DNA of 64,000 nucleotides from Eledone cirrhosa (Eukaryota), in assembly GCA_964016885.1 (NCBI GenBank), contig OZ024743.1:309194001-309258000 (forward strand), read 5' to 3'. The position numbers were made by a program, and so were the translations under genes. Shown here piece by piece: positions 1 through 64,000 of this stretch. A model generated the notes under the pieces. The model ran no database searches. It saw nothing but the letters and a program-made list of their open reading frames with translations, and was not told where the DNA came from. Numbering within the stretch: the stretch's first letter is position 1; the number at the start of each line of letters is the position of its first letter.

Positions 1-34
1 AAATACAAATAAAATAATTTGTCAATAATTACTA

Positions 35-120
35 AAATGCTATGTATTATAAAAAATGCTATGTATTATTAAAAAAATGCTATGTATTATAAAAAAAATG
101 CTATGTATTATTAAAAAAAT
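35..120. repeat. minisatellite, about 4 copies of aaaatgctatgtattat(t)a
   Basis: Direct repeats of a ~20-nt unit visible at the start of the window. Confidence 0.85.
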
Positions 121-502
121 TTATAAACATGTGCTAAATAATATCGAACGATAAACAAGTATAAGAAAGGATAAAAAAGTTTTTAAAATTATCTAAGGAT
201 AAAAAGATTTATACTAATTAAATAAATATTTAATAAATTATATCAGTATTGAAGGTATACTACTGAAAAATCGAGAGTGAGGCAATGGTTAATATCTAGT
301 ATAATATTAGTAAAAATAGATTCAGATAAAAGTGAGTCTTATTAAAGATAATGAAATAATATAATAATATAATAAAATAATAAGATGTCTAAATGTGATG
401 GGGTGGTTATAATAAATTGCAATCAAAATTGTAGGGATCAGAACAGTGTTGATATAAGAATGTAATGATACTAATATTACTAAGATATATATATAAATAA
501 AT

Positions 503-945
503 CTACATTGGTATAAGATAGTTACTAGATTTAAAGTAAAAAGAATGGTGATTAATATGAGGACAAGTGGAAAAAATCTTAAATTTCCTATTTAATAAAT
601 TTAATTTAGAATAAATAATAGTATGGGACTCAAGAAGACAAACATTACAAAATTTATTGGGAGGTTTATAAGAAGGAGTTTTTGTAATCACATTCCAGGA
701 CAGGGTGTAAGGTGTATTATTACTCTTCAGAAATGATATGAAATTAGATAAAGAGGTTGCATGCTTAACCTTAGAGTTCTTAAGAGTATGAAGATGTGAA
801 TTATACCTCGTCTTGAAACTATTCGATGTAGAACCGATATTGGTTTTCGAGTAGGAGGAAGATATGACAGTGCAGGAATAAATAATATTCTTAACAAGAC
901 AGTTTCCATTAAGAGCATACATTATTAGGCCTACAATTACAATTA
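503..945 (-). pseudogene. Penelope-like element GIY-YIG endonuclease C-terminal fragment (Naiad-like), frameshifted, no RT
   Basis: NCNCR linker upstream in another frame, then LNGNCL..NIIY.C.V...IGST...FKTRYNSH...CNVC..E...LLN...S.CPH; closely parallels ORF 4766-5206. Confidence 0.85.
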
Positions 946-1111
946 TAACTATTGCATTTATATGCTCATATTTTTCATATGCTTCTTCTACCTTTGCTAT
1001 CTTCTCTTATATAAATGTTGATACTTATGCTTACTTCCCATATTATGTATCCTCATAATGTTCTTATGACAAACTTCTGATATTATATTTGTGTTTTTAC
1101 CTTTATCATAT

Positions 1112-1156
1112 ACTCCGATGAATTCAGCCTTGTGCTAGGATGAAACGATCGTAAGT
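1112..1156 (+). ncRNA. type I hammerhead ribozyme (C4 core variant)
   Basis: act CCGATGA attc-agc..gct-aggat GAAAC gatc GTA agt: stem I act/agt, palindromic stem III ACGATCGT. Confidence 0.7.
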
Positions 1157-1929
1157 GATTCAATGTTCTGAACAAGCTTTGATTGTTGTTTATAAAGTAT
1201 ATATATATTAATAGTAATAAGAATAATCGAAGTTGCATCTGCAAGTAGCAGATTAGCCCCGATCATCGAAGACTGTCACAAAGCATTCTATGATAGAGTA
1301 ATTGATAAATTTACCCTCAGAATGAACACAAGAAGTTAGGTAATAGTGACACCATGAATAATGTGACCAGAGGCATGTTTCCACATTAATACTACAACAA
1401 CGAAACATACAGACAGGTTAAAGACGAACCTGGACCTGATCAATAAATATTAATCGATAAATATCACCGATAGGTTTCTGGGAATCTGGAAGTTACTCTC
1501 CAAGTTGCGTAATGTATATGCAAATCAGTAATGCATCCTAAGATGGAACGGGGGATCTCCCTTCTTCAACAGGTTTTTCGTTCCAAGTATCCACTTTCAT
1601 GGGGTTCTGAGACAACACCGCCATTCGACTGTAGCAGTAAATTTGGCAGGTCACGTGTCATTACTCAAAAAGAGGAATGTCATTTTCCTGAGTTTTTGTG
1701 GGTACATTTAAAAGTGAGAACAAAGGATTTATTCACAGTCTCGAGGTAAGCGCTCAACTAGGTTTTCAAACAAACAATTAAACAATCAATTAATTAATTA
1801 ATTATAAAGGCTAGGAGAAAATAATATTAGTAATGTGTACAATCGAAGTTTCTGCTGCAAGTAGCATATTAGCACCTGATCTGCGAAGACTGTCACAGAG
1901 CACTCGATGATAGAGTAATTAATACATTT

Positions 1930-2575
1930 CTCCTGTCTCGTAGTCTGGTGACAGTTGGGGCGCCACAGATGACCTGTCAACCAACTCCTTCCATTCCTCT
2001 CGACACTTTCCTCATGGTTGCACCCAGCCTTATGCCTGTCCATTCCGGGATGTTGTCTTCCTATCTCTTTCTCTGTCTGCCCCTCTTCCACCCTCCTTGT
2101 ACTATTTTCTGCTGGACAGTCTTGGCAGACCCTGAAGATCTTGTCACGTGCGCGTACCATCTCAATTTGCGTTGTTTTACAATGGTCAACAGGTCTTCGT
2201 AGGGCTCGATGGCTTGCCAAATTCTGTTTCGTACCTCCTCATTGGAGATGCCGTCTCCGTAGGCGATGCCAAGAAGCTTTCTCAAGCATCTCATCTCCAT
2301 AGCCAGTATTCTTCATTCCAGATCTGTTGTTATTGTCCAAGACTCACAGGCATACAAGTATATGGATAGGACCAGAGAGCGCATCAGTCTGATCTTTGAG
2401 TTGAGGGCTATATTTGTGTCATTCCAGAAGTAGAGTTTGTGGCCTTTCTGGGTGGATGTTTCTCCGATATTTTTCCACCGAACTTCACAGAGTCCTAGGA
2501 TGTTCCAGCAGTATCTTGTTCATCTCGTTCGCCAAGCTTGCCAGCTTCTCTAACAGAAATCCCATTCCATGTGCC

Positions 2576-2576
<1 letters not shown>
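1930..2576 (-). mobile_element. RTE-clade LINE remnant, internally deleted (APE N-terminus joined to ORF C-terminus)
   Basis: 2061-2300 gives EMRCLRKLLGI..LLTIVKQRKLRWYAHV.R..RGRQRKR; minus strand of 2420-2576 reads like GTWN..REAGKL..ILGLCEVRWKNIGE (APE start). Confidence 0.8.
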
Positions 2577-2607
<31 letters not shown>

Positions 2608-2609
<2 letters not shown>

Positions 2610-2806
2610 AACGAGTAGGACCCGGACGGTTGAGCTCAAGCCGTTTCGACGGCTAGTTCTGGACTAAAATGTCCAGAATTAGCCGTCGAAACCGCTTGAG
2701 CTCAGCCGTCGAGGTCCTACTCGTTCCTATTACCCACTCTACTACCCTAAGTATTGAGTACTTTGGTGCGTTATGGACCACCTGGTTCCTTACCACATTT
2801 CCTTCG

Positions 2807-2809
<3 letters not shown>
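2608..2809 (+). mobile_element. solo PLE pseudo-LTR 3' fragment with ~55-bp foldback, (TA)n-flanked
   Basis: Same sequence as the pLTR at 57194-57330; 2608-2665 is the reverse complement of 2671-2727; carries the HHR 3' half GAAAC...GCCGTC. Confidence 0.8.
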
Positions 2810-2881
<72 letters not shown>

Positions 2882-3034
2882 TACATATATACATTTATAT
2901 ATACATATATACCTATATATATATATATACATATATTTATATATATATATATATATATACATATGTATATATATATATATATATATTTATAAATATATAC
3001 ATATATATATTTATATATATGTGTATATATATAT

Positions 3035-3120
<86 letters not shown>

Positions 3121-3157
3121 GTATATATATATGTATATATATATAATATATATATAT

Positions 3158-3207
<50 letters not shown>
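2808..3207. repeat. (TA)n-rich microsatellite
   Basis: Direct reading; source of the YIYI pseudo-ORFs. Confidence 0.95.
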
Positions 3208-3210
<3 letters not shown>

Positions 3211-3388
3211 TAAACGAAAAAGAAAATGCTGACAAATTGTTCATAGTGAAAAATAGTTTAATTAGGAATAAGTGAGAATTAGTAATAGTATTGGTTAGTA
3301 TTCAGTTTTGGTTTTAAGTTTTACCGGTTGCGCATTTCTAATGCTTTTCAAAAATAATTTTGAGATAGAGCGTCCGTGATGTTTGCTC

Positions 3389-3392
<4 letters not shown>
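3205..3392 (-). mobile_element. solo 3' fragment of the pLTR of the Neptune-like PLE at 59889-63804
   Basis: Aligns by eye to 59892-60088; contains the GCAA hammerhead-like motif at 3319-3354. Confidence 0.85.
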
Positions 3393-3457
<65 letters not shown>

Positions 3458-3459
3458 TC

Positions 3460-3540
<81 letters not shown>

Positions 3541-3541
3541 C

Positions 3542-3593
<52 letters not shown>

Positions 3594-3737
3594 TTAAGTT
3601 GTTAAACAATATTCGATGATTATGTCAAAGAATGAGTTTTACAGTAGATTGGAAGCATTCATCCGAAAATAATTTTCAGGAGTTATTAATATTAAAATAT
3701 AAGTATTAATAAAATAGATGTTCCTTTGATCAATTAC

Positions 3738-3790
3738 ATTTAATTATACATATTTCGGATGTACAACAGTACTTCCTCGTCAGACAAAAT
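3738..3790 (-). ncRNA. type I hammerhead ribozyme
   Basis: Reverse complement: attttgt CTGACGA gga-agtac tgtt gtac-a-tcc GAAA tatgta TA attaaat. Confidence 0.65.
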
Positions 3791-4608
3791 ATAATGATAC
3801 ATGACATACCCTGAGATGTTAAATGGTTAAGATTTAATCAAGGTAGTGATTACCCGATAGAAAATTTTGCTTATATAATATCTATGTGAGAGTGCGAAAA
3901 CGTAATGAATTCATTAGGGAATGTGTTAGTAAGAACATTTTAAGTTGTATGATACAATAATATATAGGCAAACGTCTCATGAATCATAACAGCCAGTGAT
4001 AGCCACTGGAAAAAGATTTATAAGGAGGGAAAGATAAAGTGTAGGGTTTTTTTTTCGAAAGTTAAACGGTTAGAATTTGGAAATATTTAATTTATAATAT
4101 TAATGTGGAGACTCCAGATTTCAGGATTATTTGCTATTTATTTATCTATTATTTATATAAATTCGATAAGTGTGTTATCATTTCTAAACTTCTGAATTGC
4201 GAGAATAACATTTTAAAGGATTTAGCTGGCACATAAAGAATGAAATATTATACTGTTGATTAATTACCTAAATCTAAACTTTAACAAATATCCCAACATA
4301 TTAGGTATGCAAAGCCTTTGAAGTGCTTATTGTTATGAATATTTGAATAACTATTATCTATATAGGTATATATTAATGAGTCAGTATATATAAGGTAAAA
4401 ATAAAATAATATAATATATTATAGATAAAATTTATACATATGTATAATTATTCTTCAACCAAGATATCAACGTATTATTAGATATAGGGATGTATATATA
4501 TAGATATATATTAGGTATTATTAATGTAGTATACTTTAGGTAAATGATATATTACATTTAAATATATATATACATAGAATCCATCCCTAATTTTCCTAAC
4601 ACTAACAA

Positions 4609-5206
4609 TAGGAAAATTAGGGATGGATTCTCCTCTCTACATACTACTAGTCTGAACAGATCTGGCAATGCATTACCACCAGAACAGTCCTTATCTAATA
4701 GCAATCCTACGTGTAATGCATCACCACTTGAGCCAACCAATAACACCCGGAAGTGCAATTGTAGAGTGAGTGCTAACTGCCCTTTAAACGGTAACTGCCT
4801 TTCTAAGAACATTGTCTATGCTTGCGAAGTTATAACTAATTCCTCTAATAGAACTTATATAAGCTCTACATCTAACACTTTTAAGACTAGGTTTAACTCT
4901 CATATCTCTAATTTCAAACATGTTAAGTTTAAGAATTCTACTTCTTTAGCACATTATATCTGGGATCTTAAGGGAGCTAATATATCATATAGCCTTAACT
5001 GGCGTTTAGTAGCACGCTCTAACCACCTTTCTACACATACTAAGTTTTGTAATCTCTGTATCCTCGAGACACACTCTATAATTTTCTCTAGCGCATCCTT
5101 ACTTAATAGAAAGTCTGAGATATTCTCTTCTTGCCCCCACGCTATTTCTAATTCATACTTTTATTATAAACCTAAACGTTCTAGTAGTACAAATTGTACC
5201 CATTAG
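4609..5206 (+). pseudogene. PLE linker and GIY-YIG endonuclease domain
   Basis: NRKI...RKCNCRVSANCPLNGNCLSKNIVYAC.V..YISST..FKTRFNSH..STSLAHYIW.LK..CNLC..E..LLNRKSEIFSSCPH. Confidence 0.88.
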
Positions 5207-6896
5207 CTGATATATTCCATTATTTATTTTTTTAGTTTAGGTTCTTTTGTTTGCCAACATTATTATTATCATCATTATTATCATTGGTTTTTGATGACTC
5301 TTTATTCTAGCTCTCATAATCTTTTGGCTACTGTACCATATCTATCTTCTTACGCATTAAATTTTCACTATTACACCTTATGAATGTATATAAGATTATA
5401 TATTTTACGCTATTTATTTTATTTTATTTTATTCTTATTTTTATTTTTATTCGGATTCTTCTTTGGATACCCCCCCCCCCCCATGCGCACATAAACTTAT
5501 TGTCAACCCCTCCAAATCGACTATGATTATATTTAACCCCCCCTCTTTTACGCTCCTTTCTATTATGTAATATAGTATATCGACTATATTTTATGCCCCT
5601 TTGCATCCTCCATATATTTCTTCATTTCTGTCCCTATTAGCCTACCTTAATTCTGCTTAAGTCAGTTTTTTAGATATCGTTATGTATATGATAGTAAAAA
5701 ATTTTCATTCCTTTTTGTAAACATTTGTAACGAAATATTAACATTTATAAACTTTAATTACTTAAACTATAGCTAATATTATACTGCCTTATTGGATAGT
5801 TTAAATATTTTTAATATTAATTTATCAAATAGGGTTTTCGAGTCATTTACAGGGGTTGTTTCCTTAGTTTTTACTTAACTACTTAACTGCATGTGAGACC
5901 TAAATATATACGTTTGTTTTTGTTTTTTAATTTCCGGTTGATTCTATTTATTTATTTTATTCTATATTTTATATTTTATATTTTATTTGTAATACTACTG
6001 TGCATTATATTTACTTTCTGGCACTTACTCACTCATCCATATACATGTCTGTCTACCAACCTTGTAACATTATGATATGTTAAACTTTATATATCATGTA
6101 AGATGTTTGTATTCTTTTGTACCATCAACATTTTTTGGGGGGTATTGTACAATTTATTTTTCCTCACCTACTCTGTAACCCAGTATGAATTGATTTGTTA
6201 ACTTGAGTACCATTATATATTGTTTATTATAAATGTTAATATATTGTATATTATAAATGTTAGTATATTATTATTATATTATTATTGTGACATCTATATT
6301 GTTTGTGTAAATTAACCGGGGATTATCTATTCTATTATATTGTATTATATAGTATATAATTGTATTGTTTATTATTTATTTTATGTGCTACTTATAATTA
6401 TATCATATTATTACCTCATGTATATTGGGTAGATGTATTAGTATTATTATTATTATTATTTTCATTCCTATCATGCTTATTTTTATATTCAAACTCTTAA
6501 TAAGGTTTAATTTGTGCAGTTGAAGATGGATGTGTGTATTGTTGTATGTGTATCTGTGTGTACGTGTGCGCACATATATACATATGCATATCGTACCTTT
6601 TGATTTTTATTGTAATTTTAATGTTGGTAAAGGTATATTATATTATATTATATTATATTACATTGTATTATATATAATTCTTGCTCTATATAACCACCTT
6701 TGTTTAGCTCTAGGTTTTTTGCTTTGGACTAAATTTGTAATATGGTTCTTAATGTTATATACATCCTTAGTAATTTTTATTATATATTTTTATTATTTTT
6801 ATTATATATTTTTGCAATACTTTAGTGTATGTACACTCCATATTCTTCGGAGCTTCCGGCTTGTATCTGCCGATATTACTTCTTGTTGTTTTAATT

Positions 6897-6934
6897 GCCC
6901 TGATGAGTCCTAAATAGGACGAAACATTGTCGGC
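6897..6934 (+). ncRNA. minimal type I hammerhead ribozyme
   Basis: gcc CTGATGA gtccta aa taggac GAAAC att GTC ggc; canonical core with perfect stem II. Confidence 0.9.
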
Positions 6935-7081
6935 TAATAAAGACTTTTGATGTATTGAAGGCTTCTTTGTTTTACTCTCTTAATTTTTCGGCTCTGTTTA
7001 ACTACATTGAGCTATACCTTTTACTGTCATTTCTATAATACGAAGAGGGTGTTTAACTCCAACACGCTCCAGTATTTTAAC

Positions 7082-7112
<31 letters not shown>

Positions 7113-7117
<5 letters not shown>

Positions 7118-7910
7118 ACAAAAGCGGCTTATGTTTTCATATACAAGGGGTAGAGAACCACTATAGTGAAGGATATAAGGTCTACATAAAGTGAAGAAAA
7201 TACATAATAATCAAGCGGTAAAATTAAAATGTAAAAAACCCACCTTTATAACTATACACACCTGGACATTCCCAAAGAAGAGAATGTTTCGCCATAGTGC
7301 TGGTAAATGAAAACATAACCCCTTTTTGTGTTTTCTTCTCTATATACTATATTATTGAGAACCCGGTAATCTATTCCTTGAGCTCATAAAATTACAGGCA
7401 TTTAACGCGAGTCTTTAACTTCCGTTTTTCGATTGATTTAGCTCTTAAATTCTTCATTAGTAGAACTTCTAAGTTGAATGGTTATAGGCTACCATTTCTA
7501 GTGGCTTCTTGATCCATTCATGCTACTCTATACTGTCTGGTGCGCGTGTTTTCGTTCTCTCACCATATGATTTATTCAGTTGTCTGAAATATCTTTAGAT
7601 GTGTTTGTTATATCTTCTTTACAACCGTTGGTAAGCCCTGAAAAGGAATGGTGCTAGCACTTTGGCGAGACATTCCCTTCTTTGGGAATTTCCAGGTGGG
7701 CTTTTTACATTCTAATTTTACCTGTATTTTCTCCACTTTTCGTAGAACTTATATCCTTCACTATAGTGTTTCTCTACCCATTGTAAATGAAAACATTACC
7801 TCTTTTTGTGTTTTCTTCTCAATATACTGTATTATTGAGAGCCCGGTAATTTCTTCCTTGAGTTCATAAAATTACAGGGTTTAACGCGAGTTTTTAACTC
7901 CGTTTTTTCA
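7113..7910 (+). mobile_element. (TA)n-flanked non-coding element: inverted arm + ~479-bp direct repeat; degenerate HHR-like motif ~7635-7680
   Basis: 7113-7300 is an inverted copy of ~7655-7812; 7304-7429 is directly repeated at 7783-7908. Confidence 0.7.
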
Positions 7911-8185
7911 ATATATATATATATATAAATTTCTAAATGGAGATATCCACTTAGTTTTGACTGAGCAAGTTGCTGGAAAGTTCGATGTGTTATTATTATG
8001 AATAATCATGCAGATCTTGTAAATCCAAAAGACCCGAAGGATTGGAAAGTAAGTGGCATCACAGATCATTAATATGTATTTAAAGGAAAACCCAAAGGCT
8101 TAGTTGTTTTAAATCCCTAAAGCCTTTGGTTTTCATTTAAACTCTGTCTCTCTCACACACACGCATACACACACACACACACACA

Positions 8186-8322
<137 letters not shown>

Positions 8323-8557
8323 TTATATATATATATATAGAGAGAGAGAGAGAAAAGCAGAGGGGAGAGAGAGGTGAAGTAAAAAGTATGTTCTTCATAA
8401 CTTAGCGGTCGGACAAAACCATATCGATAAAAAAAGTAAGGTACTCCGTATTGTGGATAGTTTTAACGTACGGCATTGTTTGACTCAACAAGAGGTTTCC
8501 TTAGTTAGGTGGCCAGTTCTCGGGAATTCCTATGCAGGTTAATCTTGGAGTAATAAT

Positions 8558-8872
8558 AGTGAAAGAGTGAGGATAACATGGTCAACAGTACAAAAAGGGT
8601 TTATTTACAGTATTAACAATTGTTTCATTGATTAGGGTGTCTAAAAATTGCTAATCACTTGAAGTTGTGTCACTCAATTTTAAATACATGTATGTCTAAT
8701 CAAATCATGAGTTATTCCGATGATTTGATTAGGCATACATGATTTTAAAATTGAATGACACAACTTGAAGTGATTAGCAATTTTTAGACAACTTAATCAA
8801 TGAAACAATTGTTAATACTGTAAATAAACCCATTTTGTACTGTTGACCATGTTATTCTTCACTCTTTCACTA
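8558..8872 (+). repeat. ~150-bp foldback ending in (TA)n; right arm holds a long-stem-II HHR (8710-8819)
   Basis: agttatt CCGATGA t-ttgattagg...cttaatcaa-t GAAAC aatt GTT aatact; left arm is the reverse complement of the right arm. Confidence 0.7.
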
Positions 8873-8997
8873 TATATATATATATATATATATAGTTTTA
8901 TAGAACAATGAATTGCGTTAGATAGAAATGTATAGTCTTTATCTCTCTTTCTCTCTCCCCTCGCTTGCTCTTTCTCCCTGTATATATATATACACAC

Positions 8998-9104
<107 letters not shown>

Positions 9105-9137
9105 GTAACCCATTTGCAGCGCCGCAGCTCCATTATT

Positions 9138-9183
<46 letters not shown>

Positions 9184-9645
9184 CGAGAGAGAGAGAGAGA
9201 GAAGATAGAGATAGAAAGAGGTAAAGACTATATATCTCTATCTAATGGCATTCTAGATCTCAATGCATATATTTATATTTAACCATACAAATAACACTGC
9301 ATGCAAGTAATTCCGCAATTTCTAATCTTCAACTAGAATCTCAAATACACGACTTCTCGACGTCAGCGATCCAAATAGAAGAAAGTGAAAAGCAACATCA
9401 ACAACAATAACAAACCATCATCATTTTCCCTTTTTATTAGTGGACAGTTCGTTGTGAAAGCTTGCAGTTTTAGATTAAAGATTTTACTTTTTATTATGAT
9501 GCACAGTGCTGTATGTTGCTTTTCAAGAATGTCTTGCTAATGTGTTTTTCATTTTGTTAGTTAATTCAAATGTTTGCAATATCTTTATTGTGAAAATTTG
9601 TAGTATAAGATAAAGACTTTCGTTTTTGATCGAATCAGTCAGTTT

Positions 9646-9975
9646 AGGCGACGAATTGGCGGAGTCGTTCGAACGTCGGATAGATGCTTTATGATATTCG
9701 TTCCGGCTCTCTGCTCTCTGAGTTCAAAACCCGCCGAGGTCTACTTTGCCTTTCATCCTTTCGAGGTCGATAAAAAAGTACCAATCCGGGGTCGATTTTT
9801 CCTCAATATTTCTTCCTCATTTCTTCTCTCTCAATTTCTATCTTTCTCTGGAAGAAATCTGCTGTACTAAGGCGTGAACAGGGATGGGCTCCGCCAGGCT
9901 TAAAATGCCTAAGGAACGCCGTATGTCAATACGGCGCCTCTTCGACACTATCAGGAGTTACGGGACCATACATAC
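9646..9975 (+). mobile_element. tRNA-derived SINE, dominant family, 3' tail type B
   Basis: A-box-like tggcggagtcgtt, B-box gagttcaaa, body ctttgcctttcatcc...ggtcgataaaa, tail gaagaaatctgctgta...ggagttacgggaccat. Confidence 0.85.
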
Positions 9976-10406
9976 AATTTTCAAGAATATTTTAATAATA
10001 CGGTATCATGTGATAAAGAATACTATGATGTGTCACTTCAACTGTTTAAAATACAATGTTACTAGACTAAGTTTAAATAAGTACTTCGAAAACTTTGTAA
10101 AAATATAGTTATCAACGACTGATAAGTTTCAAACAGCCAGTATAAAGGGCAAAGGATGACAAATAAAACAGAACGAACGTATTACTCAATATAATTCAAC
10201 AGGATATTTCAGGACTATTATTTTCTTTTCAAATGTAAACAAAAACGTTCCAAAATAAAAATAACTCTGAAGTATCATGTTGAAATATACTGGGTAAAAC
10301 ATTACATTGTTTTGTTTTATTTGTCATCCTTTATGCATTTCTATCACATAGTACTGGCAATTTGAGACTTATCTGTCATTTATTACATATCTCACAATGC
10401 ATCATT

Positions 10407-10407
<1 letters not shown>

Positions 10408-10480
<73 letters not shown>

Positions 10481-10481
10481 G

Positions 10482-10524
<43 letters not shown>
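10408..10524. repeat. (TAC)n microsatellite
   Basis: Direct reading. Confidence 0.95.
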
Positions 10525-10525
<1 letters not shown>

Positions 10526-10841
10526 TATATATAAATAAAAATAGAGAAATTAATGTGAGCAAGAAGCCAACAGTAATTCATAATATATAAGTGACTATTA
10601 CGTCAAGATGGAAAATATTTAACGTAAGATATGGGAAAATAATTCAATCTCAATTAAAAAAAAGTCAAGACAGAAATTTTATCCACAGATTTTGTGTAAT
10701 CCAAGGACGCACACACGCAAGCACACTCACATATATATACATATGTATATATATATATATATATATATACATTATGAAGAGAGAAGAAACATTTAGATAT
10801 AATTAGTAATAAAATGTATCATACCTAAACTGTTCCTAAAT

Positions 10842-10929
10842 TCCTCGACTACGTAGTTTCGTGGCATAAACAAAAACAATATATCAAAGATATAGAGTCC
10901 TTGCGAGGTCTGCCAACTTATCAAGAGGA
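10842..10929 (-). ncRNA. type I hammerhead ribozyme, U3-A8 variant, long stem II (unit 1)
   Basis: Reverse complement: tcctc TTGATAA g-t-tggca..(insert)..tgccac GAAA ctacgtag TC gagga. Confidence 0.8.
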
Positions 10930-11432
10930 TACCTCATTTTACTAGTCTCAAGAACGCGTCTACACGACGTGAGAAAGAATCCCAAAAGGCGGAGGGGGAG
11001 ATAGTCACGCGATATAACGGTCGAGAAACAGAGCTAAGCCTCTTATAACCACGAAGAAAATACCACGGAGGCGGAGGGGGTATTCATATCGAGGCCGTAG
11101 AAGAGGTAGTGAAGAAGGCGAGAAGTATGAGTAATGGAAGCTTTCCAGTTGTCCCCACACTTCAAAGATTGCTCGACCAGAGGGAGTTATTAATATATTT
11201 AAAAACACACAGATACATGCGGACACACACATATATACATGAATGCATCCGCACCCAACTGTGAGTTAAGGGTGCCAACTTCACCGATGTTGCTCAATGA
11301 ATGACTGGGACAGACCAATTCAGTTTGAACCAGACTGAACCAGTATCAGAGTTAAAAATACATTATGAAGAGAGAAGAAACATTTAGATATAATTAGTAA
11401 TAAAATGTATCATACCTAAACTGTTCCTAAAT

Positions 11433-11520
11433 TCCTCGACTACGTAGTTTCGTGGCATAAACAAAAACAATATATCAAAGATATAGAGTCCTTGCGAGGT
11501 CTGCCAACTTATCAAGAGGA
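11433..11520 (-). ncRNA. type I hammerhead ribozyme (unit 2)
   Basis: Identical to 10842-10929. Confidence 0.8.
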
Positions 11521-12023
11521 TACCTCATTTTACTAGTCTCAAGAACGCGTCTACACGACGTGAGAAAGAATCCCAAAAGGCGGAGGGGGAGATAGTCACG
11601 CGATATAACGGTCGAGAAACAGAGCTAAGCCTCTTATAACCACGAAGAAAATACCACGGAGGCGGAGGGGGTATTCATATCGAGGCCGTAGAAGAGGTAG
11701 TGAAGAAGGCGAGAAGTATGAGTAATGGAAGCTTTCCAGTTGTCCCCACACTTCAAAGATTGCTCGACCAGAGGGAGTTATTAATATATTTAAAAACACA
11801 CAGATACATGCGGACACACACATATATACATGAATGCATCCGCACCCAACTGTGAGTTAAGGGTGCCAACTTCACCGATGTTGCTCAATGAATGACTGGG
11901 ACAGACCAATTCAGTTTGAACCAGACTGAACCAGTATCAGAGTTAAAAATACATTATGAAGAGAGAAGAAACATTTAGATATAATTAGTAATAAAATGTA
12001 TCATACCTAAACTGTTCCTAAAT

Positions 12024-12111
12024 TCCTCGACTACGTAGTTTCGTGGCATAAACAAAAACAATATATCAAAGATATAGAGTCCTTGCGAGGTCTGCCAACT
12101 TATCAAGAGGA
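12024..12111 (-). ncRNA. type I hammerhead ribozyme (unit 3)
   Basis: Identical to 10842-10929. Confidence 0.8.
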
Positions 12112-12787
12112 TACCTCATTTTACTAGTCTCAAGAACGCGTCTACACGACGTGAGAAAGAATCCCAAAATGCGGAGGGGGAGATAGTCACGCGATATAAC
12201 GGTCGAGAAACAGAGCTAAGCCTCTTATAACCACGAAGAAAATACCACGGAGGCGGAGGGGGTATTCATATCGAGGCCGTAGAAGAGGTAGTGAAGAAGG
12301 CGAGAAGTATGAGTAATGGAAGCTTTCCAGTTGTCCCCACACTTCAAAGATTGCTCGACCAGAGGGAGTTATTAATATATTTAAAAACACACAGATACAT
12401 GCGGACACACACATATATACATGAATGCATCCGCACCCAACTGTGAGTTAAGGGTGCCAACTTCACCGATGTTGCTCAATGAATGACTGGGACAGACCAA
12501 TTCAGTTTGAACCAGACTGAACCAGTATCAGAGTTAAAAATACATTATGAAGAGAGAAGAAACATTTAGATATAATTAGTAATAAAATGTATCATACCTA
12601 AACTGTTCCTAAATTCCTCGACTACGTAGTTTCGTGGCATAAACAAAAACAATATATCAAAGATATAGAGTCAAGAGGCTTAGCTCTGTTTCTCGACCAT
12701 TATATCGCGTGACTATCTCCCCCTCCGCCTTTTGGGATTCTTTCTCACGTCGTGTAGACGCGTTCTTGAGACTAGTAAAATGAGGTA

Positions 12788-12875
12788 TCCTCTTGATAAG
12801 TTGGCAGACCTCGCAAGGACTCTATATCTTTGATATATTGTTTTTGTTTATGCCACGAAACTACGTAGTCGAGGA
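12788..12875 (+). ncRNA. type I hammerhead ribozyme (inverted arm)
   Basis: tcctc TTGATAA gttggca...tgccac GAAA ctacgtag TC gagga read directly on +. Confidence 0.8.
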
Positions 12876-13106
12876 ATTTAGGAACAGTTTAGGTATGATA
12901 CATTTTATTACTAATTATATCTAAATGTTTCTTCTCTCTTCATAATGTATTTTTAACTCTGATACTGGTTCAGTCTGGTTCAAACTGAATTGGTCTGTCC
13001 CAGTCATTCATTGAGCAACATCGGTGAAGTTGGCACCCTTAACTCACAGTTGGGTGCGGATGCATTCATGTATATATGTGTGTGTCCGCATGTATCTGTG
13101 TGTTTT

Positions 13107-13177
<71 letters not shown>

Positions 13178-13184
13178 TATATAT

Positions 13185-13746
13185 TAGAATTTCGTATTTC
13201 TAAAGAAATACGGTATGTTTATAAATAAACATTTACAAAGCCATAGTTATGCAAAAACACCGGTGGCGACAGCCACGCCAGCGATGTTTTTGCACAGCTA
13301 CGGCTTTATAAATATTTATTTATAAACATACCGTATTTCCTTTGAAATACGAAATTCCAATACATATTTGTATACAGCTCTGTTCGAAGCTAAATCCTAA
13401 TTCTATTCTATTATAAGTTGACCCAACTTATACAGCTTCATATGCAAATTAGATTAATAACCTCATTTACACAGACGAGAAAACTATATATTCTCGCTTG
13501 TTTTCAAGTCCAGCAGTTGCAAGAGCGGAAGGGATCGTACTGATGAGGACCAGTTCAGTTGAAATGCATCGATGATTAACCAGCTTGCTTCTGCTGGACA
13601 CCGCCAGATGGCGATAGCCACCGATGTTTTTGCATAGCTACGGCTTTCTAAATGTTTATTTATAAACATATCGTATTTCTAAAGAAATACGAAATTCCAA
13701 TACATATTTGTATACAGCTATGCTCGAAGCTAAATTCTACCCCCCC

Positions 13747-13748
<2 letters not shown>
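13185..13748 (+). mobile_element. retrozyme-like element, ~340-bp unit (1.3 copies) + inverted arm; HHR at 13534-13576
   Basis: 13283-13397 repeated at 13624-13738; 13185-13273 inverted; atcgta CTGATGA ggac cagttca gtt GAAA tgca TC gatgat. Confidence 0.75.
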
Positions 13749-13786
<38 letters not shown>

Positions 13787-13789
<3 letters not shown>

Positions 13790-13965
13790 CAAAGGAATTG
13801 TGGTAAGGAACCAGATGGAACATAACGCACCAGAGTACTCAATACTTAGGATAGTAGAGTGGGAAATATGAAAAAGTATGACCCCGACGGCTATTTCTGG
13901 ACTAAAAGTTTTAGTCCAGAAAAAGCCGTTGAAACGGCTTGAGCTCTGCCGTCGGGGTCATACTT

Positions 13966-13970
<5 letters not shown>
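13787..13970 (-). mobile_element. solo pLTR 3' fragment with foldback (family of 57194)
   Basis: ataacaaaggaattgtggtaaggaacc... matches 57194-57330; hairpin centred ~13908. Confidence 0.8.
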
Positions 13971-14003
<33 letters not shown>

Positions 14004-14032
14004 GTGTATGAATATATATATATATATACATG

Positions 14033-14063
<31 letters not shown>

Positions 14064-14119
14064 ATATACACACACACCCACATCTCTCTCTCTGTCTATA
14101 TATATACACATGTATATAC

Positions 14120-14252
14120 ACAACAAAGAGGGTTTGGTAGGATACCACGTGGACCATAGCGCACCAGAGTTCTCGATACTTGGGGTAGTAGAGTGGGTAA
14201 TATGAAAAGATTCAGGACCCCGACGGCTGAGCCGCGACCGTTTCGATAGCTA
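14120..14252 (-). mobile_element. diverged solo pLTR 3' fragment (family of 57194)
   Basis: ggaccatagcgcaccagagttctcgatacttggggtagtagagtgggtaat...ccccgacggctgagc. Confidence 0.75.
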
Positions 14253-15133
14253 GATATATATATGTTGAAATATACTAGGAAAATTATTAATTTGTTTTAT
14301 TCTATTGTCATCTCTTGCCCTTTATATATTTCTACGGCATTGCACTGGCTTTCTGAAATACTTCTCAATAATGTATTACATATCTTACAATTCCTCATAT
14401 TATCTGTACTACTTTATAATTGTCAACGTTTGTCTCATAATGGTTTATTTTGAAATATATGCTAGAATAATGAGACATTTCAAGTTCTTCAGAATTACTA
14501 CATTGTTTCCAGTGAGAAGTATAGTATTAGTTAAGTTTAATTTTTTGTATAGAAATCGTTTTGTTAAAATGAAAACTCAATTATAAACACAATGATAACT
14601 GTGACATGATTTATATATTATAATGTTCAACGATAAAGTTCTTATCTTATATATTACTTCTTAAAGGGTCATATTTATTTAGACACATTGTTTGAAAATA
14701 TCTCTTTCCAGACATTTATGCCAAACGACTGATTAATTAATTTTTTTGTGGCACTCATATAACAATTGTTGAATTTTGAAATGATTTGTAATGGGTGGGA
14801 AATTAGCACACTCATTGAACGTCGGATTAAATGATTCGGTATTTCTTCTAGCTTTCAGCGCCCTAAGTTCAAATCCTGCCGAAGTACACTACACGATTCA
14901 TCCTTTCAAGGTAAATAAATAAAAAAAATCGGGTCAGTGGGTGAATTATTAAATAGTCAGATAGGGAATCCGTTGGACAGTCAGATCCAGTTAGACATGG
15001 CCTGGACCAATATTGGACGAAACCTATCAAAGTTATATATATATATTTCGTTTTTGAATTTGTTTGGCAAGATTTCTTTTATTGGCAGCATGACCCTCCC
15101 AAAGTGTAACAAGAATATATATATATATATATA

Positions 15134-15420
15134 AAGAAAAAAAGATGATATCGAAAATGCAACTGGAGTCTTATTTAAAAAAAATATATATATATTTATT
15201 TGGTTCCTTTACCGGTTTCGCAGTTCTGCTTTTCAAAAGTAGAGTTGAGATGGAGGGTCTGTGGTTTTTCTCACATCAGATGTGAGAAAAGCCACAGACC
15301 CTCCATCTCAACTCTACTTTTGAAAAGCAGAAGAACTGCGAAACCGGTAAAGGAACCAAATATAAATTTAAAAAAAAATAAGACTCCAGTTGCATTTTCG
15401 ATTTCATCTCTCTTTCTTTA
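15134..15420. repeat. (TA)n-flanked foldback with a minimal U3-A8 HHR in each arm (15207-15239 -, 15317-15352 +)
   Basis: ctt TTGAAAA gcag aagaa ctgc GAAAC cg GTA aag; apex ctcacatc-a-gatgtgag at ~15278. Confidence 0.75.
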
Positions 15421-15689
15421 TATATATATATATATATATATACAACTTGGATAAGTTCCGTCCAATATTGGTCCCGGCTATGTCTAATTGGATCTGACTG
15501 TCCAACTCATTCCCTTTGATATATTTTGATAATTATGATTAGTATATATATATATATACATACAAATCTAAGGTATCACAATATATCAATTTGTATGATA
15601 TTTGTGCTTCTCAGTGGAAGAAATTAACGGACATTTTTCCAGAGCATCAATAATTCAAATTTATATATACATGTATATATATATAGAGA

Positions 15690-16000
15690 GAGAAAGAACG
15701 ACATATCTTATGAGAACACAGTATTTTGAACACATATAAAGCACATATATCTAGGAAGAATATGAAGTTCAGATAGAAAAAAGTTCTTAATCCTGATGGC
15801 CATTTTATGATTCAAAAGCGAACCACAACTTCAAATCAACCCGAGCAATCGACCGTCGATTTTAAGTTGTGTTTCTCTTTGAATCATAAAATGGCCATTA
15901 GGAAAGAGCACTTTTTCTATCTGAAATACATATTGTTCCTAGATATATGTGCTTGTATCTGTAGAAAAGCCTGTGTGTTCTCATAAAATATATCGTTCTT

Positions 16001-16005
<5 letters not shown>
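15690..16005. repeat. diverged foldback (inverted repeat) element
   Basis: Arms such as atggccattttatgattcaaa / tttgaatcataaaatggccat; apex ~15850. Confidence 0.75.
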
Positions 16006-16038
<33 letters not shown>

Positions 16039-16056
16039 CATGTACTTATAAATTTG

Positions 16057-16122
<66 letters not shown>

Positions 16123-16197
16123 AGCGGAGAGAGAGAGAGAGAAATACATATAATTGGTGTTGGATGCTTAAAGCGTTCCTAATAGAAAATCTGCTTC

Positions 16198-16230
<33 letters not shown>

Positions 16231-16233
<3 letters not shown>

Positions 16234-17347
16234 TCCTCCTCTTTCTTCCCGTTTGACCTGTGCGTAATTCTTTTCTTTCGCACCGTTGGTCTGGCAGGTC
16301 GCTTTTTTTCTCTCTCTCGTCTACGATTTCACAGAACTTACGTTCACCGAATTCACAGACTAGATCCCTTCTTCCTCCCGTTAGACCTGTACGGAATTCC
16401 TTCCTTGCTCACATTCCAACCAGGTTTGATGGTCTTTATTCTCTCTCGTTCACGATTTCACCGAATTTAAATTCATAGAAATTTGGGACTTGACTCCTTC
16501 TTCCTCACTTTTCGTTGCTTCACCATTTTTGTTTGTTTACACTCGTGGCCCCTTTATTTACGTGTCCCAACGACTTTTTTTAGCCGTTGCTCGCACTAAC
16601 CGGAGGTATATGATCTTTAAAGCGATTAAATACCAATGACAGTTGGAAGATCACTGATGAAGGACTAACTTTATTCATATGTAACCCATTAGCAACCCCG
16701 CAGCACGTTTATTCTCATATTTACACATATTTTTTTCCCCGCTGTTACCCGTCTATTTCGTTCTTACTTCTTCCTCTTTCTCTGTATCTTTACCCTCTCT
16801 AGCAGTCACTCTCTCTGTTAGCCTCTTCCTCACCCTTCACTCACTCATTCTCTGTTACTACCTCTCCTCCTCCTCCTTCTTCCCGTTTGACCTGTGCGTA
16901 ATTCTTTTCTTTCGCACCGTTGGTCTGGCAGGTCGCTTTTTTTCTCTCTCTCGTCTACGATTTCACAGAACTTACGTTCACCGAATTCACAGACTAGATC
17001 CCTTCTTCCTCCCGTTAGACCTGTACGGAATTCCTTCCTTCCTCACATTCCAACCAGGTTTGATGGTCTTTATTCTCTCTCGTTCACGATTTCACTGAAT
17101 TTAAATTCATAGAAATTTGGGACTTGAATCCTTCTTCCTCATTTTTCGTTGCTTCACCATTTTTGTTTGTTTACACTCGTGTCCCCTTTATTTACGTGTC
17201 CCAACGACTTTTTTTTAGCCGTTGCTCGCACCAACCGGAGGTATATGGTCTTTAAAGCGATGAAATACCAATGATGGTTGGAAGATCACTGATGAAGGAC
17301 TAACTTTATTCATATGTAACCCATTAGCAACCCCGCAGCACGTTTAT

Positions 17348-17350
<3 letters not shown>
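16231..17350 (+). repeat. 634-bp direct tandem repeat (~1.8 units) flanked by (TA)n
   Basis: Near-identical pseudo-ORFs at 16260 and 16894; CTGATGA in each unit (16654, 17289). Confidence 0.9.
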
Positions 17351-17394
<44 letters not shown>

Positions 17395-17397
<3 letters not shown>

Positions 17398-19678
17398 CGG
17401 GTAAAATTCCCGAGATCCATGGTCGAGTTCTCTCCAGCGGTCTCTGTCCCTCATCATCGCTGCCATGTCCCGCCTCTCCAACAGACCAGTGTCTGTCCTT
17501 AGGGCATCAACATACGTTAACCTTGGTCTTCCTCTTCTAGTGTGTCCATCTAGGGGCTCCCACAGGAGCACTGAGTGCAATGTCAACTCTGGATGCCGGT
17601 GAGCATGTCCAGCTAACCTCAGTCTCCTCTGTGTCACTTTTGAGCTGTCTTTTGGGATGCTCCCATACAGCTCTGAGTTTTTCCTCCTCAGTGTATACTG
17701 ATTAATGTTCAGAGCCATCCTCAGCATTCTCGTGTAGCACCCATCCACCATCTGAGTGAGTTTCTTGGTCAGTGTCAAAGTCTGAGACCCATACAGCAGC
17801 ACAGACTCCACTACAGCAATGAAGAGGCGGATTTTCAGGTCTTTACGAAGGTCCGATTTCCACACCGATCTCAAGCTGTGGCACCCCGCCCAGGCTTTGC
17901 TCTTCCTCTCAACCACATTCTTTTCCGTATTTCCAATCTTTGCGCCCAAATACAGGAAGCCCTCAACCAATTCTAGCGGCTTCCCGCCTACATTAGTGAT
18001 CCCCTCTGGCTTCTCAACATTCTCTACCAGATATTTTGTTTTAGTCTCATTCATTCTCAGCCCCACACTCATCGACACAGTCTCAAACTCCCGCATCAAA
18101 TCCTCTGCCTCCTTCACTGTATTTGTCACCAAAACTATATCGTCGGCAAATTCAGCATCCGATACCTTTTTCGCCCTAACTCTCCTGCTCTGAGCCGGTG
18201 CTACAGTAAAGCCAGATTGTCCCAGATTGATTTCATTCTGGTGAGGAAAAAGTGGCGGAATAGTGTTCTGAACACAGAACCATACAACTATTTCAGTACA
18301 CTGAGTAGTGACCACCGTCTTGTTATGAGTGAGGTCCGGGTGAGCTTAAGAAAGAGCAAGGCTAGGCCCCGGAGAGCAATCTATGACTGGGGAGCTTTCA
18401 AGGAAGATGATAAGCTAAAGGAGAGGTTCACAGTGGAAGTGAGAAACAGGTTTAGTGCTCTGTGTGGAGAGTCGGAGGAGAGATAGATTGGATGGACTGA
18501 GGAGAGTGTGACGAGGAGGTACGGGCACTTCACCAATGAAGTGGCGGAAGCAAGTGAAACCCTGGTGCCGAGGAAAAAGAACAAAAGGAAGCACGTCAGC
18601 TCTGCAAACCCAAAAGTGTGTGCAGCCAGAGAATACCTGAAAGCTGCCAAGGACCAATTCTATGCTGATCCCACGGAGGAGAGGATGGAGACTGTGGAGG
18701 TGATGAGGGAAAACTCTGTACCGCTTACACTGAGGTCAGAGAGGAGGCACTGATATAGAAGATCAGAAGTGTGGAGAGAGCGGTTGACAGATCTGGATGT
18801 AAGGAGAGCTGGATGATCATCAACGAGATCACAAGGAGGAAGAGAGGGTGTTCGAGTCAGATCCAGGGAACGGGGCCCGAGGATAGGAAGAGGAAATGGC
18901 TAGACCATTTTAGGACCCTACTAGGAGAGCCACCCTCCACAGCCCAGAGCACTGGGGAGATCAGGCGGCTGTTTGAGGAACTGGATGTTGAGACAGAGCC
19001 CTTCACCAGAGAGGAGCTTCAGAGAACCAAGAAGAGGATCAGGGAGGGGAGGGCTCATAGAGAAGATGGAGTGGCATCAGAGGTGATGGAGATGTGTGAT
19101 TTTGATGATATCATCCTGGGGTTCTGTAACGGGGCACTGGAGAAAGGAGTTGCCCCGAATCAGTGGAGGATCAGTAACATCGTCCCAGTGCCAAAGAAGG
19201 GAGATCTCTCTAACACCAACAACTACCGGGGGGATCTCACTGACGTCACTTGTGGCAAAGACCCTCAACAGGATGATTCTTAACAGGATCCAGCCTGAGA
19301 TGGAGAAGAAGCTCAGGGAAAACCAGAACGGCTTCAGAGAGGGTAGATCAACCACCAGTCACATCCTGATGCTGAGAAGGATATTAGAGGGAGCTAGAGC
19401 AAAGTACCTTCATGCGGTCATGGTTTTCACTGACTTTAGGAGGGCCTTTGATTCTGTGGACCGTTACTGCCTGATGAAGGTCTTACAGGCTTATGGAATC
19501 CCCAAGAAGATAGTGGACCTGATATCACTGCTCTACACCAACACCAAAGCCCAAGTCATTACACCTGATGGGATGACAGAGTTCTTTGCGATTATGTCTG
19601 GAGTGCTCCAGGGAGATGCATTGGCTCCCTACATTTTTATCATCGTAGTGGACTATTGTATGCACCTTGCACTGGAGA
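17395..19678 (-). mobile_element. RTE-clade LINE with 5' inversion (twin-priming structure), inserted in (TA)n
   Basis: Plus strand 18220-19678: QIDFIL..SDH (APE end), VPKKGD..NYR, QNGFR, DFRRAFDSV, GVLQGD.LAP; minus strand 18216-17395: FADD, FLYLG, VESVLLYGS, RLRLAGH. Confidence 0.92.
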
Positions 19679-19692
19679 ATATATATATATAT

Positions 19693-20590
<898 letters not shown>

Positions 20591-20676
20591 ATATATATAC
20601 GAAGCAGATTTTCTATTAGGAAAGCTTTAAGCATCCTACACCAATTATATGTATTTCTCTCTCTCTCTCTCTCTCT

Positions 20677-20758
<82 letters not shown>

Positions 20759-21182
20759 CGATACTCCTACGGCTATATCAAGTGCAATGGATAGATGGAT
20801 GGCTGAATAGACTATATATGTCTTAAACTGTGTGTATATGTATGTGTATGCGTATATATGTATACTTTATGCCGACAAGCTAGACACGAATCATTATACG
20901 GCTTCGAATAAATATTGATTAGTCATCATTTCAAATCCTGGTTCAATAAAAAAAGATCATGATAAATTTAGTTACTAGGTGATAGTTTCTATATATCACT
21001 CGACACACACACGTACTGTATGTATGTTCTTCTGGTTTTGTAATTTCATAAATTTTTACCAATAGAGAGAGAGTCGGTTTCTAAAATAGACACTAGACTC
21101 TCTCATTGTAATTTAAACAACCTCACCTAGGTAGATATGTATGCATGTCAGCAAGCATGCATGTGTGAGCAGGTATGGATGT

Positions 21183-21688
21183 ATCAGTATTCATGCTCTG
21201 AAATAGTGATGTATACATGAATGTATGTATAGTATGTTTAGCAATATACCGTATGTTTAATTAAAAACATTTAGAAGACCATTCGCTATCAATTTTAAAG
21301 TAGTGACTATGTCACTTACTTATATTTTCGGCAAAGGCTGAGAGAAGCTGACAGCTGTTTCTCGCTCATTGATGTTTATCAAAGCCACGCACTCACCTGC
21401 CTTTCCCGAAATTTATAGAAGCTGGATTCTTATAGAATTCCAGTAATAATCAGGAGCTGATTACACAGAGCGATTGCCGGTCCAGCAAAAATTAGGTATT
21501 AGTATTGGTGCTCTGAAATAGCGATGTATACATGAATGTATATTTGGCAATATACCGTATGTTTGATAAAAACATTCAGCCTTTGCCGAAAATATATAAG
21601 TAAGTGACATAGACACTACTTTAAAACTGATAGCGAATGGTCTTCTAAATATTTTAAATTAAACATACGGTATATTGCCAAATATACT

Positions 21689-21690
<2 letters not shown>
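21183..21690 (-). mobile_element. retrozyme-like element, ~315-bp unit + inverted arm; HHR 21347-21385 (-)
   Basis: Direct repeat at 21186 and 21501; 21577-21688 inverted; reverse complement gct TTGATAA (weak stem II) GAAAC agct GTC agc. Confidence 0.7.
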
Positions 21691-21785
<95 letters not shown>

Positions 21786-21786
21786 A

Positions 21787-22025
21787 AGGCGCATGGCTTA
21801 GTGGTTAGAGCATTAGGCTTGCAATCGAAAGGTTGTGATTCGTTGTGTCCTTGAGCAAGACACTTTATTTCACGTTGCTCCAGTTTACTCAGCTGTAGAA
21901 ATGAGTTACGGCATCACTGGTGTCAAGCTATATCAGCCATAGCCTTTCCCCTGGACATCATCGGTGGCGTGGAGAGGGGAGGCTGGTATGCATGGGCGAC
22001 TGTTGGTCTTCCTCAAACAACCTTT
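21787..22025 (+). mobile_element. tRNA-derived SINE with Meta-like central domain
   Basis: tggcttagtggttag A box; ttgtgtccttgagcaagacactttatttcacgttgctccag core; related copies ~28125, ~31590, ~41220, ~50590-50900 (-). Confidence 0.8.
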
Positions 22026-23338
22026 ATATATAATATATATATATATATATGCAATATACCGGTTAAGATGTTTTATGATAAACCTAAACTTAAGTGATGT
22101 ATTTTATACACTGTTTGCAGGATTCGGAAAACTGCGCATTTCACTATGAGAGAAAATATTTTAACTTCAAATATGGCGTATATAAATACCTTACTGGATT
22201 ATACAACATATTTTGTTCCTATAACCGTATTATCGGAACAGAAGCAATGGAAAAATCATCCACATCACTGTAAGTCATTATAAAGAACACTGTACATTCT
22301 TGCATTCACACCGGCTACAAAGATGATCACAGCTTACCACATACATAGCGAAACTCTTATATGTTTGGTATACATAAACATATCGTATATGACTTTCACA
22401 TACACTCCCACTGCTTATTAATCCTAGTCGGCCTTATTCACAATACATGCAAATGAGCACCGCCAGGCAATGTCTCATGTGCAATAATGTATATAAGCTT
22501 TAGCTTAATTCTTCTTTCAGTAGTGAGCAAGTAAACCAATCACAGTTATTGAAAAGTCATGAAATGATCACAGCTGACAATATATATATAGCAAGACTTT
22601 TTTATGTTTTTAACAGGTAAACATATATAGCCTTCATATACATCCATATACATATACAATATACACACGCATACACACACACATATTGCTAAGATCAGGA
22701 AAACAAAGATGGTTAGTAAGCAACTAAAGCCCCCTTGATAGCTTGTAATGCTAGACCTTACTAAACTGAGTATCCTTTGTGATTATCTCACAAATTCTTA
22801 TCATAGGGAAGGTAGCGTCTCAAGAGTTGGCACTACACTCCTGAGCAGAAAATACTTCAGTCTTTTACAATTCTCTAATGGTTTGCTGCTTGTATACCTA
22901 CTTAGTGTTGTTACTGCACACAAATTGCTGCGTTGAGGCTCATATTAAAACCTTTCTTCAAGATCAGCACAGTTGAAAATGTCTCACTTTTCTTTCCTGG
23001 AAATCACTATCCACGTTTTTACATATAAAGATTCTTAATTCTTCAAACATTTCAGCAGACAGTAAATTCAAGATAATATAGCCAAGACTGGGATGTAGAG
23101 CCTAATATTCCCTCACCCTTTACTTTTCTTTAGTTGCTTCATTTCTTTTCCCTTTTTCTTTTTCTTCTTTTCCTTCTTTTTCTTCTTCGTTTCCTTATTG
23201 CCATTTATTTTGTAGAGTTTTTATCACATTCAGCACATATAGTAAGATGGAAATAAAGTTTGGTTAGGCCATGTCCATTGACAACGACTATTTCAACTTT
23301 TTAAATCAAAATCTAACGTAATGAATAACCAGAGTAAT

Positions 23339-23518
23339 AATTGTTTCTACGTTTGGCACAAGGCCAGCAATTACCCAGTGCCTTACTGGTACTTTATTTT
23401 ATCGACCCCGTAAGGATGAAAGGCAAAGTTAACCTCGGCGGGATTTGAACACAGAATGGCAAGGGCCGTAACTCTATGCGTCAAAGCATGGCGTCCGACC
23501 CTCTACCGATACTGCCAA
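23339..23518 (-). mobile_element. tRNA-derived SINE, dominant family, tail type A
   Basis: tttggcacaaggccagcaatt...tttattttatcgaccccgtaaggatgaaaggcaaagttaacctcggcgggatttgaac. Confidence 0.85.
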
Positions 23519-24182
23519 AGGGGCCCTCAGAGTAATAATATTTCTTGATTGGACTCACGCAATTTGCTTTTCAAATGCTTGCTGTAATTTGATTTCGGAT
23601 CAATTTTGGATACAGCAGTGATATACTATTTCTACACTTTATTTAATTTTGAAACTTTCATTTTTTGCATTTTGAGCACCAGCTTTCGTAATTATGTTTG
23701 AAATTTGACTAGTGTTCACACAGCCGTTAAGATTCTGTCAATGTTTTGCAGGGTGGTCATAAAAAGTTAAAGCGAATGCACAGATAAAACAATTAAATAC
23801 TGCAGAATAATTATTCACCATAGCCATTTGAACTGATTTTATTATTCTGTATCTTATCATTTGTATTCTCATTACATAATATGATGAGCTGTTTACAAGA
23901 TTGGATAACAATTTATAATAGGTGACGCCATTAATACTGTAGTTACAGTCGTTTTGCTTTTAACCAATTAAAGCAGACTTCCCTGAATGAAAATAGGTAT
24001 AATTTAAAAAACATGAAATAAATATATATTCTATAAAAAGCCTTCGACCTTTTTTAGTACATACTAGCAGAAAAACCACCCTTCGGCCGGTTTTCTGCTA
24101 GCATATGTAGTGTGCATATTGGTATTATACGCAAATATATATGCATATAGATATATGTAAATTGAAAAGTAAATTGACAATA

Positions 24183-24840
24183 TCTTCTTCACCCACTTAT
24201 TTCTGAGAGGGTCTTGCGGGCAGAGTCCTTTTCAAACACTCCTTCCAATGAGTCTGTCAGTAGCAAACATCTCTAACTGATCCAGCTGGATCCCAAGTGT
24301 GACTAGCCAAGCTCATGGATGTTATCCAACTATCTTGCTCAGGGTCTACTTCTGGGTCTCTTTTCGGTTGGTTTTGCCTGTAAAATGTGTCCAGCAATTC
24401 TTTATTGAGACATTCTAACCACATGCTCATAATATCGGAGTTGTGATCTCTCAATTCGGAGAAGTAGCGGCTCTACCAGGAGTGACTCTCTGGTCTCTGA
24501 GTTATGCACTTTATCGAGTAACGTTACTCCAAAGACCCTTCTGAGGAATCCCATTTCTGCCGCTTTTATTTGCAATTGTATTCTTTTGGTCATTACTCAA
24601 GATTCACGATCCTCAGTAAGAGTTGACAGGAATACCAGGAAGACAGCGAGTTTGGCTTTTACACCTACCCCCTTCTTCTGATTGCTGAAAGCTGAGGCTG
24701 GCGCATTACTGCATCAGCTTTTGCAATTCTTGCACTTAATTCAGCCTCCTGAATTCAATCACTCATGAACACGGCTCCAAGATACTTGAACTTCTCTAAC
24801 TGCTTCAGTAGAACTCCATTTACATGTATATAAATTTGAG
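24183..24840 (-). mobile_element. RTE-clade LINE 3' fragment, decayed
   Basis: QIKAAEMGFLRRVFGVTLLDKV.NSE.RESL.VEPLLLRIERSQLRY..HV.RM; upstream V..FKYLG-like sequence. Confidence 0.85.
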
Positions 24841-25044
24841 GAATTTCTGTCCACCCGTCCATCACGGGAGCTTCAGTTGCTTACTAACCATCTTTGTTTT
24901 CCTGATCTTATCAATGTGTGTGTGTGTGTTTGTGTGAATGTATGTGTGTGTAAAATGTCTTTAACTTAAAAACAGTGACACACACCCGTCTATAATTTAA
25001 GAACACCGACAAACTCGCGGGTGCACCTACACATACTGTCCTAT

Positions 25045-25730
25045 TACCACTCAAGAGCTTTGGCCCGGGCAAACATCCCCTCAATTTTGGAACTGTCTAG
25101 GTTGTCCAGAATTGATGGGAAAAGACTTGACGGTCTTACTCTGTGCTCCTGGTCAAGAGGCAGGTGCCTTACCTCGGACGTCACAGTTAGTGACTCTTTT
25201 GCTTCTTCCCACATCCTGGATGCAGCGGTAAGGGCGAAAGCTACAGCATCCGCAGCTGAACGGAACAAAATCCTAAAATACTGTGTTCTGTCAGCTAACT
25301 ACATTATCCAGCCTGTGGCGTTCGAGATGTTTAGGGGAGTCAGGCTACTGACAGCGAGGTTCTTATCTTCACTGGCGGCTCGCCAAACAGAGGTAACTGG
25401 TGATACTCGTGAGGGCACTTGGTTTTTCCAGCACCCCAGCCTCGCCATCACCCCAGGTAACGCCGCGAGCGTGCTGGCTTGCCTCAAAAATTATTAGAGA
25501 GGTTTCCCAGTGCTCCGCGCTATATTGCTATCTTTTGCTCTGGTAGCGTCTGGTTTTTTCCATTCTTTCGCCTGCATATTGTTCTATGTGGCCTAAGATG
25601 TGGGCATACACGTGCTTGAGTATTTTTCTCTTTCTTTTTTTCCTTTCCCTTTCCTTTGCACATATTATATTTGTTATAAATGAGTTTAAAAAAAAAGTGT
25701 TAAACTGTGTTAATAAATAAATAAAACCTT
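25045..25730 (+). mobile_element. 3' fragment of an RLE-type non-LTR retrotransposon (CRE-like), partly duplicated at 25843-26120
   Basis: RALARANIPS..E...L.R.DGKR.DGLT..W..GR.L..DVTV.D..A.S...A..AE..K..KY...I.PVAFE..G matches the restriction-like endonuclease pattern; AATAAA ~25715. Confidence 0.8.
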
Positions 25731-26679
25731 GTACTTTTACCCTCCCATTTCCAATTCACCGAACGCTATCATGACTGTATGTGTGTGTTTGTGTAAATGT
25801 ATGTATGTGTTTGTGTGAAAGTATGTGTATCTGTGTGTATGGGACGTCACAGTTAGTGACTCTTGCTTCTTCCCACATCCTGGATGCAGCGGTAAGGGTG
25901 AAAGCTGCAACATATATATTATATTTGTTTGTGTTTTCCTTCTGTAAACATTATATTACATGTTTATACAAATGAGTTTAAAAAAAAAAGAGTTAAACTG
26001 TGTTGTTAATAAACAAATAAAACGTTATACTTGTTTTACCCTCCCGTTTCCAATTCACCGAACGCTATCATGACTGTATGTGTGTGTTTGTGTAAATGTA
26101 TGTGTGTTTGTGTGAATGTTTTTGTGTGAATGTTTTTATCTGAACGTATGTCTGTGAGGGTGTATTTTTATAAGTTTGTGTTTGCGCGATTATAGTTATA
26201 TACTCATACATATAGATGTTTGTATGTGCACAATCATACGCGTCAGCGTGTAGAAAATCATAATCACTCTATCTCTCTCATCACAAACTATCTCTTTTTA
26301 TATATATGGTAGTTGAAGTATTGGTGGTGGCGACGATATACCGGAAGTCTAGATATTTATAACTTTGAAAAGAAGTCAATTTTAAGTTATTTATAAATAC
26401 GAAATCTAGTTACGAAATTTAGTACATAAATTATGTAATATTTGATTAATTATTTATTCAAAGTAATCGAACTTCTTTTACAAACGGGATAAAACAATTT
26501 ATTCTGGATGCAGTCCCGCACTCCTTACTTTATTATAGTTTAGATATCCGGAAAATCCTATGTCAGTAATATACAACCACAAAAATACATTGAAAAACCC
26601 ACAGTGGAGGCTTTGTAGTAAGTAATAAATAAATAAAAAAATGAATAAGTAAAGTAAATATATTCTTCTATTTATAATA

Positions 26680-26866
26680 ATTGTTTCTACTTTTGGCACA
26701 AGGCCAGAAATTATTACAGTGCATTACTGGTACTTTATTTTTTCGACCCCGTAAGGATGAAAGGCAAAGTTAACCTCGGCGAGATTTGAACTCAGAATGG
26801 CAAGGGCCGTAACTCTATGCGTTAAAGCATGGCCTCCGACCCTCTAAGGATACTGCCAATCCACCA
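26680..26866 (-). mobile_element. tRNA-derived SINE, dominant family, tail A
   Basis: Near-identical to 23339-23518. Confidence 0.85.
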
Positions 26867-27364
26867 TTTATAATAATAAAACACAAAAAGAATATTATTT
26901 AATTTGGAAAGGGAAGGAAAGGACTCATTCGGTCATAACTGGCCATAATTGATTAGGTAAGGTGATTTTGTGTAAGATCAGCAGTGGCCTATATGCATGT
27001 CTCCCCTCTCTATGGCATTGATGTTGTCTAAGAGAAAGACAAAGTCTGTCACAAATATAATGAGTCGTAACTAAATACTATGAGACATTGTGTCGGACTC
27101 TCTAACAATTCTGCAAATTTTCCAACCTTAAATTTTTGTAAATAATCAAATGAAAGACGTCTCGTTTTAGGGAAGGAAATTTTCTCTCCGGGACCGAAAT
27201 TGCGTGTTTGGTGTAACCTCTTTACAAGTTATACAATACAATAATATTTCTTTCACTGAGAATATTTGAGGTATCAAAGTAGTAAATCGATATCTCACAA
27301 AGTGATATTTGGTAAAAAATAAAGAAATTAAAGGCGGTGAATTGGTCATTGTATTGATTCGCTG

Positions 27365-27930
27365 TAAGGCGGCGAACGTGGGAGAGAATGTATTGGGTTA
27401 TACGTTCCGGCTCTTTGCTCTCTGAATTCAAATCCAACCGAGGTCAACTTTATCTTCCATTCTTTCAAGATCAATAAAATAAGTATCAGTTCATTATTGG
27501 AGTCCATTCTTCCTATATATTTCTTTCTCACATCCCCTCTATCACTTTTCATCTTTTTCATTGGAAGAAGTCGACTATGTTGAGACATGGAGAAAGAACG
27601 TGCTCTGCCAAGTTTTAAAATGCCCAGGACACATCGTATACACCTTGCTGCCCTTACCATTCCATCAAGAGTTACGGATCCTTACATACAATACAAAAAC
27701 AAAATTGGGCGACAAAGTGGCAGGGTGGTTAGAACGTCAAATAAAATGCCTTGTGGTATTTGTTCCCGCTTTTCGCTATTTGAGTTCAAATGTCGATGAC
27801 CTCAATTTTATCTTTCATCGCTTAAAGGTCAATTCCTTATCTATATATCTTTCTCTGTGGCTATTTCTATGGAAGAAGTCGATAGTATTCAAGTTTAAAT
27901 GCTCAAGACACTCCGCCTTATGTCACAATG
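27365..27930 (+). mobile_element. two diverged copies of the dominant SINE (tail B)
   Basis: aaggcggcgaac...gaattcaaatcc...aggtcaacttt (27365) and ggcgacaaagtggcag...gagttcaaat (27707). Confidence 0.7.
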
Positions 27931-28852
27931 GTGTCACGACAAATCCCTCAATAATTAAGGGTACATGGCATGAAAAAACAAAATATTTAAGCGTTAATAT
28001 TTAAATAAAACATCTTATGACGAATCATTTCATTGTAATATTTCTCATTGTTTTTTTTTATTATTAATAACTGGTGTGATTGAAATGTGTTTACTGTTGA
28101 ATTTTTATTTCTGTTTACTGTGAAGCGACGTGGCCTAGTGGTTAGGGTGTTCGGGTCACGATCGTATCTTTAGAAGCTCGATTCCTGGATTCCCGATTCT
28201 ATCTGCGTAAGACACTTTATTTCACATTGCTCCAGTGGTTTCAGCAGAGAATCTTTACGAGAAATACGTTTAGGGTACATGTGGCTTTGGCATGCTCAGC
28301 TACTTGCAATTTAATTTCACGTGAAACCTGTTTCGCAGTTCGAACAACTGGAACAGCTATCGTCCGAACCGACGGAGGCCCAACTCGAGGAGTTTGTTTC
28401 GTTCTGTCCTTATTTCATGTTGCTTAGCTACAAAACTGAATTGCAGCTGTAATGCAATGAACCAGTCTTATTACACATTATTTCATGCTCGCTCTCTCAG
28501 AACTGCATTAAAAGAATGTGGAAAGGTCAGTCATGTACTTAAAAGTGAGAACTACGTTAAGAGATCACCTATCTGTGGAAATCTGAGCCATGTACTTTAC
28601 ATACACATGAGAACTACGCTAAGGGAACTCACATTTGGAAATGTCAGCTATGTACTTTACTTACACATGAGAACTACGTTAAGGGATTACTTATCTGTGG
28701 CAATGTAAACGAGAGAACTATGTTAAGGGAACACGTGTCTGTGAAAGTATCAACTATGTACTTATTAGCACGATAGTGTCATCAGTAGGTTAACTGAAAC
28801 ACTCGCTGTCGAAATCGGCAGAGGTCCAACACACACATTTATATACATAATA

Positions 28853-29170
28853 ATGTACTCATGCGTGGGGGCGCTATAATATAGCTTATAAAATAGGGTG
28901 AAGACCCTTAAAAGGGGGAAAAAGAATTTGCCATCGGCCGCTATGAAGAGTCGAAACCCATATCTCTCATATACCGGCTAGGTACTTTTAACTATTACAC
29001 TAAGGGATCATGACAACTCTTACCATCTTAAATTAGTTTATAAAATAGGGTGAACACCCTGGGGAACGATTCCCCATAACGGTCGATGGTAACTTCTTTT
29101 TCCATCTTTTAAGGGTCTTAATTCCATCTTGTAAGGTATTTTATAGCGTCTCCAGGCATGAGCATAACAT
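28853..29170 (-). mobile_element. tRNA-headed ~152-bp unit with direct repeat and inverted arm
   Basis: Minus strand tagtgtaatagttaa (A box-like)...gggtttcgactc (B box-like); ttataaaatagggtgaa at 28886 and 29038; 29074-29170 inverted relative to 28853-28945. Confidence 0.55.
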
Positions 29171-29765
29171 TCTTTACATTAACTTCATCTTCTCAGCGCT
29201 TTGTAAGAGTCCGAGATATCAACTACGTATATACACACATTTATATTTACTATATATAGAATAGAAGTTTGGCTAGTGTCCGATTATCGGACTCACCAGA
29301 CATGTGCTTACCTGAATACTCTTGAAACAATAACATTTATATTCATTGATCTTGTAACCATAAAATTTGTTGTATACTATGTTTTAGCTATTATCGATTT
29401 GACCAATTTTTCAACGATAACATCAAGATTATATATTGAACTGGTTTCGATTTTTGAAAACAATTATACATATAAATTGCCATAACAAACAATTGCTTGA
29501 TACACATCAATCATTGCTTTTATTATTAAGAAGCCAGCACAGGTAAATAATTCAGTCAGGTGTAATCTCATAAAATTTATTATTGCTATGAAAACATTTT
29601 AGATTTGTTAGTATGCATGTTCGTTTGTTTATGTGAAAATATTTATATGCAGCCAACGCACGCGTGTCTTTATTTAGGTGTGCTGTTTTGCATATTACGA
29701 ATAAAGCATATATTCAGGGACCGCAGAGGTGTTTTAATGTTATTGTAATGAAAACAATGCACATG

Positions 29766-29890
<125 letters not shown>

Positions 29891-30030
29891 ACACACACAC
29901 ACACACACACACCTCAAGAGGTAAATGATAACCATTTTGTACAAGATTTGTTTAGGAAGTAGTAGTTTGGTAGAACAGTACTGAGACGATACCTTTCTAT
30001 ATCTACTTACTCATCCTTTGACAATAATTA

Positions 30031-30124
<94 letters not shown>

Positions 30125-30956
30125 AGTGTATCGAACTAGACAAACCGAGATGTGCTAGTACGCCGAAATTTCCCACCAGCTCAATGATTTCACGGGATTT
30201 GCACTTCCGAACTACTTGTCCGTTATTCAGAGCATACATTTAGTTATTAGTGGTAAGTTCGAGTCATGATATAAGTTAAAACAATGAAATAAAAAATCAA
30301 GTCATTAGAGATATACTTCACTGCTTTACGATCGTTTCTAGGTGATGATAATACATTGTAGCTATACTCCGTTATTGATCTATGTAAGGTTAGTTACAAA
30401 ATATCAGATAAAGAGAATATTTACTTATATATCACCAGCTGTTTTCAAATGCAATAATAATTTTATTCAGTATTAGTAGTATGTTAGTATCATGTCCTTA
30501 TTTGGGGGTAGATGAAGAACTAACCAATCAAATTGTTCTTTTCATATGGTGTTAAGATGAAAAGTAATACACTTTAGTTGAGGTCATGTCTCTTTGAAAG
30601 GAATGGTTGGATGGTGTTAATAGTAGAATTGGCATAAAACTCTATTAGGAGGAAAGGGATTGTCAAACTGATAGTTGAATGTATCTGGTATAGTGAATTT
30701 AAAAGGAATGTCAAAATAAATGGTGATTAGTGTTGTATTGAGTTTTTAGGTGAATATAAATTAAGGAAAGATAGTATATTAAAAGATGAAAATTATCGTT
30801 TAAACGATTAAATGAACACTGAATGAACGATTAAATAAAAACACACACAGGCACCCGGTTGTAACACATGCGCAAACTAAACACACAACACACACACAAA
30901 CAAGATGGCGTAAGACAGAACAAAGGAGAGGCACAAAACAAAGAAAAGAATCCCCA

Positions 30957-30999
30957 GTAACTGAAGAGGTCACAGAATGTGTGACGAAAGAACTTTGAC
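30957..30999 (+). ncRNA. type I hammerhead ribozyme in a pLTR-like segment ending at ~31150
   Basis: gtaa CTGAAGA g gtcaca gaatg tgtgac GAAA gaac TT tgac; segment 3' end matches 15073-15115. Confidence 0.6.
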
Positions 31000-31256
31000 A
31001 ATATATGAACAACCGTCTGGTTATGGAATCAACCAACCAACCGGAAATTTATAAATTTTTAAATTTATAATTTAAATTATAATAAATTGGAGTGAAACAA
31101 CAGGTGCGTGTGTTTCTTATTGGCAACATGACCCTCCCAAAGTATAACAATATATATATATTTATTAAAATATTTGCTCTACGGTTCTTATACATTTGAT
31201 ATATATTTATCCTTATCGAGCCCTCTTTGGATTTTAGTCTTCAAATTTATTATTAT

Positions 31257-31321
<65 letters not shown>

Positions 31322-31893
31322 TGACAATATATATATATATATACCCTTGCAAGCAGGGAAAAGCGGACGTAAAATGATGATGATGATGATGATGATGATG
31401 ATATATATATATATGAAATTAAATAAAAAATGTTTTACATTATACATCACTATTATTTTTGTTTTTAATGGAATATTTAGGTGCGGATCTATCGTACCTG
31501 CAATCTCTACACCCTACGATATTATATTTCTATATGTGAACATCTCCACTTATGGGTCGAGCTGTGAAGGAACGTAACTTCGTGATTAAGTCAAAAGTCT
31601 CACGATCATAACGTCACGAATTCGATCTCCGGCAGGGCGCTGTATCCTTGAGTTAGACATTTTAATTCACGTTACTTCCGTTCACTCAGCGAGCAAAAGT
31701 AATTTGTTCCTTTAATTCGAAGAGTTACTCTTGTTTCACATTATATAATGCTGAATCTCCCTGAGAACTATGTCAAGATTACAGGAAGCTGTGGAATACT
31801 CAGCCACAAGTATGTTAAATTTACGATAAGGCTGTTCCTTTAATCGAACAACTGGTGTATTTATTGTCAGATCCGGTAGTGGTGGACCAAAAG

Positions 31894-31969
<76 letters not shown>

Positions 31970-31998
31970 TCACACACATGCACGCACACACACACACG

Positions 31999-32034
<36 letters not shown>

Positions 32035-32350
32035 AACACACACGCACATAAAAGTCGATGTGTTCTGAAATTAAAGCTACATTGTACGTGTGTACTGCTG
32101 TGAATATACCTGTTATTTGACTTTGTTTTGTATTGTTGTTTTTTTTTAGTTATTAATATAGATCTTAAACGAGCCGATACTTGTTTATCTAAGCATGTGT
32201 ATTTCTGTGCATATGATGTGTATTGTGTATAAGTATTGTGTATATTGTGTGTATATGGTATAGAAAGCAGAAATACCGCAAAATGCAACGCGTCCAAGAA
32301 AAACAGTATGGCTGTGTAGTGCAGGAAAAGTCTAATTATGTATAAGTATG

Positions 32351-32403
<53 letters not shown>

Positions 32404-32684
32404 CGACGTTTTCTTTTGCGGTATATTAATTATACAGCCTTTAAGCGAGCAAGTTATTAGTGCTCTTAACTCATAGCTGAGTCAACCTGTCTAGGGAGAG
32501 GATGTCCACCGCCATATTATAAATGGGACGGTAATTAGAAGGTGAGTCGCGATTTTATAAATATACATACATACATGCATACATACATATATACATACAT
32601 AGATATACACATACATACTTACACATATATATATATATATCTATATACATAAATACACACACACTCAAACACACACACACACTC

Positions 32685-32771
<87 letters not shown>

Positions 32772-32773
32772 AC

Positions 32774-32824
<51 letters not shown>

Positions 32825-33054
32825 AAACACCCCCCCCCCACACACACATATATAATATAGTGAAGGCGGTGAGTTTTATTGTAGCACAATAAAGCAATGC
32901 AAATATCGGATAAGTAGCACTCTACAGTTTGTAGGACTGGAGTATAAATAATATAAGATCAAAAGATGGTTAAAAGAGTTCCAAGTATTTTATTATGCGC
33001 ATTTCAAAAACAAATATCATCATGGGATGATATAAGCTTCATATCATGTCTCCC

Positions 33055-33125
33055 TATTTTATCTGATGAGAACGCAGATATCATCCCATGATGATATTTG
33101 TTTTTGAAATGCGCATAATAAAATA
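33055..33125 (+). ncRNA. type I hammerhead ribozyme within foldback 32949-33165
   Basis: tattttat CTGATGA gaacgcagatatcatc cca tgatgatatttgttttt GAAA tgcgca TA ataaaata; 8-bp perfect stem I. Confidence 0.88.
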
Positions 33126-33186
33126 CTTGGAACTCTTTTAACCATCTTTTGATCTTATATTATATATAATATATATATATATATAT

Positions 33187-33364
33187 ATTTGAAAAAAAGG
33201 AAAAGAATGACTTCACTTGTAATTCTAAACAATTTGATTTAATTTTATATTATAATAATATGAGTTGGTGGATCTACCGTCTCATAATATTCTAATATTA
33301 TAAAATTAAATCAAATTGTTGGGAACTACAAGTGAAGTCATTCTTATCCTTTCTTTCAAATATA
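33187..33364. repeat. foldback, ~85-bp arms
   Basis: aagaatgacttcacttgta / tacaagtgaagtcattctt; apex ~33275. Confidence 0.8.
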
Positions 33365-33423
33365 CCTAACTGTACCAAGGATCTCACACATTTTCCAATA
33401 TATGTATATACACACACACACAC

Positions 33424-33468
<45 letters not shown>

Positions 33469-33535
33469 CATACATATATATATATATAGGGGTGAAAGCA
33501 GCGATTCTTTGCTTAAACTTTAATCTGTTATTTTA

Positions 33536-33757
<222 letters not shown>

Positions 33758-34438
33758 AAATTAGGATAAGACAACGAACGAAAGACAGAATGAAACAGAA
33801 TTTGAAAGGGGAACGTTAAACATATTTTTTTCTGAAAATAAAAAGACAAATGAAAGACACAGAACTCCAAGGTCTTCAGCCGTTGAGATGGACTTTGGCA
33901 GTTTCGAATCCTAACAACGGCACTGCTGGTCCATTCGGGGCCACAGCGTCTGACAAACAAGCAAAAGTGCTGTTCGTGGCAAGAAGAAACAGTAGCTAAC
34001 AGCAAGTAAACCATAGCATGTGCACATAGAATTTTATATAATGTGTTTTTTATAGCAACGATAGTTTCAGGAAACTTTAAAAAGGGAGATAAAAAAAACA
34101 AAAAGGAAAATATTAAAAAAGGCAAGAAGAAAGTAAGATATTATGCTTAAAAAATGTGATCCATTGAAATTATTAGGAGGAGAATAATGAACACGTTCTT
34201 CACAGATTGATAATAATATAATTAGGATAATTGACAATGAAAGGAAAGTCAAAACGAAAAAACAATTATATATATGGTTATATTAATAAATAGGGAATAT
34301 CTTTGGTATCTGTGTAATATCTCAACAATTCATACAGCAAATGTTTACAATCAAAATTACTGAAACTGTTGGTTCAAAGGTAACACAATCATATATATAC
34401 GGAATTGCTGGAAATCTCACATACTTCCTCATCAAAAT

Positions 34439-34725
34439 AATTGCTTCTACTTTTGGCACAAGGCCAGCAATTATCCCAGTGTATTACTGGTACTTTATTT
34501 TATCAACCCCGTAAGGATGAAAGGCAAAGTTAACCTTGGTGGGATTTGAGCTGAGACCGTAAAGGGCCGTAACTCTATTCTGCAAAGCATGGCGTCCGAC
34601 CCTCTACCGTTACTGCCAATCCACCACCCCATTGAAATATAATATCGGTGGATTGGCAGTATCGTTAGAGGTTCGGATGCCATGCTTTCCAGCATAGAGT
34701 TACGGCCCTTTACGGTCTGAGTTCA
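34439..34725. mobile_element. dominant SINE (-; 34439-34628) head-to-head with a SINE 5' part (+; 34647-34725)
   Basis: Family sequence on both strands. Confidence 0.8.
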
Positions 34726-35380
34726 CCCCCAACGATACTCCCCCACTCTCCATATTCGTGTCCGCACGCGCACACGCACACACATATGTCTACATATACA
34801 TATGGCCGTGTGTGAGCGTGTGTCGATATGTGTGGGCAGGGATGGGCGTATGTGTTGTGTGGTGGGTGTGTTTATACAACAATATGTGTGCACATATATA
34901 CCTATATGTGTGTGCGTATACGTGTATACAAAGCATCTGTCAGACGATGACCGACTAGCTATGTATCTGGGTAATGACCTTGACGCCACCAATACATCCA
35001 CCACACCACCACAAACGCCACTACCATAGACAGCGGCACCAATACCACACCCCCCCACACACACGCCAACCCGTCTACTGACAACCCACTAACCTCATAC
35101 CACAGCCCATCCCACTAAGCAACCATAACCACCACCATATCATGACACCCACACCTACACATACTCTACACGCCAAGGCCAATCAACCACCACCACACCA
35201 CAGCCCATCTCATCCACCCATCGTCACCAACATCTCACCATCACACCCACCCCCATATACACTACAGGCCAGTACATCGCTTTGACCCTTCCCACCAATC
35301 AAAACAACTCATTTTGTCAAACTCTTGAAACTCTGACTTTATCACATAGCATGTATTTCATTTTCTTATAGCATTTTGGA

Positions 35381-35467
35381 AGGTCCGTCCAGCTGCGGAT
35401 TATTGAGTCGGGTAGGATCGATATAGATCGAACCTTGAGCTGATCAGTGGCGAAACGCGCGTCACCT
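35381..35467 (+). ncRNA. degenerate hammerhead (core mutated) at the 3' end of a pLTR-like segment
   Basis: aggt ccgtcca gctgc...gtggc GAAAC gcgc GTC acct, then AATAAA at 35471 and a CT/TA tail. Confidence 0.5.
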
Positions 35468-35724
35468 ATCAATAAATGCAATGAAGGAATAATCAATCGT
35501 CCTTTTTATCCTCTCTCTCTCTATATATATATATAGTTGTTATATAGTAAGGTGTATTATTGGTTGTGTCATACGGGCCAATAAACGTTTGTTAGCAATA
35601 TTAAGTTCTCCACGCTTTTGTATATCTCCAATTCCATTTATGGGAACAGCTAGATGATGTAAAACGGAGTATTTGTATCAAAATAAAGATCCGAAGACAT
35701 GGTATAAATTCCCAATCATTTTAA

Positions 35725-35798
35725 TCACGACACATGTTTCAATAAGAGATAGATCGATCGTGCGGCCATGATCGATTATCACTGATCTCGTCAGGTGA
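35725..35798 (-). ncRNA. type I hammerhead ribozyme with extended stem II
   Basis: Reverse complement: tcac CTGACGA gat..atcgatc atggccgcac gatcgat..att GAAAC atgt GTC gtga. Confidence 0.8.
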
Positions 35799-36139
35799 AA
35801 ATGAATTGTCTTCAAATCCTTGATACGAGGGAGAAAATTTAACGATGTTCACTCACTAGAGTTTTGTCCCCCATATTATTTTGATATTTATATATAAATA
35901 TATAGCGTAGGTGGTTCAGTGAATTACTGGTGTTGTTACCAAAGCAAGCACTCTATGCACAGGCAGAGTGTATATATTAGAAGAGCAGTTTGATAGTGGA
36001 GTCGGGTCCATAACTCTTATAAGTGACCATGAGCCAATCCTCTGCCAAACATCCTCGTTTTTATTTTCTAATATATATATATATATATAAATATCATATA
36101 TTTTCACTAGCTCTGACAGTTGGCGGCAGGTGAACATTG

Positions 36140-36187
36140 AACTGCACTGATGAAGCGTAATACCCAGAAACATTAGTATCTGCAGTT
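36140..36187 (+). ncRNA. hammerhead ribozyme, partly decayed
   Basis: aactgca CTGATGA agcgtaataccca GAAAC atta GTA tc tgcagtt; element 3' end 36237-36330 has an inverted copy at ~36600-36699. Confidence 0.55.
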
Positions 36188-36417
36188 CTGTTTACATGCC
36201 AACACAAGAGCAAGAATGAGGGGCTCACTCTACTGACAGAAACCATGTTGTCCAATGCTCTACTAGTTCTACTAAAAAGAATATTGATAATATGACATAA
36301 TATATATATATATATGTATACATATACATATATATGCGTGTGTGTGTGTGACACACACATACACACACATACACACACACACACATATATATATATATAC
36401 ATATATATACACACATG

Positions 36418-36492
<75 letters not shown>

Positions 36493-36608
36493 ATGTGTGT
36501 ATCCCAAAAAATGTATACATCATTCTAATAAATATTATCTGTACAGGTAATTAAAGTGTGTATAAATGTTTAGGACACACACACACACACGCATATATAT
36601 GTATATGT

Positions 36609-36639
<31 letters not shown>

Positions 36640-37509
36640 GTCATATTATCAATATTCTTTTTAGTAGAACTAGTAGAGCATTGGACAACATGGTTTCTGC
36701 CAAGTTCACTTTACTTTTTACCTTTCTCTGGGCGATACAATAATAATGGTTATACTGCTTGTTATTTCATGATGATACAAAACAATAAAAAAAAACAAAA
36801 AAAAACAAAAAAAAACAAAAAAAAACACAATAACAAAAAAAAACATGAAATTACCCTGTGTTTACGTCTGGAATGACTCTTAAAATTCTATGTTATAGTC
36901 CAGATGTCTGGAACCTGTGGAGCTGCTTGAAGTTTTTATGCCTACCACGTATGACTATTCAGCGTCTGAAATGTTATTAAATCTGATTTTTATAATTAAA
37001 ATACAAGTTGTTCCTCATGACACACCATTTGAAACAATTTCAGATAAATGTTAAATTTAAAAAATCACATTGAGTAAGAAAAATATATCTTAATTTATGT
37101 TTACTCGTATGTATACTTGTTTATAATAATTTATGCGGCTCTCATACTCTCAAACTTGGGTTTTTGTTTTAGGTAGAAATTACTTTTTTTAACTCTTGGC
37201 ATCTTGTACCAGATACAACCACATTAGTAAGTCGTTCCTGAAAACTACAAAGAGTACATCACCTTAGAAATTAAAGTATTTGCTCTAATACTACAAGCCT
37301 GTCTACTAGTAAAGATACTATAAACATTTGGATTATCAAACCTCATGAAACCACATTCGCGAGACATTCTAGAATAACACAAAACAGAATTATGCGTACA
37401 TCACATTAAACATTAAAGTCGTGACTCTAAAACTGCTGTTTTTCACCACAATCTGTCCATGAATTACCAAATCCGTTTTTAAATAGTTTCTGCTAAATCT
37501 ATGTTACTT

Positions 37510-37712
37510 AATAGAAATAGAAGCTTTCGCCGTATTTTTTTTACTAAAGAAATTTTAGCCTGATAGTGGGGTTTATAACCCTCTAAGAAATGGAAAATGA
37601 CGCGTATGTACGTCAATACTCATCTTTTTCCATTTCTTAGAGGGTTCTTAACCCCACTATCAGGCTAAAATTTTTTTAGTCAAATAATACGGCGAAAGCT
37701 TCTATTTCTATT
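37510..37712. repeat. foldback, ~90-bp arms, ending in an HHR-like 3' half (cGAAAgctTC)
   Basis: aatagaaatagaagctttcgccgtatt / aatacggcgaaagcttctatttctatt. Confidence 0.8.
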
Positions 37713-38350
37713 TTCAAACTCGCTCGTCATTTCAAGACAAACTTACTATATTAGTTAATTTGAAAAGGTTCCCCGTCTCTGTTCTAGCTAAATGATACAT
37801 ACATAGATAAATAAAAACAAAATAAAACATTAAAATTAGAGGTAAACGTAAAAAATAGTTTCACTGTTGCAGCTGAAGTGAATAAATGTATGTAGTATTT
37901 GAGTGTTAATTAAATAGACAATATGATGTCTCAAAATGCATTATAATTAATTCGGACTAAAGTCAGTATAGCACTGGGGAAAATAACTTAACTTGCGTAA
38001 TAACATCTCTATAATTCACTGAGGACGGCAAAACATACAAAGCTGGAATTCGATTTTCATCCGCCCAGGTTGCATATAATAACAAGCATCACTACCATAT
38101 TGAGATAGATTTAATCGACTTTCCTTCCCCACACCAGAACATACAGAAGTGTGCCAATCTAAGAAATTATTCTTTATTTACATTACGGATTTGAGGTAAA
38201 CGAATTAAGTAAATGACAGCTACATATCACTCCATTAACAATTTTGAAATATTTTAGCTTCATCTTTTAAAAGCACACATAAGTACACATATATACAATT
38301 AGACAATTACTAGCACTCACTACACATACACGTACATCAATCCCCCCCCC

Positions 38351-38409
<59 letters not shown>

Positions 38410-38660
38410 CGAAGCTAATCGGATAGAATCCTTATAGCTCCGGCCGTTATTTAGTCACTCAATGACTTTTTAAAGAATCGTATGCTGTCAATACTAACTT
38501 ATAATCCAGAGTGCATACATTTTATTTATTAATAAATAAGCGGTTGTGGGTATGTCTACCAAATACACCGGGCGGCAGGCAGTTTCTGCGCTATGTTCTG
38601 TGTGCAACATTTATATCAGCAAGTGTTACTCACAGAAGTCATACATGAATGCTATATATT

Positions 38661-38956
38661 ATACTAGCAGAATAGCCCGGCCTTGCTCGGGATTTGCTGT
38701 AGGGTTCTTATATATTTGTAATATTTTTATCCTTATCGAGCCTCGTGAAATAAATACGTTTGTTTATATTTTGTTATTGTGTATGAAAAAATATCTGTAC
38801 ACGAATATATAATTATATATATATATATTAAAATAACAGATTAAAGTTTAAGCAAAGAATCGGTGCTTTCACCCTTAAAGGGATCTTCTGAAACTAAAAA
38901 ATTCAATCTGTGAACGCAGAAGTAAATATTTCGAAAAACGTTACACACACACACAC

Positions 38957-39023
<67 letters not shown>

Positions 39024-39342
39024 TATATATACATATATACACACACACACATATATCGTCATAATGTCGTAATGCAGACAACCAGGCATACATACATATA
39101 TTATAAGGGCGCAACGTTATATCTATGTATCTATCTAAAAAGAAAGGCCAATAATTATAGAGAGAGATCGTTAAATCGCCTAATGCGGTCCCTAACGCAT
39201 TGAAAATTTCAAATCTTTTTTGCTCAAAACACTCAGATGACCATAAGTATTACATGTGTAAAGTTTGAAAACAATCGGTTGGGTGGTTCTCGAGCTTTAG
39301 GGAGTTAGACAGACAGACATTCTCTGTTTTAGATATATAGAT
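38661..39342 (+). mobile_element. non-autonomous Helitron/Helentron-like (DINE/Lep1-type) element
   Basis: 5' atACTAGcag..cccggccttgctcggg hairpin; 3' tgtaaagtttgaaaacaatcggtt...(gaca)n...atatatagat. Confidence 0.7.
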
Positions 39343-40249
39343 AACCTGGGCTATGTAACGGTTCATCAGCGGGATCCGGCCCGAATTACGACGGGAAATC
39401 TATCCGAACGACAGCTACAGTTCAACTGCTACAGTTTCTGACAGTAACAGCACGTGATCTTATAAAGAGGAGATCGGTTAAAAATGATCCGTTGTGTGGA
39501 ACACATGTTGGTGGGAAAGGCCTGAATGTACATCTAAGCTCTCAACTAGGTTAGTTATATGAAGATAAAAAAAAAGACATGCAAAAAATGTTCAAATGGA
39601 ACTAAGAATAAAATAGCGTTCAACTTACGATGAAAAGCAAAGCCATCGGCTGAAAGATGAAATAAATGTATACCGAAAGTCTGTTTTGCCGAGAACGCGA
39701 ATACTACAAATCAAGGTAGTACTCTACGTATGAGAAGGGGGAGAGTAGGTATAAAAGAAGGTATAAACACAACCTTGCCGCCTAACAGTTGGGTGGTGTC
39801 CTTGGCCTTAGATCCACCTCCCTACTTATTACCATCGGCACAGAGTTGGCTATCCGCAGGGGAGAGTCTCGCGAGCTGGAATGGATCTTCCAGCGTGTCT
39901 CCCTCACCATACTCTAGGGAAACGACTTCTCTATTCTATCCTCCAGAACCGTGGGGTGGCCAGTGCGTGGGCATCAATTTGCTCATAATAGTGAGAGATG
40001 GAGAGAACGGGAGAGATGGAGGCAGTGATAGTGGGAGTTTGGTTCCATTGTGTTCGGACCTGGTGTATTTATTTACCACACCACATTAAGTATATATTTA
40101 TATATCTCCATTGCTCCGGGCTCGACCGCAAACCTGTCGGAGAGCGACGGATATTTGGAGAGTTTACCCTCCTTGGCCCAAAGTGGTAACATGTCCGAGA
40201 ATAGTGTATACTAAACTATCTTTAAACTATAATAATTCATGTACATTAA

Positions 40250-40540
40250 GTATAATCAGTTATTAGTAAATAACAGTTATCATTTAATAACAGTTATCAC
40301 TAAATAACATTCTTTACTTAAAAAATCATTAATAAATAACATTTATTACTAAATAACAATTATTACTATATAAAGAACCAGTAATACACTGCGTAATTGC
40401 TGGCCTTGTGCCAAAAGTAGAAACAATTATTATAACATTTATTACTAAATAACAATTATTACTATATATCAGTTTTTATTAAATAACATTCTTTACTAAA
40501 TAAAAGTCATTACTAAATAACAGTCTTTATTACATAACAC
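40250..40540. repeat. degenerate ~20-nt minisatellite (ctaaataaca...tta) interrupted by a SINE tail
   Basis: Recurrent taaataaca units. Confidence 0.7.
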
Positions 40541-40816
40541 ATGTAAACAACAAATTTGGGCATACTTCCCTCCTTATCAAAAAATTCATCTAGGGTGTTT
40601 AAACAAGTTGATATCATTTGAGATGTAAGTATGCCAGAACCTACAAAGTCTAGGACAACGAGACTGAACAGGTTTAATGTGGAGCATAGTAAGATTTACT
40701 CGTCAAAATTTGATAATATTATAACTCCAATTAACAATATATAGATTTTAATGTGACAACCTTCGAAACAGGCCACTGATATGAATTCTTTTGAGTCACC
40801 CTGTATATTATTTATG

Positions 40817-41008
40817 GTAGTGGATTGGTAGTATCGGTAGAGGGTCGGACACCATGCTTTCCAGCATAGAATTACGTCCCCCTACGGTCTGAGTTCAAAT
40901 CCCGCCGCGGTTAACTTTGCCTTCTATCCTTACGAGGTCGATAAAATAAAGCACCAGTAATGCGCTGGGATAATTGCTGGCCTTGTGCCAAAAGTAGAAA
41001 CAATTATT
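40817..41008 (+). mobile_element. full-length dominant SINE, tail A
   Basis: gtggattggtagtatcggtagag...ctgagttcaaatcccgcc...ggccttgtgccaaaagtagaaacaattatt. Confidence 0.88.
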
Positions 41009-41834
41009 TATGGTAGAAAAAACTTACTTTTGAGCTCGTTGAATATTGTGGGCTCCTGGTGAGCTTCCTACCTTAATCCGTCACTGCTTATAATGTAAAG
41101 AGCCAGACAAATAGCGCAAAGTTGTTTATTTAAAGGGCTAGTCATGTCATACACTGTCATGCTGAATCTCCCTGACAATTATGCTATAGGTACATTTAAC
41201 TGAATTTTAACGCCGTCAGTTCTATTCCCGGGGAGGCGCTGTATCCTTGAGTAAGACAATTCAATTGACGTTTCTTCCGTTTACTCATTTGACAAAAATG
41301 ATTTGTTTTAAATTTTGAAGGATTAGCCTTGTCTCACATTGTATCATTCTAGATCTCCCCGAGAATTACGTTTAGAGTACATGTGACTGTGGAATGCTCA
41401 GCCACTAGAACGTTAATACCACGAGAAGACCGTTCCTTTAATTAAAAAGCTGGAGCACTCATCGTTAGAACCAACAGTGATCCAAAAGACACACAAACAC
41501 ACACACACACACCCACCCACCCACACACACACACACTCATACACGTACACATACATATACTCATGCACACACACACACACATACACACATACATACACAT
41601 ACACAAACACATACACACATACATACATATACACGCGCGAGTTATAACACTTCTGCCAACACATTTTTACTTGATGTTATAAATACAATAGTTTATTTGG
41701 TTATCTTTATTGATTCTCATTCATTCAACAGACTACACATTTCATTAAAGTGTCCTAACGTTGATTAAACTATGTTTGCAGCAATCTCAACTTGATTATC
41801 TCTATCAATTTAGTCATTGTATTGATTCTCTATA

Positions 41835-42175
41835 ATGCGGCGAATTGGCAGAGGTGATAGAACGTCGGATAGAAAGCTTTGCGGTATTCGTTTCGGCTTT
41901 CTGCTCTCTCAGTTCAAATCCCACCGAAATCAGTGTTTCATCCATTCAAGGTCGATAGAAAAGGTACCAATCTAGTACTGCGGTCGGTTCTTCCTCAATA
42001 TCCCTATCTCACTTCCATTCTTTCACTCTTTTTATCCTTCTCTCGAAGAAAATCTGCTGTATTCAGACCTGGAGATGAGATGGGTTAAAACCAGGTTTCT
42101 CAAAAAATGCCCTAGAAACATTGTATGTCAATATATCATCCCTAGGATTTTATCGGGAGTTACAGAACTATGCAT
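41835..42175 (+). mobile_element. dominant SINE, tail B
   Basis: Same layout as 9646-9975. Confidence 0.8.
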
Positions 42176-42199
42176 GCATATATATATATATATATATAT

Positions 42200-43213
42200 A
42201 AATGGAAAAAATGAAACGAAATTTCATTTCACACTCTTAGTATGGCTGTTACTTAAATATAAGTATGTATACGTACATACATATATGTATACAGACGTAC
42301 AGTAGTATGTATATGTATACATACATGCACACATATATATATGTACGTATGGATTCACCGAACATTTATTACAATGCTCGGTTTGTTTGTAAACAAACAT
42401 CCCGAATTAAGCCGTACAGTGTTTAGCAACCATCGTTGCCCTTTTGTTCAACACTGACAAAGGAACGATGTACTAGTTTCAAGCTTATTAGCTATCGTCA
42501 ACACCGTATACCTTCCTGCCAGGTGATTGAACGTCTGAAAGTATATACTTTCCTTATGCATATTAACGGCTGAGCAGCTTAATTTGCATATCGAGTGAGT
42601 TAATCGGCCGGGCGCTCCGAAAATGATAAATGGAAAACATGAAACGAAATTTCATTTCTCACTTTTAGTACGGCTGTTACTTAAATATAAGTATGTATAC
42701 GTACATACATATATGTATACAGACGTACAGTAGTATGTATATATATACATACATGCACACATATATATATGTACGTATACATACTTATATTTAAGTAACA
42801 GCCGTACTAAGTGTGAGAAATGAAATTTCGTTTCATTTTTTCCATTTATCGTTTTCGGTGCGCCCGGCCGATTAACTCACTCGATATGCAAATTAGGCTG
42901 CTCAGCCGTTAATATGCATAAGGAAAGTATATACTTTCAGACGTTCAATCATCTGGCAGGAAGGTATACGGTGCTGACGATAGCTAATAAGCTTGAAACT
43001 AGTACATCATTCCTTTGTCAGTGTTGAACAAACGGGCAACGATGGTTGCTAAACACTGTACGGCTTAATTCGGGATGTTTGTTTACAAACAAACCGAGCA
43101 TTATACTAAATGTTCGGTGAATCCTTACGTACATATATATATGTGTGCATGTATGTATATATATAAACATACTACTGTTCGTCTGTATACATATATGTAT
43201 GTACGTATACATA

Positions 43214-43218
<5 letters not shown>
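42200..43218. mobile_element. retrozyme-like element: 428-bp unit x1.3 + full inverted unit, (TA)n-flanked; HHRs at 42465-42507 (-) and 42968-43010 (+)
   Basis: Unit starts 42201 and 42629; acggtg CTGACGA t-agct aata agct-t GAAAC ta GTA catcat. Confidence 0.85.
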
Positions 43219-43292
<74 letters not shown>

Positions 43293-43300
43293 TTTTATAA

Positions 43301-43750
43301 TTAGGATTTAGCTTCATATATAGCTGTATACAGGTATGTATTTAAATTTCGTATTTCTATAGAAATACTGTATGTTTATGGATAAACATTTAGAAAGCCG
43401 TATCTACGCAAAACACTGGGGCTGTCGCCCTCTGATGGTTTCCAGCAGAAGCAATGCATTTCGAACTTAACTGGTTCTCATCAGAACGATCCCTCCCACA
43501 CCTGCGACTGCTGAACTTGAAAACAGGCGAGAATATATAGTTTTCTCGTCTGTATAAATGAGGTGATTAATCTCATTTGCATATGAAGCTGCGTAAGTTG
43601 GCTCAACATATAATAGAATAGAATTACAATTTAGCTTCATATATAGCTGTATACAGGTATGTATTGAAATTTCGTATTTCTAAAGAAATACAGTATGTTT
43701 ATGGATAAACATTTAGAAAGCCGTAGCTACGCAAAACACCGGCGATATCG
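43301..43750 (-). mobile_element. second member of the 13185-13748 family, 323-bp period, decayed HHR 43453-43490
   Basis: gcttcatatatagctg at 43311 and 43634; reverse complement atcgtt CTGATGA gaac cagttaa gttc GAAA tgca tt. Confidence 0.8.
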
Positions 43751-44090
43751 CTTTGCCTTTCATCCATTTAAGGTCGATAAAAAAGTACTATTCTTGTACT
43801 GAGATCGATTCTTTCGCTATATCACTTTCTCACTTCTCTGGAAGAAATCTGTGTATTCAGAGCTGGAGAAGAGATGGGATCCGCCATGTTTCAAAGATGC
43901 CCTAGGTACAGCGTATGTCAACACAGCGCCACTACGAATCCCTCAGAAGTGACTTGACCATACATACGTGATTCTGGCCAAAAAGTTCATAGACTGAAAA
44001 TTTTTTAGACTGACCAAGATACTTTCATGGAATGACCAAATGAGGTGTAATTTTCAACATAGTCCCTGAAAAGAAACAGTGCAGTTATTA

Positions 44091-44370
44091 ATGGTTTCTG
44101 ATTTAGGTACATGAACAGCAATTTTGGAGAAGGGGAAAGTCAATTAAATCGATCCCAATGGGTGACTGGTACTTTATTTTATCGACGCCGTAAGGATGAA
44201 AAGCAAAGTTAACCCTGACGGGATTTGAAATCAGAACGTAAAGGAAAGTAACTCTATGCCAAGAAGCAGAGTGTCCGACGACCTCGGCGAGATATGAACT
44301 CAGAATTTAAAGGGCCGTAACTCTATGCCACGAAGTAGGGTGTCCGATGATATACCGATATTGGCAATTA
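44091..44370 (-). mobile_element. dominant SINE with duplicated head
   Basis: Family body plus two copies of gatttgaa..cagaa..aaagg..gtaactctatgcca..gtgtccga. Confidence 0.75.
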
Positions 44371-44699
44371 ATAAGAAGAGTTGAAATTAATGCATGCCAG
44401 ATTTCACAGCTGTAGCATCATTCCTTCATAGTCAGCCTATGTACTTCTCAGCCGACCCTCATATATACTACTATTTACTCAACAGTATACACATTTCATT
44501 AGAATGTCCTTCCAATCATTAAACTGTTTGCAATAATCTCAACTTGATTATTTTCATCAATTTATTTCTCAGTTTTATATTTGCTTCTCATTGAGATATT
44601 TTCTTAAGAAGCAGCGCAACTTGTCAATATTAATATTTCTATTTAATCATATTCTATCTAGCATTGAGATAACTTTGTTTTTATATCAGAGTTATTGAA

Positions 44700-47600
44700 T
44701 GTTTCATATAATGAAACCAGAAGGTAAGTCGGTGGTGCTGGACGTGACCGGCAACGAAGGTAATGCTTTCTTGATAGGAGCCGTCCACGCCCCAACAGGG
44801 GCAGGACGGCCATATTTCTTCAGACGTCTGGAGACCTTTCTTGGAACGTCCCGCTCTTTAGTGTTAGTGGGCGACTGGAACGGTATCTTTGATGCACGCT
44901 AGGATTATGTGGGGCTAGTAGACAGGGGAAAGGGCGCAAAGCTTACAGAGACCGGATTAGCGAAATAGTTAAGCGAGCGTTAACGGGTGCGATCGTCAAC
45001 AACAGGTGGTGGTTTACCCTGAAAAGGGCTATTAGAGTAGAATCGATAAGGTTTAGCAAAGGAATAGTGATAGAAGAAAATAGAGTAGAGGGAGAGCAAG
45101 TTAGAAAGCTAGAAGAGGCGTTTTGGACAGGCATCGCAACCGAACCGACGTACTTGCGGCGAGATTGGCACTCGACCAATTCTTCCACGCAAAGCATGAA
45201 GGCTGCGTTGTCAGAGTTAGAGCGCGTACTCTGAGACACGAGGGGACGAAAGCCGTTCAATGGACCCGGATGGTAGAGGCGCGACGTGGCAACAAATCCA
45301 CAATTCGGCTTTTGCCTGATCAAAACGGGCGCATGTTGCTCGAACCGGAGCAGATGTGTGCGGCTTTTCAACAGCACTTTGTTCAATTGTTCGGGAGCGG
45401 CGGCGGACCGGATCGGAGCATGGACTTCGGTGCATACCTCGATGGACTGCCACGCCTCTCGACAACCGCAGCGCAGTGCTGCGAAAAGCCGATACCAGCA
45501 GGTGAAATACGGGAGGCGATGTCTGACTGCACGAGGGTTAAATCCCCAGGTTTGGATGGTCTGCCCTACGAGCTTTATGCGTGCATGCTAGACTTATTCC
45601 AGGATCTCTTAGCAGACGTCTACTGCAACTGGCAGCAGAACAGCAGCATTCCCAGTTTCGTGAGCCGGGAAGCGGTAGCATTGCTGAGAAAAGACCCAAA
45701 CAAGGGGGACGTTATAGACAACTTCAGGCCCATAACTCTGCTAAACGCAGCGTTTAAGATTTTGGCCAAGGTGTTAGCAAAGATATTGGCGTTTGTCGTA
45801 GGGGATTTGGTGGGAGAGGCGCAGACATGCGTCGTTCCGGACAGATCTGTCCACGACAACCTCCATCTCATGCGATACATCATAGAGAGGGTGGTTAAGT
45901 AACCTGGCACGGGTGGGGCCCTGATCAACTTGGATCAATCTAAAGCATTTGATAGGGTCGACCATCGGTACCTGGTTGCGGTAATCAAGGTGGCCGGCTT
46001 CGGACCCCATTTTAGGGGCTGGATCGCTGCGATGCACAGCGACATCTGCTCGATTGTGAGAGTAAAGGGTCACCTGTCGCAGCCGTTCAGCATCATACGC
46101 TCGGTCCGCAAGGGTTGTCCCCTCTCGTCCCTCTCTTACGTATTGGCCCTCGGGCCGTTACTGCACAAATTGGAAACCATGAGGGGGCTCCCACGCGAAC
46201 TGGTATACGAAACGGTGACAGGAGCAAAGATATACCAGGAAAAGTCGGTGGGCTTGCAGCTCGACACCTGGAGAGGCAAGTCCATGTCGTCGGACAGCGT
46301 CGTGGGGCGCTGGACGGAAGGACCGATTAAATTGCTCGGGGTCTGGTTCGGTCCGGACCTCCAAATGGAGAAAAACTGGAGCGAGATGACGAGCAGGATG
46401 GGCTCTCTCACCCACAGATAGGCTTAGAGGAAGTTGTTTCTAAAAGGTCGAGTGGAGGTGGCGAATGCATACATCGCATCCGTTATCTGCTACCGCCTTA
46501 CCGTCGTACCTTGACCCGCCCAACTGTGACCAAAATAGACCGCCTACTCTTCCGCTTTTTTGGAAAGGTCGAGCTCCCATGGTCAGACGATCCATCTGCT
46601 GTCAGTACCCGTTGCGCAGAGGACTGGATATGCCGTGGCTGATGATGCGCAAACATGCGCTGAGGCTGCGACACTCTGGTCCTTCCTTGACGGTAAACAG
46701 GTGTGGTCGCCGTTTGCCAGACGCACTTTTCCCCAGCTCGTCTCCTTGACAGAGCTGCAGTCCTGGATCAGGGAAAGACTGAGAGATAGCGCTTGGAAGC
46801 TGGAATGTCTCCAAGCACTCACCGCCCTCTACCAGCTGGGCACTAGTATCGGTGGAACATCGACCTCAGCATTCTATAGAGCGCTAGTGGAGGGGAAGAA
46901 TGACGACGTTCCTGTGGAGACCCTGGGCGTCGAAGACGATCAGCTGTTCACTCTCTTCAAGAGAACTTTCAGCCCGGGGCCTATGGACAACTTCCAGAAA
47001 TCCCTTGCCTGGCACTGCTACTGGGGAGCGTTGCCGGTTCGGGATAAGCTCTACAGGCACGGAGGTGCTGTCAGCCGAGCCTGTCCGAGATGTGCGCAGG
47101 GCAACGAAACCGTCCTGCACGCAATCGTTCAGTGTCCGAGAATTGCTGACTTGTGGGGCTATGTTAAACAGTTTCTGTCGCGTGTAGGACGGATCCGGTT
47201 GCCGACTGAATCCATTGAAGAGGAAGGAGGGCAGGCAGTTTTCATCTGCCTGGTGGCCATGGCGAAAGAGATTGTGTGGTGGACAAGGTTGAAAGGGTTG
47301 AAGGCGGACACTTTCCTCTCCAGTCAATCCCTGATTTACTTTTTCAAGTTTCATTTGAAGAGGAAAACAGGGTGGAGAGACAAGTGATTTCTTCTAGTAA
47401 GTTTGTTGAAAGGTGGGTGAAAATGGCGAGTCTGGTCTGAGTGAACGGGCCCGCTCTGAGTGTGCGTCTGTAGATTGAGGAGTGGGAAATCTGAGAGAGG
47501 GCGCTTGCCCTGGTGGTCAGGGCGGCTGTTGTCTTTTGTGTGGTTTTCGCTACGAGCGACCCTCGGAGGTTTCTCCCCTTTTGGGGAATTTTTGTTATTG

Positions 47601-47749
47601 AATTTTTTTTTATTTGTTTTTACACATTTCTATCTTGTTATAACATTTTTACACGGCCAAAACCCACTTTGTATCGTCCTGTACCGTTCTGTGCCGTCTG
47701 TAATATTTTTCTTCATGTTAACTCTTGTGGCCAATAAAGAAACCATTGT

Positions 47750-47780
<31 letters not shown>
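44700..47780 (+). mobile_element. L1/Tx1-clade LINE ORF2, 5'-truncated, frameshifted, with 3' UTR, AATAAA (~47733) and (ACT)n tail
   Basis: VHAP..VLVGDWN (APE); KSPGLDGLPYE, NFRPITLLNA.FKILAK, DQSKAFDRVDH, SVRKGCPLS (RT); ALPVRDKL..CPRC..ETVLHAIVQC (zinc finger). Confidence 0.93.
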
Positions 47781-47781
<1 letters not shown>

Positions 47782-48128
47782 ATGTTGCTGAATAGTTCGA
47801 CGCACCCTCATACATATATGAAGTAATACTGTGAGATCGATTCCTTGATTAGGCAACGTGTTGTGGTTTAGAGTTAAATAATTTATTTGATGTTGCACAA
47901 GTCCAATCAACCTAAAAACAAATGAGACGATATTGTTGCTAAGCTGTATCGGACCTTGATTTTCCCTTGGACAACAAGGGCGACTCGTATGCAATGGGAA
48001 ACTGGTAGGTTTCCAGAAAACCACTTGCCAGGCTTGCTACTTGAAAAGAAGGTGCCACGTACAAATGCATGGTTAGTCATGACCGTAGGAAACGGCATTT
48101 ATATTTATTCACACACACACATTTTTAT

Positions 48129-48216
<88 letters not shown>

Positions 48217-48737
48217 ACAATTTCGAGTGAGTTGATAATACAATCATATAAAGACAAAGATAATTTAAAGCTCAGAGAGCAGAGAAACGAAACGAATACC
48301 GCAAATCAATCTAGCCGACGTTCTAACAACTCTGCCAAATTGCCGCCTTAAGATGTAAATAAGAACATCTAAATATAACAGGGAAAACGTTAAAATTATG
48401 GAAGCCTAAAATAGCAATTACTGGGTAACTATAGATATTTTACTAACTATAATATATCGTAACAAAAATGATAACATACACTAACATAGAACTAAAGTTG
48501 TACTAATGAGAATTATAATATCAATCAAAAAAATATATTTTTAGAATATACTGAAATAACTTAAAAAATTATGGAAGCATAAAAGAGTAATAAATAATTG
48601 AAATGTATGTTAAGTAATTAAGCAATTTCACTGACTAAATTATATCAGTACAGGCGAGATAATCTACATTAAAATAAGGTTTAAAAGAAAACATAGGTGG
48701 GGGGGTTACAATTATATGATAAACAGGAGAGTAAACA

Positions 48738-48839
<102 letters not shown>

Positions 48840-48977
48840 AACTAAATAGAAGGATTGATCAAACATAGTAGTAAAACAGGGGGTAACAGATATGAATTTT
48901 ACAAAATAGCTTAACATAAAGGTAGAGTATGAATGTTATATTATACGAATTTTCTAAGTGTTAATAAAAATAATTTA

Positions 48978-49135
48978 ATTGTTTCTACTTTTGGCATAAG
49001 ACCAGCAATTATCCCAGTGCATTACTGGTGCTTTATTTTATCGACCCCGTAAGCATAGAAGGCAAAGTTAACCGTAAGGGGACGTAATTCTATGCTGGAA
49101 AGCATGGTGTCCGACCCTCTACCGATACTGCCAAG
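48978..49135 (-). mobile_element. dominant SINE, tail A, internally deleted
   Basis: Family sequence. Confidence 0.8.
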
Positions 49136-49643
49136 GTGCAACGGGGATAATAGATCTTGGTCGAAAATTAAATAATCTATGTGGACTGGAAGGAATTATT
49201 TCATTTTTCGAATTGAGAAGGATTATTGTTGAAGTTATTGTTTTTAACACTCCGGTCAGACAAAGATTGCATTTATTTTATCCCCCACCGTTTATAAGAT
49301 TTTGCAGAATTAAAAATATTTCACTTTGAGAGTATTTTATATTATCGCTTTTGAAATAACAAATTAATTTAGCTAAGGAAGAAGTGTTTATTAATTTTTC
49401 ATTCGTAAAACAGGTCTCGAATTTATTTACAATTGTTCCTATGTGAATTATAAGTGTCATTAGGTTAACTTTGCCTTTCATCCTTATGGGGTCGATAAAA
49501 TAAAGTACCAGTAATGTACTAGGTAATTGCTGGCCTTGTGCCGAAAGTAGAAACAATTATGTGTCAAGACTGTACACTTGTAAAGTTTGTATTCCTAATG
49601 ATTTCAAATGAATGAAAGAGTTCTAGTCCTGTAGAAGTAATAT

Positions 49644-49698
<55 letters not shown>

Positions 49699-50287
49699 GT
49701 GTGGACATGGATGAGTGTGTGTAGGTGTGTGGGAGTGTGAATATGTGGGTGTGGGTGTGTTTATGTTTACTCATTGTTGATGTCCTGTACATAACCGTTC
49801 GACAAAACGGTTCGATAAAATAAGTACCATACTTAACATAAAGTCATTGGGGTCGGCTAAATCCCTTCAAAATATTGCTACAGCATGACCGCAATCTAAT
49901 AACTGAAATAAGTAACATAATAAAAGAAAATAGAACAAAGTTGGTAATCAGAGAGAGAAAGCTGTCATTTACAATGAAAATAGTCTAAATAAAATATTGT
50001 AACATTGTAATAATGGTTGACAATAATTTATAAAACGTAAAGTTGGGGATTTATATATCTACAGTTACAGAATTACAAGAGTCAAATACTGCATTCATAC
50101 AGACAGACACATTCACAGAGCAACAATTATTCCATTCACAGTGAAACTAACACACACACAAACAAACTTACACACAGTCATAACATATTTACAGATAGAA
50201 TTACGTAGTCATAACTTGTGACTTGAAAACTAAGAGCAGTTTTAATAAAACGGAACTTAATTTAAAACAATCAATAGTTGACTATAA

Positions 50288-50505
50288 TGGTTTCTGTTTT
50301 AGGCACAAGGCCATATTATTAGGTGGGTGGAGTGGAAGGAAAGTTGATTAAATCGGCCCCAGTGCATTACTAATTCTTTACTTATCCGACCCTGTAAGAA
50401 TGAATGGCAAAGCTAACGTCGGCGGGATTTAAACTCAGAACCTAAAGGGACGTAACTCTATGCTGCAAAGCATATTGTCTGATGCCCTACCGATATTACC
50501 AACTC
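50288..50505 (-). mobile_element. dominant SINE
   Basis: Family sequence. Confidence 0.75.
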
Positions 50506-50589
50506 ATGCCCTAGTCAACTATAATAAATTCACTTACATGTGCATACACATTGAAAGAGACACAGTCAAACCGATACACATGCATGTTA

Positions 50590-50900
50590 CTGCTTCTGGA
50601 CCTTCGTCGGTCGCGACGACGTGTGTTCCAGTTGTTCGAACAACTAAACCACCGGCTCGTGAAATAATGTGCAGGTGACTGAGCATTACAAAACGTGCAA
50701 GATTCATCCTGACACTGTGTTTGACAAAGTTGGCCATTTGAACTACATGTACAACTCATTTATTTTCAGCTGATTGGACTGAAACAACATGAGAAATAAA
50801 GTGTCTTGCTCAAGGACATAACGCATCGCCCGGTCCAGGAATTGAACTCACAACCTCACGATTGCGAATCCAATTCTCTAACCACTCAGCCACACGCCTT
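50590..50900 (-). mobile_element. Meta-like tRNA SINE
   Basis: aaataaagtgtcttgctcaaggac...ggaattgaactc...ctaaccactcagccacacgcct. Confidence 0.8.
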
Positions 50901-52384
50901 CACTATATATATACACGGCATCTATATATACTTAATCACAAGGATTTATATATGTACAGATACAGAAGTATATACGGTTAAATCGGAAACTTTAATCCTG
51001 TTCTACGAAGCGTGACAAGTTTTCGTAATCAATGCGACATAAATATTCCTCTTATCAATATTGGTCTTACTGTTTGTTTTTTGTTAATGTTGTACCAATA
51101 ATAGTAATTAGCAGAATCGATAGAATTTCGGATAGAATGCTTCGGAGTATTCGTTTCGGATCTCTATACTCTGAATTAAAATCCCGCTGAAATAAACTTG
51201 ACCTCGATAAATAAAGTAACATTCTATTACTCTATATCCTTTCCTTTCATACTCTGTCTCTACCTGTTTGTCTGTCTATATCTCTCTTTCCGTTGCTCTA
51301 TTTTTTCTCCCTCTCTCACTCTCTATCGCTCTCTCTTTCTCTATATCTCTCCCTCTCTCGTTCTTCGAAAGGAATCGGCTGTGTTCAGTCATGGAGATGA
51401 ATGGGCTTCTCTAGGTTTGAAAATTCCCTTACATCATTAAAGTACTCCTATGACTCCACCAGAAGTTGTATGGAATGGCACTATTAGAGTTACTGCATTT
51501 AAATGATGTATCAATACAAGTATTTACGACTATTTCATTTCTTATGTTGCGGATTTTAGATTGACAGAATCATTTAAGCGTCGTATAAAATGTTTTGAGA
51601 TATTTACTTACTCTCTTTATGTTCTGATTTCAAATTCAACTGACATCATTGTGTCCTTTCCTCCTTCTAAATTAGATAAAATATAGTATCAGTCAAATAC
51701 GTGGGTCAATCTAATAGATTGCTGGTATTGTTAGAAACCTTTTGAAAGATATGATCAATTCGACGGAAAACGAAGTCTACGTATCAGTCTTGCGATTATA
51801 GACCACTCGCTGCCACTGCATTCGTATACAATTTCTCATAATTACAGAAATTTCCTTACCTAATCACTCACATGTATCACGGCGGCACGTTTCTTCCTTC
51901 CTCTTTGCATGCTGTCATGATTTAAACTTAGAACTTTCGTTGTCCTACTCTTATTAAACCTTTTGCTTAAAGTATTTTTTTGCTTCTCTGAAGGCTGCAT
52001 TAAAATTAATGGATTTAATAAATAAAAAAATGATGTACATTTTATCAGAAGTTTTTTATTTGATTCAATTTAAAACAAGTTTCTTTCCTCTCATATATTA
52101 CAATATTATGTCATTTCCATATTTTGTCTTCAACCTACGCTGAGAATTTTATCTGCAATTGAATCTGTAGTTTGTTGCTGTAAATATTGAAAACTCCCGG
52201 GTATAAACAGCCAACGTCCATCGTTACATTTAATTTGATAGAAGAAAATACTGTACCATAAATTATAATCATCCTGATTATTTTCTAAACCTCCTCATCA
52301 AGTCTGATCAATGAGGACTGGGCAATCCATCATAATGTTTTTCCATTCATGAATTCGTGCTTTAAGAAAGCCAGACAAACATTG

Positions 52385-52726
52385 CATGCATGGTCCCGTA
52401 ACTCCGTAGGGAATTATAAGGGCACCGTATTGACAAACGCCATATCTAGGGCCTTTTAAAACCCAGCAGATCCCGTTACCTCTCTGGATATGAATACAGC
52501 AGATTTCTTTCTGAGAAGGATAGAGAGTGAGAGAATGGAAGTTGGAAAGAGATATAGAGGAAGAACCGACCCACCCCAGTACCTGACTGGTACTTTTTTT
52601 ATCGACCTCGAATCGATGAAAAGCAAAGTTGACATCGGCGGGATTTGAACTCAGAGAGCAAAGAGCCGAAAAGAATACCACACAACATTATATCCGACGG
52701 TCTAACAACTCTGCTAATTCACCGCC
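52385..52726 (-). mobile_element. dominant SINE, tail B
   Basis: Family sequence with the tail-B segment. Confidence 0.85.
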
Positions 52727-53003
52727 ATATACTTACAATTACTCAACTCTATTTACAACTTTATTTAAATCAATACTGCAGCGTCATATTTCATTTTTTT
52801 TGCAGTCAAAATCTCTTGAGATAAAATGCCATAATGTATTCTCGTAATAACCACCAAACGTTATATTTTGAAGTCGATTCATATATTTTTATAAAGCTAT
52901 ATCATCTTATATATTTGAAGCTTAATGTATCGTTTTCATAAAAAATACCTACTTTCTAATGGTAAGGTTGTTAAGCGGCAGTTGAGGTGTGCAAATGTAA
53001 AAC

Positions 53004-53216
53004 GTGGTGGATTGGCAGTATCGGTAGAGCGTCGACCAGAAGGCTTTGGGCCTGTGGTTACAGCCCGTTGCGTTCTGAGTTCAAATCCTGCCGAGGTTAG
53101 CTTGCCTTTCATCCTCACAGGGTCAATAAAATAAAGACCCAATAACACGTTGGGGCCGATGTAATCAACTTTCTTTTCCCCAACAATTGTTGCTCTTGTG
53201 CCTAAATCAGAAACCA
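53004..53216 (+). mobile_element. dominant SINE
   Basis: gtggattggcagtatcggtagag...gagttcaaatcc...cttgtgcctaaatcagaaacca. Confidence 0.85.
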
Positions 53217-54334
53217 TATTTAAAAGACCGGAATGAAAGATTTAAAAATGGTACTCCATTACTATTTTTAACGCCATTCAAGAAGCTTACATTCTTCGAT
53301 GTAAGTCTGACAGAGGAGAGTGAAAGCCATCTTATGTGTCTCGATGTTAGAAGCGCAACGTGGCACATTGCCACACATCAGTATTCTATTCCAAATAGGT
53401 GATTGTGGCTTTACAGCAAGACATTTCTTAACAATTTGGGGAAGCAGGAATTTGAAGATGGCTGACTATAACGGTTACATCAAACGTCTGCTTGAAGTAA
53501 TATAAAAAGAAAACCCCTAAATAATGACAGCTGGGATATGGGTGGCACTGAGCGGTTATAGGAGAGGAAGCTAGCTGGATTTGGATATGTTTGTCTTTCA
53601 AGCTTTATATGTACATCTAAGACCTGATTGCTACTCACTTTGCAGGCGTATATTGCAGCTGGTCGCAGCCTGGTAGTATTGCTAGTTGTGTGAACTTTAG
53701 AATATTGATAAGTTGTGTGAGCTGTGTGAGTTGTATGATCGTCACGAACAAAAAGAGAGAGAGTGGGGTGCCTTACAAATATTTTGAAGCCGACAACATT
53801 GCAAAATACTGCGGGAATACCGCGTGAATGATTTTGTCTAAGTTGTCTGTTAAGAGGCTTTGGAGTTTCTGTGCGCTTGTTTTATCGTCAGTAACACACA
53901 CATACACCGGCGTGGGTGCGGAGATAAGGAATTTGTCCTAAATGCCCGTTATGAATTTGGAGCTTGCTTTCATTTGCTTTTATGGTTGTCGGTTTTGTAT
54001 AAACCTGTACGATTTTTGTCAGCTCTATTAAGGACAAATGATTATAAAAGTCATGTTTGTAAGAATTATTGATGATATTTTCAAGGGCTTGGGAAAGAGA
54101 TATAATTCGATCAATTGATCAATTCTTTCTTTGTGTTGATCGCATAAACTGCACTTGATGTTATCCTCTAGATGTTTATTAAATATTGATATTAAGTCCA
54201 GAGCATTTCAGTCATTGTTGGCTTTACTCCTTGCTTACATTGTATCTGTCCAATCTGGCATTTAAAATAATTTTTTGTTTTCGTTTTGTTTTTTATTTTA
54301 TTTTAACATTCCTGTTATTTTATCCTTCAAATTA

Positions 54335-55730
54335 TTTATTATTATTATTGTCATCATCATCATCATCATCATCATCATTAATATTGTGAATTTGATATTT
54401 CATTCATTAATGTTATTTAATCGGAAAAGTTTCCCCAATGAACACCAGGTCACTACTTGCAACCTCGGATATTCAGGATGTATCGGAGTTTCCTTGCTGT
54501 TCCCAGTAGGCATGCATTTTGAAGTGTTCTAAAGAAGCGGGCTGGGCTAATGTTTTTTAACCAGCCTTGGAAACTCATCAAGATAGTACCTAGTATTCAT
54601 ATGACGATGAGGACGACCTTGATCTCATAACAGTCCCAAATCCTTTTCAGTTCCCATTTTAGATTCTGGTACTGGTTAATTTTCTCCTTCTTTTCTTGCA
54701 CTCTTGTATCAAAGAGACAAGCTACGTCTATAATCAAGCAAGATCTTTTTTCGTTGTAAAAAAACCACCAGGTCAGGCCTATTGCATTCTAATTTCTTGT
54801 CTGAAATCTCACATTACCTTCACCCAACCGTTTTCTATCACCGACTTTGACTTATACTCATACCATTTCTTAGAATAAGGTAAATTATTCAGGTTGCATA
54901 AATGCCAGTGGATCACTTTTATTATGACATCATGACTCCATCCTTTATATTGAGTCTGGGCTAGGTGTTTACACACGGATACGATATGAGCCACAGATCC
55001 TAAAGAGCGGGCTAACCTCCTCTTGGTCAATATGATGTTTCATCCCCTTCATTTTAAGGGCTTGCTTCTGTGCAGTCAGTAGCATTCCCTCTGTAGCTTT
55101 CTTAAGGTCCCCTTCCGTTAACCGGTCCCATGTCTGCAGATCTCTGATTTCTGTTTTCTTCAAAAAGATGCTCTGAAGGGCTTTTCCATTCAGGTTGTTC
55201 TTCCTCTTTGTTGTCACTTCTTTCTTTGACATCCCCCGTCTATTGTCTTCTCCTCCAATACAATCTTATGCATTGGCTCGTTACTCTCAGACACATATTT
55301 GTGCAAACAGTTCTTCTTCACAATGATAAGACCTCTCCTACTTCAGATCTCTTTAAGTACAGTCTATCAACATCACCCTTCTTATGAAACACGCTATTGG
55401 TTGTCATTATTTACCTTGTCTTCCGATCCGGTTCTTTTTGCTTGTTTACATTCCATTTAAGAATTCCAGCACTGTACCTAACAATAGACACAGCACGGGA
55501 ATTTCTGCACTTATGGTATTTCTACTATTTAGATAAGATTTTAGTATGTTCTTATGTATTTCTACTATTTAGATGAGATTTTAGTATGCTCTTATGTATT
55601 CAGATCTTATCATCTACTTCAGTTTATTGTCCTTGATGTTATCTGCTTCCACCTATATCCTTCTTCGGTGTCGATCACCTTTATCATCTCACCCGTTGTA
55701 TCTCGATTCCTTTTCTTACATTCATAAACA
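54335..55730 (-). mobile_element. R4/Dong-clade non-LTR retrotransposon 3' fragment, decayed, ending in (TGA)n/(TAA)n
   Basis: W..L..GDLKK.TEG.L..AQ.QAL, RICG, HIVS.C..LAQ..YK..HD...VIHW.LC, KWYE.K...V.EN. Confidence 0.85.
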
Positions 55731-56049
55731 TAGAAACCGATTTTCCTGCTTTATGCAGTAGCAGCCAATCAGCAAATTAGACCTCCAGTTCACCTCAGCC
55801 AGCCAGTTAGCTAGCTCGCTAGTTAACTAGCCAGACACCCAAGCTCTCAACGAGTCAACTTCTCAGCCAGTCATACAGCAAATCTTGTGCAGCTACTGTC
55901 TAAAACGTAGAGAGGATATTCTATTAAGAAGACCAGGTAAAGGAGGCCAGGTCTATAATAAATAAAACCAGTTATAGAATGCCCTTTTAGACCCCATCAC
56001 AATAACTGTGGAAAAACGTCTCTTCAAAGTTGTATAACGATCAACTGGC

Positions 56050-56270
56050 ACGAAGTTGTGGAAATTCAAATGCGGCACTTAATCAACCCAGAGGCCCTTG
56101 GGTGTATGTGAGAGCCCAGAATGTACATCACTCCAGAAAAAAGGGTGTAGAAGTGAGATTTGCCGCCGTGGAAGAACCTAAATTCCACTTCATCACGACT
56201 TAGAGGAATGTGTGTCTATATCCCATAACTTAGCGCTCAACGAATCAGATCTTCATTTTGAATTTGAATC
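56050..56270 (+). pseudogene. possible Tc1/mariner transposase C-terminal remnant
   Basis: Weak resemblance to the DLNP..W...E..H.S...HFE terminus; heavily decayed. Confidence 0.3.
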
Positions 56271-56950
56271 GAAACGTTCATCGTGTTGGCACAATCGTAA
56301 TCCTATTCCTTCTCTCACACCAAAGACGTGTTGTTCTATTTTGGAAAATAAAATAAAAAAAGAAATACTGAATTTTAATAAAAGAAACAAACAAAAAAAC
56401 TTTCAGATATTTTGATAAAAGTGGAATAAAAAATTGAAATAGACATTGGTTTGGTGCGAATTTTCTGTTGTATCTACAACCAAGAAAAAAAAGTAGAACT
56501 AACGCTAATAAGAGAAGAGAAAAAAATCATAGTCTTAAATCATACTTGATATGTACATTTCAAAGACATGAAAATGTCATCATATATTCTTTAATGTCAT
56601 GTCGCCATGCAGGTGCTGAAAATGTAAACAGTCTTTTATTTGTTTTTGTTTGTTTTTCATATGTATGTCATCAAATGGACGTTGTTAAATCAGGTACAGC
56701 AGACAGGTGTTGTAGCCATTAACTGTCTAAATTTAATATTTATTATCCTAATAATTATTTAAATCAACCTAGCGTCTTAAAATAACGTGTTTTTCAGCCC
56801 TACGCCTCAACCTCATTTGCATATTCATCTAAATAATTTGAAATATTTGTTTTTTTCCTCTCTTCCCCTTTTTCCTTTTACTATCCAGGTAAAACTTAAT
56901 GCGTTAAGGTCTCATTCCTAGATATGTCAATATTTATAAAACAAATTTTG

Positions 56951-57011
56951 TATTTTATCTGATGAGAGCGTACCAAAGTTTTGGTACCCTTGAAATATAT
57001 ATAATAGAATA
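56951..57011 (+). ncRNA. type I hammerhead ribozyme
   Basis: tattttat CTGATGA gag-c-gtaccaaa gt tttggtac-c-ctt GAAA tatata TA atagaata, overlapping AATAAA; same stem I as 33055. Confidence 0.88.
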
Positions 57012-57144
57012 AATATGGTTTTATAAATATAGTTTCCATTTATTAATATCATTGATATTATACCCCAGAAAACTTGTCGCGTGCTTCAAATCAGTTATAA
57101 ATATACATATTTGTTGAATTACCAACAAACTAAATATCCCTTTG

Positions 57145-57197
<53 letters not shown>

Positions 57198-57288
57198 CGA
57201 AGGAAATGTGGTAAGGAACCAGGTGGACCATAACGCACCAAAGTACTCAATACTTAGGGTAGTAGAGTGGGTAATAGGAACAAGTAAG

Positions 57289-57382
57289 ACCCCGACGGCT
57301 GAGCTCAAGCCGTTTCGACGGCTAATTCTGTACTGAATGAACATTTATTCTGGTATTTAAATAGCGGAACTTATCAAGGGGT
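57289..57382 (-). ncRNA. type I hammerhead, U3-A8 variant, long stem II, in the pLTR
   Basis: Reverse complement: acccc TTGATAA g...gcta..tagc..c GAAA cggct tgagctc agccg TC ggggt. Confidence 0.7.
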
Positions 57383-57775
57383 AATTCCATATATGGTCAA
57401 AGAGATAATCACCAGGATTGGTCACATCACAAGTTAGTAGTAAATCTGTGATGGCAAATTGGTGGGGGAAGGGGTAGCTAAACCTGCCGGTAGGAGAAAA
57501 AGGGAGAGGGGGTGGAGTAGACCCATTCATGCGTTGGTAGTGCCAGCTACAGCTGGGTGTGAGGTCAAAGAGGATACTGGGGAGGGGGAGGGGGAGGAGG
57601 TCGAAACGGTAAGTAGAACAATGAAAGGTAAAACTATAAAAGATACTGAGAGAGAAAAAAAATAAGCAAAATAAGCAAAATCTGGTTACTAAGACATAAG
57701 TCTCTCGCTATTGCTAGGCTAAAGAAATACATAAATAAATAAATAAGTGAATAAAAGAATAGAAAAATAAATTTA

Positions 57776-57825
<50 letters not shown>

Positions 57826-58308
57826 GTAGAATAAAAAATAAATAATAATAATAGAAATAAACTAGGTGGGACGGAAATAGAGGGACCCTTATACGAGGTA
57901 AAAGTGCGTGTATCGTACGGTGAGGGGTCAACAAAGGAGAGGGGGGGGGGGGGGCAGAATACTAAAGAGACTACCACGAAAATAATATGGTTTCTACCCC
58001 AATCACAGGGCCAGCAACCACGCAGTGCAAGAAAGTAAACTTGTACGAGAATATAATTCAGGGTCCCGCAAAAAAATACTAGTGCTAACTCTAAGGGTAC
58101 CGCCACGAAACAAGAAGTCTTATACAAGCTACATGAAAGATCATACGGAGTAAAAGTAAAGAACGGAAAATTAATACATTATGGTCCACCTGGTTCCTTA
58201 CCACATTTCCTTCGTTATCTAGCTCCTATCCCCGTAGTAGAGCACTTTCCGACCCTACAACGCCATATCCAGACTTTTCCGCTAAGCTCAATTTCTTTCA
58301 CCCGCACC

Positions 58309-59602
58309 ATGCGAAAACACAATATCGACTTCTCTACCAAGAACATCCCAATCCCACCGAAAAAACTTTACCTTCGGATGCTCACGCAAAAAATCGATCT
58401 ATTTGCGAAAAGACTCAGATGGAGAACTTTTTTCTACGACAGATTCTGCGACAATCAGGACTTCGGTACCAAGGAGAGATTCGGATTTATTACCTACAAA
58501 TCTCCCCCACCCCAAACCCTTTGCTCTCACCCTTCGAGAATGACCTCTTCCAACTGGTCAAGAACCTTAAATTCAAACCTAGACACAACCGATTCCTACA
58601 AAAACTCCGTAGCAACTTGACAGAGTATGATAACACCAATGACATCATGGTGCATTCGGATAAAACTGGGAACCTATACTTTGTCAACCCCGACAGATAC
58701 GACACACTGATCAGGAGCAGCCTAAACTCCACCTATAAAAAGGCTAACTACTCATGCATCGAGGACATTAATCGAGATGGACAACAAATTACCTCCAGCC
58801 TCGGGGTCGCCGACCGCACCGAACCCCTAGACCCACGGACACCCTACTTCACACTGAAGGACCACAAATCCGATTTCGACCGTAAACCATCTATCAGGCT
58901 TATAAACCCAACGAAGTCCGACATAGGGAGAATCAGCAAAAAAATCCTAGACCGCGTGATACCAAAAGTCAAGCAACACGCCCGACTTAGCCTATGGATC
59001 AACACCCAGGAATCTATCTCATGGTTCAGCAATTTGGAGGATAAACGAGACACTAAATTTATCCAGTTCGACATAGAGAGCTACTACGCCTCAATCACCT
59101 TACCGCTACTTACTGCCGCCTTGGACTTCGCCGAAGCACTTGTGCCCATCACCGACCAGGAAAGAAAAATCCTCCTCCACGCCAGGAAGACAGTCTTACT
59201 CTTTGACAACTCCAAATGGATAAAAAGAGCTCCTGACTCACCCTTCGACGTCAGCATGGGCGCTACGGATTCGGCGGAGGTCACAGATCTGATAGGATTA
59301 TTCCTTATAGCCAAACTCACCGATATGTTTCCTGCTTTCGGTGGTGGATTGTACCGTGATGATGGGCTCCTTACCCTTATAGGGTACAACCCCAGTAGTA
59401 CAGATCGGGTCCGTAAACAATTAATCAGCTTCTTCCGCGACTGGGGATTTAAAATAACCCTACAAACGTCCCTGACCCTAGTTAATTTCCTGGACGTTAC
59501 CATCGATCTCAATAATGACCTGTACTACCCATACAGGAAACCCAATGACAACCTGCACTACATCCACCGCCGATCTAACCATCCTAGGAACATCACCAAC
59601 AA
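58309..59602 (+). pseudogene. PLE reverse transcriptase, one frameshift near 58510, 3'-truncated (no GIY-YIG)
   Basis: FSTKNIPIP..Y...L..K..F..RLRW; SDKTGNLY; TLKDHK..RLINP.KS.IG.ISK; QFDIESYY.SI; FDVSMGA.DSAEV; GLYRDDGL; NFLDVT; YRKPN...YIH..SNHP. Confidence 0.92.
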
Positions 59603-59667
<65 letters not shown>

Positions 59668-59821
59668 TAGAGAGCGAAAGAGAGTGACAGAGTGGGAGAG
59701 AGAGAATTATTGCATTATTCAGTTCCCGTTAGAGTAACATATACGATGAAACAGGTGTTAATATTATGCAATAGATGTTATTCCACTCTTCTGGATTGTG
59801 ATGTTTGAAAAGATAATTTTG

Positions 59822-59857
<36 letters not shown>

Positions 59858-60014
59858 AAAGAATAGAGGTGTAACACACAAGTTATTATATATTGGTAAA
59901 CGGAATAGAAAATGCTGACAAATTGTTCACAGTTGAAAAATGGTTTAATTAGGAATAAAAGAGTATTAGTGATTGTATGGGTTAGTATTCAGTTATGGTT
60001 TTAAGTTTTTAAGT

Positions 60015-60051
60015 TTTTACCGGTTGCGCATTTCTAAATGCTTTTCAAAAA
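60015..60051 (-). ncRNA. hammerhead-like motif with GCAA in place of GAAA
   Basis: Inverted copy of 63644-63680. Confidence 0.5.
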
Positions 60052-60112
60052 TAATTTTGAGATAGAGCGTCCGTGCTGTTTGCTCTGATCTGATTAGTTT
60101 TGGGAATTCTAC

Positions 60113-60330
60113 CTGTTTTTATGTTAAAAAAGTGGCTCCAATTTGCAAAAATTCTTGTGGTCAAAACAATTTTGATTGGTCGGTAGAGGTCATGTGAATG
60201 TAAAAAATTGATTTTGCGCCAAGACTGTTTTTATGTTAAAAAAGTGGCTCCAGCAAAAATCTTGTGGTCAAAACAATTTTGATTGGTCGGTAGAGGTCAT
60301 GTGAATAAAAAATTGGTTTTGCGCCAAGAT
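60113..60330. repeat. ~110-bp tandem duplication inside the pLTR (mirror copy at ~63363-63582)
   Basis: ctgtttttatgttaaaaaagtggctcc...ttttgcgccaaga occurs twice. Confidence 0.85.
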
Positions 60331-60354
60331 TGAGAAATGACTCTTTCACAACAA

Positions 60355-60423
<69 letters not shown>

Positions 60424-60509
60424 TGTGTGTGTGTGTGTAGTAGTAGTAGTAAGGTGTTCGATGTTGTGATAATGGTTAGCAGCGATGTGTGTCAAATGGC
60501 TATTAAGAT

Positions 60510-60622
<113 letters not shown>

Positions 60623-60782
60623 GCAGAGTAATTCATGGTGGCAGGGATGGTCAGTAAGAATGTGTCTGAAAGCAATGGGGGGAATTTTAGCATGTCAAAA
60701 GATATTTTTCAGCTTTTGTCTTATACGGAGAAGTGCGCGTGTGTGTGTGTGTATATATAAGTCTCTTTGTATGTTGATGTAC

Positions 60783-62003
60783 AAACCCTACAGGCAGAAA
60801 TCTGGGACCGCTATGGGAACGAAAACAGCCCCCACTTATGCCAACCTAGTCATGGGATACCTGGAAATCACCCTCTACACTAAAGTCCTAAACAAATTTG
60901 GAAACACCCTCCACTTACACATTGAAAGGAACTGGAAGCAATATCTAGATGACTGCTTCATCCTTTGGCACGAAAACATCGAAAAACTTAAAGAATTTCA
61001 CACCCTTATAAATGGGCTCAACACAAATATTAACTTCACGATGGAATACAGCCATCAACAACTCCCCTTCCTCGACATCCTCATTAAGATCCATAACAAA
61101 AAAATAGAAACAGACATATACTACAAGCCCACAGACTCCAAGCAATATCTCCCCTTCAACTCTTGCTACCCTAGACACGTTAAAATTAATATTCCCTACA
61201 ACTTAGCCAAGAGAATCTGTACTATAGTCTCCAATAAAAACATCTGCTACTTACGGCTACAAGAACTAAAGGACACACTCATAGGCAGAGACTACCCTGC
61301 ATCACTAATTGACAATGGAATCCAACGTGCCCTAAAACTCAGTACCCAGGACCTTAGACACCCTAAAGTAAATCAACCAAAACTAAAAGCTCTTCCATAC
61401 ATCTCCACACACAACCCCCTGAACAATGAGGCCTTTGACACCATCCTCCAGAACATCCCTGTATTGAAAAAGGACCATAGAATGAACCAAATTCTACGAA
61501 CTCATGATATCATAAAGAGCAAAAGACAATCCAAGTCAATGAAAAACATCTTAACACATGCCAAAGTACTGCCAACCACAACAACGAAACCCACAGTAAA
61601 AAAATGTGATAGACCCAACTGTGGCATTTGCATCAACCTAATAGAGGGTTCGGAATTCTATTTCAAAGATGGACAACGTTTTATAGTAAAACACAATTTC
61701 ACATGTGCATCGGAAAATCTAATATATGTATTAACTTGTTCAGGTTGTCGAGAACAAAACATAGGCCAGACCAAAAACAGCCTTCGCCAACGCATGACTG
61801 TCCATAGATCCCAAATCAAATTACGGGAATACAGGAAAATACCACTGAGTGAACACATTGATACCTGTGCCGCCCAAAATCATCCCAACTTCAGAATCTT
61901 TCCCCTCTACAAATTTAAAGATAATGCCACCCACACCCAGCGCATCAGCAAGGAATCTTACTTCATTAACAAATACGGACCCTGTCTAAACACTTCTCCC
62001 TAA
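60783..62003 (+). CDS. PLE RT C-terminal half + Cys linker + GIY-YIG endonuclease (open frame, 5'-truncated)
   Basis: GTAMGTKTAPTYANL, YLDDCF, PFLDI, YYKPTD, KCDRPNCGIC, NLIYVLTCSGC..NIGQT..LRQRMTVHR, ESYFI..LN; the first ~40 aa of the 60660 ORF come from the inverted pLTR. Confidence 0.9.
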   Translation, partial: KPYRQKSGTAMGTKTAPTYANLVMGYLEITLYTKVLNKFGNTLHLHIERNWKQYLDDCFILWHENIEKLKEFHTLINGLNTNINFTMEYSHQQLPFLDILIKIHNKKIETDIYYKPTDSKQYLPFNSCYPRHVKINIPYNLAKRICTIVSNKNICYLRLQELKDTLIGRDYPASLIDNGIQRALKLSTQDLRHPKVNQPKLKALPYISTHNPLNNEAFDTILQNIPVLKKDHRMNQILRTHDIIKSKRQSKSMKNILTHAKVLPTTTTKPTVKKCDRPNCGICINLIEGSEFYFKDGQRFIVKHNFTCASENLIYVLTCSGCREQNIGQTKNSLRQRMTVHRSQIKLREYRKIPLSEHIDTCAAQNHPNFRIFPLYKFKDNATHTQRISKESYFINKYGPCLNTSP

Positions 62004-62167
62004 GACGAACCCACAACATACACACGTCAACATACATACCTACATCAGCACACATCTCTACCCACATATAAACACAATGACATACGTAAACACACATGCT
62101 CTATGGTGCAACACAAAAAAATATATGTGCATATATGTATGTATATATGTATATATATATATATATA

Positions 62168-62778
62168 TGGTCAGGTCACCACTTGGTGCTACTGGTAACA
62201 TGTATCCCAGTACAACCTGTCTCATGGTCGGGTCGTTGGCGACTAAACTGGCAACCCCACCAAGGTTTCTTGGTGAGGAGGGTGACTTTGGACATCCTGC
62301 AGGACTAAAAACAAAACCTGTCAAAGGGCAAAGGAGCTCTTAAGAGTCAATGGCCATCCAAAATCACTGGGAGAGATGACCCCTTAGCCTTTGTCAAGGC
62401 AGAATTCTAGGAGAAGGAAAACTCTGATATAACACCTGCAACCCTGATGGTATCCAATGATGTTGACTTGTTCTTCTTTTTGGTAAATATCATCTTGGTT
62501 AAGAGAGTGGGATTGGCTTTGTGCAGTGCCTTTGCTCACTATAAAAGCATCACGGCACAGGCATTGCTTTATATCTGGAGATCTCTTTGCACTTGTCGTC
62601 ACATGGTACCAAGGGCAAAGCACTATGTGTCAATAATTGTCACAAGTGTAGTGTTTGTACCAGAGTTTTCAAGTCGCTGGCTGGACTAAAAAGTCACACT
62701 CGTTCAGCGCATCGGTAGGGTTTCTCCTACATGGATATAAAGTAGTGGCCGTACTCGAAAACGAGTTGGCAGCCACCA
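62168..62778 (+). mobile_element. GC-richer insert between (TA)n tracts, probably RTE-LINE 5' UTR-derived
   Basis: ctaggagaaggaaaactctga and aaaacctgtcaaagggc resemble RTE 5' UTRs as I recall them; no ORF. Confidence 0.4.
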
Positions 62779-63156
62779 TATATATATATATATATAGTGA
62801 ATATATGTATGTGTATATATATATAGTGAATATCATTTCACACCTTTTATTGTTAAGATTTTTGATGTTCTATTAAGAGAACCGATTTTACTGAAAAAAT
62901 CGAATAATGTACACCATTTTACCAGGGGGAAAAATACTGGTCCACCCACACACACACACACACACATATATACACACACACATACACACGCGTACATCAA
63001 CATACAAAGAGACATATATATACACACACACACACACACACGCACTTCTCCGTATAAGACAAAAGCTGAAAAATATCTTTTCACATGCTAAAATACCCCC
63101 CATTGCTTTCTGACTGACATTCTTACTGACCATCCCTGCCACGATGAATTACTCTG

Positions 63157-63214
<58 letters not shown>

Positions 63215-63283
63215 ATCTTAATAGCCATTTGACACACATCGCTGCTAACCATTATCACAACATCGAACACCTTACTACTACTA

Positions 63284-63339
<56 letters not shown>

Positions 63340-63643
63340 TTGTTGTGAAAGAGTCATTTCTCAATCTTGGCGCAAAACCAATTTTTTATTCACATGACCT
63401 CTACCGACCAATCAAAATTGTTTTGACCACAATAATTTTTGCTGGAGCCACTTTTTTAACATAAAAACAGTCTTGGCGCAAAATCAATTTTTTACATTCA
63501 CATGACCTCTACCGACCAATCAAAATTGTTTTGACCACAAGAATTTTTGTAAATTGGAGCCACTTTTTTAACATAAAAACAGGTAGAATTCCCAAAACTA
63601 ATCAGATCAGAGCAAACAGCACTGACACTCTATCTCAAAATTA

Positions 63644-63680
63644 TTTTTGAAAAGCATTTAGAAATGCGCAACCGGTAAAA
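63644..63680 (+). ncRNA. hammerhead-like motif (U3-A8, GCAA) ~125 nt from the pLTR 3' end
   Basis: ttt TTGAAAA gcattt ag aaatgc GCAA ccg GTA aaa. Confidence 0.5.
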
Positions 63681-63801
63681 ACTTAAAAACTTAAAACCAC
63701 AACTGAATACTAACCCATACAATCACTAATACTCTTTTATTCCTAATTAAACCATTTTTCAACTGTGAACAATTTGTCAGCATTTTCTATTCCGTTTACC
63801 A

Positions 63802-63839
<38 letters not shown>

Positions 63840-64000
63840 AGATATATATATGGATATATATATATATATAATGTAATGGAGATATAAATATAACCTGCAT
63901 AGGAATTCCCGCGAACTCACTGCCTAACCATGGAAATATCTTTTTAAGTCAAACTAAGCCGTACGTTAAAACTATCCACGACTCAGGATAACAAGTTATC

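What the first reader, a model, noticed from the sequence alone, without database searches (positions are those of the whole stretch)
10768..13113. Very young 591-nt HHR-bearing tandem array with an inverted arm: footprint of rolling-circle reverse transcription
Seen: 3.2 head-to-tail 591-bp units, in which I see only one substitution (in unit 3). They are followed by a 440-bp inverted arm that runs across the array's starting register, and both ends merge into (TA)n. Each unit has one HHR on the minus strand, with predicted cleavage after GUC at 10847, 11438 and 12029. There is no credible ORF. Inference: a multimeric transcript self-cleaves into 591-nt monomers that can circularise, and an RT going round the circle produced this insertion in one event. 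The unit is longer than the few-hundred-nt animal retrozymes I know of.
Basis: partly seen in the sequence, partly recalled or inferred. Interest (0 to 1): 0.9.

Follow-up and report, generated by a model that had tools for sequence, protein, structure and literature searches.

The report
Retrozyme copied twice from one circle
A young 591-base non-coding repeat carrying a hammerhead-ribozyme motif has jumped into thousands of TA microsatellites of a mollusc genome, and its two-armed insertions, whose units all share the same A-to-G changes, are likely the footprint of one edited RNA circle copied from two fixed start points at once, a step proposed for such elements but not shown in the papers searched.

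Summary
The array, inverted arm and hammerhead motifs are real. The element is a non-coding non-LTR retrozyme with thousands of dispersed copies; its length is not unusual. The outer ends are not permuted: copies begin at one of two fixed sites, 80 and 245 nt after the predicted cleavage site, joined to (TA)n in 172 of 175 cases. Two-armed insertions use one site per arm (55 of 57; none the same site twice). Variants lie in all units of an insertion or in one (119 and 85 of 215); both arms agree in 53 of 54 informative loci. All-unit alleles are enriched for A>G on the RNA strand (19 of 47 against 9 of 121) and recur at the same positions on different backgrounds, as A-to-I editing would give. 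Best reading (0.7): a Penelope-like enzyme primes both cut strands on one monomer circle and rolls round it. Not shown: cleavage, the circle, editing in RNA, the partner enzyme (three candidate families gave no DNA match). Apparent copies in other species look like trace DNA, not transfer.

The parts
10731..10769 (.). (TA)n target, left side
   Evidence: TRF
10767..12672 (-). Arm A: 3.22 units, RNA sense on minus strand; 3' end at start site A (monomer position 80, window 10767), inner end at monomer position 539
10842..10929 (-). Type I hammerhead motif, U3-A8 core, long helix II insert, palindromic helix III; predicted cleavage after 10847
   Evidence: activity untested
11433..11520 (-). Hammerhead motif, second unit; predicted cleavage after 11438
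12024..12111 (-). Hammerhead motif, third unit; predicted cleavage after 12029
10988..10998 (.). GC-box-like motif (monomer 440-450), partly conserved in the sister families; possible internal promoter element (inference)
11070..11080 (.). GC-box-like motif (monomer 358-368), core invariant in 13 of 13 aligned units; possible internal promoter element (inference)
12170..12170 (.). Single-unit substitution in arm A (monomer 450)
12672..12673 (.). Central junction of the two arms (their variable inner ends), blunt here
12673..13115 (+). Arm B: 443 nt, RNA sense on plus strand; inner end at monomer 394, 3' end at start site B (monomer position 245, window 13115); one substitution at 12699
12788..12875 (+). 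Fourth complete hammerhead motif, in arm B; predicted cleavage after 12870
13110..13184 (.). (TA)n target, right side
   Evidence: TRF

Best explanation
This is a young non-coding hammerhead retrozyme whose insertions into (TA)n start at two fixed sites, one per arm, and were likely made by a Penelope-like enzyme that primed both cut target strands on a single monomeric RNA circle. Shown from sequence: family, fixed sites A (80) and B (245), one site per arm, (TA)n junctions, microhomology at the central joint, all-or-one variants, arm concordance, recurrent all-unit A>G. Inferred: arrays are transcribed; neighbouring hammerheads pair through their palindromic helix III and cut out 591-nt monomers; a host ligase closes them; ADAR edits some adenosines; a dimeric RT/GIY-YIG protein cuts both strands of (TA)n; each 3' end anneals over a few bases at one site; the two RTs roll round the circle with strand displacement; the two cDNA ends anneal and copy each other, giving the inverted two-armed insert; loss of one arm gives a plain tandem array.
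For: 55 of 57 two-armed insertions are A+B, 0 A+A or B+B, 2 broken; in unselected junction lists from 131 Mb, 22 of 22 inverted pairs are A+B; sister families 16 and 19 A+B, one clear B+B. 172 of 175 3' ends on (TA)n; 7 A ends stop at 76, as if the primer covered a G-T mismatch. All-unit 119, single-unit 85, intermediate 11 of 215 variant sites with 3 or more passes; 121 sites fixed in both arms, none fixed in one arm over 2+ passes and absent from the other; arms concordant in 53 of 54. All-unit alleles A>G 19 of 47 vs single-unit 9 of 121, Fisher p 1.4e-6; 9 of 14 in the youngest 53 loci. Four-gamete conflicts: 2 of 78 pairs without an A/G site, 62 of 299 and 61 of 253 with; seven A>G sites arise 3-5 times on the tree. 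304 crossings of the cleavage junction with 5 non-reference calls nearby; no inner end at positions 1-9 among 180. PLE protein cuts and extends both strands, starts internally at two sites, predicted dimer (PMC11167929).
Against: No RNA data. In vitro the one purified PLE used uncleaved RNA, did not need hammerhead cleavage and started without homology to the target. Eight of nine Xenopus retrozyme dimers did not cleave in vitro. The motif alone does not fold into the full hammerhead (z -1.62). 11 intermediate variant sites, one B+B insertion (L249), one discordant pair of arms (L071). ADAR neighbour bias is only a trend (5' G 2 of 19, p 0.20). Arm lengths are uncorrelated (rho -0.22, p 0.11). 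No partner PLE was identified. 'Private' means rare among 118 of roughly 2000-3000 insertions.
Confidence: 0.7

Rival explanations
1. The template is an uncleaved linear multimer, twin-primed at A and B; the hammerhead is a passenger.
For: Uncleaved RNA was the dominant substrate of a purified PLE; no inner ends at the cleavage site fits this too; a few adjacent or alternating shared variants (L107, L195, L199).
Against: An edit or mutation in a multimer would mark one unit; single-unit A>G is at background (9 of 121) while all-unit A>G is enriched, also across both arms (L061 4+5 passes, L095 several alleles 3+4 to 3+5). Only 10 single-unit alleles recur among 153 events.
Confidence: 0.12
2. 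A circle is the template, but all-unit variants come from RNA-to-RNA replication errors or strand-biased mutation of transcribed source loci, filtered by selection, not from editing.
For: RNA-to-RNA steps are suggested for retrozymes (PMC7761336; PMC4209133); all-unit T>C is also fairly common (11 of 47); a transcription-linked A>G bias is known in mammals (recalled).
Against: Homoplasy is confined to A/G sites, with the same adenosines changing 3-5 times in a family 1-5% diverged; C>T, equally tolerated in stems, is not enriched (5 of 47).
Confidence: 0.08
3. Linear self-cleaved monomers are copied end to end by template jumping.
For: One monomer would also give all-unit variants if the RT jumped back onto the same molecule; end-to-end jumping is known for R2 RT (recalled).
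Against: 304 crossings are clean, without added or lost bases; no arm ends at the cleavage site; units never switch haplotype at the junction in the young loci.
Confidence: 0.05
4. Short insertions were expanded afterwards in the DNA (slippage, unequal crossing-over), as for satellites, and homogenised.
For: This is the route discussed in bioRxiv 10.64898/2026.07.22.740005; L199 and L107 show variants in adjacent units.
Against: Cannot make both inverted arms multimeric with shared rare alleles (15 of 55 have both arms over 591 nt); gives no RNA-strand A>G bias; arrays are short, dispersed and nearly identical.
Confidence: 0.04
5. Assembly artefact.
For: Inverted and tandem repeats beside (TA)n are hard to assemble; long reads were not available.
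Against: Same anatomy at 118 insertions on many chromosomes, each with its own ends and single-unit variants; unit abundant in a run of the same species.
Confidence: 0.01

Closest known systems
Metazoan non-LTR retrozymes (Cervera and de la Pena 2020, PMC7229834, passages; Li, Clavereau and Pollet, bioRxiv 10.64898/2026.07.22.740005, parts 1-3 of 5)
   Same: Non-coding tandem units with one type I hammerhead each, low GC, dispersed in thousands of copies, PLEs in the same genome; circle-templated multimeric cDNA is their proposed route.
   Different: Unit 591 nt (above the 170-400 nt circles tested, inside the 51-972 bp range); U3-A8 core; no homologous PLE terminal repeat found; fixed paired start sites, inverted two-armed form and all-unit A>G are not described in what was read.
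Endonuclease-bearing Penelope-like elements: inverted pLTR with a tail on one end (Arkhipova et al. 2013, PMC3846280, passages; Craig et al. 2021, PMC8557442, passages and section 15)
   Same: Inverted 5'-truncated copy joined head to head, extension present at one end only, (TA)n targets, microhomology joints.
   Different: No ORF; the tail is 165 nt, not 30-40; those papers ascribe the structure to endonuclease resolution or antisense self-priming, whereas here both arms appear target-primed on one RNA.
Anolis Poseidon PAc in vitro (Frangieh et al. 2024, PMC11167929, parts 1-2 of 4)
   Same: Both strands cut and extended, two internal start sites downstream of the hammerhead that define the tail, predicted dimer.
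   Different: There no difference of start site between strands, no homology to the target and no need for cleavage; here one site per arm, short homology to (TA)n and signs of a monomer circle.
L1 twin priming (recalled; only search listings seen)
   Same: Two target ends prime on one RNA and the cDNA ends join by microhomology, giving an inversion.
   Different: In L1 the second primer site is variable and the RNA linear, so arms do not overlap by whole units; here both sites are fixed and both arms can exceed one unit.

Membership tests
non-LTR retrozyme | Tandem repeats with a type I hammerhead in at least two consecutive units | tested here: met
   three consecutive complete motifs; 5' core invariant in 13 of 13 units of three families; U3-A8 is a described variant; Rfam misses it
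non-LTR retrozyme | No coding capacity, no LTR-type organisation, GC below 50% | tested here: met
   six-frame translation; unit about 41% GC; PBS/PPT not searched for explicitly
non-LTR retrozyme | Dispersed multi-copy mobile element | tested here: met
   1944 and 1069 exact end junctions, 7911 core matches
non-LTR retrozyme | Self-cleavage of the transcript | not testable with these tools
   helix III self-pairs between two copies at -14.3 kcal/mol, prediction only
non-LTR retrozyme | Expressed as circular RNA | not testable with these tools
   indirect genomic signs only
non-LTR retrozyme | Homology to the terminal repeat of a co-resident PLE (Li et al.) | tested here: inconclusive
   no match beyond simple repeats in three PLE families and 23 further PLE 3' regions; many families and distal UTR parts unseen
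autonomous Penelope-like element | RT plus GIY-YIG ORF between the repeats | tested here: not met
   no locus seen continues from the unit into such an ORF
PLE-type insertion | Inverted 5'-truncated arm, tail at one end, microsatellite target | tested here: met
PLE-type insertion | Target-site duplication | tested here: inconclusive
   hidden in (TA)n; one clear 37-nt direct duplication (L037) among 118

The most novel reading that the evidence does not exclude
Each insertion is the record of one RNA molecule: an ADAR-edited 591-nt circle held by a Penelope-type dimer whose two active sites start at two different fixed points and roll round the same circle. This would explain the tandem, inverted and one-sided-tail anatomy of Penelope-like elements in general, and would make A-to-I editing the main heritable mutational force in this retrozyme family.
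Probability: 0.45. Interest if true: 0.85.

Novelty: new member of a known kind. Interest (0 to 1): 0.66.

Why it matters
How Penelope-like elements make tandem and inverted insertions with a tail on one end is named as open (PMC8557442), and copying of RNA circles into the genome is proposed for retrozymes and PLEs while the one in vitro system used uncleaved RNA. This very young, high-copy family gives countable genomic evidence on both points and sharp predictions: two named start sites, one per strand; seven named adenosines that should be inosine in RNA; more-than-unit cDNA from a circle. It also suggests a general test (all-unit versus single-unit variant spectra) for any retrozyme family. 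The element itself is an ordinary kind.

Tried and rejected
Horizontal transfer: 20 public runs under 17 organism codes hold part of the unit, 14 of them half its words or more, and three laid runs of other organisms gave 99%+ contigs without our flanks. Rejected: a second, unrelated high-copy repeat of this genome appears in the two such runs tested in about the same proportion as in the own-species run (X2 490:105, X8 23:8, X3 about 1.1 million: a few hundred thousand), and raw reads of another sample labelled as one of those organisms held neither (X22, 0 laid). Trace DNA of the window's species is the simpler reading; 5 of the 20 holders were laid. Expression: no RNA holder listed. Partner search: young intact Neptune-like family with a 784-aa frame, a second RT/GIY-YIG family, a third PLE-like family and 23 PLE 3' regions near insertions gave no DNA match; only about 1.5 kb either side was seen. 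20 of 20 extra hammerhead-core loci were the same retrozyme families. Pfam gave no hit on four window PLE fragments, so clade names are recalled from motifs. Covariation of the whole circle: 9 compensatory pairs of 160 in 13 related units, no control, not used. First A>G count (30 of 88) was inflated by mis-polarised sites; 41 alleles matching the sister families were dropped. Earlier-finding look-ups by sequence and by the long word list were blank.

Full report
Observation. The window holds an exact 591-nt period from 10767 to 12672 (1906 nt, 3.22 units, one substitution at 12170) followed without gap by 443 nt of the reverse complement (12673-13115, one substitution at 12699); both outer ends run into (TA)n. 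Three complete hammerhead motifs lie on the minus strand and a fourth on the plus strand in the arm. The core is the U3-A8 variant described from Schistosoma PLEs (PMC4209133, passages), with a long helix II and a palindromic helix III that pairs between two copies (-14.3 kcal/mol). Rfam misses it and the motif alone folds only modestly. Positions below count along the RNA-sense monomer from the predicted cleavage site.

Family. The genome (3.0 Gb; mollusc haemocyanin genes; seven domains per gene suggests an octopod, recalled) holds 1944 exact site-80 and 1069 site-245 junctions with (TA)n and 7911 copies of the 3' core (the first and last patterns can include sister families). The window copy belongs to the youngest subfamily (188 units with its marker). 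Two sister families of about 590 nt, about 80% and 74% identical, share the core and both sites. I analysed 119 regions: the window, 38 top-scoring loci (40 of 482 candidates were scored), 40 regions around the first site-80 junctions of contig 1, 27 further young loci and 13 site-245 junctions without a listed partner. Dropped before counting: L185 (two adjacent insertions, one cut by the edge; it is included only), the segmental duplicate in L076, an edge fragment in L102 and a sister-family hairpin in L099, leaving 118 insertions. None continues into an RT or GIY-YIG frame.

Two fixed start sites, one per arm. 3' ends cluster at 80 (72 ends; 7 at 76) and 245-247 (84 ends); 172 of 175 sit on (TA)n. 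The 180 inner ends are spread round the unit and none lies at positions 1-9. Of 57 two-armed insertions 55 have one arm at each site, none has the same site twice, two are broken. In the unselected pattern lists for the first 131 Mb (100 A and 54 B junctions) all 22 inverted pairs within 10 kb are A+B; independent choice would give 45% (my arithmetic, p about 3e-8). Three one-armed copies carry a 13-15 nt second arm, again of the other type. Sister families: 16 A+B, none alike, 5 with one arm elsewhere; 19 A+B, one clear B+B (L249), one doubtful (L256), 2 elsewhere. Ends at 76 replace G with A, as expected if the (TA)n primer annealed across a G-T mismatch (inference). Central joints overlap by 1-8 nt in 38 of 57, are blunt in 11 and gapped in 8 (mismatch-tolerant extension can inflate overlaps). 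All 55 A arms and 44 of 55 B arms cross the cleavage site, 34 pairs pass each other's start and 15 have both arms above one unit; the longest arm is 4113 nt.

One template molecule, monomeric. At sites passed three or more times, variants are in every unit (119), in one (85) or intermediate (11, of which 3 come from L185). 121 variant sites are fixed in both arms, 15 of them seen in no other sampled locus; none is fixed over two or more passes of one arm and absent from the other; arms agree at up to 14 common markers in 53 of 54 informative loci. The junction is crossed 304 times with 5 non-reference calls within 3 nt. After removing 41 alleles that match the sister families, all-unit alleles are A>G on the RNA strand in 19 of 47 cases against 9 of 121 single-unit events (p 1.4e-6); A>G exceeds T>C relative to composition among all-unit (p 0.008) but not single-unit changes (p 0.28); in the 53 youngest loci 9 of 14 all-unit alleles are A>G. 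Among 77 loci, informative sites other than A/G are nearly free of four-gamete conflict (2 of 78 pairs) while pairs with an A/G site conflict in 62 of 299 and 61 of 253; positions 132, 277, 340, 357, 395, 537 and 547 change 3-5 times on the tree. A change made once on an RNA and copied into every unit of both arms is what an edited monomer circle gives; a linear multimer would carry it in one unit. The ADAR neighbour preference is only a trend, and editing was not observed in RNA.

Mechanism. Shown: anatomy and variant patterns above. Inferred from retrozyme and PLE literature: transcription, dimeric self-cleavage and ligation by a host ligase (PMC7229834, passages; PMC7761336, passages); a PLE protein that cuts and extends both strands from two internal sites and is predicted to be a dimer (PMC11167929, parts 1-2 of 4). 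My inference: one RNA per complex with each site used once explains strict A+B pairing; two RTs with strand displacement give two long arms; their ends anneal and template each other. Against: that enzyme did not need cleavage, showed no strand difference in start site and no homology to the target; most Xenopus retrozyme dimers did not cleave (bioRxiv 10.64898/2026.07.22.740005, parts 1-3 of 5); the partner was not found although several young PLE families are present.

Comparison and novelty. Membership of non-LTR retrozymes is met on all sequence features; cleavage and circle are untested. Length is unremarkable (51-972 bp). Inverted arms with a tail at one end are known PLE features (PMC3846280, passages; PMC8557442, passages and section 15), there ascribed to endonuclease resolution or antisense self-priming. 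The pairing rule, the all-or-one test and the editing footprint were not found in ten searches of the held library; subscription papers and supplements were not seen. Apparent presence in other species was tested and is better explained by trace DNA. Verdict: new member of a known kind with unusually informative mechanistic footprints; interest 0.66.

Noticed in passing
window 13171-13739: A second, unrelated, older two-armed repeat with a 340-nt period and a hammerhead-like core near 13540 sits right beside the array. Its family (3890 candidates) also has two main 3' ends about 35-50 nt apart; 5 of 10 two-armed copies pair one of each, the other 5 have an end elsewhere, none has the same site twice.
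   Followed up: partly
window 6894-6938: Canonical type I hammerhead (Rfam RF00163) about 150 nt before a (TA)n, at the end of the long 3' region of a young high-copy GIY-YIG/RT family whose endonuclease end lies at 4562-5206.
   Followed up: partly
window 60624-62140: Truncated copy of a very young Penelope-like family with many intact 784-aa frames (98% identical) and a CX2-5CxxC motif, Neptune-like by recall; a candidate active enzyme.
   Followed up: partly
L195:1547-3269: Variants alternate with a two-unit period (positions 22 and 450), as a dimeric circle would give.
   Followed up: no
L032, L064, L080, L093 flanks: Left and right flanks are inverted copies of each other over 35-53 nt, in L032 and L064 starting in the (TA)n next to the insertion; possibly fold-back events or host inverted repeats.
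   Followed up: no
L035, L036, L095, L032 central joints: Short or long extra pieces of the unit between the arms (13-20 nt; 205 and 325 nt third segments), pointing to template switching before the join.
   Followed up: no
runs X1, X2, X8, X9: High-copy young repeats of this genome assemble as clean consensus contigs in runs labelled as other organisms, a trap for horizontal-transfer claims.
   Followed up: yes
L097:4217-6208: PLE-like frame with a long asparagine-rich insert, family with frames up to about 1200 aa; similar inserts are described from rotifer Penelopes.
   Followed up: partly
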